Origin: Hyphomicrobiales bacterium
GTDB taxonomy: Bacteria; Pseudomonadota; Alphaproteobacteria; JBDZUN01
Assembly: GCA_040255145.1 (NCBI GenBank)
Contig: JBDZUN010000005.1
Coordinates: 1 to 38,101, forward strand
Reading direction: 5' to 3'
DNA length: 38,101 nt
This document shows, piece after piece, positions 1 through 38,101 of the stretch (the stretch's first letter is position 1; every line of letters begins with the position of its first letter). Under the pieces are notes generated by a model. The model saw nothing but the letters and a program-made list of their open reading frames with translations, was not told the origin of the DNA and ran no database searches. Both the position numbers and the translations under genes were made by a program.

Positions 1-416
1 GTGTCGTGATCCACGGTCGTTCGGACGCGACGCTGAACCCGGGCGGCGTGCGCATCGGCACTGCGGAGATCAGCCGCCAGGTCATGAACGTCGACGAGAT
101 CCGCGACTGCCTGGTGATCGGCCAGGAGTGGGAGCACGACGTACGCGTCGTCCTGTTCGTGGTCCTGGCGCCGGACGCGACGCTCACGCCCGAGCTCCAG
201 GATCACCTCCGGACGCGGATCCGCACCGGCGCGTCGCCTCGGCACGTGCCGGCGCGGATCGTCGCCGTGCCTGATCTGCCCCGGACCCGCAGCAACAAGC
301 TGTCCGAGCTCGCGGTGCGCGACGTCGTGCACGGACGGCCGGTCGCCAACACCGAGGCGCTGAGCAACCCCGAAGCACTCGAGCACTTCCGCGACCTCGA
401 GGAGCTGCGCACGTGA
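1..416 (+). CDS. acetoacetate-CoA ligase (acetoacetyl-CoA synthetase), C-terminal fragment; the 5' end lies outside the window
   Basis: The frame is open to the window edge (track ORF 6..416). The translation ...[20 protein letters not shown]...[20 protein letters not shown]... resembles the C-terminal domain of AMP-forming acetoacetyl-CoA synthetases (recall-based). Third codon positions are GC-rich. Confidence 0.8.
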
Positions 417-1155
417 CCCGCCTGCGCAGCCTCCCCACCGTCCCCGCCAGCCGCCCGGACCTCGTGGCCAAGGCACCGCGCACGAAGCCGGACGCGGCGT
501 AGGCGGTCGCGGTCTCGTCCAGGAAGCGGAACACCGACTCATAGAGGCCGATGTCGACGAACTGGCCCTGGCCGGTCTTCTCGGCGACGCGCAGGCCCAT
601 CAGCACGCCGACCGCGCCCCACACGCCCGACATGTAGTCGGCGAGCGAGGTGGAGCCGGGCACGACAGGCACGCGGCCCGCTTCGCCGGCGAGATAGGCG
701 AGGCCGGAAAAGGCGTGCGCGATGCGCGCGAAACCTGGCCGCTCGCGATAGGGGCCGGTCTGGCCATAGGCGCTGACGCGCAGCATGACGAGGCGCGGGT
801 TGACCGCCTTCAGCGCCTCGTAGCCCAGGCCCCACTTCTCCAGGGTGCCGGGGCGGAAATTCTCCAGCACCACGTCGGATTGCGCGACCAGCTTGCGGAA
901 CAGGTCGGCGCCTTCCGCGTTGCGCAAATCGAGCGTGACCGATTTCTTGTTCCGCGCCTCCGACAGCCAGACCATCGTGTCGCCGGCCGCGGTCGGCGTG
1001 CCGAACCGGCGTAGCGGGTCGCCGACGCCCGGTTGCTCGACCTTGATCACCTCGGCGCCGAAATCCGCCAGCACCGTGCCGCAGAACGGCGCGGCCAGGA
1101 AGGTCGCGATGTCCAGGACGCGGACGCCGTCGAGCGGCGGTTTCACCGCGCTCAT
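184..1155 (-). CDS. family III CoA-transferase (CaiB/BaiF type), apparently 3'-truncated; probable pseudogene or gene remnant
   Basis: The ATG at 1155 ([26 protein letters not shown]...) overlaps the stop of the upstream lyase gene in an ATGA. About 226 aa of good CaiB-like sequence run down to roughly nt 478 (...[23 protein letters not shown]). After that the frame becomes Arg/Ala-rich nonsense antisense to the aacS-like gene until the stop at 184. Family members are usually about 380-410 aa. Confidence 0.65.
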
Positions 1156-2159
1156 GACGCCACCGCCGTTGCGGAATGCGCCGCGGCATGGGCATCGGCC
1201 GCCGCGGCCCGGCGCAGGATGGTGTTGGCGAGCTTTTCGTGCGCGCGGTCGAGCAGCACGCCCTTCTGGCCGATCGCGCCCCGCCCTTCGGCATCGGCCT
1301 CGGCGATGGTGCGGGCGAGATCGCCGGCCCACGCAACCTGCTCAGGCGACGGCGTGAACACCTGGTTGGCCAGCTCGACCTGCGTCGGGTGGATCGCCCA
1401 CTTGCCCTCGAAGCCGAGCGCCGTGCCGCGCCGCGCGCTGGCGAGATAGCCGTCCGGGTCGCCGTAATTGGTGAACGGGCCGTCGATCGGTCGCAGGCCG
1501 TAGGCGCGGCAGGCATTGGCGATGCGCGCCAGCGCGAAGTGCCACTGGTCGTTCCAATGACGCAGGCGGGCGCCTGTTTCATCCGGGTCGGTCAGCATGG
1601 CGTAGTCGGGGTTGGCCGCGCCGAACACGCGGTCGAAGCTGCGCAGGTCGATCGAATAATCGCCGACGCCGAACACCATCGCCTCCAGCCGCTCCGACGA
1701 TGCGGCGATCTGCTCGGCGTGAGCGAGACCGAGAGTCGTCTCGATCAGCACCTGGATGCCGATGCGCTTGTCGCGCTTGTGCTCGCGCTCGATCCCGGTC
1801 AGCAACTGGTCGACGAACTGGACGTCGAACGGCGTGCCGGTCTTGGGCAAGAGGATCAGGTCGAGGCGCGGGCAGCGGCTCGCCACTTCCAGGATGTCGC
1901 GATGTGCCCATTCGGTGTCCAGGCTGTTGACCCGCACCGACATCAGCTTGTCGCCCCAGTCGATCTCGTTGAGCGCGCGGATCGCGGCCTCGCGCGCGGT
2001 GGGCTTCAGCGCCGGCGCTACCGCGTCTTCGAGGTCGAGGAACACGGCGTCCGCGCCGCCTTGCGCCGCCTTCAGGAAAAAGCGCTCCGACGTGGCGGGC
2101 ACCGCCAGGTCCGAACGCTGCAGCCGGAACGGCTTCGGTTTGATCACGGTCGCGGTCAT
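1152..2159 (-). CDS. HpcH/HpaI aldolase / citrate-lyase beta (CitE) family acyl-CoA lyase, malyl-CoA or citramalyl-CoA lyase-like
   Basis: The internal ATG at 2159 gives [47 protein letters not shown]..., typical of malyl-CoA/CitE-like lyases. The upstream part of track ORF 1152..2333 is non-coding-looking and overlaps the divergent LysR start. The 335-aa length fits the family. Confidence 0.8.
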
Positions 2160-2253
2160 CGTCTCGGCCTCTGCGCGCTGAACGGGATAGGCGACTACGA
2201 CTACGCCCGATCCGCATGCAGGGAAACTAGCGTCCGGTGTTATGCCCAGGAAA

Positions 2254-2285
2254 CGATATTGTCTTATAGACTGATCTCGGTATCG
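2254..2285. promoter_or_regulatory. AT-richer divergent promoter/operator region between the lyase operon and the LysR gene, with inverted repeat CGATA-N22-TATCG
   Basis: This is the only AT-rich stretch in the 150-bp divergent intergenic region (cgatattgtcttatagactgatctcggtatcg). LysR regulators typically bind dyads in such regions. No consensus could be verified. Confidence 0.25.
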
Positions 2286-2310
2286 GAATAATCGCGACGG
2301 CGGACGCTCG

Positions 2311-3216
2311 ATGGGGCCGGGGCCAGCGGTCAATCACAAGCTGCTGCAGATCTTCGTCGCGGTCGCCGAGGGGCGCAGCTTCCGGCGCGCCGCCGATACG
2401 CTCGGCCGGTCGCAATCCGCCGTCAGCATGCAGGTGCGCCAGCTTGAGGCGCAGCTCGGCGTGCCTTTGTTCCACCGCACCACGCGCCGGGTGGAGCTGA
2501 CGGCCGAAGGCGCCCAGCTTCTGACGCACGCGCGGCGCGCCGTGGCCGAATGGGAAACGGGGCTCCAGAAGATCCGCGAGGCGGCCGACATGCAGCGCGG
2601 CACGCTCGCCATCGCCTGCGTGCCGACCTTGGCGGCGACGCGCCTGCCGGCGGCGCTGGCCGCCTACCAGCGGGCCTGTCCGGGGATTCGGGTGACGCTG
2701 TGCGAGCTGGCGACGCGCGAACTGGTCGACGCCCTGCGCCGGCAGGAGGTCGACCTCGGCATCGGCCCGTGCGTGGATCGCGCAACCGACCTCGATTTCT
2801 TTCCGGTCGCGACCGACCCGATCGTCGCGCTGGCGGCGTCCGCCTATCCGCTCGGCCGGCGGGGACGGGTCGACCTGGAGACGCTGTGCGGCTATCCGAT
2901 CCTGCTCAATTCGTGGTCGGCGGAGCTGCGCGCGGCGCTGGAGCGCGATCTGGCGCGGCGCGGCCTGGCCTTCGACGTGAAGTTCGAGGTGCTGCATGTT
3001 CACACCCTGGCCGCCTTCGCGATCGCGGGGCTGGGCGTCGCGATCCTGCCCAGGGTCGCCGTGCCGCCGGCGCTGCCGGCGAGGATGCAGGCCCTGCCGG
3101 TCGGCGACCCGGCGATGACGCGCACGGTCGGCATCCTGACCCGCCGCGGGCACAGCCTGTCGCCCGCCGGGGAAGCCCTGAAGGAAGTCGTCGTCCGCAC
3201 CTTCGGCGACGGATGA
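2311..3216 (+). CDS. LysR-family transcriptional regulator
   Basis: N-terminal wHTH ([57 protein letters not shown]) followed by a periplasmic-binding-like effector domain of normal length (301 aa). It is divergent from the lyase/CoA-transferase genes. Confidence 0.9.
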
Positions 3217-3289
3217 TGAAAGGCGCGGGCGCGGCGCCCGGATCGCGCCTATTGTTTCCCGTACAACGCCGTCACGCCGGGAGAACCAG

Positions 3290-4171
3290 ATGCCGCTTTC
3301 CGCCGCCGAATTGCCGAAGAAGTCCGTAGACGTCCTGGGCAGCCGCATGGCCTATGTCGAGATGGGCCAGGGCGCGCCGATCGTGTTCCAGCACGGCAAT
3401 CCGACCTCGTCCTATCTGTGGCGCAACGTGATGCCGCATCTGGCGGACCAGGGCCGCTGCATCGCGCTCGACTTGGTCGGCATGGGCGATTCCGACAAGC
3501 TGTCGCCGTCGGGGCCCGACCGCTACACCTTCGCCGAGCACTCGCGCTATTTCGACGCGGCGCTGGCCGCGCTGGGGGTCGCGCGCGACGTCACCTTCGT
3601 CATCCACGACTGGGGCTCCGCCCTCGGCTTCGACTGGGCCAACCGGCACCGCGATGCGGTCAAGGGCATCGCCTATATGGAGCCGATCGTCCGGCCGATG
3701 ACCTGGGAGGAGTGGCCGGACGCGATCCGCGACCTGTTCGCCGCGTTCCGCTCGCCGGCCGGCGAGGACATGATCCTGCAGAAGAACGTGTTCGTGGAGC
3801 GGGTGCTGCCCGGGTCGATCCTGCGCAAGCTGACCGACGCCGAGATGGCGGTCTATCGCCGCCCGTTCGTGCAAGCCGGCGAGGGCCGGCGGCCGACCCT
3901 GACCTGGCCGCGCCAGATTCCGCTGGGCGGCAAGCCGGCGGACGTGGTGGCGCGCGTCCAGGCCTATGCCGAATGGCTGGCGGGCAGCGACGTGCCCAAG
4001 CTGTTCGTCAATGCCGAGCCGGGCGCGATCGGCACCGGGCCGATGCGCGACTTCTGCCGCACCTGGCCGAACCAGCAGGAGGTCACCGTGCGCGGCAGCC
4101 ACTTCATCCAGGAGGATTCGCCCGACGAGATCGGCCAGGCCATCGCCGCCTGGCGCCGCGGCCTGGGGTGA
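3290..4171 (+). CDS. haloalkane dehalogenase, HLD-II subfamily (DhaA/LinB-like alpha/beta hydrolase)
   Basis: Motifs are visible: [13 protein letters not shown] (halide-stabilising Asn), [10 protein letters not shown] (nucleophile Asp plus Trp), YMEPIV (catalytic acid Glu) and [10 protein letters not shown] (His). The 293-aa length fits. Confidence 0.88.
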
Positions 4172-4175
4172 GGCC

Positions 4176-5264
4176 CTAACGCCCTGGATTCTGCGCGCGG
4201 TGGCGCAGCAGGTGGTCGGCCAGCACGCAGGCGACCATCGCCTCGCCGACCGGGGCGGCGCGGATGCCGACGCAGGGGTCGTGGCGGCCGGTGGTGGACA
4301 TTTCGGTCTCTGCGCCGGCCGTCGTCACGGTGCGGCGCGGCGTGCGGATCGACGAGGTCGGCTTGACTGCGAAGCGCGCCACGATGTCCTGGCCGGTCGC
4401 GATGCCGCCCAGGATGCCGCCGGCGCGGTTGGACAGGAAGACCGGGCGGCCGTCCTCCATGCGCATCTCGTCGGCATTGTCCTCGCCCGACAGCGCGGCG
4501 GCGGCGAAGCCGTCGCCGATCTCGACGCCCTTGACCGCGTTGATGCTCATCAGCGCCTGGGCGATGTCGGCGTCGAGCTTGGCGTAGAGCGGCGCGCCGA
4601 GGCCGGCGGGCACGCCGCTCGCCACCACCTCCAGCACCGCGCCGCAGGACGAACCTTGCCGGCGCACGTCGTCCAGATGCGCCTCCCATAGCGGCGCGGT
4701 CTCGGCGTCCGGACACCAGAACGGATTGCGCTCCACCTCCACCCAGTCCCAACGCGCGCGGTCAATGGCAATGCCCCCGATCTGGACCAGCGCGCCGCGG
4801 ACGGTCACGCCGCCGGGCACCGCGGCGTCCAGAACCTTGCGCGCGACGCCGCCGGCGGCGACCCGCGCTGCGGTCTCGCGCGCCGACTGCCGGCCGCCGC
4901 CGCGATGGTCGCGCACGCCGTATTTGGCCCAATAGGTGAAGTCGGCGTGGCCCGGCCGGAACGAATCCTTGATCGCGTCGTAGTCCTTGGACCGCTGGTC
5001 CTCGTTGCGGATCACAAGCGAGATCGGCGTTCCCGTGGTCACGCCCTCGAACACGCCGGACAGGATCTCGACGGTGTCGGATTCGCGCCGCTGAGTGGTG
5101 AAGCGCGACTGGCCCGGCCGGCGCCGGTTCAGCCAAACCTGGAGGTCGGCTTCGGCCAAGGAGATGCCCGGCGGCGTACCGTCGACGACGCAGCCGAGTG
5201 CGGGCCCGTGCGATTCGCCCCAGGTCGTCACCCGGAACAGGTGGCCGAATGTGTTGTGCGACAT
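4176..5264 (-). CDS. aroC: chorismate synthase
   Basis: N-terminus [29 protein letters not shown]... and family motifs throughout; 362 aa. Confidence 0.95.
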
Positions 5265-5291
5265 GATCCGGCGCGGCCGTCCGGCGGCCGC

Positions 5292-6128
5292 CTAGGAGGC
5301 GGAGCTTTCGGGCGCCAGCGCGACGGCGATGTCGGGCGCGTCCTCGGCCTTCATGCCGACGACGTGATAGCCGCAATCGACGTGATGAACCTCGCCGGTC
5401 ACGCCGCTGCCCAGGTCGCTCAGAAGGTAGAGGCCGGCCTTGCCGACCTCCTCCAACGCCACGTTGCGGCGGAGCGGCGCGTTCAGCTCGTTCCACTTCA
5501 GGATGTAGCGGAAATCGCCGATGCCGGAGGCCGCTAGGGTGCGGATCGGCCCGGCCGAGATCGCGTTGACCCGGATGCCGTCGCGGCCGAGATCGACGGC
5601 GAGATAGCGCACGCTAGCCTCCAGCGCGGCCTTGGCGACCCCCATTACGTTGTAATGCGGCATCACCTTTTCCGAACCGTAATAGGTCAGGGTCAGCAGG
5701 CTGCCGCCGTTTTTCATCAGTTTTTCGGCGCGCTGGCAGATCGCGGTGAACGAGTAACAGGAGATGTTCAGGCTCATCGCGAAGTTTTCAGGCGTCGTCT
5801 CGACATAGCGACCCTTGAGCTGGTCCTTGTCGGAAAACGCGATCGCATGGACCAGGAAGTCGAGGCTGCCCCATTCGCTGGCCAGCGTTGCGAATACCGC
5901 GTCGAGGCTCGCGCTGTCGGACACGTCGCACGGCAGCACCAGCGGTGCGCCCAGCGTCTCGGCCAGCGGCATCACGCGCTTGCGGAACGCATCGCCCTGG
6001 TAGGTGAAAGCGAGCTCCGCTCCCTCCGCCGCGCAGGCCTTGGCAATCGCCCAGGCGATCGAGCGGTCGTTGGCCACGCCCATGACGAGGCCCCGCCTGC
6101 CCTCCATCAGTCCGGGCCGTCCGGTCAT
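5292..6128 (-). CDS. fabI: enoyl-[acyl-carrier-protein] reductase (NADH), FabI type
   Basis: GLVMGVANDRSIAWAIA dinucleotide-binding start and the Y-x6-K active site (PHYNVMGVAKAALE). I chose the start at ATG 6128 (MTGRPGLMEGRRGL...); the track ORF extends to 6158. Confidence 0.92.
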   Translation of the reverse strand: MTGRPGLMEGRRGLVMGVANDRSIAWAIAKACAAEGAELAFTYQGDAFRKRVMPLAETLGAPLVLPCDVSDSASLDAVFATLASEWGSLDFLVHAIAFSDKDQLKGRYVETTPENFAMSLNISCYSFTAICQRAEKLMKNGGSLLTLTYYGSEKVMPHYNVMGVAKAALEASVRYLAVDLGRDGIRVNAISAGPIRTLAASGIGDFRYILKWNELNAPLRRNVALEEVGKAGLYLLSDLGSGVTGEVHHVDCGYHVVGMKAEDAPDIAVALAPESSAS

Positions 6129-6212
6129 GCACAACTCCCTGCTCGGAAAACGGCGCATCCTACACCAAGAGGGGGGGTGGTCAACGGAAGCGGCAGCGCC
6201 TGTTACAGACGC

Positions 6213-7112
6213 TCAGTCGCGGCGCAGCGAACGGTCCTCGATCTCGGCGACGGCCGCGTTGAACTCGGCGCCGAAGATGAAGATGGCGCCGCTGACATAG
6301 AAGAACAGCAGGACGACGACGACGCCGCTCAGGCTGCCGTACATGCTGGTGAAGGCCCCAAAGACCGACAGATAGCCGGAGAACAGCGCCGCGACGGTCA
6401 ACCACAGCACGACGGCCAGAAGCGCGCCGGGCAGCACCCAGCGCCACGCGATCCAGCGGTTCGGCAGGATGTAGTAGAACGTGGAGACGGCGGCGAACGA
6501 GACGCTGGCGCTGATCAGATAGCGCAGCACGCCCCAGGCGTGCTTCAGGTCGGGATTGGGCAGCAGATAGGGCGCCACGCTCGACCACACGACCGGCCCG
6601 ACGACCAGGAACGCCATCCACATCATGGTGGCGAAGGCGGCAACCAGGATCAGGCCCAGGCTCTGCAGTCGCCGTCGCCACAGCGCCTTGGGCGCGCGCA
6701 CGCCATAGGCGCGGTTGAGCGCGGAGCGCGCGGCCTCCAGGCCCGACGCCGCGGTCCAGATCGTCCCGATGATGCCGACAGTCAGCGCCTTGCCGTAGTC
6801 GGAGGTTGCCTGGCGCATCGGCCCGGCCAGCGTGCTGGCGACGTTGCTGGGAAGCTGGGTCAGGATCTGGCTGGCGAACCGGGTGCCCCAGCCGGTTTCG
6901 CCGATCAGGCTGGCGGCGGAGACCACGACGATCAGGAACGGGAATAGGGAGAACAGGCCGATATAGGCGAGGTTGCCGGCCTGGGTGAAACCGTCGTCCT
7001 GATAGAAATGACGGCCGGCGAAGCGGAGGGTGAGCAAAAGGTCGCGTGGCAGGCCGCGGACCGATCGCCAGCGCCGGCGCCCGGTGCCGAGGCCGCGTCT
7101 AGTCGTTTTCAC
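6213..7112 (-). CDS. YihY/BrkB (virulence factor BrkB / 'RNase BN-like') family inner-membrane protein
   Basis: ...FYQDDGFTQAGNLAYIGLFSLFPFLIVVVS... followed by about 6 hydrophobic segments. The start overlaps the upstream DnaJ-like gene by 14 nt. Confidence 0.8.
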   Translation of the reverse strand: MKTTRRGLGTGRRRWRSVRGLPRDLLLTLRFAGRHFYQDDGFTQAGNLAYIGLFSLFPFLIVVVSAASLIGETGWGTRFASQILTQLPSNVASTLAGPMRQATSDYGKALTVGIIGTIWTAASGLEAARSALNRAYGVRAPKALWRRRLQSLGLILVAAFATMMWMAFLVVGPVVWSSVAPYLLPNPDLKHAWGVLRYLISASVSFAAVSTFYYILPNRWIAWRWVLPGALLAVVLWLTVAALFSGYLSVFGAFTSMYGSLSGVVVVLLFFYVSGAIFIFGAEFNAAVAEIEDRSLRRD

Positions 7113-8007
7113 GGCGGCGGCGCGGATCGTAGGGATGGTCTGGCGCCCAGCGGCGTACGAAGCCCTGGAGCGCGGCGTCGGGCTCCTCTGGCAGCACGAT
7201 CCGCAAGCTGACGTAGTGGTCGCCGCGCCGGCCCTTACCGTTCGGCGCGCCCCGGCCCTTGAGGCGCAACGGCTTCGTGCCGCTGCTGCCTGGCGGGACG
7301 GTCACGACGACCGGCCCGTCGATGGTCGGTACCGTGACCTTGGCGCCCAGGACCGCCTCGGCCAGGCCGACGTTCAGATCGCAGTGGATGTCGTCGCCGT
7401 CGCGCCGGAAGTCGGGATGCGGTTCGATCCGCACCTCGACCAGCGCGTCGCCCGTCTGGCCGCGGCCTTGCGGCGGGGCCTCGCCCTGGCCGCGCAACCT
7501 CAGGGTCTGGCCGTCGCGCGTGCCGGCCGGGACGCGGACATCGATTCGCCTGCCACCGGGCAGGATGACGGGCCGGGTGCAGCCGCGGATCGCTGCGATC
7601 AGGTCGAGCGTCAGGTCGATCCGTGCGTCGGCGCCCTTCACCTTCGTCTCGTCGGGCTGGCGCGATGCCCCACGCGTGCGGAAGAGTTCGGTGAACAGAT
7701 CCTCGACGTTGAACGCCCCACGGCCGCCGCCGCGCCCGTTGCGCGCCCAGGCGGCGAAGCCGGCCTCCGCGTCACGGCCCTGCGCCCCCTCCTCGCCGGT
7801 GAAGCCCGTCCGGTCGAAGCGGGCACGGCGCGCCGGCTCGCGCAGCAGATCGTAGGCGGCCGAGATCTCGTGAAAACGTTCGGCCTGCCGGGCGTCGCCG
7901 GGGCTGAGATCCGGGTGATGCGTCTTGGCCAGCCGGCGATAGGCGCGCTTGATCTCCGCGTCCGTGGCGCCGCGGCTGACGCCCAGCGTGGCGTAGGGAT
8001 CGCGCAT
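7099..8007 (-). CDS. DnaJ-family co-chaperone lacking the Zn-finger domain (CbpA-like: J domain plus DnaJ C-terminal domains)
   Basis: The J domain carries HPD (DPYATLGVSRGATDAEIKRAYRRLAKTHHPDL). There is a G-rich linker but no CxxCxGxG repeats. The C-terminal beta-domains are present (...LRLRGQGE...LRLKGRGAP...). Confidence 0.88.
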   Translation of the reverse strand: MRDPYATLGVSRGATDAEIKRAYRRLAKTHHPDLSPGDARQAERFHEISAAYDLLREPARRARFDRTGFTGEEGAQGRDAEAGFAAWARNGRGGGRGAFNVEDLFTELFRTRGASRQPDETKVKGADARIDLTLDLIAAIRGCTRPVILPGGRRIDVRVPAGTRDGQTLRLRGQGEAPPQGRGQTGDALVEVRIEPHPDFRRDGDDIHCDLNVGLAEAVLGAKVTVPTIDGPVVVTVPPGSSGTKPLRLKGRGAPNGKGRRGDHYVSLRIVLPEEPDAALQGFVRRWAPDHPYDPRRRREND

Positions 8008-8024
8008 CCTCGATATCCCGGCGG

Positions 8025-8771
8025 TCAGGGTGGCGGCGCGCCTGGTGGCGGCGGTGTTCGGACGGGTGCGGACGGGATCGGCACGGTATCCTCGTCAGAG
8101 GGCGGCGGCATCCGAAGGGGTGCCGATGGAATCGACACGGCATTCGCGTCGGGGGGCGGCGGGGCGCTCGGCGCCGGCGGCCGGCCATCGGGCGGCAGCC
8201 GATTGGCGATCTCCGGCAGCGCGGCCGTGTCGGGCGGCAGGTTCAGCGGGCTGAACGGCACGAGCTGGCCGAGCCGCTTCAGCGCGCCGGGCTCGCCGTT
8301 GCGCGCGGCCAGATAGTACCAGCCCATCGCCCGTGCCGGGTCGTGGTTCACGCCCAGGCCGGATTCGTACATCATGCCCAGATTGTATTGCGCCAGAGGA
8401 TGGCCGGCGCGCGCCGCCCGCTCGAACCAGCGCGCCGCCTCACGCGGGTCTTTCGGCACGCCTTCGCCGCGCAGGTAGAGCACGGCGAGGTTGACCTGCG
8501 CGGCGGTGAGGCCGTGTTCCGCCGCCCGCTCGTACCAATAGGCCGCCTTGGCCGGGTCCCTGGCCGTCCCGAGGCCGAGGCGGTAGAGCTGCGCGACATT
8601 GCGCTGCGCCGCCAGGTCGTCCTTCTGGGCCAGCGGCAGCCACTGCGCCATCGCTTCGCGATAGTCGTGGCGGTCATAGGCGGTTAGCCCGGCCTGGAAA
8701 TCGGCCAGGGCCGCGCGCGGCAGCCACAGGCAGAAGCCGAGAAGCAGAGCAAACAGGACGGGCCGGGACAT
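8025..8771 (-). CDS. secreted Sel1-repeat (SLR/TPR-like) protein with a proline-rich C-terminal tail
   Basis: The start at ATG 8771 gives the signal-like sequence MSRPVLFALLLGFCLWLPRAALA. At least four Sel1 repeats follow (AQxNxAxLYxxGxGxxxDxxxAxxWYxxAA pattern). The tail carries two copies of xxVxIPSAPxRxPPP. Confidence 0.8.
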   Translation of the reverse strand: MSRPVLFALLLGFCLWLPRAALADFQAGLTAYDRHDYREAMAQWLPLAQKDDLAAQRNVAQLYRLGLGTARDPAKAAYWYERAAEHGLTAAQVNLAVLYLRGEGVPKDPREAARWFERAARAGHPLAQYNLGMMYESGLGVNHDPARAMGWYYLAARNGEPGALKRLGQLVPFSPLNLPPDTAALPEIANRLPPDGRPPAPSAPPPPDANAVSIPSAPLRMPPPSDEDTVPIPSAPVRTPPPPGAPPP

Positions 8772-8874
8772 CGGCAACCTATACGGCCGGCGCCGGTCTG
8801 CAGCAAGCGCCGCCGCCGGGTGTTCCGCGACGACGAAGGGGCGCCGCGCCTCGACGGCCGGGTCCGTCCCCGCG

Positions 8875-9366
8875 CTAGCTGTTGACCACCTGCCACGATC
8901 CGTCCGGCTGCCGGCAGGCGGTGCCATATGCCGATTGCGGCCGTCCGTCGATGGTCACGGTCTGCTGGTATTCGCGGCAATACTGGCCCGAGTTGCTGCG
9001 ATAGGCCGGTTGCGGAACGACCTCGCCATAGTGGCCGGAATCGGGATTGCGCCATCCCACCGGAGCGCCCGACTGGCCGGTTTCCAGCGCCCGCTGGGTC
9101 GACTGTTCCAGCGCGATGCGGTCGGCGCGGTCGAGCGACTTGCCGACCTCCGAGCCGATCAGCGCGCCGCCCAGGGTGCCAATCGCGACCGCGGCAAGCC
9201 GGCCGCCGCCATGGCCGACCTGCGCGCCGAGCAGGCCGCCGGCGGCGGCGCCGATCAATGTGCCGCCGGTCTGCTTCGGGCCGTACGGGTTGCCGTACTG
9301 GTCGCCAGCGCAGGCCGCGAGCGCCAAGGCCAAGGCCCCGGCCAGGACCAGTTTCACGAGACGCAT
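8875..9366 (-). CDS. outer-membrane/surface lipoprotein with a glycine-zipper (17-kDa surface antigen-like) segment
   Basis: The start at ATG 9366 gives MRLVKLVLAGALALALAAC (lipobox LAAC). Glycine-zipper segments: GGTLIGAAAGGLLGAQVGHGGG and AIGTLGGALIGSEVG. There is a Cys-containing C-terminal domain. The rest of track ORF 8875..10563 is antisense junk. Confidence 0.78.
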   Translation of the reverse strand: MRLVKLVLAGALALALAACAGDQYGNPYGPKQTGGTLIGAAAGGLLGAQVGHGGGRLAAVAIGTLGGALIGSEVGKSLDRADRIALEQSTQRALETGQSGAPVGWRNPDSGHYGEVVPQPAYRSNSGQYCREYQQTVTIDGRPQSAYGTACRQPDGSWQVVNS

Positions 9367-9504
9367 TCTCGCCCCCTCTTCGCCGTTCGCCTGCGGCCGC
9401 CGTCGATCGTGACAAGACGCGCGCCGCTCCATTCGTGTTAGATAGAGTATTCGCGTGTCCGACCCAAGCGGGCGTGCCGCCGCATCCGCGGATTCTTCGC
9501 CATA

Positions 9505-10152
9505 ATGAACGCTTCGATGCCACATCCTCATCTCGAACACAAACCGGAAACCGGGGCTGGAACGGCGGGGGTGCGTGACCCTTTCGCGCTGTTCGGGCTC
9601 TGGCTCGAAGAGGCGGCGAAGGCCGAGCCGAACGATCCGACCGCGATGGCGCTGGCGACCGTGGATCCGCATGGGCTGCCGGACGTGCGCATGGTTCTGC
9701 TCAAGGCGTTCGATGCCGACGGCTTCGTTTTCTATACCAACACCGAGAGCGCCAAGGGCCAGGATCTGGCCGCCCATCCCGCCGCCGCCCTGTGCTTCCA
9801 CTGGAAGTCGCTGCGCCGCCAGGTCCGCGTCCGGGGCCCGGTCACGCCCGCCACGGCGGCGGAGGCTGACGCCTATTTCGCCTCGCGCCCGCGCGAAAGC
9901 CGGCTGGGCGCATGGGCCTCGCGCCAGTCGCGGCCGATGTCGGGCCGGGCGGAGCTGATCGGCGCGGTGGCCAAACAGGCGGCGCGGTTCGGCCTCGGCG
10001 ACATTCCGCGCCCCCCGTTCTGGGCCGGCTACCGCATCGTACCGGATCGGTTCGAGTTCTGGCGCGACCGGCCGTTCCGGCTGCACGAGCGGACGGTCTT
10101 TCGCCGCGACGACGCCACGATGGAGTGGCGGACAGAATCGCTGTTCCCCTGA
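9505..10152 (+). CDS. pdxH: pyridoxamine 5'-phosphate oxidase
   Basis: ...[43 protein letters not shown]...[15 protein letters not shown]...ESLFP is typical PdxH; 215 aa (an alternative start lies at 9517). Confidence 0.93.
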
Positions 10153-10165
10153 TCCGGAGCGGGCT

Positions 10166-11101
10166 GTGAGCGCGGACCTGGGAGCCCGCGGCGCGCCGGC
10201 GGCCTCCGCCGGCGATTGGCGGCTGAAGCGGCGGGCCACCCTGGCCTCAGTCGGCGTCGCGGCCTTTCTGGTTCTGGTCAAACTCCTCGCCTGGCGCGCG
10301 ACCGATTCGGTCGCGATGCTCAGCGCGCTCGCCGATTCGGCGATCGACGTCGTGGCCTCGACCCTCAACATGCTGGCCGTGTGGCAGGCGGCGATCCCGG
10401 CGGACCGCGAGCACCGCTTCGGCCACGGCAAGGCCGAAGCCCTGGCCGGTCTCGGCCAGTCGCTGCTGATCCTGGCGTCCGCCGTGCTGCTGGCGGTCGA
10501 GGCGGTACGGCGGCTGCTCCATCCGGAGCCGGTGGTGAACGGCGCGGTCGGCGTTGGCGTCATGCTGGGCGCGATCGTGCTGTCGGGTGCGCTGGTTGCC
10601 TATCAAAGGCGGGTCGCGCGGGCCACCGGGTCGCTCGCGATCGCGGCCGATTCGATCCACTACAAGACGGACCTGCTGGCCAACCTCGCCGTGCTCGTCG
10701 GCATCGCGCTCGCCACCTGGTCCGGCCTCGGCCGCGCCGACCCGGTGATCGCGCTCGGCGTCGCCGCCTATATCGGCTACAGCGCGTGGCCGGTCCTGCG
10801 CACCGCCTACGATCAGCTCATGGACCGCGAACTGCCAGAAGCGGACCGCCGGCGCATCCGCGCCATCGTGCTCGGCCACCCCGAAATCCACGATATCCAC
10901 GAATTGCGGACGCGCATGTCCGGCAACCAGACCTTCATCCAGTTCCATGTCGAGCTGCATGCCGGCATGGCGCTGGGCCGCGCGCATGCGATCGCGGACC
11001 AGATCGAGCGGCAGGTCCGCGCCGCCTTTCCCGGCGCCGAGATCCTGATCCACGAAGATCCGGTAGGCGAGGCGCGGGCGAACAGCGCGACGACCCGCTA
11101 G
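10166..11101 (+). CDS. cation diffusion facilitator (CDF) family divalent-metal efflux transporter
   Basis: GTG start 7 nt after a GGAG. Six TM segments carry the SALADSAIDV and HYKTDLLAN metal-site motifs. The C-terminal cytoplasmic domain is present (IHDIHELRTRMSGNQTFIQFHVEL). Confidence 0.88.
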   Translation: MSADLGARGAPAASAGDWRLKRRATLASVGVAAFLVLVKLLAWRATDSVAMLSALADSAIDVVASTLNMLAVWQAAIPADREHRFGHGKAEALAGLGQSLLILASAVLLAVEAVRRLLHPEPVVNGAVGVGVMLGAIVLSGALVAYQRRVARATGSLAIAADSIHYKTDLLANLAVLVGIALATWSGLGRADPVIALGVAAYIGYSAWPVLRTAYDQLMDRELPEADRRRIRAIVLGHPEIHDIHELRTRMSGNQTFIQFHVELHAGMALGRAHAIADQIERQVRAAFPGAEILIHEDPVGEARANSATTR

Positions 11102-11225
11102 CCGGACGTGGCTTAAGGCCCGGCGCGCATCTCGCGGCATGTGCGATATGCGTGATGGCGCGGCGCGGTATGATGGGGTCTCGCTGCACGAACCATGGCG
11201 GGGCGCTTGGGGGGAGGGTAAGGCG

Positions 11226-12071
11226 ATGATCCGTTCGATACTCGTGCCGTTGGTCGGCCCGTTGCTGCGGCCGGAGCCGCTTGACGTCGGCTTCGCGCTG
11301 GCGGAGCGGTTCGAGGCCCATCTGGACGCCTTCCATCCCGCGCTCGATCCAGCGGCCAGCGCCGCCTATCTGGGCGAGGGTACGACCGGCGCGCTGATCG
11401 AAACGGTGGTCGAGGCGGCGGAAGAGGAATCGGCCCGCCGGATGCAGGCGGCGCGCGCCTTGTTCGACGAACGGCTGGGCCGCGCCGGGGCCGCCGGCGG
11501 CCGGGCGCAGTTCCTGACCGATCGCGGCCGCGATACCGACCTGGTCGCGGTCCGCGCCCGCGCCAGCGACCTGACCGTGCTGTCGCTGGGCGGCGTGCGG
11601 ACCGACCCGAACACCGCGGCGGTCTGGGAAGCCTTGCTCTACGAATCCGGTCGTCCGGTCCTGCTGGCGCCCGATTCCGGCGGCGCCGAACGCGTGCGCC
11701 GGCCCGGCAGCGTCCTGATCGCCTGGACCGAATCGCCGGAAGCGGCGCGCGCCGTGGCCTATGCCGCGCCGTTCTGGTCGCAGGCGACGCGCCTGGTCGC
11801 GGTGCCGATATCGGGGCACAAGCTCGACGTGCTCGGCGCCTATGCCGCCCGGCACGGCGCGCGGATGGAGGAGCAGGCGCTGCCCCGTATCGAGCGCGGG
11901 GCGCTGGAGGACGGGCGCGGCGAGGCGATCCTCCGGGTTGCCGACGAGATCGGCGCCGACATGATCGTGATGGGCGCCTATACCCATGGCCGGCTGCGCC
12001 GCTTCATCATGGGTGGCGTCACCAAGACGATCGTCGACAACACGGCGATTCCTGTGCTGATGGCGCATTGA
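11226..12071 (+). CDS. tandem-domain universal stress protein (UspA family)
   Basis: ATG 11226 is preceded by GGGGAGGG. The protein begins MIRSILVPLVG and ends with the Usp ATP-binding-type motif MIVMGAYTHGRLRRFIMGGVTKTIV. The size fits two Usp domains. Confidence 0.8.
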   Translation: MIRSILVPLVGPLLRPEPLDVGFALAERFEAHLDAFHPALDPAASAAYLGEGTTGALIETVVEAAEEESARRMQAARALFDERLGRAGAAGGRAQFLTDRGRDTDLVAVRARASDLTVLSLGGVRTDPNTAAVWEALLYESGRPVLLAPDSGGAERVRRPGSVLIAWTESPEAARAVAYAAPFWSQATRLVAVPISGHKLDVLGAYAARHGARMEEQALPRIERGALEDGRGEAILRVADEIGADMIVMGAYTHGRLRRFIMGGVTKTIVDNTAIPVLMAH

Positions 12072-12129
12072 GGATGGCGGGCCGCAAGGGCCGCTGGCGC
12101 GCCGCTTGGCGCTACCCTAGTCTCTAGGC

Positions 12130-12897
12130 ATGTCGATGCCGCGCGATACCAGCCGTAACGAGGACGGAACACGCAAGACTCTGGTGCTGACCGGCGCCAG
12201 CCGCGGCATCGGCCACGCCACGGTCAAGCGGTTCTCCAGTGCCGGCTGGCGGGTGATCTCGTGCTCGCGCCATCCGTTTCCGGAGGATTGCCCGTGGGAG
12301 GCGGGGCCCGAAGACCACATCCAGGTCGACCTCGGCGATCCCGCCGACCTCGAACGCGCGATCGTGGAGATGCGCGAGCGGCTCGGCGACGGCCTGCTGC
12401 ACGCCCTGGTCAACAATGCCGGCATCTCGCCCAAGGGCGCCGAGGGCGCGCGGCTCGGCACGATGGAGACCGATTTCGACCTGTGGCGCCATGTCTTCCG
12501 GGTCAATTTCTTCGCGCCGATCCTGCTGGCGCGCGGCCTGGTGGAGGAACTGCGGCGCGCCCACGGCGCGATCGTCAACGTCACCTCGATCGCCGGCAGC
12601 CGGGTCCATCCCTTCGCCGGCGCCGCCTATGCCACGTCGAAGGCGGCGCTGGCCGAGCTGACGCGCGAGATGGCGGCGGATTTCGGACCGCTCGGCGTCC
12701 GGGTCAATGCGATCTCGCCGGGCGAGATCGATACCGCGATCCTGTCGCCCGGCACCGAGAACCTGGTCGCCCAGATTCCGCTGCGCCGCCTCGGCGCGCC
12801 GGAGGAGGTGGCCAAGGCAATCTATTTCCTGTGTACCGAGCAGTCGAGCTACGTTTCCGGCTCGGAACTGCACATCAATGGCGGCCAGCACGTCTGA
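12130..12897 (+). CDS. short-chain dehydrogenase/reductase (SDR) family oxidoreductase
   Basis: TGASRGIG cofactor motif, NNAG, and the catalytic YATSKAAL (YxxxK). The start is uncertain: there is no clear SD, and a CCTAG-TCT-CTAGG inverted repeat sits just upstream. Confidence 0.88.
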   Translation: MSMPRDTSRNEDGTRKTLVLTGASRGIGHATVKRFSSAGWRVISCSRHPFPEDCPWEAGPEDHIQVDLGDPADLERAIVEMRERLGDGLLHALVNNAGISPKGAEGARLGTMETDFDLWRHVFRVNFFAPILLARGLVEELRRAHGAIVNVTSIAGSRVHPFAGAAYATSKAALAELTREMAADFGPLGVRVNAISPGEIDTAILSPGTENLVAQIPLRRLGAPEEVAKAIYFLCTEQSSYVSGSELHINGGQHV

Positions 12898-12930
12898 AGG
12901 CGAGGGGCCGGCACAAAAACGGGGGGAAGC

Positions 12931-13791
12931 ATGGATATCGGCGTGTTCCAGATCGCGCCCAACGAATCCGCCGACGCGGCCGCGGTCGCGCGCCACGCGG
13001 AGGAGCTGGGCTTCGAATCCTACTGGACGGCGGAGCATACGATTCTGCCGGTCGAGTACAGCGTGCGTTATCCCGGCCAGCGCGAGGGCGACCCGGTCCC
13101 TGACTATCTGTGGCAGATGCCGGACCCGCTGATCAGCCTGGCGCGGGCGGGCGGCGCCACCAGCCGCATCAAGCTCGGTACTGGCATCTGCCTGGTGCCG
13201 GAGCGCAACGCCATCCTGCTGGCCAAGCAGATCGCAAGCCTGGACAACGCCACGGGCGGCCGCTTCCTGTTCGGCGTCGGCGCCGGCTGGAACCCCGAGG
13301 AATGCACGATCCTGGGCGGCGACTTTCCGCACCGCTGGACCCAGGTCAAGGACCACGTCGCCGCCATGAAGGTGCTGTGGCAGGACGATGTCTCGGAATA
13401 TCACGGCAAGTATGTCGACTTCCCGCCGGTGCGCTGCTTTCCCAAGCCGGCCCGGAAGCCGCATCCGCCGGTGCTGATCGGCGGCATCAACACGACCTTC
13501 GCGTATAAGCGCGTTGCGCAATGGGGCGACGGCTGGCTGCCGGTGCTGCGCACTGTCGAGCAATTTGCCGAGGGCGTGCGCGAGATTTCCGAAATGGCCA
13601 AGCAGGTCGGGCGCGATCCGGCTAAGCTCGACTTCACCGTATTCGGTGGCAACGGCCAGTGGCGCAGCAAGGCCGAGCTCGATGCGCTGGGCAAGGCCGG
13701 CGCAAACCGGGTCGTGATCTGGCTGAACGAGGACAAGGGCGACGCCATCCTCCGCGAATTGGACCAGGTCGCCGGGCTCGTGCTGCGCTGA
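12931..13791 (+). CDS. luciferase-like monooxygenase (LLM) family oxidoreductase, short 'F420-dependent-type' class
   Basis: MDIGVFQIAP...ELGFESYWTAEHTILP...GTGICLVPERN...FPKPARKPHPPVLIGG. It is paralogous to the 36486-37358 product. The cofactor assignment is by recall of the TIGR03619-like class only. Confidence 0.8.
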   Translation: MDIGVFQIAPNESADAAAVARHAEELGFESYWTAEHTILPVEYSVRYPGQREGDPVPDYLWQMPDPLISLARAGGATSRIKLGTGICLVPERNAILLAKQIASLDNATGGRFLFGVGAGWNPEECTILGGDFPHRWTQVKDHVAAMKVLWQDDVSEYHGKYVDFPPVRCFPKPARKPHPPVLIGGINTTFAYKRVAQWGDGWLPVLRTVEQFAEGVREISEMAKQVGRDPAKLDFTVFGGNGQWRSKAELDALGKAGANRVVIWLNEDKGDAILRELDQVAGLVLR

Positions 13792-13816
13792 GGCGCCTGC
13801 CGGCGGCCGCGCCTCG

Positions 13817-13838
13817 GCCGGCGGACAAGGCCGCCGGC
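13817..13838 (+). terminator. GC-only hairpin (GCCGGCGG-acaagg-CCGCCGGC) between the LLM and kinase genes; a possible attenuator or terminator, with no U-tract
   Basis: Perfect 8-bp stem read directly from the sequence, followed by GGGTGCTTGATG. Confidence 0.25.
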
Positions 13839-13935
13839 GGGTGCTTGATGTCGGGCGGGTGGGGCCTTAGCCTGCGCGCGCCGCAAGGCCACCAATTCCA
13901 CCGACGATCCCGCCAACGGATTCGAAACGCCAGGT

Positions 13936-15024
13936 ATGACGGAGAAGGACAAAGGCGCGGCGCGCGTCGCCACCCTTGAAGAGATCGAAACCCAGCTCGC
14001 CGCCTTCGTCGCCGTGCATTACGGTGCCGATGCGGAGGCGCGCGAGGTTGGCCCGATGCCGGGTCATGCCGGCCTGACCTTCGGCTTCGAGGTGTGGCAC
14101 GGCGGCCGGCGGCGCGATTCGCTTGTCCTGCGCATCCCGCCGAAGAACGTCCGCCGCGCCGGCAACACCGACGTCTATCGCCAGGCGCCGCTTCTGCGCG
14201 CGCTCAAGACGCAGGGGCTGCCGGTGCCGGGCGTGCCCTGGGCCGAGGTGGGCGACGACACCGAATTCGGCGTGCCCTACATCATGATGGAGCGGCTCGC
14301 GGGCGAGACCTGCTTCCTGTGGGATCCACAACCGGTCTGGCCGCGCACGGACGATACCATCCCGAACCTGTGGCGGCAGGGCGCACGCGCCCTGGCCCAG
14401 ATCCATGAATTCGACTGGCGCAGGCACCTGCCGGATTGGGAAACGCCGCGACCCGCGACGGAGGAGATCGCGCGCTGGACGCCGATCTTCGCTCAGTCGC
14501 CCGAGCCGGAATGGATCGCGATCGCCGAGGAGGTGCGCGGCCTGCTGCTCGAAACCATGCCGGCCGACATCCCGGTCGGGCTGATGCACGGCGACTATCA
14601 GATCGGCAACATCCTGTTCCAGGACGGCCAGGTCGCCGGCGTCATCGACTGGGAGCTGTCCGGGATCGGCGCGCACCTGCTCGATCTCGGCTGGTACATG
14701 ACCTTCGCTGATCCCGAGAGCTGGAGCACCAAATGGGGCCCGGTCAACCCGGCGCCGATCGCCGAATTGCAGGCGGCTTATGAGGAGGTGCGGGGCCGGC
14801 CGCAGCCCGACGTCGAATGGTATCGGGCCTTCGCCGGCTTCCGCTTCGGCTCGATCACCTGCCTGAACGTCAAGCTGCACCGGAAGGGCTATCGCCACGA
14901 CCCGGTGTGGGAGGATATCGGCCTCTCCGCCATGTCCTTGTTCGGCCGCGCCCGCGAGCTTTTGCGGGAACGCCGCGCGGCGGGAAGGAATAGGAACCGG
15001 GCGACGAGAGGAAGCGTGCCATGA
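13936..15024 (+). CDS. APH-fold phosphotransferase family protein (ACAD10/11 N-terminal kinase-like / LvaA-like)
   Basis: Protein-kinase-like fold motifs: LVLRIPPK (Lys), MERLAGE, catalytic LMHGDYQIGNILF and VIDWELSGIG. This family is commonly adjacent to FadE2/ACAD10-type dehydrogenases. Confidence 0.85.
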   Translation: MTEKDKGAARVATLEEIETQLAAFVAVHYGADAEAREVGPMPGHAGLTFGFEVWHGGRRRDSLVLRIPPKNVRRAGNTDVYRQAPLLRALKTQGLPVPGVPWAEVGDDTEFGVPYIMMERLAGETCFLWDPQPVWPRTDDTIPNLWRQGARALAQIHEFDWRRHLPDWETPRPATEEIARWTPIFAQSPEPEWIAIAEEVRGLLLETMPADIPVGLMHGDYQIGNILFQDGQVAGVIDWELSGIGAHLLDLGWYMTFADPESWSTKWGPVNPAPIAELQAAYEEVRGRPQPDVEWYRAFAGFRFGSITCLNVKLHRKGYRHDPVWEDIGLSAMSLFGRARELLRERRAAGRNRNRATRGSVP

Positions 15025-16043
15025 AGATCGCGTTCGTGCCTGACACCCATTTCGGCGCCTACGACCAGCCGACATTGCCGTCCGGCCCCGAGGTCGCGGA
15101 CGCGATGGAACACTGCATCCGCGAGGCGGAGATCGCGGAGCGCGTCGGCTTCGACGGCCTCTGGGTGCCGGAGCGCCATCAGCGGCCGGAGACATGGTGG
15201 CCGAACACCGTGACCCAGCTTACGGCCCTGGCGGCGCGGACCTCGCGGGTGCAGATCGCCTGCACCGTCATGCAGCCGACCTATCACCACCCGGTGCATC
15301 TGGCGGAGCAGCTTGCCAACATCGACTGTCTGTCGCGCGGGCGCCTGACCTTCGGCGCCGGGGTCGGCTACCACGCCGACTATTTCCGTCACTTCGGCGT
15401 GCCCTTCGACAAGCGCGGCAAGCGCTTCGAGGAAACGATGGAGGTCATCGACGCCTGCTGGACGCAGGAGAGCATGACCTATCGCGGCGAATTCTTCCAA
15501 TACGACGACGTCCGCATGTCGCCGAAGCCGTACCAGAAGCCGCGGCCGCCGGTCTGGATCGGGGCGCTGTCCGACAAGGCGCGGGACCGTGCGCTGCGCT
15601 GGGACGGCTGGATCACCTGGTTCCCGCCTTCGCTCCGGGAGTTGAGACCGCAGGTCGAGGCGATGCGCGAACGCGCCGACAAGCTCGGCAAGAAGGACTG
15701 GCAGTTCGCGATGGGCTTCGAAGGCTGGCTCGGCGACGAGCCGGACATCCGCGAGAAGCACGGCCACCGCTGGGTGCGTGAGTGGAGCTTCTATGCCGAG
15801 AAGGGCCTGTCGCACGAGATGCAGGCCGGCGACATGCTGGACACCATCGAGGACATGTTCCTGTGCCTCGGCAACAAGCAGAAATGGCAGGACCGCCTGG
15901 GCGCGATCAAGGAGCAGGTCAATCCCGACTGGATCGGCATCCGCACGCGCAACCCGGTCAATCCGGGCAAGTACTATCCGTCCCGCCAGGAATCGTTGGA
16001 AGTGGTCGAACGCTTCGGCGAAATCCTGGACGGGGTGCGCTAG
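15021..16043 (+). CDS. LLM-class flavin-dependent oxidoreductase
   Basis: MKIAFVPDTHFG...GFDGLWVPERHQ...SRGRLTFGAGVGY...PKPYQKPRPPVWIGA. The ATG overlaps the kinase stop (ATGA at 15021-15024). Confidence 0.85.
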   Translation: MKIAFVPDTHFGAYDQPTLPSGPEVADAMEHCIREAEIAERVGFDGLWVPERHQRPETWWPNTVTQLTALAARTSRVQIACTVMQPTYHHPVHLAEQLANIDCLSRGRLTFGAGVGYHADYFRHFGVPFDKRGKRFEETMEVIDACWTQESMTYRGEFFQYDDVRMSPKPYQKPRPPVWIGALSDKARDRALRWDGWITWFPPSLRELRPQVEAMRERADKLGKKDWQFAMGFEGWLGDEPDIREKHGHRWVREWSFYAEKGLSHEMQAGDMLDTIEDMFLCLGNKQKWQDRLGAIKEQVNPDWIGIRTRNPVNPGKYYPSRQESLEVVERFGEILDGVR

Positions 16044-16088
16044 GTTTGGAGCGTAATGTGTTTAGCCTGGATTGCCTTACACTCAGAT

Positions 16089-16205
16089 GTCATCCCCGCG
16101 GAAGCGGGGGTCCAGTAGACTTCGGCTGAGGGAAGTACTCGCAGCTTTCGTCGTTTACTGGATCCCGGCTCGCGTGCCCTGCAGCCGCTTGGCCGGGAGG
16201 ACAAT
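16089..16205. repeat. composite palindromic intergenic repeat, copy A (REP/MITE-like)
   Basis: GTCATCCCCGCGGAAGCGGGGGTCCAGTAGAC hairpin module (16089-16120). GTTTACTGGA (16153-16162) is inverted relative to TCCAGTAGAC. Then GGATCCCGGCTCGC-N-GCCGCTTGGCCGGGAGGACAA. The same modules recur near 29047 and 37373. Confidence 0.75.
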
Positions 16206-16306
16206 AGAATGTGAGATCACACTTGATCGCATCCCGCGTTAGGTGTGGTGGCAGTGCTGAATTTGGGAATTTTTTCCGTGATCTTCCTTACCGTGAAAGA
16301 CAGCTC

Positions 16307-17488
16307 ATGATCGACTTCTCGCTGCCGCCCGAGATCGAGGCCCTGCGCCAGCGCACGCAGGATTTCATCCGCGACGTGGTCATCCCGCGCGAGAAGGATC
16401 CGCGCCAGGACCGTCACGGTCCCAGCGACGAATTCCGCAAGGAATTGGTGGCCGAGGCGCACAAGGTCGGCCTGGTGACGCCGCAGGCGAAGAAGGAATG
16501 GGGCGGCCTCGGCCTCGACCATCGCGGCACGGCGGTCGTGTTCGAGGAGGCGGGCTATTCGCCGGTCGGCCCGCTCGCGCTCAACATCCAGGCGCCGGAC
16601 GAGGGCAACACCAACCTGCTGGAGCAGGTCGCGACGTCGGAGCAGAAGGAACGCTATCTGCGCCCGCTGGTTACGGGCGAGGTCCGCTCCGTCTTCTGCA
16701 TGACCGAGCCGGACGGCGGCGCCGGCTCCGACCCCAGCCTGATGAAGACGACGGCGCGGCCGAACGGCAAGGGCGGTTATGTCATCAACGGCCGTAAATG
16801 GCTGATCACCGGCTTTCCGGGCGCCGGCTTCCAGATCGTCATGGCGCGGACGGAAGACGCGCACGGCCACGACCTCGGTGCCAGCATGTTCCTGTTCGAG
16901 ACCGACCGGAAGGGCGTGAAGAATGCCGGCGTGCTGAACACCATGGACAACAATTCGCCGGGCGGCCACGCCATCGTCGATTTCGAGGATGTCGAGGTCG
17001 GCGAGGACGAAGTGCTGGGCGAGATCGGCCGCGGCTTCCGCTACGCCCAGGTGCGGCTCGGCCCGGCGCGCATGACCCATTGCATGCGCTGGCTGGGCGC
17101 GGCGCGGCGCTGTCACGACATCGCGGTCGCCTATTCGCGCGAGCGCCAGGCGTTCGGCAAAAGGCTGGGCGAGCACGAGGGCGTCGGCTTCATGCTGGCC
17201 GACAACGAGATGGACCTGCACAGCAGCCGGCTGTCGATCTGGCACGCCTGCTGGCTGCTCGACCAGGGCGACCAGGCGCGGCGCGAGACCAGCCAGTCCA
17301 AGGTGTTCTGCTCCGAGGCGCTGGGCCGCGTGGTCGACCGCTCCCTACAGATACTCGGCGGCAAGGGCGTCACCGACCAGACGGTGGTGGAGCGTATCTA
17401 TCGCGACATCCGCGCCTTTCGCATCTATGACGGCCCGTCGGAAGTGCACCGCTGGGCGCTGGCCCGCACCATTGTCGGCCGGAACTAG
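16307..17488 (+). CDS. acyl-CoA dehydrogenase family protein of the ACAD10/ACAD11/FadE2/LvaC-like type
   Basis: Start at ATG 16307 (MIDFSLPPEIEALRQRT...). ACAD fold motifs are present (CMTEPDGGAGSDP; GRGFRYAQVRLGPARMTHCMRWLG). The C-terminal motif reads RIYDGPSEVH where canonical ACADs have YEGT(S/N)EIQ. Confidence 0.85.
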   Translation: MIDFSLPPEIEALRQRTQDFIRDVVIPREKDPRQDRHGPSDEFRKELVAEAHKVGLVTPQAKKEWGGLGLDHRGTAVVFEEAGYSPVGPLALNIQAPDEGNTNLLEQVATSEQKERYLRPLVTGEVRSVFCMTEPDGGAGSDPSLMKTTARPNGKGGYVINGRKWLITGFPGAGFQIVMARTEDAHGHDLGASMFLFETDRKGVKNAGVLNTMDNNSPGGHAIVDFEDVEVGEDEVLGEIGRGFRYAQVRLGPARMTHCMRWLGAARRCHDIAVAYSRERQAFGKRLGEHEGVGFMLADNEMDLHSSRLSIWHACWLLDQGDQARRETSQSKVFCSEALGRVVDRSLQILGGKGVTDQTVVERIYRDIRAFRIYDGPSEVHRWALARTIVGRN

Positions 17489-17513
17489 GATTCCGCGCCG
17501 CGCAAAGCCGCTT

Positions 17514-17553
17514 CGCGCCCGTTCCTGGCTCGAACGTACCGGGAAGAGGCGCG
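17514..17553. terminator. imperfect hairpin between the convergent ACAD gene and the small secreted-protein gene; a possible bidirectional terminator
   Basis: CGCGCCCGTTCCTGG - 10-nt loop - CCGGGAAGAGGCGCG. It pairs with a 2-nt internal mismatch and has no U-tract. Confidence 0.3.
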
Positions 17554-17556
17554 GGG

Positions 17557-18042
17557 CTACCTCAGGTCGACCGTGCGCACGGGCCGATGCTTGGCCCAGA
17601 ACGCGAGCCTTGCCCGCGCCTTCGGGTCATGGGCGTCGAGCGCCTTAACGAGCTGGTCGTCCGTCACCCCGAGGTGCTTCTGATAGGAGCGCAACTCGAA
17701 GTAGTACAGCGCGGCGTATTTTCCGTCGACCTTATCCGAGATGCGCCAACAGCCGAATTCCAGCCCCAGCATGAAATAGTGCGTATGCGGGTTGTCGGCT
17801 TGCCCGCGAATGGACATCCCCAGACATTCGTCGAAAGAGTTCGGATTGCCGGCGGTTTTTTTGCCGTCGCAGAATTTCGCCACCGTATAGCCGCGTGTTA
17901 TCTCCGACTGGAGCGCCGGCGCCAGTTCGGTTTTCGCACTGGATTTCGCCGAGGCCGCCCCTGTGATCATCGAGAGGAGAAGGCAGAGCGCGAACGACGA
18001 CGGGGCGCTGCCCCGTCCTGGCTGTGGCGATGGAAACGACAC
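17557..18042 (-). CDS. hypothetical small secreted protein (about 161 aa with a GTG start; 137 aa if ATG 17970 is used)
   Basis: This is the only sensible part of the 923-aa track ORF. GC3-rich codons and natural amino-acid composition (...EITRGYTVAKFCDGKKTAGNPNSFDECLGMSIRGQADNPHTHYFMLGLEFGCWRISDKVDGKYAALYYFELRSYQKHLG...). The GTG at 18042 yields a signal peptide ...SSFALCLLLSMITGAASA|KS. I recognise no family. Confidence 0.6.
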   Translation of the reverse strand: MSFPSPQPGRGSAPSSFALCLLLSMITGAASAKSSAKTELAPALQSEITRGYTVAKFCDGKKTAGNPNSFDECLGMSIRGQADNPHTHYFMLGLEFGCWRISDKVDGKYAALYYFELRSYQKHLGVTDDQLVKALDAHDPKARARLAFWAKHRPVRTVDLR

Positions 18043-18296
18043 ACCATGGCGGCGGCCTTGATGCCGAAAGCAATGAAACAAATCGAGGAATCCGGTTTGA
18101 GGGGCGCAGGAACCTGGCGCGCGCGTTTTGTGAAACGGATGCCGGGTCGCTGTCAACGTTAACGAAGGCGCGGTGATTTTGCCGCGTATAATGTTGCCAG
18201 CGGGTAAAGACGGGCCGGGCCCATACCGGGGAACCCGGCCGGCGCCGGTGAGAGGCCGGCCGATCCCACGTCGACAACCCGGCTGATCGCGCAGCC

Positions 18297-19280
<984 letters not shown>

Positions 19281-19322
19281 CCGATCGCCTCCTTTTGTCA
19301 GACCGGTCCGGCGGCCGCGGCG

Positions 19323-20456
19323 TCAGTAATCGCCGAGCCGGGCGTACCGGTCGCGATGGAAATAGGCGTCGCCGAAGGTTGCCGCGGCGACGCGGGCACG
19401 CTTCATGTAGAGACCGATATCGTGCTCGTCGGTCATGCCGATGCCGCCGAACATCTGCAGGCATTCGTTGGTGACGCGCTGGCAGGTGTCGGACAGGCGC
19501 TCCTTGGCGAGGCTGGCGGCCTGGGGCAGGTCGTCGCGCTGTTCGTCCACCGCCGACAGCGCGTCGAGCACGGCGGACTTCGCCAGCTCGATCTGGCAGA
19601 ACATTTCGGCCGCCCGGTGCTTGAGCGCCTGGAACGAGCCGATGAGCACGCCGAATTGCTTGCGCGTCTTGAGGTAGTCGAGCGTCAGGTCGAAGCTGGC
19701 CTGGGCCAGGCCGAGCATTTCGGCGGACAGCGCGACGCGGCCGCGGTCGAGTACCCGGTCGAGCACGTCCCGGCCGCCATCGACCGCGCCCAGCACTGCG
19801 TCCGCTGCCACGGTCACGCCGTCCAGCGCGATGTGGGCGGTGTCGCGGTGGTCGACCATGTTCGTCGCCGTGCGGCCCACGCCGGCGGCGTCGCCCGGCA
19901 CCAGGAACAGGGTCAGGCCGCCTGCATTGCCCGCATCCCCGGACGTGCGCGCGACAACGATGAATTCGTCCGCCGTCTGACCGTCGATCACGAACGTCTT
20001 TTGCCCCGAGATACGAAAGCCGTCGCCGGCCTTGTCGGCCCGCGTCTCGATCCACGCCGGGTTGTGACGCGGCTTCTCGTCGACCGCCAGCGCCATGCGC
20101 CGCTCGCCGACCGCGACCGCGGGCAGGATGCGGTGCTTCTGCGCCTCTGTCCCGGCCAGCAGGACCGCCGATCCGGCCAGCGCCACGGTCGCGAACAACG
20201 GCGACGCGGTCAGCGTACGGCCGCTCTGCTCCAGCACCAGGCCGAGATTGAAGAATCCGAAGTCGGAGCCGCCGTAATCCTCCGGGAACAGGATGCCGGA
20301 CCAGCCGAGCTCCGCCATCTGGCGCCACAGATCGGTGGAATACGGAATACCGGCGTCGCGCAGGCGGCGAAATTCCGCCACCGGCGTCGTGGTCTCGAAG
20401 AAATCGCGCGCCGTGTCGCGCACCATGGTCTGTTCGTCGCTCAGGGTAAGCGCCAT
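19323..20456 (-). CDS. acyl-CoA dehydrogenase family protein lacking the canonical catalytic Glu motif (putative beta subunit of a heteromeric ACAD)
   Basis: ATG 20456 is preceded by GAGGAA (MALTLSDEQTMVRDTARDFF...). An alternative ATG at 20507 overlaps the upstream stop (TGATG). The C-terminus reads ...AAATFGDAYFHRDRYARLGDY where YEGT(S/N)EIQ is expected. Confidence 0.85.
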   Translation of the reverse strand: MALTLSDEQTMVRDTARDFFETTTPVAEFRRLRDAGIPYSTDLWRQMAELGWSGILFPEDYGGSDFGFFNLGLVLEQSGRTLTASPLFATVALAGSAVLLAGTEAQKHRILPAVAVGERRMALAVDEKPRHNPAWIETRADKAGDGFRISGQKTFVIDGQTADEFIVVARTSGDAGNAGGLTLFLVPGDAAGVGRTATNMVDHRDTAHIALDGVTVAADAVLGAVDGGRDVLDRVLDRGRVALSAEMLGLAQASFDLTLDYLKTRKQFGVLIGSFQALKHRAAEMFCQIELAKSAVLDALSAVDEQRDDLPQAASLAKERLSDTCQRVTNECLQMFGGIGMTDEHDIGLYMKRARVAAATFGDAYFHRDRYARLGDY

Positions 20457-20506
20457 GCGCCGGGCTTCCTCACATCGGGTGGGCTGGTCGGTCGTCTCGC
20501 CGGGCA

Positions 20507-21697
20507 TCAGTCGGGCAGGCCGAGCACGTTCTTGGCGATGACGTTGAGCTGGATTTCCGAGGTGCCGCCTTCGATCGAATTGCCCTTGGAGCGCAGCCAT
20601 TGCCGCGCCGTGACCAGCTCGCGCTCGGAAAACCCGTCGCCGTCCCAGCCCAGGCCCTGGCTGCCCAGCAGCGAGACCAGAAGCTCGTAGCGTCGCTTGT
20701 TCTGCTCCGTACCGAAATATTTCAGGACGGAGGCGGCGGCCCCCGCGCCGTGGCCCTGCTTCGCCTCCTCGGTCACACGGCGCATGGTCAGCGCGAAGGA
20801 GCGGCCGTCCATCTGGTGCTTGGCCACCTTGTCGCGCAGCCCCGAATCGGCGATGCGGCCTTCGACCGCGCCGACATAATCCTTGGCGACCTCTGCCATG
20901 CCGGGGCCGCCGGTGCCGCCCATCATGCCGCCGATGCCGGCGATCATCGTGCGCTCATGCTCCAGCAGGCGCTTGGCGATCGTCCAGCCGCCGTTCAGCG
21001 GGCCGACCAGGTTCTCCTTCGGCACGCGGACGTCGTCGAGGAACGTCTGGCAGAACGGCGAATTGCCGCTGATCAGGCGGATCGGGCTGGTGGAGACGCC
21101 GGGGCTTTCCATGTCGAACAGGATGAACGAGATGCCGCGATGCTTCGGCGCCTCCGGGTCGGTACGAACCAGGCAGAACATCCAGTCGGCCTTGTCGGCG
21201 TAGGACGTCCAGATCTTGCTGCCGTTGACCAGGAAATGGTCGCCCTGGTCGGCCGCGCGGGTCTGGAGGCCGGCGAGGTCCGAGCCGGCGCCCGGCTCGG
21301 AATAGCCCTGGCACCAGCGGATTTCGCCGCGCACGATCTCGGGAATGTATTTGTGCTTCTGCTCCTCGCTCGCGAATTCCAGCAAAGCCGGGCCCAGCAT
21401 GCCGATGCCGAAGCTGGTCAGCGGTGGCCGCGCCTGGATGCGGCGCATCTCCTCCTGCAGGACGCGGGCCTCATGGACCGACAGGCCGCCGCCGCCATAA
21501 TCCTTGGGCCAGGTCGGCGTGGTCCAGCCCTTGCCCCCCATCCGGTCGAGCCAGAGCTTCGCCTCCGGGTTGGGATAGCGCTCCTTCCGCCCGCCCCAGA
21601 CCGTCTCCGTCTCCGGCATCGGGCTGCGCATCGAAGCCGGGCAGTTCGCCTCGAGCCAAGCGCGAACCTCCTGGCGGAATTCTTCCAGATATTCCAT
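20507..21697 (-). CDS. acyl-CoA dehydrogenase (putative catalytic alpha subunit)
   Basis: MEYLEEFRQEVRAWLEAN...WCQGYSEPGAGSDLAGLQTRA... The C-terminal catalytic motif is retained (NSIEGGTSEIQLNVIAK). A GGAGGA SD lies 7 nt upstream. Confidence 0.9.
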   Translation of the reverse strand: MEYLEEFRQEVRAWLEANCPASMRSPMPETETVWGGRKERYPNPEAKLWLDRMGGKGWTTPTWPKDYGGGGLSVHEARVLQEEMRRIQARPPLTSFGIGMLGPALLEFASEEQKHKYIPEIVRGEIRWCQGYSEPGAGSDLAGLQTRAADQGDHFLVNGSKIWTSYADKADWMFCLVRTDPEAPKHRGISFILFDMESPGVSTSPIRLISGNSPFCQTFLDDVRVPKENLVGPLNGGWTIAKRLLEHERTMIAGIGGMMGGTGGPGMAEVAKDYVGAVEGRIADSGLRDKVAKHQMDGRSFALTMRRVTEEAKQGHGAGAAASVLKYFGTEQNKRRYELLVSLLGSQGLGWDGDGFSERELVTARQWLRSKGNSIEGGTSEIQLNVIAKNVLGLPD

Positions 21698-21853
21698 GAC
21701 GATATCCTCCGGCGGCGAACTCGATTCTACCGGAGCGATCCGGGGCGCACAATGCCGCCGCCCGGCGTCCCGGCCGCCGTGCCGACGCGGAAACGGAAGC
21801 CGCCCTCCCAGCGTTGAACAGGCGATTGGCTGGAACTCGAATGGGGGCGGATC

Positions 21854-22033
21854 ATGGGTCTTCTCAAATGGGCGCTGATCTTCTTTGTCGTCGCCCTGAT
21901 CGCCGGGGCGCTCGGCTTCACCGGCATCTCCTCGGCAGCGGCCGGCATCGCGAAGTTCCTGTTCTGGATCTTCCTCGTGATCTTCCTGGTGCTGCTGGTC
22001 CTGGGCCTGCTGGCCGGCAAGGCGATCTTATAG
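21854..22033 (+). CDS. DUF1328 (UPF0391) family small membrane protein, 59 aa
   Basis: Not in the supplied ORF track (below its size cut-off). My own translation: [59 protein letters not shown]. This matches the conserved [26 protein letters not shown] pattern of the family. Confidence 0.8.
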
Positions 22034-22050
22034 CGACGATCCGTCCCCTC

Positions 22051-22066
22051 GGCCCGGTTCCGGGCC
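22051..22066 (+). terminator. perfect palindrome GGCCCGGTTCCGGGCC 18 nt after the DUF1328 stop; candidate terminator stem
   Basis: Read directly from the sequence. It is followed by ATTC only, with no U-run. Confidence 0.3.
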
Positions 22067-22154
22067 ATTCGCCGACGGCATAGGTGGCATTCCCGCCGGC
22101 TCTGTCCGAAACTCCGCGCCGTTCTTGCTTGTGGGACGGACGGAGCCGGATGGA

Positions 22155-23282
22155 ATGAGGCAGCACTGGAAATGGATCGCCGGGGGCGCGGCCTTGGTCG
22201 TCGTCGTGCTCGGCGGATATTGGTACTGGCATTATTCCGGCCTGCACCCGTCGACCGACGACGCCTATATCCAGGCGGACGTGGTGCGCATCGCGCCGCG
22301 GATCGCCGGTCGCGTGCTCGAGGTGCCGGTCGTCCATTACCAGCACGTGCGGCGCGGCGACCTTCTGGTCCTGATCGACCCGGAGCCGTTCCAGGTCGCG
22401 CTCGACCGGGCCCAGGCGCAGCTCGCCAATGTCAGCACCCAGGTCAACGCGCTCGAATCGGCCGTGATCGCCGCGCAGGCGTCTGTGGTCCAGGCGCGGG
22501 CGCAACTCAAGAATGCCGTAACGAATGCACGGCGCGCGCAGGCGCTGGTCAAGACCGGCGATGCGCCGCGCGCCCGGCTCGACGACGCGATGGCCGCCTT
22601 GCGCACCAATCGCGGCGCTCTGGCCGGGGCGCAGGCGCGGGTGAACCAGGCGCAGCATGAGCTGGGGCAGGTCGGCAAGGACAATGCCCAGGTCAAATCG
22701 GCGTTGGCCCAGGTCGAAATGGCACGGCTTAACCTCTCCTATACGCGGATCGTCGCGCCGGCGGACGGCGTGCTGGGCGAGGTGCAAGTCCGGCCGGGGG
22801 CGATGGTCGCGGTCAGCGAGAACCTGTTCCCGCTGGTCGAAGACGGCAGCTTCTGGGTCGCGGCCAATTTCAAGGAAACCGACCTGCGGCACATCCGCAC
22901 GGGGCAGCCGGCCACGATCGACATCGATATCTCCGACCACACCTATCACGGGGTGGTGGCCAGCATCAGTCCCGCCAGCGGCGTGGCGTTCGCGTTGCTG
23001 CCGCCGGAAAATGCCACGGGCAACTGGGTGAAGGTCACGCAGAGGTTCCCGGTCAAGATCGTGCCGACCGACGCCGACCGGGTCGCCATGCCGTGGTCGC
23101 CCTGGCGCGTCGGCGCCAGCACGGCCGTCACCGTCGACACGACGCGCGAGGTCGCTGGGCGCGCGGATCGTGCGCCGGGCGCGGCACCCGCCATACCGGA
23201 GCCGGAACGCGCCCCGGCGCCGACACCGCCCGACCTGCCGCTATCCGGAACCCAGGCGTCGCCCGGTGCGATCCACGGATAG
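22155..23282 (+). CDS. HlyD-family membrane fusion protein (EmrA-like) of an MFS efflux pump
   Basis: N-terminal TM segment (WIAGGAALVVVVLGGYWYW), the STDDAYIQADVVRIAPRIAGRV lipoyl-like motif, a coiled-coil region, and NWVKVTQRFPVKI near the C-terminus. There is an unusual Pro/Ala-rich tail of about 45 aa. Confidence 0.88.
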   Translation: MRQHWKWIAGGAALVVVVLGGYWYWHYSGLHPSTDDAYIQADVVRIAPRIAGRVLEVPVVHYQHVRRGDLLVLIDPEPFQVALDRAQAQLANVSTQVNALESAVIAAQASVVQARAQLKNAVTNARRAQALVKTGDAPRARLDDAMAALRTNRGALAGAQARVNQAQHELGQVGKDNAQVKSALAQVEMARLNLSYTRIVAPADGVLGEVQVRPGAMVAVSENLFPLVEDGSFWVAANFKETDLRHIRTGQPATIDIDISDHTYHGVVASISPASGVAFALLPPENATGNWVKVTQRFPVKIVPTDADRVAMPWSPWRVGASTAVTVDTTREVAGRADRAPGAAPAIPEPERAPAPTPPDLPLSGTQASPGAIHG

Positions 23283-23291
23283 GGTGGTGCG

Positions 23292-24827
23292 ATGAGCGAC
23301 GGACGCGGCAGCACCGACGGCAAGCCCGTCAATCCATGGCTGGTCGCCTCAGCGGTCATGCTGACCACGGTGATGGTCATCCTGGACATGACCATCGTCA
23401 ACGTCGCCATGCCGCACATGATGGGCGCGCTGGGGGCGACGTCGGACGAGATCACCTGGGTGCTCACGTCCTACATCGTCGCCGACGGCATCTTCATCCC
23501 GGCCAGCGGCTTTCTGGCGCAGCGCCTCGGCCGGCGGAAGCTCCTGCTGATCAGCGTCGTCGGCTTCGTCACCGCCTCGGCCCTGTGCGGGCTGAGCGAG
23601 AGCCTGGCGCAGATGGTGCTGTTTCGCGTGCTGCAAGGCGCGTTCGGTGCCTCGGTCATCCCCCTGTCGCAGTCGATCATGGTCGACGAGTTTCCGCCCG
23701 AGCAGCGCGGCCGCGCCATGGCGATCTGGGGTCTGGGCGTGATGATGGGGCCGATCCTGGGGCCTACGATCGGCGGGCTGATCGTGCAGAACCTGGATTG
23801 GCGCTGGGTCTTCTACATCAACGTCCCAGTCGGCATCCTGAACGTCTTCATGGTGCTGGCCTGGGTCCGGCAGACCGCGCGGCACCGGCTGCCGGTCGAC
23901 TGGATCGGCGCCGGGCTGATGGCGTTCGGCATCGGCTGCGGCCAGGTCGTGCTCGACCGCGGCAACCAGGAGGACTGGTTCCATTCTCACCTGGTCCAGG
24001 TGGCGGCGCTGACCTCGGTCGTCTGCCTGACCTGGTTCGCCGTCCGCGCCTGGCGGCGGCCCGACGGCATTGTCCGGCTGAAGCTTCTGCGCGATCGCAA
24101 TCTGGCCACCGCCTCGTTCATGATGGTGGCGTTCGGCTTCGGCATGTTCGGCACCATCGCGCTGCAGCCGCTGCTGCTGCAGAACGTGCTCGGTTATCAG
24201 GCTGACACCACCGGCCTGGTGATGGCGCCGCGCGGCATCGCGTCCGGCTTCAGCATGGTGCTGGTCGGTCAGCTCATCCAGCGCGTCGATCCGCGCTATC
24301 TGGTCGCCTTCGGCCTCGTCGTCTCGGCGGCCGGCGCGTATTTCATGTCGCACTACAGCCTGTTCATCGACCCGTGGTGGGCGATCTGGCCGGGGCTGCT
24401 GCAAGGTGTCGGCATCGGCATGATCTTCGTGCCGCTGTCGACCATCGCCTACGCCACCCTGGATCGAAGCGCGACCGACCAGGGCTCCGCCATCTTCAAT
24501 ATCGCGCGCACGATCGGCAGTTCGGTCGGCATCTCGATCGCCAGCACCGTGACCTATCGGCTCGGCCAGATCACCTGGAACCAGCTCGGCGGCCATATCG
24601 ACGGCTACAGCCGGGCCGTGCACGACTATCTGGCGAACCAGGGCCTCAGCCTGGCCGATCCGTTGGCGCCGCACATCCTCGGCCAGGAATTGCAGCGGCA
24701 GAGCCAGATGCTGGCCTATGTCGATGCCTTCTGGCTGATCGCGATCAGCTTCATCGCGCTCGCGCCGCTGGCGCTTCTGCTGCGCCGGGGGGCCAAGGAT
24801 GCGGCCGCGCCGCCGGGCGGCCACTGA
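23292..24827 (+). CDS. MFS transporter, DHA2 (EmrB/QacA, 14-TMS) drug-efflux family
   Basis: MVILDMTIVNVAMPHMMGALGAT.DEITWVLTSY...GRRKLLLISVVGF...LFRVLQGAFGA motifs. The 511-aa length fits 14 TMS. It starts 9 nt after the MFP gene. Confidence 0.9.
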   Translation: MSDGRGSTDGKPVNPWLVASAVMLTTVMVILDMTIVNVAMPHMMGALGATSDEITWVLTSYIVADGIFIPASGFLAQRLGRRKLLLISVVGFVTASALCGLSESLAQMVLFRVLQGAFGASVIPLSQSIMVDEFPPEQRGRAMAIWGLGVMMGPILGPTIGGLIVQNLDWRWVFYINVPVGILNVFMVLAWVRQTARHRLPVDWIGAGLMAFGIGCGQVVLDRGNQEDWFHSHLVQVAALTSVVCLTWFAVRAWRRPDGIVRLKLLRDRNLATASFMMVAFGFGMFGTIALQPLLLQNVLGYQADTTGLVMAPRGIASGFSMVLVGQLIQRVDPRYLVAFGLVVSAAGAYFMSHYSLFIDPWWAIWPGLLQGVGIGMIFVPLSTIAYATLDRSATDQGSAIFNIARTIGSSVGISIASTVTYRLGQITWNQLGGHIDGYSRAVHDYLANQGLSLADPLAPHILGQELQRQSQMLAYVDAFWLIAISFIALAPLALLLRRGAKDAAAPPGGH

Positions 24828-24845
24828 CCCGGCAGAGAGGCTGCG

Positions 24846-25850
24846 TCAGGCCGGTTCCAGGAAGTCGGCGCGGTTCAGCACGCCCTCGACCGGCTCGCCG
24901 CGCAGGAAGCGGATTGCATTGGCGGCGCCCTGCAGCAGCGCATGTTCACGGAAGCCGGGCACGAACGCCGAATTGTGCGGCGAGCCGATGACGTTGGGCA
25001 GGTCGAGGAAGGGGTGCTTCATCTCGAAGCTGCCCTGGCGGATCGGCTCCACCCACCAGGCGTCGATCGCGGCGCGGAAGGTCGGGTAGGCCGCCAGCCG
25101 CTCATAGAGCGCGGTTTCGTCGAAGATCTCGCCGCGCGCGACGTTCACCAGGATCGCGTCGTCCTTCATCCAGCCCAGCTCGCGCGTGCCGAACATGCCG
25201 CGCGAGGCGCGGGTCAGCGGCACCGCCAGGACGACGACGTTGCTTTTGCGCAGCACGCTTTCCAGCGCGTCCATGGCGTAGAGCGCGTCGGGCGGCTCCT
25301 CGCTCTGCCCGCTGCGGTTGACGCCGATCACCCGCGCGCCCAGTGCCCGCATCATCCGCGCCGTCGCGCGCCCGATGCCGCCATAGCCGATAATGCCGAC
25401 GACCGCGCCGTTCAGCGTGCCGGACAGTGTGCGCTGGTTGAACTCCCCGCGCTTGAGTTCGGCATGCCCCTCGCGCAGCCGCTTCATGAAGGCCAGCGTG
25501 GTCGCGACAACGTATTCCGCCATCGGTTCGGAATAGGCGCCGATATTGGAGGCGATGATCAGGCTGTCGGGCAGCTTGCGGAACGGGATGTGGTCCGCGC
25601 CGGCGGACAGGAGCTGGAGCAGCCGGTTCGGCCCGGCCAGCAGCGGGAATTCCGGGTCGCGCAATTCGCGGCCGATCGCCAGGCTGATCGTCGCGTCGGC
25701 CGCGCGCAGCGCCGCTTCGCGCGCCGCGTCGGTGGCGAGGTCGGGCAGGTGCACCAGCCGCGCCGCGCCGTCCAGCGCCCGTTCGACCAGCGTGCGATGG
25801 CCGGGATCGGTCTTGCTGGACAGCAGCAATGTGCGTTCGCGCGCGCTCAT
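24846..25850 (-). CDS. D-isomer-specific 2-hydroxyacid dehydrogenase family, NAD-binding
   Basis: Start at ATG 25850 (MSARERTLLLSS...). GIIGYGGIGRATARMM Rossmann motif, VNVARGEIFDE, and the catalytic His in GSPHNSA. Confidence 0.85.
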   Translation of the reverse strand: MSARERTLLLSSKTDPGHRTLVERALDGAARLVHLPDLATDAAREAALRAADATISLAIGRELRDPEFPLLAGPNRLLQLLSAGADHIPFRKLPDSLIIASNIGAYSEPMAEYVVATTLAFMKRLREGHAELKRGEFNQRTLSGTLNGAVVGIIGYGGIGRATARMMRALGARVIGVNRSGQSEEPPDALYAMDALESVLRKSNVVVLAVPLTRASRGMFGTRELGWMKDDAILVNVARGEIFDETALYERLAAYPTFRAAIDAWWVEPIRQGSFEMKHPFLDLPNVIGSPHNSAFVPGFREHALLQGAANAIRFLRGEPVEGVLNRADFLEPA

Positions 25851-26077
25851 GCCGCCATCGCCAGCATGTTCGGAGCCGGGATCGTCGACTCTGGTGCGCG
25901 GATCGCGCATCGGTCGAACCGCATCTCGATGATCAGTGGCAGCATGGCGTCTCCCGCCGGACTCGTGGGTCCGACCGTCGCCATCATTCCCGAGCGGCGG
26001 TGCGCCGGTCAATGTCCGCGCGGCTGCAAAAGTGTGCTGCCGCAGTCTGCTCGCCGAGTGTCCGTTGCTGGCGGCGG

Positions 26078-26563
26078 TCAGGATTCCGGCGGGGCGTCGG
26101 GTTCGGTGCGATCGGTCGGGTTCTCGTCGGGTTCGGCCAGACTCTTGACCAGTTCGACGATGCGCCGGCGCACGGCCGGGTCGGCGATGCGCGTGAAGGC
26201 CCGGTTGAGTTGAAGGCCCTCCGGCGTGCCGACGAAGTCGAGCATATAGGGCGCGGGGCTGTCTTCTTCGAAGCCGGCGGCCTGGCCCTCGCCGCGCCTG
26301 CCGGGCAGGCCGTCGAAGAAGGACGCGACGGGCACGTCCAGCACCTCCGCGATGCGGAACAGCCGGCTGGCGCTGATCCGGTTGGCGCCTTTCTCGTATT
26401 TCTGGATCTGCTGGAAAGTGAGGCCGAGCTTCTCGCCCAGCCGCTCCTGGCTCAACCCGATCGTCATGCGGAGCAGCCGGACGCGGCTGCCGACATGAAC
26501 GTCGATCTGGTCCGGTGGACGCTTCGCCGACCCGTCAGCCGGCACACTCGCAAGGGGCTTCAT
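26078..26563 (-). CDS. XRE-family helix-turn-helix transcriptional regulator
   Basis: IDVHVGSRVRLLRMTIGLSQERLGEKLGLTFQQIQKYEKGANRISASRLFRIAEVL (Cro/C1-type HTH) with an acidic C-terminal tail. The start is uncertain (26563, 26590 or 26659). Confidence 0.8.
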   Translation of the reverse strand: MKPLASVPADGSAKRPPDQIDVHVGSRVRLLRMTIGLSQERLGEKLGLTFQQIQKYEKGANRISASRLFRIAEVLDVPVASFFDGLPGRRGEGQAAGFEEDSPAPYMLDFVGTPEGLQLNRAFTRIADPAVRRRIVELVKSLAEPDENPTDRTEPDAPPES

Positions 26564-26817
26564 TTCGACATCCCGCGCACAAGTTCCCATGGTTCCGGGC
26601 CGGCGCGGGCGACGCGAAGCACCCCCCGATGCCGCATTCTGCGAGGTCGATAGGCCCATTCGGCGCCGCTACGGCGGCGCTGCAATTAATACTTATGTAT
26701 GATAGTGCGGATCGGCCGGTCAAGCGGGCGGCCACGGGCGCCGATGCGGCGCTTCCGCTTCGGGGCCGGACGTCCTAGATAAGGCCGGTATGCCGAACCG
26801 ACGGATCCGACGCGCCG

Positions 26818-27984
26818 ATGCAGCCTGACATTATCCTTACGCCGAAGCCTACGGGCGGTGCCGCGCCGGCGCACCGCTCGCTGATCGGCCTGTCGCGTGC
26901 CGGAATCGCCGCCGAGCTTGCCGGCATCGGCGTGGCCGAGCACGACCGGCGCATGCGCGCCGGCCAGATTTGGGGCTGGGCATATCACCGCGGCGCGCGC
27001 GACTTCGCGGCCATGACCACGATCTCCAAGGAAATGCGCGCTCGCCTGGCCGAGCATTTCACGGTCGACCGGCCCGAGATCGTGACCGCGCAGGTCTCGA
27101 CGGACGGCACGCGCAAATGGCTGCTGCGCTTCGCCGACGGGCAGGAGGCGGAGACCGTGTACATCCCGGAGGAGGATCGCGGCACGCTCTGCGTCTCGTC
27201 CCAGGTCGGGTGCACGCTCAACTGCCGCTTTTGCCATACCGGCACGCAGGCGCTGGTGCGCAACCTGACCGCGCGCGAGATCGTCGGCCAGATCCTGGTG
27301 GCGCGCGACGCGCTGGGCGAATGGCCGACACCTCGGGACGGGCGGCTCCTGTCCAACATCGTCCTGATGGGCATGGGTGAGCCGCTCTACAATTTCGACA
27401 ATGTCAAGCTGGCGATGGAAATTGCGATGGACGGCGAGGGGCTGTCGCTGTCGCGCCGGCGCATCACCCTGTCCACCGCCGGCGTGGTGCCGATGATCCC
27501 GCGCGTCGGCGCCGAGATGGGCGTCAACCTCGCCATCTCGCTGCACGCGCCGCGCGACGACATCCGCGACGTGATCGTGCCGCTGAACCGCAAATACCCG
27601 GTCGCCGAGTTGATGGCGGCCTGCCGCGCCTATCCCGGCCTGTCCAACGCCCGGCGCATCACCTTCGAATACGTGATGCTGGACGGGATCAACGACGGCC
27701 CGGCCGAGGCGCACGAGCTGGTGCGGCTGTTGCGCGGTATTCCGGCCAAGATCAACCTGATCCCGTTCAATCCTTGGCCGGGCTCGCCCTATCGCTGCTC
27801 GAGCTGGGAGCGGATCGAAGCGTTTGCCGCGATCGTGCTGCGCGCTGGCTATGCCAGCCCGATCCGCACCCCGCGCGGACGCGACATCATGGCCGCCTGC
27901 GGCCAGCTCAAGAGCGCCAGCGAAAAGCGCCGCAAGGCCGATCTGTTGGCCGAGGCCCGGGCCGCCGCCGCATCGGCGACCTGA
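26818..27984 (+). CDS. rlmN: 23S rRNA/tRNA (adenine-C2)-methyltransferase, radical SAM enzyme RlmN
   Basis: [18 protein letters not shown] radical-SAM cluster motif, MGMGEPLYN, and the C-terminal catalytic Cys region ([11 protein letters not shown]); 388 aa. Confidence 0.93.
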
Positions 27985-28076
27985 GGCAAGCCCAAGCCGG
28001 TTTCGCTTGCTGCCGCGTATCCAGCTGCACGGCGCTTTTTCTCCCGTTCTGCTTCCTGCCGCATCCGGCACATGAT

Positions 28077-28130
28077 TTGTCGCTTGTCGTGCAAACAAGT
28101 TGACAAGGAAATCATACCTATGTAGTTTCC
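28077..28130 (+). promoter_or_regulatory. candidate sigma70-type promoter with two overlapping inverted repeats (probable MarR operator)
   Basis: TTGACA (28100-28105), a 17-nt spacer, then TAGTTT (28123-28128). There is an imperfect palindrome TTGTCGCTTGT-cgtgcaa-ACAAGTTGACAA (28077-28106) and a GGAAA-N14-TTTCC repeat (28107-28130) spanning the -10. This is the AT-richest stretch of the intergenic region. Confidence 0.4.
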
Positions 28131-28131
28131 T

Positions 28132-28614
28132 ATGCAACTTGCCGGGAGGTCGGCGTTGGATACCGGGACGGTCAATCCGCTGGATGCGCATCTGGGCTAC
28201 TGGCTGCGCTTTGTGTCGAACCACGTCAGCCACGCCTTCCGGCGCAAGCTGGCGGGTCTGGGCGTGACGGTGGCCGAATGGGTCGTGCTGCGCGATCTGC
28301 TGGCACATGCCGACGCGGCGCCCAGCGCCGTGGCTGAACGGCTTGGCATGACGCGCGGCGCGATCTCGAAGCTGGCCGACCGCCTGATCGCCAAGGGGCT
28401 GGCGACGCGCGAAGCCGGCGGTCCGGACCGCCGCTACCAGACCCTGGCGCTGACCCCGGCGGGGCGGGCGCTGGTGCCGGAGCTGGCGGCGCTGGCCGAC
28501 CGCAACGACGCCGAGTTCTTCGGCCACCTGAGCGTGGCGGAACGGGCTGCGATCGAACAGGCGATGCGCGAGATCGTGCGCCGCCACGGCCTGAAAAGCG
28601 TGCCGGTCGAGTGA
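28132..28614 (+). CDS. MarR-family transcriptional regulator
   Basis: LGYWLRFVSNHVSHAFRRKLAGLGVTVAEWVVLRDL...ERLGMTRGAISKLADRLIAKGL (wHTH). The alternative start at TTG 28156 is preceded by GGGAGG at 6-nt spacing and fits the predicted promoter better than ATG 28132. Confidence 0.88.
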   Translation: MQLAGRSALDTGTVNPLDAHLGYWLRFVSNHVSHAFRRKLAGLGVTVAEWVVLRDLLAHADAAPSAVAERLGMTRGAISKLADRLIAKGLATREAGGPDRRYQTLALTPAGRALVPELAALADRNDAEFFGHLSVAERAAIEQAMREIVRRHGLKSVPVE

Positions 28615-28628
28615 GGAAACATCAGGAC

Positions 28629-29042
28629 ATGGAGAATCCGATGGACGCGAGCGTCAAGCAGGTCATGCAGGAATGCAGCAAAGGGTCCGACGAAGACGGG
28701 ATGCGGTTCCCCGAAGTGATCGGGAAGCTGATGGCGGCGGGGGTGGAGCGTTATCACGCCGACCTGTGCCGCGCGGAAAAGACCTACTATCTGCCGAACG
28801 GCGAATCCCATATCGTGCCCTCGGCGCGGATCGCGCGTGATCCCGCGCCGGATTTCGCGGCCACGAGGGTTGAGGCCGCGGTTCGCGCGATCCAGGTCGG
28901 CGAGCTGAGCTATCAGGAATTCTGCGCCGAGATCATGACTGCCGGCTGCGTCGGCTATTGCGTGTCGCTGGCCGGGCGGCGCGCGGTCTATTACGGCCGC
29001 ACCGGCGACTTCCATGTTGAACATTTCCCGTCCGCGCGTTGA
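28629..29042 (+). CDS. DUF1398 family protein (YbcV-like)
   Basis: ...MRFPEVIGKLMAAGVERYHADLCRAEKTYYLPNGES...YQEFCAEIMTAGCVGYCVSLAGRRAVYYGRTGDFHVEHFP matches my recollection of DUF1398 proteins. Possible starts are 28611 (GTG, overlapping the MarR stop), 28629 and 28641 (GGAG 6 nt upstream). Confidence 0.75.
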   Translation: MENPMDASVKQVMQECSKGSDEDGMRFPEVIGKLMAAGVERYHADLCRAEKTYYLPNGESHIVPSARIARDPAPDFAATRVEAAVRAIQVGELSYQEFCAEIMTAGCVGYCVSLAGRRAVYYGRTGDFHVEHFPSAR

Positions 29043-29046
29043 GTAA

Positions 29047-29198
29047 GCCCGCGTGCCGAGCGGGGCGCCAGTAAACCCCAAAGTCGGCGGGCCCGGCGCG
29101 AAGCCTGGTGTCTACTGGGTCCCGGCTCGCGCGGCCTGCGGCCGCTTGGCCGGGACGACAGCCAAGGAATGGATTGCCTCGCTGCGCTCGCAGTGACG
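29047..29198. repeat. composite palindromic intergenic repeat, copy B
   Basis: Hairpin CCCGC-gtgccga-GCGGG followed by CCAGTAAAC (29068-29076). The inverted partner GTCTACTGG lies at 29110-29118. Then GGTCCCGGCTCGC-N-GCCGCTTGGCCGGGACGACA (to 29160), plus an extra ATTGCCTCGCTGCGCTCGCAGTGACG module (29173-29198). Confidence 0.75.
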
Positions 29199-29215
29199 CT
29201 GGAGGCGAGTCTTTG

Positions 29216-29237
29216 GGCGGCGCCCAGCCGCGCCGCC
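29216..29237 (+). terminator. GC hairpin GGCGGCGC-ccagcc-GCGCCGCC followed by TT; a possible terminator of the MarR-DUF1398 unit or part of the repeat
   Basis: Perfect 8-bp stem read from the sequence. Confidence 0.3.
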
Positions 29238-29305
29238 TTGCCGGGACGCGGCTTTTCGGCTAGTTCCCGCGGGCATTCCTTTTATCCCCAGGACAGCGGG
29301 ATCCT

Positions 29306-30514
29306 ATGAAATCCGGCTCGGTCAAGAAGGTCGTGCTCGCCTATTCCGGCGGGCTCGACACCTCCGTCATCCTCAAATGGCTCCAGGTCACCTATGGCTG
29401 CGAGGTGGTTACCTTCACCGCCGATCTCGGCCAGGGCGAGGAGCTGGAGCCGGCGCGGCGCAAGGCCGAGAATGCCGGCATCAAGGAAATCTTCATCGAG
29501 GACCTGCGCGAGGAATTCGTCCGCGACTACGTGTTCCCGATGTTCCGCGCCAATGCGCAGTACGAGGGGGTCTACCTGCTCGGCACCTCGATCGCGCGGC
29601 CCCTGATCGCCAAGCGTCAGATCGAGATCGCGCGCGAGACCGGGGCCGACGCCGTCGCCCATGGCGCGACCGGCAAGGGCAACGACCAGGTCCGGTTCGA
29701 GCTGACCTATTACGCGCTGAACCCCGACATCAAGGTGATCGCGCCGTGGCGGGAATGGGACCTGACCTCGCGCACCCGGCTGATCCAGTTCGCCGAGGAG
29801 CACCAGATCCAGATCCCGCGCGACAAGCGCGGCGAGGCGCCGTTCTCGGTCGACGCGAACCTTCTGCACACCTCGTCCGAGGGCAAGGTGCTGGAGGACC
29901 CGGGCCAGGAGCCGCCGGCCTTCGTGTTCCAGCGCACGGTGGCGCCGGAGGACGCGCCGGACCAGCCGACCTATGTCGAGATTACGTTCGAGAACGGCGA
30001 CGCCGTTGCGGTCGACGGCGAGCGCCTGTCGCCCGCCACGCTGCTGGCGCGCCTCAACGAGCTCGGCGGCAAGAATGGCGTCGGCCGGCTCGACCTGGTC
30101 GAGAACCGCTTCGTCGGCATGAAGTCGCGCGGCGTGTACGAGACGCCGGGCGGCACCGTCCTGCTCGCCGCCCACCGCGCGGTCGAATCGATCACGCTCG
30201 ACCGCGGCGCCGCGCACCTCAAGGACGAACTGATGCCGCGCTATGCGGAGCTGATCTATAACGGCTTCTGGTTCTCGCCCGAGCGCGCGATGCTCCAGGC
30301 GCTGATCGACAAGAGCCAGGAGAACGTCTGGGGCACTGCGCGGCTCAAGCTCTACAAGGGCGGCGTCCACGTCGTCGGCCGCACCTCCGACCGCTCGCTC
30401 TACTCGCTGGCCCACGTCACCTTCGAGGAAGACCAGGTCTACGACCAGCGCGACGCCGAGGGCTTCATCAAGCTGAACGCGCTGCGCCTGCGCCTGCTGA
30501 AGCGCCGGGGCTAG
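29306..30514 (+). CDS. argG: argininosuccinate synthase
   Basis: [14 protein letters not shown]-loop-like motif, [16 protein letters not shown], and [19 protein letters not shown]; 402 aa. Confidence 0.96.
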
Positions 30515-31218
30515 AGATCGCCGCTGGCTTCGGACCATGCGGTCGAGGCGGCGTGGATGCGCGCCTTCAGGATGGAAAGGGCGGTCGGGTCGAAGTCCTT
30601 GAGCCGTGCCGCCAGTTCCGCCGCGGCCGCCGGCAGGGCGCTGGCCGGTACGACGTCGTTGACCAGGCCGCGCGCCTTGAGGTCGGCGGCGGTATAGCGG
30701 CGCGCGGTCATCAGGATCTCGCGCGCCAGCACCGGGCCGGCCTGTGCCGTCACGAGCCGGCAGGTCAGCGGCGTGACCGCGCGGCCGAGCTCGATCTCCG
30801 GGAACCAGAAGCGCGCCGGCTCCGCCGCGATCTGAAAGTCGCAGCACATTGCCAGCCCCCAGCCGCCGCCGACCGCATGTCCATTGATCGCGGCGATGGT
30901 GGTGATGTCGGGCGACAGGACGGAGTGGAGCGTCTCGATCAGCAGGTCGGCGATGCTCGCCCCGTGGTGGGCGAAGATGCGCCGGCGTTCCGCCGGATCA
31001 GTGATGCCCTTGACCGGCGTCAGGTCGGCGCCGGCCGAGAACGTGTTGCCGACCCCGGTGACGACGACGACGCGCGCGTCCCGGCGTTCGGCGATGTCGG
31101 TGAATGCCGCCTTCAGGTCGGCCAGCATGTCGGCGTCGAAGGCGTTCCGCCGGTCGTCGCGGTCCATGGTCACGGTCGCGACGCCCGCGTTCAGCGCGAC
31201 CCGGCAATTGTCCGGCAT
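30511..31218 (-). CDS. enoyl-CoA hydratase/isomerase (crotonase) family protein
   Basis: Start at ATG 31218 ([27 protein letters not shown]). Oxyanion-hole segments [16 protein letters not shown] and [17 protein letters not shown]. Confidence 0.85.
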
Positions 31219-31299
31219 CGGCCTGTTCCCCCCGCCTCTGTTCCTCGCCCGGTGCAGCATGCGCCGATTCCGGCGGTGCGCGCCAACCCCGCACGGCGG

Positions 31300-31830
31300 T
31301 TAAAGCGGATAGACCGCCTCGGCGCGGTAGCGGCTGCCTTCCGATGACAGGGTGCTGGAGAACAGCGTGAACTGGTCGACTCGGAACGGTTCGCTGGTCA
31401 GGAGCGCGTGGCGGTTCAGGAATTCGGCGACCGCCTCGCGCGGCGGCCTCTTCAACCGGGCCAGCGTGACGTGCGGGGTATAGCGCCGGCCTTCCGGCTT
31501 CAGCCCGATCCGCTGCAGCGCGCCGTCGACCTTGGGGTGCAGGCGCGTCAGCGGCTCCGCCTTCTCCACCCCCGCCCACAGGCTGTGCGGCTTGCGGTCG
31601 CCGAACTGCCCGACGCCCTGCAGGCGCAGGTCGAAGGCCGGCACGTGCACCTGGTCGAGCGCATCGGCGATGTCGGCCGCTACGGCGTTGTCGACCTCGC
31701 CGATGAAGCGCACGGTAACGTGCATCTGCTCCGGCGAAATCCAGCGCGCGCCCGGCACGCCGCCGCCGAGCAGCGACAGCCGCTGTTTCAAGATCTCGGG
31801 CAGGGTCAGGGCGACGAACAGGCGGATCAT
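31300..31830 (-). CDS. thpR: RNA 2',3'-cyclic phosphodiesterase (2H phosphoesterase, LigT/ThpR)
   Basis: Two HxT/S motifs (HVTVRF and HVTLAR) at the expected spacing; MIRLFVALTLPE start; 176 aa. Confidence 0.88.
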   Translation of the reverse strand: MIRLFVALTLPEILKQRLSLLGGGVPGARWISPEQMHVTVRFIGEVDNAVAADIADALDQVHVPAFDLRLQGVGQFGDRKPHSLWAGVEKAEPLTRLHPKVDGALQRIGLKPEGRRYTPHVTLARLKRPPREAVAEFLNRHALLTSEPFRVDQFTLFSSTLSSEGSRYRAEAVYPL

Positions 31831-31958
31831 GGCGGAAGGGCCTCCGGCTGGACGGAGGCCCTTCCTATCATATTGCGGCGCAACATGAAGCCGTGCGCGG
31901 GGTTATGCGTCCGGTTGGCTTTCTGAACGTGACGGAATCCGGTTCGGTCCGGACATCC

Positions 31959-32381
31959 TCAGACGCCGAAGGTCACAAGGCCGCGATCGTCGATCGTCCA
32001 TGCAGGGTTCCAGGCGATTTCCCATGCATGATCGTCGGGATCGGCGATGTAGCCGCGAAATCCGCCATGAAAAGGTGCGTCTGCAGGACGGATGATCCGC
32101 CCGCCGGCTTGGACCAGCCGGGCCATGACGCGCTCGACTTCGTCCTTGTCCGAAACATTGTGGGCCAGCGCGAAAGCGCCCGGCTGTAACAGGCCGGTGC
32201 GATTCATGTCGGCCTCCAGGGCGTCCTTATGAAAAGTGGCCAGCACGAAGCCGTTCATCTGGTAGAAGACGATCTCGTCGTTCTCGAATACAGGTATCCA
32301 CCCGAATCCGTCCGCGTAGAAACGGCGCGAGCGGCCCAAGTCGACGATGCCGAGGGTGATGACCGAAATCTGATGTTGCAT
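31959..32381 (-). CDS. VOC (glyoxalase/bleomycin-resistance/dioxygenase) family protein
   Basis: ISVITLGVDLGRSRRFY..., ...YIADPDDHAWEI... is a typical single VOC domain pair; 140 aa. Confidence 0.82.
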   Translation of the reverse strand: MQHQISVITLGIVDLGRSRRFYADGFGWIPVFENDEIVFYQMNGFVLATFHKDALEADMNRTGLLQPGAFALAHNVSDKDEVERVMARLVQAGGRIIRPADAPFHGGFRGYIADPDDHAWEIAWNPAWTIDDRGLVTFGV

Positions 32382-32678
32382 GCCCAGGACCTCATGTTCA
32401 CCAGCGCTCCATGCGCGGTGGTGAAAGTCATGGGACTCGTCGCAACAGCGAGGGCCAGGACCCGCTAATGCGGGGATCGGGCTAACCGCACCGATCTCTC
32501 CTTTTTAGACGTTCGGCTGATATCAGCGATCCGCTCCCAGTCCAACCGTGCAATCGGTCGAAGGCCAAGGTTCGAACCGAGGCACGAACCCCGCACGGAT
32601 TTCGATGTCGCCAGGCCGCGCGTTGCCACGCACAATAGAGGTGGCGCAATGGGGGGCGCAGCAATGGGTGAGAATGCC

Positions 32679-33161
32679 ATGGACAAGGACGATTATCGGC
32701 GGCGTGTCCGGCTTGCGCTGACCGGCGAGATGCTGGGCGAGGCGATGACCTCCGCCCTGGCGGAGGCGGCCGAGACGCCCGAGCAACGCTACAAATGGGC
32801 GTCCCTGCTGCAGCTCGAATCCGAGACCAAGGTGCGCCTGCGCGCGTTCGCGGCCGGCATCGGCGTCAGCGTGCTGGAAGACGAGGAACGCCGTCGCCAA
32901 GGCGTTGAACGCGCTGGCGCCATGGCCGGCATGAACTGGGCCGAGGCGATGGCCTCCTTCCGTGATCTGGTGGCGCCGGCCGTCGGCTGGTACCGCAAGC
33001 TGGAGGCGATGGGGCCGGACGCCGACAAACCGACGCTGCGGGCGGCACTGGCGCACGAGGTCGCGTTGCTCGACTTCCTCGATGCCGAGCTCGAAGGCGA
33101 GCCGGACGCGATCGCGCCCGTCGTCGCGTTGCTCGACCACCCGCTGCCGCGGCCGGCGTGA
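32679..33161 (+). CDS. hypothetical protein, predicted all-helical, no family recognised
   Basis: Strong GC3 bias across the frame and Ala/Leu/Glu-rich helical composition (MDKDDYRRRVRLALTGEMLGEAMTSALAEAAETPEQRYKWASLLQLESETKVRL...). In-frame alternative starts lie at 32649 and 32664. Confidence 0.55.
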   Translation: MDKDDYRRRVRLALTGEMLGEAMTSALAEAAETPEQRYKWASLLQLESETKVRLRAFAAGIGVSVLEDEERRRQGVERAGAMAGMNWAEAMASFRDLVAPAVGWYRKLEAMGPDADKPTLRAALAHEVALLDFLDAELEGEPDAIAPVVALLDHPLPRPA

Positions 33162-33231
33162 CCGCCGGGCAAACAAATGGCGATGGGCCCGCTTCGTGAA
33201 GGATAGGAGGCCGCCCGGCGGCCTCGTGTCG

Positions 33232-34176
33232 CTATTCCGCTGCCTTCGCCACCGCGCGGCCGTGCACCTCGGGAATCACGGTCTCGATCAGGAGCCGCGT
33301 CTGCTGGTAGAGATCCTCGTCGCCGTCGCCCAGCGGGCGCAGGATGAACTTGGCGATGCCCGCCGCCTCGTATTCGCGTACACGCTGTACCATCTCGGCC
33401 GCGTCGCCGACCACGATGGTCTTATCCAGGTTCCGCTTCGGGAACATCTTGCGGTACATCGCGCGCCGCGCCGCGCCGACCGGGTCGTCAGCCGGGCCGA
33501 AGCGGAAGAAGAAGCCGGCGGAGAAATGCTCCGGATCCATCTCGCGGCCCGCTTCGATCGCCGCCTGCTTGATCGCGGTGACGACCGGCCCTACTTCCTC
33601 CGGCGATTCCAGGCCCGCCTGCCAGCCGGTGCCGAAGCGCGCGGTGCGCCGGATCGCCGCCTGGCTCGACCCGCCGAGCCACAGCGGCAGCGGCTGCTGC
33701 ACTGGCAGCGGCAGGATCGAGGCGTCCTTGTAATGGAAAAAGTCGCCGTCGAAGGTGACCGTCTCGCCGCGCCACAGCCGCTCGATGATCTCAAGCGATT
33801 CGTCGGTGCGCTTGCCCTGGCCCTCGGTCTTGATGCCCATCGCGCCCCAATCCTGCGAATTGAGGTTGCCGATGCCGAAGGCGGGCAGAAGCCGGCCGTT
33901 GCTGAGGAAGTCGATGGTCGCGCATTCCTTGGCGATGACCAGCGGCTCGCGCAGGCCCAGCGCGATAACGTTCATGCCGAATTTGAGCTTCTCGGTGGCG
34001 CCGGCCAAAGCGGCCATCGTGCTCATGCATTCCAGGAACGGCACCGGCGCGACCATGCGGTCGGTCTGCCACAGCGAATCGATGCCGCCCGCCTCGCACA
34101 GCCGCACCCAGCGCCAGAATGCCTGCGGCCCCGAGAACGGGAAGTCCGCCAGGCCCAGTCCGATCCGTACCGCCAT
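33232..34176 (-). CDS. LLM-class flavin/deazaflavin-dependent oxidoreductase
   Basis: Start at ATG 34176 (MAVRIGLGLADFPF...GIDSLWQTDRM...LSNGRLLPAFGIGN...LPVQQPLPLWLGG). The LLM TIM-barrel pattern is present. Confidence 0.82.
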   Translation of the reverse strand: MAVRIGLGLADFPFSGPQAFWRWVRLCEAGGIDSLWQTDRMVAPVPFLECMSTMAALAGATEKLKFGMNVIALGLREPLVIAKECATIDFLSNGRLLPAFGIGNLNSQDWGAMGIKTEGQGKRTDESLEIIERLWRGETVTFDGDFFHYKDASILPLPVQQPLPLWLGGSSQAAIRRTARFGTGWQAGLESPEEVGPVVTAIKQAAIEAGREMDPEHFSAGFFFRFGPADDPVGAARRAMYRKMFPKRNLDKTIVVGDAAEMVQRVREYEAAGIAKFILRPLGDGDEDLYQQTRLLIETVIPEVHGRAVAKAAE

Positions 34177-34322
34177 CGCGTTCACTCCCTGGTATTGCCG
34201 CCATCGTCGCACCGAACAGTCGTTTTCCCAAGTCCTGGACGTTGCCGGCGCGCGCCCTACAATGCGTCGCAAAATCGGGCCGCGCCGGATTCGGGCGGCA
34301 AGCCAAGCCTGGAGGGCGCATC

Positions 34323-35396
34323 ATGGAATTCGGGGTCTCGATCCCCACGCCGGCGGATGCCTGGAAGACCGCGAAGCGGGCGGAGGACGCCGGCTATCGC
34401 ACCGCCTGGTTCTACGACACCCAGCTTTTGAGCGCTGACGTCTTCGTCGGCATGGGCGCGGCGGCGATGAAGACGGACCGCATTCGCCTCGCGACTGGCG
34501 TGCTGATCCCGTCCAACCGCATCGCGCCGGTCGCCGCCAACGCCTTCGCCAGCCTGAACGCGCTGGCGCCCGGCCGAATCGACGCCGGCATCGGCACCGG
34601 CTATACCGGCCGGCGTACCATGGGCCTCGGCCCCTACAAGCTGGCCGATATGGGCGAATACATCCGCGTCATGCAGGCGATGTGGCGCGGCGAGACGCCG
34701 GAGATCAGGATCGAGGGCAAGACCCGCAAGGTCCGCTTCCTCAACCCCGACGCCAAGCTGATCAATATCGACGATGAGATGCCGGTCTATGTCTCGGCCT
34801 TCGGGCCGAAGGCGCGGCGGCTGACGGCCGAGGTCGGCGCCCACTGGATCAACGTCGATTTCAACGAGGACCTGGCGGCGCAGGCATCGCAGGACATGGA
34901 CCAGGTCTATCGCGACGCGGGGCACGATCCGGCCAAGAAGCGCAAGGTGGTCTTCCTGTGGGGCTCGGTGCTCAAGGAGGGCGAGGCCTATGACAGTCCG
35001 CGCATCAAGGCGGAGACCGGGCCTTTCGCGGTGATGATGCTGCACAACGCGATGGAGGCGCAGGACCACGGCGACCTGGTCGAATCCGCCGCGCCCGACA
35101 ACGAGATCGCCCGCCTGGCGCCCGAATACCGCAAGACGGTCTATGAGAAGTATCAGCCGGCCGAGACGCGCTATCTGAACCTGCACCGCGGCCATCTGAT
35201 GTTCGTGCGGCCGGAAGAGGAGCGGTTCGCCACCGCCGAACTGATCCGTACCGCGACCATCACCGGCACCGTGGCGGAGCTGCGCGACCGCATGCGCCGG
35301 CTGAAGGATGCCGGCTATGACGAGGTGGTCGTGCAGGTCACGCCCGGCCACGACAGCATGGTCGAGGACTGGGCACGCGTGTTCGAGGCCGTCTGA
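34323..35396 (+). CDS. LLM-class flavin/deazaflavin-dependent oxidoreductase (Mer-like long form)
   Basis: ATG 34323 lies 7 nt after GGAGGG (MEFGVSIPTPADAWKTAKRAEDAGYRTAWFYDTQLL...APGRIDAGIGTGY...); 357 aa. Confidence 0.82.
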   Translation: MEFGVSIPTPADAWKTAKRAEDAGYRTAWFYDTQLLSADVFVGMGAAAMKTDRIRLATGVLIPSNRIAPVAANAFASLNALAPGRIDAGIGTGYTGRRTMGLGPYKLADMGEYIRVMQAMWRGETPEIRIEGKTRKVRFLNPDAKLINIDDEMPVYVSAFGPKARRLTAEVGAHWINVDFNEDLAAQASQDMDQVYRDAGHDPAKKRKVVFLWGSVLKEGEAYDSPRIKAETGPFAVMMLHNAMEAQDHGDLVESAAPDNEIARLAPEYRKTVYEKYQPAETRYLNLHRGHLMFVRPEEERFATAELIRTATITGTVAELRDRMRRLKDAGYDEVVVQVTPGHDSMVEDWARVFEAV

Positions 35397-35444
35397 CCCT
35401 TTACGAATCGAAACATTACGTCACCTGCCATCAAGGAGAAGCGC

Positions 35445-36473
35445 ATGGCCGTCGATTGCGGCGTTCTTTGGGGGTTCCGCAACCCCGACTTCAACAAACG
35501 TCCGTGGGCGGAGGTCTATCAGAATGAGCTCGACCTGATCGTCGACTCGGAGAAGCTCGGCTTCGGCCATGCCTGGCTGACCGAACATCATTTCGCCGAT
35601 GACGGCTATTCGCCGTCCCTGATGGCGATCGCCGGTGCGGCGGCCGCGCGCACCAGGCTGATCCGTATCGGCACCTTCGTGCTGCTTCTGCCGCTGCATG
35701 ACCCGATCGAGGTGGCGGAGGACTCCGCGACCGTCGATATCATCTCGAACGGCCGGTTCGACCTCGGCGTCGGCCAGGGCTACGTGCCTTACGAATTTGA
35801 TCCGCGCGGCATCCCGCACAAGACGCGCGGCCGGCGGATGGAGGAAGGCCTCAACATCCTCCGTGGTCTGCTGACCGGCGAGAAGTTCAGCTTCGAGGGC
35901 AGGCACAACCATCTGGACAACATCCGGATCGTGCCGCCGCCGGTGCAGAAGGACTTCCCGATCTGGGTCGGCGCGCGCGGCGACAAGGCGCTGGACCGTG
36001 CCGCGCGGCTCGGCTTCCATCTGGCCTCGGTCGGCGTCGCGCATCATCGCGACAAATATATCGACGCGCTGAAAAGGCACGGCCGCAATCCGGACGATTT
36101 CAACGTCGTGCAGCTCGTCACCTGCTATTGCGCCGAGACGCATGAGAAGGCGTGGGACGATATCGCCGATGGCTTCCACCACGTGCTGAAATACTACCAC
36201 GACTGGGCGGTCGCATCGGGCGACGTGACGGGTGACGTGGAAGGTCAGGCGGTGCCGACGCCGGCGCAGTTCCGCAAGGAGCAGAAGGGCGAGTTCTTCG
36301 GCGAGCCCGCCTTTGTCGGTACGCCGGACGAGGTGCTGGCCGGCCTGCAGAAATACCTCGCGCGGTCGCCCGGCTCGCATCTCGTCATGTACATGGCGAT
36401 CCCTGGCAATGCGCCGGAAAACACGCGCCGTAGCATGGAGCTGTTTTCCAAGCACGTGATGCCCCGCCTCTGA
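35445..36473 (+). CDS. LLM-class flavin-dependent oxidoreductase
   Basis: ...KLGFGHAWLTEHHFADDGYSPS...SNGRFDLGVGQGY...PPPVQKDFPIWVGA...; 342 aa. Confidence 0.85.
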   Translation: MAVDCGVLWGFRNPDFNKRPWAEVYQNELDLIVDSEKLGFGHAWLTEHHFADDGYSPSLMAIAGAAAARTRLIRIGTFVLLLPLHDPIEVAEDSATVDIISNGRFDLGVGQGYVPYEFDPRGIPHKTRGRRMEEGLNILRGLLTGEKFSFEGRHNHLDNIRIVPPPVQKDFPIWVGARGDKALDRAARLGFHLASVGVAHHRDKYIDALKRHGRNPDDFNVVQLVTCYCAETHEKAWDDIADGFHHVLKYYHDWAVASGDVTGDVEGQAVPTPAQFRKEQKGEFFGEPAFVGTPDEVLAGLQKYLARSPGSHLVMYMAIPGNAPENTRRSMELFSKHVMPRL

Positions 36474-36485
36474 GGAGAAAACGTC

Positions 36486-37358
36486 ATGCGCATCGGCATC
36501 CAGGTCGCATTCGCCGGCCCCGCCGCCGACCCCGTTCATGTGCGCGAGACCGCGCGGCGGGCGGAGGCGGTCGGCTTCCATTCGATCTGGGTGCCGGAGC
36601 ACGTGGTGCTGTTCGAGGAATACGCCTCGCGCTATCCCTATTCGGCCGACGGCAAGATCGGCGGCGGCGCCCACCTCGCGCCGCCGGAACCGCTGACCTG
36701 CCTCGCCTTCATGGCGGCGTGTACGGAGAAAATCCGGCTTGGAACCGGCATCCTGATCGTGCCGCAGCGCAACCCCGTTTATACCGCGAAGCAGGTCGCC
36801 GACCTCGACGTGCTGTCCGGCGGACGGTTCGATTTCGGCATCGGCGTCGGCTGGCTGGCGGAGGAATTCCAGGCGCTCGCCGTCCCGTTTGAACATCGCG
36901 GTGCCCGCGCCGACGACTACCTGCGCGTCATGAAGGCGCTGTGGACACAGGAAACGTCCTGTTACGACGGCAAGCTCTACAAGCTGCCGCCGGTGGTGCA
37001 GAACCCCAAGCCGGTGCAGAAGCCGCATCCGCCGATCTATGCCGGTGGCGAATCGGACGCGGCGCTGTCACGTGCCGCCCGCCTGTGCCAGGGCTGGTAC
37101 GGCGTCGCGCTGACGCCCGAGACCCTGCCGGACCGGCTCAAGGTGCTGGACGCGAAGCTCGCCGAGAACAATCGCACACGGAAGGATATCGCGGTACTGG
37201 TGTCGCCCTATGCGGCGAAGCCCGACCTCGACATGGTCCGCCGGTTCGAGGACCAGGGCGTGGACGAGGTCGTGCTGATGGCGATGCATTCGAAGCGCGA
37301 GCGCGTCTACCAGATGATCGACGACCTGGCCGAACGCATCGTCGCCAAGGCGGCGTAA
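36486..37358 (+). CDS. LLM family oxidoreductase, short 'F420-dependent-type' class (paralogue of 12931-13791)
   Basis: MRIGIQVAF...AVGFHSIWVPEHVVL...GTGILIVPQRN...SGGRFDFGIGVGW...NPKPVQKPHPPIYAGG; 290 aa. Confidence 0.82.
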   Translation: MRIGIQVAFAGPAADPVHVRETARRAEAVGFHSIWVPEHVVLFEEYASRYPYSADGKIGGGAHLAPPEPLTCLAFMAACTEKIRLGTGILIVPQRNPVYTAKQVADLDVLSGGRFDFGIGVGWLAEEFQALAVPFEHRGARADDYLRVMKALWTQETSCYDGKLYKLPPVVQNPKPVQKPHPPIYAGGESDAALSRAARLCQGWYGVALTPETLPDRLKVLDAKLAENNRTRKDIAVLVSPYAAKPDLDMVRRFEDQGVDEVVLMAMHSKRERVYQMIDDLAERIVAKAA

Positions 37359-37372
37359 ACGTCGTCCTTCTT

Positions 37373-37537
37373 CCGTCATCATCCGCGCAGGCGGATGATC
37401 CAGTAAACGGCCGCCGTGGTGCGAGCGGGCGAGCGCAAATCCTGGCTGTCATCCCGGAAGCCCGCAGGGCTATCCGGGATCCATAAGAACAGGAACGGAT
37501 CCCGGCTCGCCTAAAGGCCGCTTGGCCGGGATGACAA
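37373..37537. repeat. composite palindromic intergenic repeat, copy C
   Basis: GTCATCATCCGCGCAGGCGGATGATCCAGTAAAC (37373-37406). A second hairpin module GTCATCCCGGAAGCCCGCAGGGCTATCCGGGATCC lies at 37446-37480. Then GGATCCCGGCTCGC-N-GCCGCTTGGCCGGGATGACAA (37495-37535). Confidence 0.75.
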
Positions 37538-37553
37538 TGATGTGGACTGACGA

Positions 37554-38101
37554 TCAGTCCGGCAGAACCTTCCCCGGATTGAGGATGCCGGCGGGGTCGA
37601 GGGCGCGTTTCAGCCGTTGCATCAGTTCCGTCTCCAGCGGCTCGCGATAGCGCGTGACCTCGTTGTTCTTGAGCTGGCCGAGGCCGTGCTCGGCCGAGAT
37701 CGAGCCGCCGAACCCGTCGGCGATGTCGTGCACGATGTGGGCGAAGCGATCCCATTGCGCGAGATAGGCGGCGCGATCCATACCGACCGGCTGGCTCAGG
37801 TTGAAATGCACGTTGCCGTCGCCGACGTGGCCGAACGGCACCGGGCGGATGCCGGGCATCTCGGCCGCAACCGCCGCGCTCGCCTGGGCGATGAACGCGG
37901 CCATCGCCGAGACCGGCACCGAGATGTCGTGCTTGATGCTGCCGCCCTCGCGGCCCTGCATCTCCGACAGCGATTCGCGCAGCCGCCATAATGTCTTGGC
38001 CTGCTCGGCGCTTTTCGCGACCACGGCGTCGCGCGCCAGGCCCCGCTCCAGCGCCTCGGCCAGCACATCCTCCATCGTCTGGGCCAACAGGTCCGCGCGC
38101 C
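37554..38101 (-). CDS. FAD-linked oxidase (GlcD / D-lactate / D-2-hydroxyacid dehydrogenase family), C-terminal part; the 5' end lies outside the window
   Basis: FGHVGDGNVHFNL, SISAEHGLGQLK and LDPAGILNPGKVLPD are hallmark motifs of the FAD-oxidase C-terminal domain. The frame is open to the window end. Confidence 0.85.
   Translation of the reverse strand, partial: RADLLAQTMEDVLAEALERGLARDAVVAKSAEQAKTLWRLRESLSEMQGREGGSIKHDISVPVSAMAAFIAQASAAVAAEMPGIRPVPFGHVGDGNVHFNLSQPVGMDRAAYLAQWDRFAHIVHDIADGFGGSISAEHGLGQLKNNEVTRYREPLETELMQRLKRALDPAGILNPGKVLPD

Follow-up and report, generated by a model that had tools for sequence, protein, structure and literature searches.

The gene cluster that begins with the SDR at position 12,130 of the window (the whole 38,101-nt stretch of contig JBDZUN010000005.1 analysed here) is built around a conserved SDR, kinase and ACAD core. 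We think this core probably brings 4-oxo- and 4-hydroxyacyl-CoAs into β-oxidation by the chemistry of the lva operon and of ACAD10/11, with two luciferase-like (LLM) genes as inserted, nonconserved members of the cluster. Sequence comparisons support the view that the cluster is a bacterial version of a known pathway, built with an uncharacterised clade of kinases. Pfam and NCBIfam profile searches confirmed the identities of all five genes (Table 1), and the features described in the original prediction (five genes on the same strand, the quoted motifs, an ATGA overlap and a 263-bp gap) all proved real on re-checking.

The route would begin with the SDR, which by analogy with LvaD and from its conserved adjacency to the core is a candidate for reducing 4-oxoacyl-CoA to 4-hydroxyacyl-CoA. 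The APH-fold kinase would then use ATP to phosphorylate the 4-hydroxyl group, a role suggested by its intact catalytic residues and its conserved pairing with an LvaC-type ACAD. In the third step the FAD-containing ACAD would eliminate the phosphate, without net redox change, to give 2-enoyl-CoA, as suggested by its 60% identity to LvaC and its full set of phosphate-binding and catalytic residues. CoA activation would be encoded elsewhere in the genome. Within the window there is no CoA ligase or transferase, an AMP-binding domain is absent among the ORFs scanned with Pfam, and tblastn found neither an LvaB/DUF6285-like ORF nor an LvaE-like ligase (LvaB and an Azoarcus DUF6285 protein as queries gave no match below E = 0.3). 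The absence of an LvaB-like small protein and of a CoA ligase, noted at the outset, was thus borne out. Downstream of the cluster lie two ACAD genes (an alpha/beta pair) and an AKR gene, with the same layout in a relative.

Table 1. Positions of the cluster features in the window, with the basis of each assignment. L136 is a close relative; L039 and L135 together represent a single relative of ~92% identity.
Feature	Position	Strand	Basis
Classical SDR, candidate LvaD-like 4-oxoacyl-CoA reductase	12130..12897	+	adh_short_C2, 8.9e-50
LLM1, TIGR03619-family (F420-type) luciferase-like oxidoreductase	12931..13791	+	Bac_luciferase; TIGR03619, 236.4 bits
GC-rich hairpin downstream of LLM1	13795..13845	+	folds at -49 kcal/mol, z only -1.2
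Conserved 93-nt leader upstream of kinase, probable own promoter and RBS region	13843..13935	+	kept in L039
APH-fold kinase, putative hydroxyacyl-CoA kinase of a third ACAD-partnered clade	13936..15024	+	PF01636, 5e-28; AF2 model; tree; neighbourhoods
LLM2, TIGR03619-family luciferase-like oxidoreductase	15021..16043	+	TIGR03619, 180.8 bits; absent from L136
Insert of ~230 nt with long palindrome (16097-16176) and dispersed-repeat core	16044..16273	.	absent from L135
LvaC-type ACAD-fold enzyme, putative 4-phosphoacyl-CoA phosphate-eliminating	16307..17488	+	60% identity to LvaC; active-site alignment; LvaC clade 93%

Lineage and active site of the ACAD

The ATG start of the ACAD gene gives a protein of 393 aa and agrees with the starts of homologues and of the cluster representative P0001, and all three ACAD domains are present in the Pfam/NCBIfam searches. 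Over its full length the protein shares 60.2% identity with the ACAD encoded in the lvaR-A-B-C-D-E-F-G operon of the P. aeruginosa plasmid p12939-PER, an operon with an annotated lvaB gene. Over the core that aligns with ACAD11 the identity to LvaC is 63%, compared with 27–32% to ordinary outgroup ACADs. A neighbour-joining tree with 200 bootstraps places the protein within the LvaC clade (93%), sister to ACAD11/4hr3 (98%) and apart from ordinary ACADs.

The active site agrees with this placement. In the ACAD the motif RLGPARMTHCMRWLG lies at residue 250 and RIYDGPSEVH at 372, and its R250, H258, R261 and D375 align with R626, H634, R637 and D753 of ACAD11. The segment R250-LGPAR-MT-H258-C-M-R261, which comprises an upstream Arg and HCMR, aligns with RLGPGRIHHCMR of ACAD11, where HCMR (H634, R637) and the upstream R626 bind the 4-phosphate (PMC12440821). 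Mutagenesis of ACAD11 has shown that these arginine and histidine residues are required for phosphate elimination, and that the D753N variant is without ACAD activity (PMC12440821). The catalytic residue is an Asp instead of the usual ACAD Glu, with D375 matching the D of LADGPDEVH in ACAD11 and that of 4hr3. The protein is described here as an LvaC-type enzyme, predicted to form 2-enoyl-CoA from 4-phosphoacyl-CoA by phosphate elimination. Its proposed membership of the LvaC/ACAD10/ACAD11 lineage, apart from ordinary FadEs, held up both in the phylogeny and in the presence of every diagnostic active-site residue.

It is scarcely credible that the ACAD is instead an ordinary α,β-dehydrogenating FadE and the kinase an unrelated neighbour. 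Ordinary ACAD structures do score about 180 bits, not far under 4hr3 and ACAD11 (187–193), but the change of catalytic Glu to Asp in DGPSEVH, the HCMR motif with its upstream Arg, the far lower identity to ordinary outgroup ACADs than to LvaC and the strong bootstrap for the LvaC clade argue against this.

Clade and partners of the APH-fold kinase

Two motifs of the kinase are HGDYQIGN (residue 218) and IDWE (residue 237). The catalytic D220 and N225 and the metal-binding D238 within them (H218-G-D220-Y-Q-I-G-N225 and I-D238-W-E) are invariant in 27 members of its clade, and from its sequence the protein is an active-looking APH-fold enzyme. Its sequence matches in the PDB are 9o56, 3dxp, 9fsg, 3ats and ACAD11, while the AF2 model (pLDDT 92) is nearest to 25-hydroxysteroid kinase, 3dxp and Rv3168. 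Identity to LvaA, ACAD11, 3dxp and 9o56 is just 17–27%. The kinase clade has a bootstrap of 100% and is sister to the ACAD10/11-type kinase clade (3dxp, 9o56), with 25–27% identity between them.

Assignment of the kinase as an LvaA orthologue was rejected (17–21% identity, a BLASTP E of about 1e-6 over 46 residues, and a separate clade at 100%), as was membership of the clade that holds 3dxp and 9o56, to which it is sister. MD modelling of ACAD11 identified R86 and R176 as CoA-contacting arginines (PMC12440821). In low-identity alignments the R176 position is a Glu in the kinase clade (motif EEIxRW), and the helix αC R-E pair of ACAD11, 3dxp and 9o56 becomes NTDVYRQAP. On these alignments the missing CoA-contact Arg weakens the case for ACAD10/11-type membership, rather than that for the predicted function. 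No LvaB partner was found beside the kinase, and small ORFs next to related kinases are not LvaB-like. Judged by these comparisons, the kinase belongs to a third, uncharacterised clade that is without an LvaB partner. The idea of a split ACAD10/11- or Lva-like cluster is kept for the ACAD lineage and for the grouping of the kinase with hydroxy-lipid and acyl-CoA kinases (25-hydroxysteroid kinase, 3dxp, Rv3168, 9o56 and ACAD11), and apart from aminoglycoside, choline and homoserine kinases, but is given up for the LvaA and ACAD10/11 kinase clades and for a conserved role of the LLMs.

The genomic neighbourhoods tie the kinase to the ACAD. The closest homologues of the kinase (61–69% identity) are followed immediately by those of the ACAD (79–88%). 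Of 29 evaluable loci with a kinase-clade member, 14 have an LvaC-type ACAD as the next gene downstream, with alignment ends ≤83 nt apart. Coupling by adjacency or overlap is seen in L001, L040-43 and L136 as well, and in the window it is interrupted by LLM2. Acyl-CoA ligases, thiolases and enoyl-CoA hydratases are frequent in the neighbourhood. About half of the kinase-clade loci are without an adjacent ACAD, and these still have acyl-CoA contexts (CoA ligase, MaoC hydratases).

A different reading would have the kinase act on a CoA-free hydroxylated lipid (for example an alkylglycerol, or a tertiary alcohol of steroid or terpenoid type) and the ACAD on a different intermediate. Foldseek ranks 25-hydroxysteroid kinase (9ft5 and 9fsg) highest for the kinase model, and the best PDB sequence match, 9o56, seems to be the kinase from C. 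thermarum (equated by description), which a preprint describes as an alkylglycerol kinase. The loss of the ACAD11 R176 contact and the downstream alpha/beta ACAD pair and AKR, a layout kept in a relative, also fit such a substrate. We nevertheless hold it to be highly unlikely, as the kinase is adjacent to, and often overlaps, an ACAD whose phosphate-binding residues are all intact, an arrangement conserved across many loci, and its neighbours, with or without that ACAD, are so often enzymes of acyl-CoA metabolism.

The luciferase-like genes as insertions

In the close relative L136 the SDR, a 117-nt spacer, the kinase and the ACAD (the last two joined by an ATGA overlap) are contiguous. Its SDR orthologue is 90.6% identical, so the SDR is upheld as part of the cluster by a conserved upstream position, although its 31% identity to LvaD from the lva operon of the P. 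aeruginosa plasmid is a resemblance at the generic SDR level. Because the three genes are contiguous in L136 without an LLM, LLM1 and LLM2 are insertions in the lineage of the window, recent and lineage-specific, and not conserved parts of the pathway.

No LLM lies between kinase and ACAD in 14 other kinase–ACAD pairs. A gene-neighbourhood survey found the kinase–LLM–ACAD triad only in the window and in the relative represented by L039 and L135, where a tight operon leaves 28 nt between the kinase and LLM2 and about 52 nt between LLM2 and the ACAD. The adjacency is thus essentially confined to two genomes of ~92% identity, which counts against the part of the original prediction that concerned the LLMs. 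The ATGA overlap of the kinase stop and the LLM2 start (15021–15024) arose by a substitution that removed the stop codon used in L039, whose kinase ends 10 codons earlier and is followed by the 28-nt spacer. LLM2 is probably co-transcribed with the pathway genes. The gap between LLM2 and the ACAD (16044–16306) is enlarged by a dispersed palindromic repeat: about 210–230 nt of it are missing in L135, an inverted-repeat search found the palindrome to be long and imperfect (fold z = -2.3), and the repeat recurs at about 29113–29165 and 37510–37545, with partial copies of the insert mapped to 29113–29160 and 37517–37538. Synteny with L039 starts just past the hairpin downstream of LLM1 (blastn match from 13843), and the kinase leader is shared despite other upstream genes there (AraC, LEH, BVMO).

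The scores of both LLMs exceed the curated TIGR03619 threshold of NCBIfam (166.9 bits), and the two are probably F420-dependent oxidoreductases; there are no cof or fbi genes in the window. Orthologues of LLM1 (65–76% identity) occur in varied, unrelated contexts, one of them beside an F420 biosynthesis operon: in L131 an LLM1 orthologue (70%) and an orthologue of the LLM at 35445–36473 (60%) flank Fno-CofE-CofD-CofC-CofGH. LLM2 has 36 orthologues elsewhere, which lie beside acetone-carboxylase-like genes and a second LLM, and none of the 36 neighbours an APH kinase or an LvaC-type ACAD. Since six LLM genes are found within the 38 kb, an LLM neighbour is unremarkable here. Together with the layout of L136, these contexts do not bear out the LLMs as conserved pathway members.

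It could still be that the lineage recruited LLM2, perhaps along with LLM1, as an oxidoreductase dependent on F420H2 or flavin that widens the substrate range and would make or consume the 4-hydroxy/4-oxo group as an analogue of LvaD, or process a ketone- or lactone-derived precursor. The tight operon in the single relative available would fit this, as would the TIGR03619 scores, a BVMO-like FMO and an LEH/SnoaL gene just upstream in L039, a set of hydantoinase A/B, LLM, Zn-ADH and ligase genes upstream of the kinase–ACAD pair in L002, and an LLM divergent from a kinase of the same clade in L052. We consider it rather unlikely: two genomes ~92% identical in nucleotides are too closely related to reveal selection, neither L136 nor any of the 14 other pairs has an intervening LLM, the LLM2 orthologues have a different conserved neighbourhood, those of LLM1 have no constant one, and the genome is LLM-rich. 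Less likely again is the fuller proposal that an F420-type LLM2 is a working step of the operon and the kinase represents a third, LvaB-independent family of hydroxyacyl-CoA kinases, in which LLM2 would serve as an F420H2-dependent 4-oxoacyl-CoA reductase or would supply 4-hydroxyacyl-CoA by ketone or lactone processing.

Comparison with known systems

With the core read as the conserved unit and the LLMs as insertions, the latter can be compared with F420-dependent LLMs of the TIGR03619 (Rv2161c) type. Both exceed the family cut-off, and the LLM1 orthologue that adjoins an F420 biosynthesis operon belongs to a Porticoccaceae MAG; the window differs in that its host is a proteobacterium and that it contains no F420 genes, and the comparison turned up no family member with an established substrate. 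Structurally the kinase model lies nearest to 25-hydroxysteroid kinase (PDB 9fsg/9ft5), whose product-bound structure 9ft5 shows phosphorylation of a lipid hydroxyl by a kinase with this fold, but its sequence identity is 21–22%, its substrate is a steroid and not an acyl-CoA, and the entry does not show an ACAD partner.

ACAD10, ACAD11 and their split bacterial counterparts (the Burkholderia pseudomallei pair and 3dxp-type kinases) likewise combine an APH-fold kinase with an Asp/HCMR-type ACAD. The kinase D220, N225 and DWE are conserved, and the clade of the window kinase is sister to theirs. In vitro the B. pseudomallei kinase and ACAD can stand in for the domains of ACAD10 (PMC11342911), and with this pair and the lva operon a split kinase and ACAD were already known. 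The window proteins are separate whereas the mammalian ones are fused. The window ACAD shares 37% identity with the ACAD11 domain and falls in the LvaC sister clade rather than with ACAD11/4hr3, while the kinase, 25–27% identical, has HGDYQxGN in place of HGD(F/Y)(K/R)LDN and no equivalent of R176.

The lva operon of Pseudomonas encodes the LvaA/LvaB kinase, LvaC, LvaD and LvaE (Rand et al. 2017, as summarised in PMC6692424). The window differs from it in having a kinase from another clade, in lacking the LvaB/DUF6285 subunit and a histidine phosphatase, in having neither an LvaE ligase nor an LvaR regulator nor an LvaFG transporter close by, in the two inserted LLM genes, and in the position of the SDR, which lies upstream in the window and immediately after the ACAD in lva. 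The two systems are alike in that an SDR accompanies the kinase–ACAD pair, in that their ACADs share a clade and the active-site residues, and in the predicted chemistry, which would lead from 4-hydroxyacyl-CoA through 4-phosphoacyl-CoA to enoyl-CoA.

Gene content of the run and identity of the ACAD

The five same-strand genes of the original prediction, together with the motifs it quoted, the ATGA overlap between kinase and LLM2 and the gap of 263 bp before the ACAD, were all confirmed in the window, which has a GC content of 68%. The genes present and the naming of their closest homologues indicate an uncultured member of the Pseudomonadota. Homologues and the cluster representative P0001 support the ATG at 16307 as the start of the ACAD. 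A tblastn search of the whole window revealed neither an LvaB-like ORF nor an LvaE-like ligase, in line with the predicted absence of an LvaB-like protein and a CoA ligase. An Rfam scan of 11-21 kb returned nothing relevant, a promoter scan found no promoter-like site, and a terminator scan gave fewer terminator-like sites than shuffled sequence.

Features of the window; LLM denotes a luciferase-like oxidoreductase
Feature	Position	Strand	Annotation
SDR	12130-12897	+	adh_short_C2
LLM1	12931-13791	+	Bac_luciferase; TIGR03619, 236 bits (cut-off 167)
APH-fold kinase	13936-15024	+	PF01636
LLM2	15021-16043	+	TIGR03619, 181 bits (cut-off 167)
Insert with repeat core	16044-16273
Palindrome in insert	16097-16176		Fold z = -2.3
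ACAD	16307-17488	+	All three ACAD domains
Small ORF	17557-~18012	-	Signal-peptide-like N-terminus; no Pfam match
Aldo/keto reductase and ACAD pair	18297-21697	-
ACAD, beta-like	19323-20456	-	Without catalytic Glu motif
ACAD, canonical	20507-21697	-	GGTSEIQ motif
Repeat copy	~29113-29165
LLM	33232-34320	-
LLM	34119-35396
LLM	35445-36473
LLM	36486-37358
Repeat copy	~37510-37545

The best solved relatives of the ACAD are a putative ACAD from Mycobacterium abscessus (4hr3) and mouse ACAD11. When aligned to these, R250, H258-C-M-R261 and D375 correspond to R626, the HCMR motif and D753 of ACAD11. According to the structural study of ACAD10/11, conservation of the R626/HCMR cluster is confined to ACAD10/11 and LvaC; phosphate elimination is lost when its residues are mutated, and ACAD11 carrying D753N is without ACAD activity (PMC12440821). 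A protein search of a plasmid collection found 60% identity over the full length to an ACAD from Pseudomonas aeruginosa plasmid p12939-PER, the gene for which sits in an operon of the exact lvaR-A-B-C-D-E-F-G order, with lvaB annotated by name. In a neighbor-joining tree the ACAD groups with its metagenomic relatives in a subclade (99%) within an LvaC clade (93%) that also contains proteins from Stutzerimonas, Azoarcus, Cupriavidus, Rhizorhabdus and Thermus; ACAD11 and 4hr3 form the sister group (98%), with ordinary ACADs outside. We therefore reject the reading of this enzyme as an ordinary FadE, given also its conserved diagnostic residues and its identity to the lva-operon protein. The proposed ACAD10/11-LvaC lineage is borne out by the tree and the equivalent residues, and on its sequence the ACAD is a member of the LvaC family.

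In our own alignment, an lva-operon ACAD (locus L125, 8001-9173) is 37% identical to the ACAD domain of mouse ACAD11, while 56-62% identity has been stated for P. putida LvaC against human ACAD11/ACAD10 (PMC11342911); the figures may differ because another protein or another region was compared, or because similarity was given for identity.

Just 3' of the ACAD lies a small ORF on the opposite strand, and an ORF is called at the matching position in L135, a contig from a relative of the window. The aldo/keto reductase and ACAD pair that follow, the latter resembling heteromeric alpha/beta ACADs, are also syntenic with the LvaC-type ACAD in this relative (L135 2733-6132).

The kinase and its pairing with the ACAD

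Solved relatives of the kinase by sequence are 9o56, 3dxp, 9fsg, Rv3168 and the ACAD11 kinase domain, and no aminoglycoside or choline kinase was found below 1e-3 among the solved-structure sequence matches. The first of these seems to correspond to the kinase from Caldalkalibacillus described in the ACAD10 preprint, matched by description and not by a listed PDB code. The closest structural neighbour of the AlphaFold model (pLDDT 92) is a 25-hydroxysteroid kinase, followed by 3dxp and Rv3168, with homoserine kinase and APHs several orders of magnitude behind. Sequence matches and model neighbours thus agree that the kinase does not group with aminoglycoside, choline or homoserine kinases, as had been anticipated.

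The kinase belongs to a clade with 100% support whose sister is the ACAD10/11-type group. Identity to that group is 22-27%, and to LvaA-type kinases 17-21%. The catalytic D220, N225 and the Asp of DWE are invariant in 27 members of the clade, which is marked by the motifs NTDVYRQAP and HGDYQxGN; in the alignment, ACAD11 R176, a modelled CoA-contact residue, is replaced by Glu. No LvaB/DUF6285 partner occurs in the window or in related loci. The earlier label of LvaA is wrong in view of the low identity, the separate clade and the missing partner. As judged from its sequence the kinase is a member of neither the LvaA type nor the ACAD10/11 type but of a third, uncharacterised clade. This clade is abundant in environmental Proteobacteria. 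A metagenome scan with an alignment of 27 sequences gave matches, and one with the kinase alone gave none. In the plasmid collection the kinase had no near relative from a cultured host, 31% identity being the best.

The genes for the nearest relatives of the kinase (61-70% identity) immediately precede, and often overlap, those for the nearest relatives of the ACAD (79-88%). In 14 of the 29 loci that carry a clade kinase (>=42% identity) and extend far enough beyond it, the gene directly downstream encodes an ACAD carrying HCMR and DGPxEVH (alignment ends <=83 nt apart). Common neighbours are acyl-CoA ligases, thiolases, enoyl-CoA hydratases, TetR/GntR regulators and SDRs, with a lactonase-like SGL domain also near the pair in L042. 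Clade loci that lack the ACAD nonetheless lie in acyl-CoA contexts.

In two related loci (L001 3461-9200 and L042 6520-12261) two kinase/ACAD sets adjoin. In one, a second kinase accompanies a thiolase and an ACAD11-type ACAD that shares 50% identity with mouse ACAD11; the other consists of a window-type kinase and an LvaC-type ACAD. Both double sets are preceded by a CoA ligase, and that of L042 also by the SGL domain protein.

The luciferase-like genes and the repeat

The original prediction allowed the LLMs a possible part in the pathway, which is without comparative support: the close relative L136 has the operon without them, and none of the 14 paired loci has an LLM between kinase and ACAD. 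The order in L136 is USP, Uma2 (- strand), SDR (90.6% amino acid identity), 117 nt, kinase (70%), an ATGA overlap and ACAD (87.6%), against USP, SDR, LLM1, kinase, LLM2, repeat and ACAD in the window. The simplest reading is that SDR, kinase and ACAD would form the core and that both LLM genes were later insertions. Nucleotide identity to L136 is 76% for the kinase against 85% for SDR and ACAD, so the kinase-LLM2 segment seems to have a history of its own. L078 and L098 seemed to have an APH-LLM-ACAD order too, but this was dismissed, as the proteins are distant (~30% identical), the ACAD motif is the canonical YGGTNEI, and the supposed LLM match falls on a doubtful antisense ORF.

A relative with ~92% nucleotide identity is represented by two contigs from one sample. 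One (L039) reads TauE, BVMO-like, LEH, AraC (- strand), kinase, 28 nt and LLM2, its synteny with the window beginning at window position 13843, directly past the hairpin 3' of LLM1. The other (L135) reads from the 3' end of LLM2 through ~52 nt to the ACAD and the genes found downstream in the window. The window kinase extends 10 codons beyond the stop codon of its relative (window 15000-15024, L039 4930-4985), translating across the LLM2 ribosome-binding region and creating the ATGA overlap. This coupling exists because the stop codon used in L039 was lost, and the extra residues of the tail, RNRNRATRGSVP, probably have no function.

Compared with L135 the window has an additional 210-230 nt between LLM2 and ACAD, containing a long palindrome; the final 33 nt 5' of the ACAD start are conserved. 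The repeat core GGATCCCGGCTCGCG...GCCGCTTGGCCGGGAnGAC belongs to a dispersed intergenic family with three positions in the window; its copy between LLM2 and ACAD forms part of the palindrome and is missing from L135. No exact copy of the palindrome core occurs in the 136 fetched loci, and partial copies were found only inside the window itself. In appearance the insert resembles dispersed elements of the REP or MITE kind.

In gammaproteobacterial MAGs LLM2 has 36 orthologues (68-81% identity), which share one neighbourhood of hydantoinase B, acetone-carboxylase gamma, hydantoinase A, FAA hydrolase, Zn-ADH and a second LLM. None of them has an APH kinase or LvaC-type ACAD nearby. In these loci (L003-L038, for example L012 813-10138) the orthologue is divergent from an acetone-carboxylase-like alpha/gamma/beta set with FAA hydrolase and Zn-ADH, and is followed by the second LLM. 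This is a conserved gammaproteobacterial cluster, apparently uncharacterised, and remnants of its acetone-carboxylase-like genes are absent from the window.

For LLM1 the gene surroundings of the orthologues (65-76%) differ from locus to locus. One of them (70%), from a Porticoccaceae MAG (L131 6001-12861), lies beside another LLM, Fno, CofE, CofD, CofC and CofG/H. The window gene at 35445-36473 is orthologous to this other LLM (60% identity), such that orthologues of two window genes flank an F420 biosynthesis operon. Together with the six LLM genes in 38 kb this suggests that the host is probably a proteobacterium that uses F420 and is rich in LLMs, where an LLM as neighbour carries little information. 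Nor did the plasmid collection contain a near relative of LLM1 (best 38%) or LLM2 (best 33%) from a cultured host. A role for the LLMs in the pathway is improbable, and conceivable only as a lineage-specific recruitment. The insertions chiefly show operon instability in such a host, and would matter only if the LLMs act on pathway intermediates.

Proposed pathway and comparison with known systems

In the proposed pathway the SDR would reduce 4-oxoacyl-CoA, the kinase would make 4-phosphoacyl-CoA, and the ACAD would eliminate phosphate to give 2-enoyl-CoA, with CoA activation presumably encoded outside the window. These steps match the established chemistry of LvaD, LvaAB and LvaC and of ACAD10/11 (PMC6692424, PMC11342911, PMC12440821). 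The sequences themselves show the family of the ACAD, the conserved catalytic residues, the conserved kinase-ACAD adjacency and the SDR-kinase-ACAD operon of L136. The core kinase/ACAD chemistry originally predicted is supported, without its LvaA label and its LLMs.

The phosphorylate-then-eliminate route for 4-hydroxy acids is already established from the lva operon and ACAD10/11, and split bacterial kinase/ACAD systems have been described and partly validated. What is new is the third kinase clade as partner of an LvaC-type ACAD, which may bear on how substrate range is split among the kinases.

LvaA/DUF6285-type clusters from Azoarcus, Thermus and Stutzerimonas (L126, L127, L129) often have a histidine phosphatase family gene adjoining the kinase, as already noted in P. 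citronellolis (PMC6692424), whereas window-type clusters have none. The window system would work like lva and ACAD10/11; it shares an LvaC-family ACAD with the former but differs in its kinase, which also falls outside the ACAD10/11 type. LvaC-type ACADs have kinase partners from at least three clades that are not orthologous to one another, namely LvaA with LvaB, the ACAD10/11 type and the clade described here.

Follow-up and report, generated by a model that had tools for sequence, protein, structure and literature searches.

A divergent cluster of four luciferase-like oxidoreductases in an uncultured alphaproteobacterium: candidate F420-linked hydride transferases encoded without a partner reductase

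The four adjacent genes LLM1 to LLM4 (Table 1), each encoding a luciferase-like oxidoreductase (LLM), raise two questions: which cofactor do their products use when no reductase gene accompanies them, and do the four belong to a single system? The genes come from an uncultured soil-type alphaproteobacterium and lie in a window, by which is meant the whole analysed stretch of 38,101 nucleotides. All four open reading frames (ORFs) are intact, with LLM1 divergent from the row LLM2-LLM3-LLM4. The coordinates, strands, lengths and gaps (146, 48 and 12 nt for LLM1/LLM2, LLM2/LLM3 and LLM3/LLM4, respectively) given in the initial annotation proved exact when checked by ORF and by PF00296 (Bac_luciferase), which all four proteins match at E values of 2e-35 to 5e-62 (123-210 bits against a cutoff of 27.9). 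GC3 is high in each of the four genes (0.83-0.87). When the six LLMs of the window are aligned, the others share 20-32% identity with LLM1, which excludes a recent tandem duplication and leaves old, divergent paralogues, as had been proposed. The count of six LLM genes within 38 kb is also right, the two further LLMs (LLMa and LLMb) being real by PF00296 and ORF calls; both lie in the gene row SDR-LLMa-APH-LLMb-ACAD, in which the end of APH and the beginning of LLMb share 4 nt.

Table 1. Coordinates in the window of the LLM genes and of the predicted elements around the four-gene cluster
Feature	Position	Strand	Size	Description
LLMa	12931-13791	plus	286 aa	second TIGR03619 LLM (236.4 against a cutoff of 166.9); PF00296
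LLMb	15021-16043	plus	340 aa	third TIGR03619 LLM (180.8 against a cutoff of 166.9)
Hairpin (inverted repeat I23)	33202-33230		14-nt arms	just past the LLM1 stop, before the convergent ORF 32649-33161
LLM1	33232-34176	minus	314 aa	luciferase-like oxidoreductase, from ATG (MAVRIGLGL); PF00296 E 1.8e-49
Divergent intergenic region	34177-34322		146 nt	predicted sigma-70-like site inside
Predicted sigma-70-like site	34236-34263	plus		ahead of LLM2; TGGACG-16-TACAAT, 9/12 matches
LLM2	34323-35396	plus	357 aa	Mer/Adf-like LLM; PF00296 E 2e-35
LLM3	35445-36473	plus	342 aa	LuxA/RslO1-like LLM with EHHF motif; PF00296 E 4.9e-62
LLM4	36486-37358	plus	290 aa	TIGR03619 (Rv2161c-type) LLM
Hairpin (inverted repeat I21)	37468-37511		15-nt arms	87% complementary; between the convergent LLM4 and FAD-oxidase genes

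The direct neighbours of the cluster are an ORF without a family, a glyoxalase, a LigT protein and a GlcD-like FAD oxidase. Neither a flavin reductase (PF01613 or PF03358) nor any F420 biosynthesis gene occurs anywhere in the 38-kb window. The initial annotation had described the array as having no reductase, transporter or regulator; this stands for the four genes and those immediately flanking them, and for the reductase across the whole window, but MarR, XRE and LysR regulators and an HlyD-MFS pair lie farther off. The premise behind that description, namely that LLM genes are usually clustered with a reductase, was overstated, there being no flavin reductase in any orthologue context read. 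Indeed, LLM genes standing alone are commonplace. Exact searches of the contig index with LLM4 and with P0004 gave no recorded match.

With regard to expression, LLM2, LLM3 and LLM4 are probably co-transcribed from a promoter in the divergent region, with LLM1 transcribed in the opposite direction. Ribosome-binding sites of the GGAG type precede each gene of the row: GGAGG before the LLM2 ATG, AGGAGA for LLM3, and for LLM4 a GGAGA that overlaps the LLM3 stop codon. The I21 hairpin would likely mark the end of the transcript. In searches against Rfam, no riboswitch or other RNA element reaches the gathering score in the window, the single match in the cluster being at chance level, and none falls in the divergent region, where repeats and palindromes are merely codon-level echoes between the paralogues. 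No RNA runs are listed as containing the window, and one metagenome DNA run contains it.

The order of the cluster is also found on six independent metagenome contigs of close relatives (L135, L136, L049, L050, L140 and L141), to which co-occurrence is limited (75-99% identity), and all four genes are under purifying selection, with dN/dS values of 0.01-0.26 (0.10 for LLM1 against L135). The cluster is more than a chance arrangement. At 73% LLM2 identity and below, the set is broken up: LLM2 orthologues at 45-73% are solitary, in unrelated neighbourhoods, 47 LLM2 loci lack orthologues of LLM1, LLM3 and LLM4, and clustering of the neighbours reveals no recurrent partner for LLM2, each neighbour family occurring in 7 of 31 loci at most. 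Solitary orthologues in unrelated neighbourhoods are likewise seen for LLM3 (78-82% identity) and for LLM4 (69%), and LLM3 has counterparts of 78-86% identity in other phyla. Around LLM1, the recurrent neighbours are only other LLMs, ABM-domain proteins, SDR and APH, with other LLMs adjoining LLM1-type genes in 29 of 80 loci. The linkage of LLM2, LLM3 and LLM4 is particular to a single lineage of alphaproteobacteria and does not represent a conserved pathway.

It had been suggested from the outset that the four enzymes might catalyse consecutive steps on a single scaffold and so make up a dedicated multi-step redox pathway. The tight gaps of 48 and 12 nt, the order kept under purifying selection in close relatives and the frequency of other LLMs beside LLM1-type genes are all consistent with such a pathway, but it is nonetheless improbable, in that the set dissolves beyond those relatives, and genes for scaffold formation, transport or regulation are neither linked to the array nor travel with it. 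It is extremely unlikely that LLM3 and LLM4 are the paralogous subunits of a LuxAB-like heterodimer; the distant orthologues of both occur without their partner, and both proteins hold the residues conserved across the six LLMs of the window, which weighs against the short 12-nt gap, the LLM4 ribosome-binding site placed over the LLM3 stop codon, and the retention of the pair in L049, L050, L140 and L141.

As to the cofactor, the first-ranked family models for all four proteins are F420-type LLM models only. LLM4 lies above the cutoff of TIGR03619 (252.6 against 166.9) and LLM3 just below it (154.1). LLM1 is below the cutoffs of both its best families, TIGR03854 (174 against 295.6) and TIGR03619 (159.8), and LLM2 reaches no curated subfamily cutoff, its best NCBIfam model being TIGR03842 (97.7 against 295). 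The subfamily assignment that the initial annotation had looked for is, in other words, obtained for LLM4, and LLM1, LLM2 and LLM3 lie under every curated F420 subfamily cutoff. A mapping of all four to FMN subfamilies was not seen, no FMN-type LLM family scoring above cutoff and the best of these scores being far below it (SsuD 87.7-90 against 518, TIGR04027 115 against 413). NCBI names the homologues of LLM1 and LLM3 'LLM class flavin-dependent oxidoreductase', and a literature search found no biochemical work on TIGR03619 or Rv2161c.

The AF2 models of LLM1 and LLM4 are (beta/alpha)8 TIM barrels with pLDDT values of 92.4 and 95.0, respectively, for which Foldseek gives TM scores of 0.73-0.83 to Mer, SsuD, RslO1 and SfnG. 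Since F420 and FMN enzymes are intermixed at equal scores in the top 50 matches, comparison of the fold cannot discriminate the cofactor. For LLM1 the top structural and sequence match is Mer, with SsuD almost as close, and the PDB sequence matches of LLM2 are F420 enzymes only (Adf at 4e-18, Mer, FGD and fHMAD). LLM3, which retains a LuxA-like EHHF motif, has its best PDB match in 7bip (6e-26), and the solved structures nearest to LLM3 and LLM4 are of the RslO1, LuxA-like luciferase, PuwE and SfnG types. These last neighbours, the closeness of SsuD to LLM1 and the NCBI names would suit a reading, compatible with the neutral fold search, in which some or all of the LLMs are ordinary FMN two-component monooxygenases, supplied with FMNH2 by a general NAD(P)H:flavin reductase whose gene lies elsewhere in the genome. 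Such a reading is rather unlikely, however, in that every FMN-family model falls well short of its cutoff, close homologues are missing on the many proteobacterial plasmids rich in FMN-type LLMs, and homologues adjoin F420 biosynthesis genes (see below); moreover, the use of FMN by RslO1 is itself merely inferred from an apo structure (PMC8093152).

LLM2 stands first in the three-gene row and has the F420-reducing alcohol dehydrogenase Adf as its best solved relative, from which it might be thought that the operon forms an F420 redox couple complete in itself, where LLM2 would use an alcohol or sugar phosphate to reduce F420 and the resulting F420H2 would be consumed by LLM3 and LLM4. On this view the 'missing reductase' would be an LLM. 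The catalytic residues of Adf and FGD are reportedly His39/40 and Glu108/109 (Aufhammer 2004; Bashiri 2008), and this His-Glu pair is not kept in LLM2. With residue numbering checked against the Adf sequence, Adf Glu108 aligns with Tyr94, and His39 falls in a 7-residue gap of the LLM2-Adf alignment, or opposite Thr33 in a Mer-style register. With the pair absent, with LLM2 scoring about as well against Mer-type reductase models, and with its orthologues elsewhere unpaired with other LLMs, a redox couple of this kind is very improbable.

The distribution of homologues on plasmids also bears on the cofactor. At E<=1e-25, LLM4 matches 44 plasmids, the genera listed being actinobacteria and haloarchaea together with Paraburkholderia and Halioglobus; LLM3 matches 42, for which the genera listed are all haloarchaea, Rhodococcus or Streptomyces; and LLM2 matches Rhodococcus and Mycobacterium only. 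The homologues of LLM1 are mixed, with Sinorhizobium and Sphingobium included. In a control at E<=1e-10, LLM3 matches 622 plasmids, with Rhizobium, Sinorhizobium and Pantoea the foremost genera, such that proteobacterial LLMs are plentiful in the plasmid collection and are merely more distant. The closest plasmid homologues of LLM2, LLM3 and LLM4 are nearly confined to F420-producing lineages, a phyletic pattern that could reflect the distribution of the subfamilies and not cofactor use. Of the two exceptions among proteobacteria, one is plasmid p3 of Paraburkholderia sp. PGU19, where two LLMs of this kind lie no more than ~15 kb from a complete operon for F420 biosynthesis, npdG-cofE-cofD-cofC-cofH. 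Metagenome contig L061 has an LLM1 orthologue (58%) in a six-LLM array, directly adjoined by a bifunctional CofGH (FO synthase; 1137 bits against a cutoff of 1018), and was the sole match when the five F420 biosynthesis proteins of the PGU19 plasmid were searched against 1.5 Mb of loci, the window included. The early suggestion of F420 dependence gains indirectly, then, from the LLM4 family model, the PDB matches of LLM2, the taxa of the homologues and these two loci beside F420 biosynthesis genes, and is held back by the scores of LLM1 to LLM3 below cutoff and by the neutrality of the fold.

On balance, we lean towards a view of the cluster as four separate, self-sufficient TIM-barrel LLMs, most of which would be hydride transferases linked to F420 (LLHTs) and not monooxygenases that use FMNH2 and O2. 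Judged from sequence, F420 is most likely the cofactor of the four proteins, least securely so for LLM3 and LLM1. Each enzyme would bind freely diffusing F420H2 or F420 together with its own small-molecule substrate, and hydride would pass directly between the two. The cofactor pool would be recharged elsewhere in the cell by an Fno/NpdG or FGD-type enzyme, which would account for the lack of a reductase in the cluster. The four would thereby be autonomous hydride transferases that draw on a shared F420 pool and are co-transcribed in this lineage alone. Their substrates are possibly lipids or acyl-CoA-like compounds, acted on at keto, hydroxy or enoyl groups, as the ACAD, APH and SDR surroundings suggest. 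A more novel proposal, and a quite improbable one, is that this soil-dwelling lineage, with its six LLHT-type genes in 38 kb, relies heavily on F420 and that the LLM2-LLM3-LLM4 operon is a closed F420 cycle needing no separate reductase, one LLM reducing F420 with its substrate and the other two spending the F420H2. If true, this would amount to a substrate-coupled deazaflavin redox module.

If the lineage makes F420, then the cluster and the two LLMs 20 kb away provide four plus two compact candidate enzymes for an alphaproteobacterial role of F420 and for biocatalysis. If it lacks F420, then the label 'F420-dependent' on TIGR03619-type proteins is not to be relied on beyond organisms that produce F420. 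In itself the array is unexceptional either way. Expansion and clustering of LLM paralogues are a known trait of bacteria rich in catabolic genes. The array consists of new proteins of a known enzyme kind and is no new system. According to a 2021 review, the role of F420 in Proteobacteria is an open question, and, among bacteria other than Actinobacteria, none had had an F420-dependent reductase or dehydrogenase studied experimentally (PMC8498797).

In comparison with known systems, the F420-dependent LLHTs resemble the cluster in fold, in size, in their stand-alone genes without a partner reductase, and in the many divergent paralogues found per genome. The likeness extends to LLM4, LLMa and LLMb, which pass TIGR03619, and to the closest plasmid homologues in Streptomyces, Rhodococcus and Mycobacterium; it is a candidate assignment, however, as the host is an uncultured alphaproteobacterium and three of the four proteins are under all curated cutoffs. 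Mer, Adf and FGD, which are Class I type A/B deazaflavoenzymes (Mascotti et al. 2018, 2021), are the sole sequence relatives of LLM2 among solved structures, and Mer is the top match of LLM1, but identity is ~20-25%, LLM2 is without the Adf/FGD pair, and there is no methanopterin or glucose-6-phosphate context here. The two-component FMN monooxygenases (SsuD/SsuE, SfnG, NtaA/B, LuxAB, RslO1/RslO2 and MsnO8/MsnO3) have the TIM-barrel fold in common with the cluster, and RslO1 and LuxA-like proteins are nearest to LLM3 and LLM4, with EHHF in LLM3; they differ in that a flavin reductase, transporter and regulator are unlinked both here and in the orthologue contexts read. Finally, although the window is without the cofactor biosynthesis genes of L061 (cofGH) and of PGU19 plasmid p3 (npdG-cofE-cofD-cofC-cofH), several divergent LLMs, again of the LLM1-type, LLM3-like and TIGR03619 subtypes, are adjacent to one another in these loci.

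The four luciferase-like oxidoreductase (LLM) genes of the array, LLM1–LLM4, lie exactly where the initial annotation placed them, in their coordinates, lengths and intergenic gaps (146, 48 and 12 nt, respectively), and all four match PF00296 in a profile search (E 2e-35 to 5e-62). Their GC3 of 0.83–0.87 is of the coding type, purifying selection acts on each (dN/dS 0.01–0.26), and AF2 returns confident TIM barrels for LLM1 (pLDDT 92.4) and LLM4 (pLDDT 95.0). In an alignment of the six LLMs of the window, identity to LLM1 is 20–32%. A GGAG-type ribosome-binding site precedes each of LLM2, LLM3 and LLM4, and a putative LLM2-LLM3-LLM4 transcript with a divergent LLM1 fits the promoter-like site before LLM2 and the hairpins 3' of LLM1 and of LLM4.

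Coordinates of the LLM genes and other features in the window
Feature	Positions	Strand	Length	Remark
LLM1	33232-34176	-	314 aa	
LLM2	34323-35396	+	357 aa	
LLM3	35445-36473	+	342 aa	
LLM4	36486-37358	+	290 aa	
SDR-LLMa-APH (phosphotransferase)-LLMb-acyl-CoA dehydrogenase (ACAD)	12130-17488	+		same-strand row
LLMa	12931-13791	+		
LLMb	15021-16043	+		start overlaps APH stop by 4 nt
Small protein, apparently	17557-18000	-		signal-peptide-like start; in 0.8-kb ACAD/AKR gap, inside spurious 923-aa ORF; no family assigned
EmrAB-like HlyD + MFS efflux pair	22125-24827	+		unlinked to LLM array
MarR regulator, then ORF	28132-29042	+	143 aa (ORF)	ORF without NCBIfam match; unlinked to LLM array
ORF adjoining LLM1	32649-33161	+	170 aa	no Pfam or NCBIfam match

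The array is a unit in close relatives and not beyond their lineage. Among metagenome contigs from these relatives, L140 and L141 hold LLM1 with LLM2-LLM3-LLM4, L135 holds LLM2 (99%) and LLM1 (95%), and in L136 LLM2 (83%) and LLM3 (85%) point away from LLM1 (75%), which is followed by LigT and a convergent argG (90%). The LLM3-LLM4 pair is found in L049 and L050; orthologues of LLM3 (78–82%, on Pseudonocardia and other contigs) and of LLM4 (69%) occur alone among unrelated genes, and an LLM3-LLM4 heterodimer is scarcely credible. The 170-aa ORF is kept in L135 (85%), with a Zn-peptidase gene between it and LLM1, and is absent from L136.

Among species-representative genomes, the nearest relatives of LLM2 are in uncultured Alphaproteobacteria MAGs (65–73%) and a Rhizomicrobium fragment. 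All 47 genome loci that carry an LLM2 orthologue (45–73%) lack orthologues of LLM1, LLM3 and LLM4 within 10 kb, and every neighbour family is confined to 7 or fewer of 31 LLM2-orthologue loci. LLM1 orthologues (52–67%) were never found beside LLM2; some other LLM paralogue is present in 29 of 80 of their loci, and lies directly upstream in 14 of the 65 loci of a neighbour census. Since the orthologues of LLM2, LLM3 and LLM4 lie apart beyond the lineage and those of LLM1 were never found beside LLM2 there, each gene represents a separate, old and widespread orthologous group, whose enzymes are probably self-standing elsewhere, and the four were assembled together in one lineage. These separate contexts speak against the multi-step pathway on one scaffold that had been proposed; a single pathway for all four LLMs is improbable, even with the array conserved in close relatives.

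In 13 of 65 LLM1-type loci (e.g. homologue locus L078, 3633-4643), the LLM1 orthologue is preceded, at a distance of one or two genes, by a gene for an ABM-domain (antibiotic biosynthesis monooxygenase) protein, which is absent from the window. Separately, LLM3 is 78–86% identical to Pseudonocardia, Binatia and Deltaproteobacteria MAG proteins (L051–L054). Housekeeping proteins are far less alike across phyla, and hence this identity points to a probable recent horizontal spread of LLM3 as a single enzyme.

The window is an ordinary chromosomal stretch, of 65–72% GC and with housekeeping genes (aroC, fabI, a DnaJ-like gene, pdxH, rlmN, argG and ligT), and is rich in catabolic oxidoreductase genes and their companions (three ACADs, AKR, SDR, APH, ECH, CoA-transferase and HpcH aldolase). 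The HlyD-MFS pair marks its source as Gram-negative. One metagenome run contains almost all of the window's DNA, and parts of it occur in runs from soil, wastewater and mine drainage; the listed runs that match it include no RNA run. The SDR/APH/ACAD trio around LLMa and LLMb may resemble the lva or ACAD10-11 type of 4-hydroxyacyl-CoA route. APH also adjoins an LLM in homologue loci L091, L096 and L097, and L036 has an ACAD-APH-SDR-LLM2-like arrangement. As to the reported absence of any reductase, transporter or regulator, family searches of the window proteins found no flavin reductase family, but regulators (MarR, XRE, LysR) and transporters are present, at least several kb away from the array.

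With regard to the cofactor, the first-ranked family models for all four LLMs are F420-type. LLM4, LLMa and LLMb score above the TIGR03619 cutoff of 166.9, LLM1 (159.8) and LLM3 (154.1) just miss it, and LLM2 is far below every family cutoff. The initial suggestion of F420 dependence gains indirect support from this family assignment. In a fold search with the LLM1 and LLM4 models, F420 and FMN enzymes were not separated. Searched by sequence against solved structures, LLM2 matches F420 enzymes only (Adf, Mer, FGD and fHMAD), LLM1 matches Mer and then SsuD, and LLM3 and LLM4 match RslO1, LuxA-like proteins and SfnG; for RslO1, FMN use was in turn deduced from an apo structure (PMC8093152). LLM3, moreover, has a LuxA-like EHHF motif and is named 'flavin-dependent'. 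The F420 reading is weakest for LLM3 and LLM1, and FMN-dependent monooxygenases supplied by a general reductase are the main rival, a lesser but real possibility.

More telling on this point than the fold search is a phyletic test, in which LLMs were searched against 72,556 plasmids at E-value limits of 1e-25 or 1e-10. At 1e-25, LLM4 gave 44 records, the genera shown including Streptomyces, Rhodococcus, Mycobacterium, other actinobacteria and haloarchaea, plus Paraburkholderia and Halioglobus; LLM3 gave 42, with only haloarchaea, Rhodococcus or Streptomyces among the genera listed; LLM2 gave six (Rhodococcus, Mycobacterium) and LLM1 none. It is well established that F420 is classically a product of actinobacteria and haloarchaea (PMC8498797). 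At 1e-10, LLM1 gave 118 mixed records, including Sinorhizobium and Sphingobium, and LLM3, as a control, gave 622, with Rhizobium, Sinorhizobium and Pantoea foremost; proteobacterial LLMs are therefore plentiful among plasmids, merely more distant.

Two gene neighbourhoods point the same way. Among the proteobacterial exceptions of the plasmid search, Paraburkholderia sp. PGU19 plasmid p3 (817444-852821; L137, L139) carries a complete npdG-cofE-cofD-cofC-cofH operon with two F420-type LLMs within ~15 kb of it. After the operon comes an IS element, and beyond it lies a catabolic island, in which these LLMs accompany P450, ETF, ACAD and SDR genes. The second proteobacterial exception is the 10,983-bp plasmid of the gammaproteobacterium Halioglobus japonicus (L138), with an 'LLM class F420-dependent oxidoreductase' and no F420 genes found on it. 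Compared with all collected loci, including the window, the five PGU19 F420 biosynthesis proteins matched only the metagenome contig L061 (1-8795), on which ~6 kb hold six LLM genes: one of TIGR03559 type, one LLM3-like, an LLM1 orthologue (58%), two that pass TIGR03619 (NCBIfam) and a sixth, LLM4-like, detected by tblastn only. A bifunctional CofGH (FO synthase; 1137 bits against a cutoff of 1018) directly adjoins this row.

The best-supported reading, and one we hold to be somewhat probable, is of four autonomous hydride transferases on a diffusible F420/F420H2 pool. Each of LLM1–LLM4 would be self-standing in drawing on F420/F420H2, and the array would lack a reductase because the pool would be recharged elsewhere. 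A closed F420 cycle driven by LLM2, whose sequence matches among solved structures include Adf and FGD, is by comparison very improbable, in that LLM2 is without the His39-Glu108 pair of those enzymes.

In terms of known systems, the sole point of wider interest in these enzymes is their host, a bacterium outside Actinobacteria. According to a 2021 review (PMC8498797), experimental work had not yet reached any bacterial F420-dependent reductase or dehydrogenase from outside that phylum, and what F420 does in Proteobacteria was an open question. The enzymes themselves belong to the already known LLM/LLHT (F420-dependent LLM hydride transferase) kind, and arrays of divergent LLMs like that of the window are found in L061, in homologue locus L086 and in others.
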